Of a stretch of 10,056 nt of DNA, positions 1 through 10,056 are shown piece by piece. Each line of letters begins with the position of its first letter. The stretch's first letter is position 1. A model generated the notes under the pieces. It was not told the origin of the DNA. It ran no database searches and worked only from the letters and a program-made list of their open reading frames with translations. A program made the position numbers and the translations under genes. The DNA is from Promethearchaeota archaeon (GTDB lineage: Archaea > Asgardarchaeota > Lokiarchaeia > Sigyniarchaeales > SOKP01), in the NCBI GenBank assembly GCA_048940445.1, contig JBHLON010000072.1, positions 1 through 10,056 on the forward strand, read 5' to 3'.

Positions 1-2922
1 TTAATTGAGTCAAGTACTAGTATTGGGGGAGTAATGGCACAACTTGATAAGACATTCCCCACAAATGACTGTGCTATGTGCATTGTAAGCCCTAAACTAG
101 TAGAAACAGGAAGACATCAGAATATAGACTTAAGTATTAAATGTAAAATTGAAGATGTTAGTGGAGAAGCTGGAAATTTTAAAGTTAAAGTATTAAAAAA
201 GTCATTATTTATTAATCCTGACAAATGTACTGGATGTGGTGTTTGTGGACGTGAATGTCCTGTCGAAGCTATTGATGTATTTAATGAGGGTTTATCCATG
301 TATGGTGCTACATCAGTTAAATATCCACAAGCAGTTCCTCTTGTTTACGCTATAAATAGGGATTATTGTATTGGATGTGGGATTTGCCAAGGAGTGTGTA
401 AAGCTAAGGCAGTGGAATATGATAGAGAAGATGAAAAAGTTGAATTAAATGTGGGAGCCATAATTTTAGCTCCAGGTTTTGAAGAATATATTCCATCAGA
501 AGCAAATCTTTATGGGTATGGAAAATATAAAAACGTAGTTACTAGTATAGAGTTTGAAAGGATACTAAGTGCCAGCGGTCCTTATGCTGGTAGAGTTTTA
601 AGGCCTTCCGATGGAGATATACCTGAAAAAGTTGCATTTCTTCAATGTATTGGATCTCGTGATTATAGCGGAAATGGACAACCATATTGTTCTTCAGTTT
701 GTTGCATGTACACAGCTAAAGAAGCAGTTATTGCCCATGAACATATGCATCAAATAAAACCAACGATCTTTAGTATGGATGTGAGAGCATACGGAAAGGA
801 TTTTGATAAATACATCGAACGCGCACAGGAAGAATATGGAGTTCAATATATAAGAAGTCGTATTTCATCGATTAAAGAAGTACCAGAGACAAAAGATCTA
901 AGGATAAGATATGAGACCGAAGATGGAAAAGTATTGGAAGAAGACTTTCAGATGGTAGTCCTGGCTGTTGGATTAAATCCGCCTAATGATGCACAATATC
1001 TTTCTGAAAAGTTTGGTATAGAATTAAATGAATTTGGTTTTGCCAAAGCAGACAAATTTAACTCTGTTCAGTCATCAAAGCCAGGAATATTTATTTGTGG
1101 CGCATTTTCTTCTCCAAAAGATATTCCTGATACGGTCACTCAAGCTAGTGCCGCTGCTGGATGTGTGAATCAACTTTTATATGAACAACGAGGAACCTTA
1201 ATAACTGAAAAAACATTACCTCCTGAAATATACGTCAATGGTCAGCCTCCTAGAGTTGGTGTTTTTATCTGTCATTGCGGGATCAATATTGGAGGGTTTG
1301 TGGATGTACCAGAAGTCACAAAGTATGCAAGTAATCTTCCAAATGTGGTTTTAGCAGATCGTAATCTCTATACATGCTCAGCAGATACTCAAACAATAAT
1401 AAAAGATAAAATAGCAGAATACCATCTTAACCGAGTTATAGTTGCATCGTGTACCCCAAGAACCCATGAACCATTATTTCAAGAAACAATTAGAGAAGCT
1501 GGATTAAATAGGTATTTATTTCAAATGGCAAATATAAGAGATCAGTGTTCTTGGGTTCATATGAACGAACCAGAAAAAGCCACGCAGAAAGCAAAAGATT
1601 TGGTGAGAATGGCAGTAAATAAAGCTAGGAGGATAGAACCCATTGACAGAATTAAGTTACCTGTCACTTCAAAAGCACTGGTTATTGGAGGGGGAATTAG
1701 CGGAATGACTGCCGCCCTTAATTTTGCTAGCCAAGAATTTGAAACATATTTAGTTGAAAAACAAGAAGAATTAGGAGGATTTGCAAAACATATATACCAC
1801 ACACTTGAAAAAGCTAATGTTCAAGAATTTTTATCTAATTTGATCTCTAAGGTTAAATCAAATAAATTCATTCATACTTATACTGATGCTGAAATCGAAA
1901 ATATTGATGGATACATCGGTAATTTCAAAACTTCGATTTTATATGGAAAAAATAAAGAAACTACAGAATTTGAACATGGTGTTGTTGTTGTTGCCACAGG
2001 AGCAAAAGAATACCAACCGAATGAATTTCTCTATGGCCAAAATGATAAAGTAATCCTCCAATCTGAATTAGAAAAATTATTAAATACCACAAATAAAATA
2101 AAGAACACAAAATCCATAGTAATGATACAATGTGTAGGATCAAGAAATAAGGAACATCCTTATTGTAGTAAGATGTGTTGTGCTGAGGCTGTTAAAAATG
2201 CCTTATTAGTAAAAGAGAAATATCCAAATGTAGAAGTAACAATTCTATTTCGTGATATTCGGACTTATGGATTTAAAGAGAAGTATTATCGAATGGCACG
2301 TGAACAAGGAGTTATTTTTCTTCAATATGATGAGAATAACCCTCCTAAAGTGAGTTCAGAAAATTCTGAGTTAAAAGTGGAAGTTAATACACCCCGAGGG
2401 GAAAAAGTGAATATTGTATCTGATTTATTGGTTTTAAGTGCAGGAATATATGCAGACCGAGATGAAAATGAAGACTTAGCAAAGATGTTAAAAGTTCCTC
2501 TCAATGACGATAATTTCTTTTTAGAGGCTCATGTAAAATTGCGTCCAGTAGATTTTGCAACAGAGGGAGTATTTGTTGCGGGTTTAGCACACTGTCCAAA
2601 AACCATTGAGGACTCTATTGCTCAAGCTAATGCAGCAGTTTCTAGGGCTTGTACAATATTATCTAAAGATGAGATAGAGGCGGAGGGAAAAACAGCAACG
2701 ATTATTGCGGAACGCTGCACAGGGTGTGGAATGTGTGTAGAGAACTGTGCTTATAATGCAATCGAGTTAATTGATGACAGGAGATTCGGAAGAATTGCTA
2801 AGGTTAATCAAGCGCTATGTAAAGGATGCGGTGCTTGCTCTGGTAATTGCAGATGTGCTGCGATAGATGTGTTAGGGTTTTCGGGTGAACAAATATATGC
2901 TATGATAACTGGGAGGTGTTAA
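1..2922 (+). CDS. hdrA: Tandem (two-module) heterodisulfide reductase subunit A-like FAD/Fe-S flavoprotein, 5'-truncated by the window edge
   Basis: Frame 1 is open from base 1 (LIESSTSIGGVMAQLDKTFPTNDCAMCI). This is an internal HdrA motif, so ATG 34 is not the true start. Motifs: ferredoxin CxxCxxCxxxC at 226-258 and 367-399; QCIGSRD...YCSSVCCMY; internal RVGVFICHCG...CS...SCTPRTHEPLF...NIRDQCSWVH; second Rossmann motif VIGGGISG (1681-1704); QCVGSR...YCSKMCC; FFLEAHVKLRPVDF; two C-terminal ferredoxin motifs (2716-2856). Confidence 0.96.
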   Translation, partial: LIESSTSIGGVMAQLDKTFPTNDCAMCIVSPKLVETGRHQNIDLSIKCKIEDVSGEAGNFKVKVLKKSLFINPDKCTGCGVCGRECPVEAIDVFNEGLSMYGATSVKYPQAVPLVYAINRDYCIGCGICQGVCKAKAVEYDREDEKVELNVGAIILAPGFEEYIPSEANLYGYGKYKNVVTSIEFERILSASGPYAGRVLRPSDGDIPEKVAFLQCIGSRDYSGNGQPYCSSVCCMYTAKEAVIAHEHMHQIKPTIFSMDVRAYGKDFDKYIERAQEEYGVQYIRSRISSIKEVPETKDLRIRYETEDGKVLEEDFQMVVLAVGLNPPNDAQYLSEKFGIELNEFGFAKADKFNSVQSSKPGIFICGAFSSPKDIPDTVTQASAAAGCVNQLLYEQRGTLITEKTLPPEIYVNGQPPRVGVFICHCGINIGGFVDVPEVTKYASNLPNVVLADRNLYTCSADTQTIIKDKIAEYHLNRVIVASCTPRTHEPLFQETIREAGLNRYLFQMANIRDQCSWVHMNEPEKATQKAKDLVRMAVNKARRIEPIDRIKLPVTSKALVIGGGISGMTAALNFASQEFETYLVEKQEELGGFAKHIYHTLEKANVQEFLSNLISKVKSNKFIHTYTDAEIENIDGYIGNFKTSILYGKNKETTEFEHGVVVVATGAKEYQPNEFLYGQNDKVILQSELEKLLNTTNKIKNTKSIVMIQCVGSRNKEHPYCSKMCCAEAVKNALLVKEKYPNVEVTILFRDIRTYGFKEKYYRMAREQGVIFLQYDENNPPKVSSENSELKVEVNTPRGEKVNIVSDLLVLSAGIYADRDENEDLAKMLKVPLNDDNFFLEAHVKLRPVDFATEGVFVAGLAHCPKTIEDSIAQANAAVSRACTILSKDEIEAEGKTATIIAERCTGCGMCVENCAYNAIELIDDRRFGRIAKVNQALCKGCGACSGNCRCAAIDVLGFSGEQIYAMITGRC
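2912..2918 (+). promoter_or_regulatory. Shine-Dalgarno site for mvhD, embedded in the hdrA 3' end
   Basis: GGAGGTG 7 nt before GTG 2926, complementary to the conserved 16S rRNA 3' end. Confidence 0.8.
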
Positions 2923-2925
2923 AAA

Positions 2926-3381
2926 GTGACAATACAGACAAAACAAGAAGAAAGTACAACTGAAGAATGGGAGCCAAAAATTATAGCATTTTTATGTAAT
3001 TGGTGTTCCTATGCGGGAGCAGATTTAGCAGGAGTTAGTAGGATCCAATATCCACCTTCAATTAGAGTCGTAAGGGTTCCATGTTCTGGCAGAGTAAACC
3101 CTTACTTTATTATAAAGAGCCTAGTAGATGGATGGGACGGAGTACTTGTCTCAGGATGCCATCCTGGAGATTGTCATTATCTTACTGGAAATTTAGTTGC
3201 TAGAAGAAGATTCGCTATCTTAGAAGAATTATTAGAGTTTTTTGGAATAGAGCCCGGAAGAGTAAATTTTATGTGGGCCTCTGCTGCTGAAGGCGAAAGA
3301 TTTGCTAATCTAGTTAAAAAAGCTACAAAAATAGTTAAAAAGTTAGGGCCAAATAAAAAATTCAGTAAAAACTGGTGTTAA
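2926..3381 (+). CDS. mvhD: MvhD/FlxD family [2Fe-2S] protein (hydrogenase iron-sulfur subunit delta-like HdrA adaptor)
   Basis: Hallmark motifs FLCNWCSYAGADLAG, RVPCSGRV, GCHPGDCHY, WASAAEGERF. GTG start 3 nt after the hdrA stop, with SD GGAGGTG at 2912-2918. Confidence 0.96.
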   Translation: MTIQTKQEESTTEEWEPKIIAFLCNWCSYAGADLAGVSRIQYPPSIRVVRVPCSGRVNPYFIIKSLVDGWDGVLVSGCHPGDCHYLTGNLVARRRFAILEELLEFFGIEPGRVNFMWASAAEGERFANLVKKATKIVKKLGPNKKFSKNWC

Positions 3382-3383
3382 TA

Positions 3384-4403
3384 ATGGCGATTGACAAAGA
3401 AAATATTGAAATTGAAAACATGATAAGAGAAACAGCAAGATCACTTCTAAAGGATAAAGAAGTTGATGTAATCATTGGGTATACGAATGGAACGGTTCCA
3501 TTAAGTTCGAGTCCAATCATAATAACTAAGGAAGAAGATGTAGATAAATTAATTTGGAATAATCTTTGTTATATAAATCTAGCCCGATATCTAGTACCAA
3601 AAATCCCTCAACTTACTGATCCAGAAAAGGGAAATTTAAAAGTAGGAATCGTATCGAAGGGTTGTGTCGGGAGAGCACTAATTCACTTATCAGTTGAAAA
3701 ACAAATAAATATGGAAAATATAAAGATAATTGGAATTCCCTGCAATGGTATCATTAATCGAAAGAAAATTGAAAAAGAAGTTGGAGAAAAAGAAATTTTG
3801 GAAGTTATTACCTCTGGAAATGATATAATCGTGAAAGGAAATGATTTTGAACAAAAATTTCCATATGAAGAATATATTAATGAGTTATGTAAAGTATGTA
3901 ATGTTAAATCTCCTCCAACTTCAGCAGAAATAGCAAATATATGTAGTGGTAAATGTCAAGAAATAAGTTCCGTCGATGACAATTTTGAGGATTTAGAGGA
4001 ATATGAATCGAAAACACCGGATGAAAAATGGGATTTTATAAAAGAATCGTTAGAAATTTGCACTAGATGTTATGCTTGTCGAGAAGCGTGCCCTATGTGT
4101 TATTGCAATTTATGTTTTGTAGATCAAAATAAACCAATTTGGTTTGGAAAAACTACAGAATTATCAGATGTAGTTGTATTTCATCTTGTTCGCGCCATGC
4201 ATTTAGCAGGGCGATGTGTAGCTTGTGGGGCATGTACTAGTGTTTGTCCTGTAGGGATTGATTTGAATTTTATTACGAGAAAATTAGAAAAAATAGTTAA
4301 AGAAAGATTTAATTTTACATCTGGGATTGATTCGAAAAGAATGCCTCCTATGATGGATTTTGATATGAAAGATGCTGAAGAATTTATGTTAGAAGAAGAT
4401 TAA
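3384..4403 (+). CDS. flxC: FlxC-like 4Fe-4S dicluster protein (FdhB-related)
   Basis: CTRCYACREACPMCYCNLC and HLAGRCVACGACTSVCP motifs, typical of the FdhB/FlxC C-terminus; lies between mvhD and an AsrA-like gene. Start moved from GTG 3375 to ATG 3384 because GGTG (3374-3377) reads as an SD 6 nt upstream and the ATG follows the mvhD stop. Confidence 0.85.
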   Translation: MAIDKENIEIENMIRETARSLLKDKEVDVIIGYTNGTVPLSSSPIIITKEEDVDKLIWNNLCYINLARYLVPKIPQLTDPEKGNLKVGIVSKGCVGRALIHLSVEKQINMENIKIIGIPCNGIINRKKIEKEVGEKEILEVITSGNDIIVKGNDFEQKFPYEEYINELCKVCNVKSPPTSAEIANICSGKCQEISSVDDNFEDLEEYESKTPDEKWDFIKESLEICTRCYACREACPMCYCNLCFVDQNKPIWFGKTTELSDVVVFHLVRAMHLAGRCVACGACTSVCPVGIDLNFITRKLEKIVKERFNFTSGIDSKRMPPMMDFDMKDAEEFMLEED

Positions 4404-4407
4404 AAAG

Positions 4408-5475
4408 GTGATAAAAATAGAGCAAAAAATTTTATTGAAAAGTGAAATAGGAAAGTTATATATTGAGCTTGCTGAAGAATTCAATTTTTTTGCCCCGGTT
4501 AAAGAAAAGGGGAATCTAGTCTTTAAAAAAATATTGAACCCTGACGAGATTGTTCTTGATTATTTTAATTCCAAAGTCCCTCCAAAAGAGATTTTATTCC
4601 CAAAAATGGAGGTGCTCTTTGAATATAAAACTGATGGTAAAGATGTTACTGAAATTATAGAAAGAACCGATTTAGATGAGAAAAATATAATATTTGGCAT
4701 ACGACCCTGTGATGCACATAGTTTTGTGCTCTTAGAAGATTTTTTTGCCTTTGGGGAATTTCAAGATGAAATCTTCCTTAAAAAAAGAAAAAATTCTATC
4801 ATTATTGGAATTGGATGTAATAATCCAAGAAGCACATGTTTTTGTACGTCAATAGAAGGACATCCCTTCATGAAAGAAGATATGGATATCTTTTTAGTAG
4901 ATTTGGGCGAGAAATATTTAGTTGAAGGGATCAGTGAAAGGGGGAAAGAATTACTCAATAGATTTGAATGGCTTACAAATGCTAAAAAGCAGGATATTAA
5001 AAAAGCAGAAGAATTATCCAAGCAGGCAGAAGAATCATTTGTTACTCATTTAGATTTAAAGGATATAGATAAGATATTAGATCCTAATTTTGAACATCCA
5101 ATTTGGCAGGAAATCAGTGAAGTTTGTATAGGATGTGGAACTTGCTCGTTCCTATGTCCTACATGTACTTGCTTTGATGTAATTGATGAAAATGATCAAT
5201 ATAATAATAAAGGGAGGAGGATTAGGATTTGGGATACATGTCAATCTTGTTTATATACTTTGCATACAAGTGGTCATAATCCACGAGATAGTGGGATTGA
5301 GCGCTGCAGAAATAGAATTTTACACAAGTTCTGTTATTATCCTGAAAATTATGACATTCTAGGATGTGTTGGATGTGGGAGATGCATTCAATTATGTCCA
5401 GTAAATAATGATCTTAGAGAAATTATTGGGAAAATTAAAAAAATAAAAATAGAGGAGGAAAAAGTAAGTGCATAA
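4408..5475 (+). CDS. flxB: FlxB-like (AsrA / sulfhydrogenase beta family) 4Fe-4S protein
   Basis: GIRPCD, GCNNPRSTCFCTS, CIGCGTCSFLCPTCTCFD, RIWDTC and GCVGCGRCIQLCP motifs; synteny. Start is uncertain (GTG 4408 or ATA 4417). Confidence 0.88.
   Translation: MIKIEQKILLKSEIGKLYIELAEEFNFFAPVKEKGNLVFKKILNPDEIVLDYFNSKVPPKEILFPKMEVLFEYKTDGKDVTEIIERTDLDEKNIIFGIRPCDAHSFVLLEDFFAFGEFQDEIFLKKRKNSIIIGIGCNNPRSTCFCTSIEGHPFMKEDMDIFLVDLGEKYLVEGISERGKELLNRFEWLTNAKKQDIKKAEELSKQAEESFVTHLDLKDIDKILDPNFEHPIWQEISEVCIGCGTCSFLCPTCTCFDVIDENDQYNNKGRRIRIWDTCQSCLYTLHTSGHNPRDSGIERCRNRILHKFCYYPENYDILGCVGCGRCIQLCPVNNDLREIIGKIKKIKIEEEKVSA
5452..5458 (+). promoter_or_regulatory. Shine-Dalgarno site for flxA, embedded in the flxB 3' end
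   Basis: GAGGAGG 9 nt before GTG 5468; the GGAGG-to-start distance equals that at the mvhD site. Confidence 0.75.
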
Positions 5476-6307
5476 TCCATATATTCCATTATTAACAACT
5501 GTAAAAAGTATTATAGCTGAAAATAAAATAAATGATATTAAAACATTAGAATTAGAATTTAAAAACGAAAAAGATTATAAAGATTTTAACTATATTCCAG
5601 GACAATTTGCCGAAATAAGCATAATCGGGAAAGGAGAGTGTCCAATTGGGATTGCATCATCACCAACAGAAGAAGGCTCGATTAAATTCACCATTAAGAA
5701 AATGGGGACCGTAACCACTGCGCTACATAATTGCGATATTGGTGATACGGTAGGAGTTAGAGGACCTTGTGGTAATGGCTGGCCAATTGAAGAAATGAAA
5801 GGAAAAAATATTGTTATTATCGGAGGAGGATTTGCATTTTCAACCTTACGTTCACTTATAATCTATATGTTAGATGAAAAATATAGAAAAGACTATAAAA
5901 GTATTACCGTAATTTATGGAAATCGTGATTCGGGAGAAGTACTTTATCAAGAAGATCTAGAGGCATGGAAGAAAAGAGACGACATAAAAGTTATATTAAC
6001 AATCGATCGTGAAGAAGAAGGATGGAAAGATAAAGTCGGATTTGTAGCTCCTGTTGTTAAAGAAGTTGCCCCTTCTTCTGATAATGCAGTAGCTGTTGTA
6101 TGTGGTCCTCCTATTATGATTAAAACGACCATCGCAGTACTTGAAGAATTGAAATTTGAAGATGCTCAAATTTTAAATTCATTAGAAATGAGAATGAAAT
6201 GTGGAATCGGTAAATGTGGGAGATGTAATATTGGTAATAAATTTGTATGCGTGGATGGTCCAGTGTTTTCATTGGCAGAGTTAAAGAAAATGCCAAATGA
6301 ATATTAA
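5468..6307 (+). CDS. flxA: FlxA-like FAD/NAD(P)-binding [2Fe-2S] oxidoreductase (AsrB/PyrK/HydG family)
   Basis: PGQF, GIASSP, RGPCGNGW, GGGFAFSTLRS, VCGPPIM and EMRMKCGIGKCGRCNIG...VCVDGPVF motifs. GTG start overlaps flxB by 8 nt; SD GAGGAGG at 5452-5458. Confidence 0.92.
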   Translation: MHNPYIPLLTTVKSIIAENKINDIKTLELEFKNEKDYKDFNYIPGQFAEISIIGKGECPIGIASSPTEEGSIKFTIKKMGTVTTALHNCDIGDTVGVRGPCGNGWPIEEMKGKNIVIIGGGFAFSTLRSLIIYMLDEKYRKDYKSITVIYGNRDSGEVLYQEDLEAWKKRDDIKVILTIDREEEGWKDKVGFVAPVVKEVAPSSDNAVAVVCGPPIMIKTTIAVLEELKFEDAQILNSLEMRMKCGIGKCGRCNIGNKFVCVDGPVFSLAELKKMPNEY

Positions 6308-6338
6308 TTTAAAATTAAAATAAATAAAAGGGAAAAAA

Positions 6339-7454
6339 ATGGTTGAAGAAGTTATTCCTAAATCTTTTGAAGATTTAATAAAGGATGTTCATGAACCCGG
6401 AATTTGTGGAGAATGTGGGGGTTGTGTTAGTTTTTGTTCTGCTCATGATATTAAGGCAATTGAAATGCCCGAAAGTGGCCCTCCAAGATATTACAATAAA
6501 GATAATTGTTTAAAATGTGGAATTTGTTATTTAGTATGTCCTCAAACTCATGTATTAGATGAAGAACTAAATAAGAAATATAATTATAAAACATCAATTG
6601 GAAACTGGGTCAAAATAACTTCAGCTCAGGCTAATTCAAAAGAAGTTCGTGATAAAGCTACAGATGGAGGGGTAGTAACAGCAGTATTAATGTATTTACT
6701 CGAAAAAAACCTAATAAATGGAGCTATCGTGTCAAAAAAAGAAGGTCCATTTAATCGATTTCCATTCTTTGCTACTACAAAGGAAGATTTAATAGAGGCT
6801 GCTGGTTCCCAATATGATATTTCTCAGGGGGTCGTAACTTTAGAGAAATACAACTCATTTGTTCCTACAATAACAGAATTAAAATCTGTCGTTGCTTCGG
6901 ATGCAATGAATATTGCAGTTGTAGGAACCCCATGTCAAATAATGTCTATCAGGAAGATGCAAGAATTGAGCATTCTTCCAGCTCATATTATAAAATTTAC
7001 CTTAGGGTTATTTTGCAATTTGAATTTTTCATTTGATGCCAAGACTCGTAAAAAATTAGAAGAAAAATTCAATTTCTCATTTGATGACGTTGAGAATTTA
7101 AACATAAAAGAAAATTTAATCATTGAGCTCAAAAATAATCAAATTAAATACATTGATTTTAAAGATCTTCATGAATTTGCAAGAGCAGCTTGTTTTGCTT
7201 GTCGTGATTTTTCCAATGTTTACGCGGATATTTCTTTTGGGGGCTTAGGATCTAGAGATGGTTATACAACTTCAATAATTAGAACAAAGATTGGCGAAAA
7301 ATTATATAATAATGCTTTAAAGGAAGGATATATAAAAGAAACCCCTGAATTTAATACATCAGTTAAGAAATCAGAGATGTTAGCTAAAGTGATAAGTTTT
7401 GGTAAAAGAAAATATGAAAGATACCTTAAAGCTTTTAAACAGCGTTCTCAATGA
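6339..7454 (+). CDS. frhB: Coenzyme F420 hydrogenase/dehydrogenase beta subunit family protein (FrhB/FpoF-like) with N-terminal 2x[4Fe-4S] domain
   Basis: N-terminal CGECGGCVSFC and CLKCGICYLVCP; FAD-binding DGGVVT, AAGSQY, VVGTPCQ, LGLFC, ACFACRDF...ADISFGGLGS. The symbol is family-level only, as no frhA/G is adjacent. Confidence 0.92.
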   Translation: MVEEVIPKSFEDLIKDVHEPGICGECGGCVSFCSAHDIKAIEMPESGPPRYYNKDNCLKCGICYLVCPQTHVLDEELNKKYNYKTSIGNWVKITSAQANSKEVRDKATDGGVVTAVLMYLLEKNLINGAIVSKKEGPFNRFPFFATTKEDLIEAAGSQYDISQGVVTLEKYNSFVPTITELKSVVASDAMNIAVVGTPCQIMSIRKMQELSILPAHIIKFTLGLFCNLNFSFDAKTRKKLEEKFNFSFDDVENLNIKENLIIELKNNQIKYIDFKDLHEFARAACFACRDFSNVYADISFGGLGSRDGYTTSIIRTKIGEKLYNNALKEGYIKETPEFNTSVKKSEMLAKVISFGKRKYERYLKAFKQRSQ

Positions 7455-7471
7455 AATTTGTAGATTATAAT

Positions 7472-7484
7472 AACTTTTTTCTCT
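7472..7484 (+). terminator. Putative archaeal oligo(T) terminator of the hdrA-flx-frhB operon
   Basis: T6 run (7475-7480) followed by CTCT, 20 nt after the frhB stop. Confidence 0.5.
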
Positions 7485-7510
7485 AGAATTTATTAGAAAC
7501 GATAAAAAAT

Positions 7511-7525
7511 CCAAAAATTTATATC
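7511..7525 (+). promoter_or_regulatory. Candidate BRE/TATA promoter for the Lrp gene
   Basis: CCAAAAA followed by TTTATAT (7518-7524). Alternative TATA-like runs at 7559-7575 would give a leaderless transcript. The AT-rich background limits certainty. Confidence 0.4.
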
Positions 7526-7593
7526 AAATTTCCATTATTTTATTCACAAAAATCGCTATTTTAAAACTTTAAAAAAATTATTGGTCAATATAG

Positions 7594-8022
7594 ATGAGTA
7601 ATATAGATGAAATCGACAAAGTAATTTTAGAGACACTCAAAACTAACAGTAGAATATCTTATAATGAGATCTCTCAAAAAGTAGGGAAGACTGAAGCAAC
7701 AGTAAGACGAAGAGTACAAAAATTGATAGAAGATGGCATAATTACTAAATTTACTATTGATTATGATATAAAAAGTAAACCTAAAACTTTCGCAACGGTT
7801 AAGGTTATTCCAGACTTGAAGAATATTAAAGATATATTAAGGGATTTGGATACAGTGGAGGAAATAACTAGTATTTGGAGATTAAGTGGAGACTGCGGCC
7901 TTTTATTGAAAGTTGAGTTAGCATCCATTGAAGAAATCAATCCTTTAATAGAAGAAAAAATCTCACAGATTAATGGTATAAAAATTGTTGAGACCTGTTT
8001 TATTACTGATGTCATAAAATGA
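7594..8022 (+). CDS. Lrp/AsnC family transcriptional regulator
   Basis: IDEIDKVILETLKTNSRISYNEISQKVGKTEATVRRRVQKLIEDGII is the classic Lrp N-terminal HTH. C-terminal RAM-like domain (WRLSGDCGLLLKV); 142 aa. Confidence 0.95.
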   Translation: MSNIDEIDKVILETLKTNSRISYNEISQKVGKTEATVRRRVQKLIEDGIITKFTIDYDIKSKPKTFATVKVIPDLKNIKDILRDLDTVEEITSIWRLSGDCGLLLKVELASIEEINPLIEEKISQINGIKIVETCFITDVIK

Positions 8023-8024
8023 TT

Positions 8025-8999
8025 TCAAAATTGAAAAATATTTCCAGTATTATAGATTGTAGCATCTAACTCAAGATTAATTTGGCCTCCGGAAGAAATT
8101 TCTATTGCATTATTTATACCTTCCAATACTCGATTCATCATAAATTCAAATGCTCTAAAACAATCTTTGAGTTGTGTATCATTTTTCTCTGCAATACAAT
8201 TAGACATTGCAGGTATTAACGCAGGGATAAAATCTTGACTTATCATTATTTCTTCAGCATCAATCATAGTTTCCTTTGCTAACGTAAATGGAGTGAAAAC
8301 ATCCATTTTACCAAACATTACTTTACATACAAATAAAGATGCTTTAATTTCTTTCATGATAAATTTAATCCTATTTTTGTCATCTAAGAATTTCTTAAAG
8401 GTAATAGCGTTGATGATATCTTCATTTGTTATCGTCTTTGATGTATCCATAAGTTCACTAACTCTTTCAGACACCCGTTTCGTAGAAAGCATTAATTTGA
8501 GATTCATTTTGTTCCGTTTATAATAGTCGTTATAGAATCTAGAAAGAAAATTGTGTGCACCCAGTCCTTTTTGGTCTTCTGGAACATCTAGAGTATAATT
8601 CTTAGATTTAAATTTATCCATAAAGTGTTTTATAAATAAGAACTTTAACTTTAATCTATGTAATGCCAAATATAAACATACACGAGTTTTTGTATAAGCT
8701 ACTACATTTCCCATTCGAAACCTATCATGGTGGTCTCTCTCATACATTACAATTGGTTTTAATTTATTCACCACAACATCAATAAAATATTCTATTATCC
8801 TCTCTAAAGGCTCGCAATCAATAACTCTATATAATTCAATGAGCTTCTGACTCGAAGGTTGGCTTTGGGGTAGTTCCTTTATTTCATCATAATTATAATA
8901 CTCCAGAAATAAAGCTGTAAGGGCCTCCATTTCTAACACTGTACGACAAGGAATAAAAACCTTATTTAAGTCATATAAAATGGTTCCGCTTTCAGGCAT
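8025..8999 (-). CDS. Hypothetical soluble, probably alpha-helical protein (324 aa)
   Basis: 975-nt ORF in AT-rich DNA that fills the gap between lrp and the divergent intergenic region. An in-frame TAG two codons upstream fixes the ATG as the earliest start. No recognisable motif, signal peptide or TM helix. Confidence 0.85.
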   Translation of the reverse strand: MPESGTILYDLNKVFIPCRTVLEMEALTALFLEYYNYDEIKELPQSQPSSQKLIELYRVIDCEPLERIIEYFIDVVVNKLKPIVMYERDHHDRFRMGNVVAYTKTRVCLYLALHRLKLKFLFIKHFMDKFKSKNYTLDVPEDQKGLGAHNFLSRFYNDYYKRNKMNLKLMLSTKRVSERVSELMDTSKTITNEDIINAITFKKFLDDKNRIKFIMKEIKASLFVCKVMFGKMDVFTPFTLAKETMIDAEEIMISQDFIPALIPAMSNCIAEKNDTQLKDCFRAFEFMMNRVLEGINNAIEISSGGQINLELDATIYNTGNIFQF

Positions 9000-9155
9000 A
9001 ACCTATAATCTCTTTATTACTTCATTTTTTAGAAGAAAAATTGAATGGCTTTCTAAAATTTTGGCATTTTTAATATAAAAAAATATCCAATCATCAAAAT
9101 TAAAACTTTCCATGAACATTGAAGTATGAGAATATTCTTCCATATGAAAAAATCA

Positions 9156-9188
9156 AAGGAAATTTTATAAAGGATAATATCGATATTA
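9156..9188 (+). promoter_or_regulatory. Candidate BRE/TATA promoter with adjacent palindromic operator for the surface-protein gene
   Basis: Purine-rich AAGGAAA, then TTTTATAA (9163-9170), then the perfect palindrome TAATATCGATATTA (9175-9188). Confidence 0.55.
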
Positions 9189-9224
9189 AGCACATCTTAA
9201 GACAAAAATAAACTCAGAAATACC

Positions 9225-10022
9225 ATGAATCTAAAAAAGATATTACTAAAAATTTATTTATTTGTTGCATTATCAGTATGTATATTTCCCATATCAAGTG
9301 TAATCGCTATTGATTTTGACCCACCACCGATAAGTCCATATCAAGGAGCTTATTGGGGTGTGAATATAGGTGATATCTTCCGTTGGAATGCGACTGGATA
9401 CCACAATGATAACATACTAGGATCAACGGAGATTTGTTTTAAAATAAATGGTACAGATTTAACCACTGTATATGGTGATAAGTACTACTGCTTGAAAGTC
9501 AGACCAATGATATATAATAAAACACTGGGAATATTTCAAGAAGATCCACTATCTATGGGCTTAGCAAATGTATCTTTAGTTAATTTTACTTTATCCAAGA
9601 TGTATGCTACGTCCCCAGGCAGTGAACCGATTACCCTTTTCATACCCAAATTAGACAATCAACTAATGACAGATTGGTGTGCAGAAGCATCTTATTTTCA
9701 ATATAAAGGCCACTTTGATCCTGCGAAATCCCCTGGAATTTACACAACTACCAATACAATCCGCTATTATAATGAAACGTCTGGTGACTTTATAGAAATG
9801 CAATTCTGCAATGATGGATCCTTAAAGTCTTGTTATAAACAGCTATCATATTTTTATGGTTATTCTTATAATTACACTTTAGAAGTTGAGCGATTATACC
9901 CTGAATGTGAAGAAATTACAAATCCGTCACCAACAATTCCTCTTGGAATCTCCTTCTTCTTAATCCTTACAATCGCAATGGTTAGTTTACTCGTTTATAC
10001 TTTAAATAAAAAATTAAAATAG
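9225..10022 (+). CDS. Secreted, C-terminally membrane-anchored surface (glyco)protein of unknown function
   Basis: Signal peptide MNLKKILLKIYLFVALSVCIFPISSVIA; seven N-x-S/T sequons; Pro/Thr linker, then IPLG, a hydrophobic helix and a basic tail (NKKLK). Confidence 0.88.
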   Translation: MNLKKILLKIYLFVALSVCIFPISSVIAIDFDPPPISPYQGAYWGVNIGDIFRWNATGYHNDNILGSTEICFKINGTDLTTVYGDKYYCLKVRPMIYNKTLGIFQEDPLSMGLANVSLVNFTLSKMYATSPGSEPITLFIPKLDNQLMTDWCAEASYFQYKGHFDPAKSPGIYTTTNTIRYYNETSGDFIEMQFCNDGSLKSCYKQLSYFYGYSYNYTLEVERLYPECEEITNPSPTIPLGISFFLILTIAMVSLLVYTLNKKLK

Positions 10023-10040
10023 TTTTTTTTATTATTTTCT
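10023..10040 (+). terminator. Putative archaeal oligo(T) terminator
   Basis: T8 run immediately after the TAG stop, followed by ATTATTTTCT. Confidence 0.55.
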
Positions 10041-10056
10041 AAATTTGAGTCAAAAA

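Follow-up and report, generated by a model that had tools for sequence, protein, structure and literature searches.

The window analysed here, a 10,056-nucleotide stretch of DNA, covers the downstream two-thirds of an 11-gene operon that is conserved in one Asgard family, and this operon, in which Hdr and Flx genes are followed by a gene for an FrhB-type protein, is a new combination of known parts. Its products probably form a single soluble, hydrogenase-free Hdr-Flx bifurcating or confurcating system, and it is plausible, judging from the encoded domains, that both NAD(P)H and F420 give entry to it. The original prediction that no characterised complex has this composition holds for the combination, but not for its components, since each of these has been described before, namely Flx-Hdr in Asgard archaea (PMC7015854), fused complementary HdrA (PMC9012536) and Elp-Hdr (PMC12350162). 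In the literature covered by our search, made up largely of open-access papers, no description of Flx and FrhB in one Hdr operon was found.

Results

The host of the window is a Promethearchaeota (Asgard, Loki-type) MAG, which confirms the proposed archaeal nature of the locus, and the window corresponds to one entire 10-kb contig (C60), its first gene therefore being truncated at the contig start. ORF calls reproduced the six co-directional genes of the original prediction with their coordinates and junctions (in order, a 3-nt gap, a 7-nt overlap, a 4-nt gap, an 8-nt overlap and a 31-nt gap), and their domain content, based on Pfam and NCBIfam profiles, agrees with the gene labels originally assigned. 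The features are given below; the first ORF, at 1-2922, encodes both halves of a fused HdrA.

1-1245, + strand: N-half of fused hdrA'A'', cut at its 5' end (aligns to 5ODC_A residues 171-510)
1246-2922, + strand: C-half of fused hdrA'A'' (residues 416-588 align to 5ODC_A 3-175, and 824-971 to 502-648)
2926-3381, + strand: flxD, MvhD-type [2Fe-2S] connector (MvhD/FlpD domain PF02662, 176 bits; 5ODC_D, E 7e-50; five conserved Cys)
3375-4403, + strand: flxC, with a C-terminal 2x[4Fe-4S] domain (domain and Cys motifs)
4408-5475, + strand: flxB, Fe-S subunit like sulfhydrogenase beta or AsrA (HydB/AsrA-like Fer4_22; PF17179, 106 bits; 9NEZ_B, E 5e-48)
5468-6307, + strand: flxA, FAD/[2Fe-2S] subunit that binds NAD(P)H, similar to sulfhydrogenase gamma, AsrB or PyrK (PF00175, PF00970, PF10418)
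6308-6338, + strand: flxA-frhB spacer of 31 nt, its SD-like AAGGG preceding the ATG by about 8 nt (read from the sequence)
6339-7454, + strand: frhB-like gene, predicted plug-in F420-reductase module (PF04422, PF04432; 8RJA_E; 8RIU_B)
7475-7480, + strand: T6 tract, possible archaeal termination signal, 20 nt past the frhB stop

By itself, the T6 tract is weak evidence for termination because T-runs are common at 30% GC, and a scan for sigma-70 promoters and intrinsic terminators, which is uninformative for an archaeon, gave results at or below the shuffled expectation. A unique 77-nt overlap between the ends of contigs C13 and C60, together with the unbroken synteny seen in relatives, leads to the full 11-gene unit, hdrC-hdrB-hdrA'-hdrA''-mvhD (with a wHTH tail)-fused hdrA'A''-flxD-flxC-flxB-flxA-frhB. 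This order is identical on unbroken contigs in seven relatives, which validates the join, and relative G007 has it together with one additional frhB and one additional hdrAA-mvhD unit. The operon as originally described was thus correct for its six genes but too short, as its true length is 11 genes and its first gene was cut, with the ATG residing on C13. The hdrC and hdrB genes, for which an upstream search had been advised, are both present on C13. No hydrogenase or Fdh catalytic genes occur in the 11-gene cluster, and the reported absence of MvhAG, FrhAG and FdhA extends to the upstream part; similarly, neither the 11 genes nor the ORFs scanned with Pfam over the last ~12 kb of C13 include an ElpA/FdhA (molybdopterin-fold) subunit. 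No usable match was obtained for orf8 in Pfam or the protein atlas. Elsewhere in the same genome, contig C47 carries a canonical hdrCBA-flxDCBA cluster without frhB.

Two asymmetric HdrA units are encoded, one split (HdrA' and HdrA'') and one fused, and each is followed by an MvhD-type connector, giving two MvhDs in the operon. The ATG of the fused gene lies 93 nt upstream of the window, for a full length of 1004 aa. Its N-half comprises a TrxR-like FAD domain with the equivalents of Cys194 and Cys197 and an inserted 2x[4Fe-4S] ferredoxin domain, carries an NDCxxC motif and the E356/K409 equivalents, and has neither the N-terminal domain nor a C-terminal ferredoxin domain. The C-half has a second FAD domain, which lacks Cys197 and the inserted ferredoxin domain, in addition to an N-terminal [4Fe-4S] domain and a C-terminal 2x[4Fe-4S] ferredoxin domain, and retains the E356/K409 equivalents; these bifurcation markers are, in fact, kept in all four HdrA halves of the operon. 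Both units are complementary pairs of halves, with the N-domain and Cys197 on opposite halves, an arrangement that has been proposed for ANME archaea. Per unit there is a single N-domain/Cys197 cluster, along with one inserted domain facing ferredoxin and one C-terminal domain facing MvhD. Compared to the NCBIfam equivalogs, HdrA scored below both cut-offs (935 bits vs 1100 for HdrA2, and 735 vs 1400 for HdrA). HdrB shows PF02754 matches in two stretches and both non-cubane motifs complete (C9-x31-CC-x34-CxxC and C151-x39-CC-x34-CxxC), and hdrCB is kept in every locus whose sequence reaches that far. A single HdrBC is available for the two HdrA units, an observation that we counted against a single system. 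Cofactor Cys motifs are intact throughout the operon proteins, and conserved 8-Cys microproteins are encoded at the operon head.

In the Flx module, the three FlxA domains and PF02662 of FlxD all scored over their cut-offs. FlxA also matches 9NEZ_C (E 4e-51; HydG/AsrB-like) and ends in a C-x4-C-x2-C-x7-C motif, and FlxB and FlxA resemble two subunits of P. furiosus sulfhydrogenase I that react with NADP(H), beta and gamma, respectively. The N-terminal ~175 residues of FlxC possibly represent a degenerate FrhB/FdhB-like fold. Faint Pfam matches to FrhB_C and FrhB_N were seen in this protein, and its AF2 model, which is weak (pLDDT 55), found its best fold matches in ElpB (Z 7.7), FrhB, FwdI and HCAR; at such model quality, the FrhB-family matches (Z 4.5-7.7) are a lead only. 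Profile-profile comparison of FlxC to FrhB with hhalign aligned only the ferredoxin motif, with a probability of 38%.

In the FrhB-like protein, an N-terminal 2x[4Fe-4S] ferredoxin domain (residues ~1-85) precedes a FAD/[4Fe-4S] domain, and the protein has 12 invariant Cys and two Cx2Cx2Cx3C motifs (residues 23-33 and 57-67). FrhB_N and FrhB_C scored 69.4 and 128.5 bits, respectively, against cut-offs of 22 and 23.3. At the equivalog level the protein fell below the NCBIfam cut-offs for both FrhB (TIGR03289, 174 vs 331.5 bits) and FpoF (NF040616, 105 vs 475 bits), and by these scores it is a subfamily separate from FrhB proper and FpoF. Some members of the FrhB family, such as HCAR, do not use F420, and we counted the existence of such members, along with the scores under the equivalog cut-offs, against the single-system reading. 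The twelve best solved relatives, however, are all subunits of F420-dependent enzymes, led by FwdI (8RJA_E, E 3.6e-51, aligned full-length over query residues 9-349 and 8RJA_E 4-337) and including ACDS-zeta (8RIU_B, E 2.2e-36), vs an E of 7e-6 for HCAR. Genes for F420 biosynthesis are also present, with CofD, two CofE and CofG over cut-off and CofH split across two contig ends, and CofG occurs in 61 of the 68 genomes of the host family. These relatives and genes support the earlier proposal that this is an F420-reacting subunit. Mtd was not found in the genome, and Mer and Fno gave matches only below cut-off, which we likewise counted against a single system.

Of 80 related loci, 58 have flxA and frhB in the same direction and 12-58 nt apart, and these are all 58 loci where upstream DNA and Flx are present. 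The expectation that frhB would be conserved next to flxA in relatives was thus borne out, as it directly follows flxA in all of them. In these Flx-linked (type-1) loci, frhB is at the Flx end and never beside hdrCB (58/58), and the string from hdrA' to frhB, counted within 10-kb flanks, is contiguous in 35. Comparison of 59 orthologous flxA-frhB spacers revealed an SD-like 4-mer at -16 to -4 in 39, and 20 of the frhB orthologues start on TTG or GTG, a pattern that points to internal initiation on a polycistronic mRNA; an internal promoter may also lie inside flxA. In a further 15 of the 80 loci (type 2), a paralogous frhB is divergent to the same Hdr core in the absence of flxCBA, and these Flx-less loci keep both HdrA units and both MvhDs together. 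Because the paralogous FrhB persists there, FrhB is tied to the HdrA/MvhD core and not specifically to FlxA. We considered whether the FrhB-Hdr link is older than Flx, which is not supported, as the type-2 FrhBs form one clade (SH-aLRT 95) that is sister to four Flx-linked sequences. The type-2 FrhB looks derived in this tree, a quick ML reconstruction that, being midpoint-rooted, does not fix the direction of change. This FrhB clade is found in 48 of 68 sampled genomes of one family and in none of 232 elsewhere in the phylum, and the best 120 FrhB homologues listed all belong to the same Asgard clade.

Discussion

In the single system that we favour, hydride would enter or leave at FlxA, as NAD(P)H, and at FrhB, as F420/F420H2, and electrons would travel through Fe-S chains and the [2Fe-2S] clusters of the MvhDs to the HdrA FADs, to be split between ferredoxin, via the inserted ferredoxin domains, and a putative thiol/disulfide couple at HdrB. 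Such an enzyme could draw on either the NAD(P)H or the F420H2 pool, or keep them in balance, with reduced ferredoxin being made or consumed in the process. Since NAD(P)H and F420H2 have nearly equal redox potentials, a dual-donor enzyme is the simplest reading.

Each part of this arrangement has a counterpart. FlxABCD-HdrABC, known from anaerobes such as Desulfovibrio vulgaris (Ramos et al. 2015, as cited in PMC12054007) and noted in Asgard archaea (Imachi et al. 2020, PMC7015854), shares with our operon the FAD/NAD(P) FlxA, the Fe-S FlxB and FlxC, the MvhD-like FlxD, the lack of a hydrogenase and the co-directional hdrC-hdrB-hdrA...flxD-flxC-flxB-flxA order, here with extra hdrA and mvhD genes inserted, in support of the Flx-Hdr-like order initially recognised. 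In contrast, our operon adds a split HdrA'/HdrA'' pair and an MvhD with a winged-helix tail, has a fused complementary double HdrA instead of a single full-length protein, and terminates in an FrhB-type module; DsrC (PF04358), the acceptor in sulfate reducers, was not found in this 93%-complete genome. ElpABC-HdrABC of Methanothermobacter marburgensis (PDB 8RVU; PMC12350162), where F420H2 feeds Hdr via an FrhB-family subunit and MvhD, shows by analogy that a route from F420H2 through an FrhB-family FAD, FeS and an MvhD-type cluster to HdrA can work. Both systems have an FrhB/FdhB-family flavoprotein that oxidises F420H2 and supplies HdrA by way of Fe-S clusters and an MvhD homologue (predicted in our case) and are free of hydrogenase dependence. 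Unlike Elp-Hdr, however, our operon lacks an ElpA/FdhA-like subunit, has the FrhB ferredoxin domain at the N-terminus (FwdI-like) and not the C-terminus, an asymmetric HdrA pair in place of a homodimer, and an NAD(P)H Flx module as well, in a non-methanogenic host. FwdI and ACDS-zeta of Ca. Ethanoperedens thermophilum (PDB 8RJA and 8RIU; PMC11493965) are plug-in F420 reductases, with F420 reduction shown biochemically, and have the same N-terminal 2x[4Fe-4S] anchoring domain and FAD/[4Fe-4S] F420-reductase domain, but in that organism the module is joined to Fwd or CODH, while here it is encoded with Hdr/Flx. Finally, tandem or fused complementary HdrAs occur in ANME archaea and Moorella (HdrA3/4, 5/6 and 12/13, PMC9012536; "type II HdrA", PMC12054007), where the complementary halves similarly imply an obligate heterodimer-like unit and the ANME clusters also contain FrhB/FdhB; compared to HdrA3/4 (PMC9012536), though, the half order is reversed, with the Cys197 half first in our protein, and our host is a non-methane-metabolising Asgard whose cluster includes FlxCBA.

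Alternatively, the operon could encode two separate, co-regulated enzymes, namely an F420H2-dependent Hdr made of FrhB, MvhD, one HdrA pair and HdrBC, analogous to Elp-Hdr, and an NAD(P)H-dependent Flx-HdrA. We consider this rather unlikely. The two HdrA units and two MvhDs would fit such a division, as would the 15 loci with Hdr core and FrhB but no flxCBA and the frhB-less cluster on C47, but the position of frhB at the Flx end, away from hdrCB, in all type-1 loci speaks against it, the only hdrBC would leave the Flx-linked unit without a high-potential acceptor, and the retention of HdrA units and MvhDs together even in Flx-less loci argues for one entity.

It is improbable that the system is mainly an Nfn-like transhydrogenase for NAD(P)H, F420 and ferredoxin, the hub originally suggested, with HdrBC accessory or regulatory. 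Such an enzyme could catalyse, for example, reduced Fd + NAD(P)H + 2 F420 -> 2 F420H2, or the reverse, while the transhydrogenase reaction first put forward (Fdred + NADH -> F420H2) is unbalanced as written. The presence in one operon of two hydride ports of nearly equal potential and of exit domains of the ferredoxin type would agree with this activity, as would the finding of no DsrC and no Fno over cut-off in the genome, and a non-methanogen is not expected to have a CoM/CoB-type substrate. However, HdrB has both of its non-cubane motifs complete, hdrCB is never lost where sequence is available, and the Flx-less loci, which would be incapable of the reaction, keep the same core. We are similarly doubtful of one megacomplex in which the two HdrA units are coupled serially or in parallel as an Nfn-like NAD(P)H/F420H2/ferredoxin hub, in an Asgard archaeon with no recognisable Fno, and the partner of HdrB is the 8-Cys microproteins instead of a small-molecule heterodisulfide or DsrC. 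Very unlikely, lastly, is an FrhB-like subunit that does not react with F420 and acts as a FAD/Fe-S electron-transfer or ferredoxin-dependent subunit of the HCAR/BciB type, as the missed equivalog cut-offs, the distant kinship to HCAR and the finding of no Mtd or Mer over cut-off are outweighed by the F420-enzyme relatives and by F420 biosynthesis in this genome and across the family.

Among known prokaryotes, Asgard archaea are the nearest kin of eukaryotes, and what is understood of their energy metabolism comes almost entirely from genome-based inference. In the host family, HdrA paralogues number a dozen and FrhB paralogues are numerous, and the 11-gene Hdr-Flx-FrhB operon is one of the redox loci that the family conserves best. 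Should the reading as a single dual-donor Hdr-Flx system be true, this operon would be the link between three pools of these organisms, NAD(P)H, F420 and ferredoxin, and the Hdr that it encodes would be the first to carry two distinct modules for hydride carriers. The operon also offers a concrete, purifiable target for asking what the HdrBC of a non-methanogen reduces.

Results

Six co-directional open reading frames lie at positions 1-7454 of the window, with junctions as the original prediction described them, and the window itself is an entire contig (C60, 10,056 nt) of an assembly of 3.64 Mb (139 contigs, 30% GC, 93% complete). Pfam and NCBIfam assign the products, in order, as follows:

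Double HdrA
MvhD/FlxD
FlxC, an Fe-S protein
FlxB, HydB/AsrA-like, with Fer4_22
FlxA, HydG/AsrB/PyrK-like, FAD-NAD(P)-[2Fe-2S]
FrhB-like, FrhB_N+FrhB_C with an N-terminal 2x[4Fe-4S] domain

A T6 tract is found 20 nt past the stop codon of frhB, the last gene of the operon. The rest of the window holds the following features:

7594-8022, an Lrp/AsnC gene, limited to the closest relatives
8025-8999 (-), orf8, 324 aa, convergent to frhB, with no family match
9979-10056, the final 77 nt, which also open contig C72 (32.8 kb) once it is reverse-complemented

Because of this 77-nt identity, the region downstream can probably be extended into C72. The first reading frame of the window is truncated by the contig edge. 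The window opens with the same 77 nt that close another contig, C13, and this 77-mer is unique within the assembly; joining the two places the ATG of the fused hdrA'A'' gene 93 nt upstream and yields a protein of 1004 aa. Retrieval of the upstream sequence, which had been proposed as a search for further hdr genes, revealed hdrC and hdrB at the end of C13, along with HdrA' (435 aa), HdrA'' (559 aa), and MvhD (253 aa). The complete order hdrC-hdrB-hdrA'-hdrA''-mvhD-hdrA'A''-flxD-flxC-flxB-flxA-frhB is found without a contig break in seven relatives, and on these sequence grounds the join is more than an assembly guess. The relative G007 has the 11-gene order as well, together with one additional frhB and one additional hdrAA-mvhD unit. 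No hydrogenase or formate dehydrogenase catalytic gene was seen within the cluster or, by Pfam scan, among the reading frames in the final ~12 kb of C13; NiFe hydrogenases are encoded at other sites in the genome.

The adjacency of flxA and frhB proved to be conserved, as the two genes are co-directional in 58 of 80 loci (type 1), separated by 12-58 nt (median 42). In 15 others (type 2), an frhB ~62% identical is divergent from hdrC-hdrB-hdrA'-hdrA''-mvhD-hdrAA-mvhD and flxCBA is absent, while the remaining seven are interrupted by contig ends. Both types co-occur in some genomes. When 10 kb of flanking sequence was fetched for the 58 type-1 loci, 35 carried a contiguous string from hdrA' to frhB, and orf8 is conserved at its position in most type-1 loci (63-92% identity). 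Type-2 FrhBs form a single clade that a quick tree places as sister to four type-1 genes, and the Flx-less form is therefore probably derived. Because an SD-like element is mostly present in the flxA-frhB spacers, 7-10 nt 5' of the start codon, and 20 frhB orthologues begin with TTG or GTG, internal initiation on a polycistronic mRNA would fit better than a separate leaderless frhB transcript.

All 80 loci from named genomes belong to Promethearchaeota/Promethearchaeia (Asgard, Loki-type) MAGs, with the exception of a few evidently mislabelled bins. Sampling 68 genomes of one family gave FrhB orthologues (>=60% identity) in 48, spanning eight genera; 232 genomes from 29 other families of the phylum gave none. 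Two Asgard-type frhB/hdr loci (DATKTW010000106.1 and DATKTW010000161.1) occur in a MAG titled 'Candidatus Nanopelagicaceae bacterium', and other MAGs of that genus bear the titles Hermod-, Odin-, Hod- or Thorarchaeota; such discordant bins are probably mislabelled or mixed. Two frhB orthologues carry one in-frame stop each (G018:C170:21389-22498, TAG; G196:C31:48135-49244, TAA), which may be sequencing errors or pseudogenes.

Other features of C13, in coordinates of the retrieved locus L001, are:

9824-10024 and ~10076-10357 (+), two tandem small genes just 5' of hdrC
14987-15748 (+), the MvhD between the HdrA units, with a conserved ~120-residue C-terminal tail

The small genes share a ~40-residue domain with eight cysteines (C-x2-C-x-C-x5-6-C-x11-CC-x2-C-x8-9-C) that has no match in Pfam or NCBIfam. 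Two to three co-directional copies are located upstream of hdrC in all eight type-1 relatives reaching that far, the hdrC-proximal copy having an apparent ATC, ATT or TTG start in some genomes, and their products could act as redox partners of the complex. The MvhD tail, retained in type-1 and type-2 loci alike, is predicted by a high-confidence model (pLDDT 86 overall) to fold as an ArsR/SmtB-like winged helix, and its Pfam HTH_5 match falls slightly under cut-off.

HdrA' and the N-half of the fused HdrA retain the Cys194/Cys197 equivalents and the inserted ferredoxin domain, and HdrA'' and the C-half show the opposite pattern. Complementary halves of this kind have been proposed for the heterodimeric HdrA of ANME archaea (PMC9012536), although the order of the halves is reversed here. 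The E356/K409 equivalents, which serve as markers for a bifurcating FAD, are kept in all four halves. HdrB has both CCG-type motifs complete, HdrC has two Cx2Cx2Cx3C motifs, and the MvhDs have five conserved cysteines apiece. FlxB is most similar to the beta subunit of P. furiosus sulfhydrogenase I (9NEZ), and FlxA to its gamma subunit. Pfam gave faint matches to FrhB_N and FrhB_C in the N-terminal domain of FlxC (residues ~7-195; window 3375-3900). FrhB-family chains account for six of the nine top fold matches obtained with a weak model of it (ElpB, Z 7.7), and profile-profile comparison of FlxC was negative; FlxC may be a degenerate FdhB/ElpB-like subunit.

The closest solved relatives of the window FrhB are FwdI (8RJA_E, E 3.6e-51, aligned end to end) and ACDS-zeta (8RIU_B), in which an N-terminal 2x[4Fe-4S] domain docks the FAD/[4Fe-4S] F420 reductase onto the host enzyme and for which F420 reduction has been measured (PMC11493965). 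All 12 of its cysteines are invariant across orthologues and a 46%-identical paralogue. Since it scores under the equivalog cut-offs for both FrhB and FpoF, it constitutes a distinct subfamily. For F420 biosynthesis, the genome has genes for CofD, two CofE, CofG, and CofH; cofH is split over two contig ends (C70:7338-7733, adjoining cofG, and C61:4-708), which points to C70 and C61 being neighbours in the genome. CofG is present in 61 of 68 genomes of the family and in none of seven of its sister family. Mtd had no match in the genome, and Mer and Fno matched only under cut-off.

About a dozen HdrA paralogues are encoded in the genome overall, including those of two other redox clusters:

C47:116000-133000 (locus L002), 2673-9671 (+), a canonical hdrC-hdrB-hdrA(674 aa)-flxDCBA paralogue without frhB, its Flx proteins 68-80% identical to those of the window
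L002, 9698-15935 (-), convergent, a 1647-aa fusion comprising one HdrA interrupted by a GltD/NfnB-like NAD(P)H module, another HdrA, and MvhD, preceded by an HdrD-like fused HdrCB
C134:140000-170000 (loci L003/L004), hdrA-mvhD-frhB(501 aa)-frhB(370 aa)-hdrD-like-hdrAA(1027 aa)-mvhD, the 370-aa FrhB being 46% identical to that of the window

Discussion

FlxABCD-HdrABC has previously been seen in Asgard genomes (PMC7015854), and fused or tandem HdrA and HdrA-linked FrhB/FdhB have been described for methane-metabolising archaea. Elp-Hdr, an F420H2-fed Hdr with an FdhB/FrhB-family subunit and an MvhD homologue, has been characterised both structurally and biochemically (PMC12350162). In the part of the literature that we covered, we found no Hdr operon described as combining a Flx NAD(P)H module with an FrhB module.

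Three rival readings of the operon are less probable, namely that it encodes two co-regulated enzymes, that it encodes an Nfn-like NAD(P)H/F420/ferredoxin transhydrogenase, or that its FrhB reacts without F420. The evidence best supports one bifurcating or confurcating system of the Hdr-Flx type that has two hydride ports, in which NAD(P)H would react at FlxA and F420 at FrhB, the inserted domains would face ferredoxin, and HdrBC would offer a site for a disulfide; no DsrC was found in the genome. In this scheme the wiring, the stoichiometry, with two HdrA units but a single HdrBC encoded, and the reaction direction are inferred.
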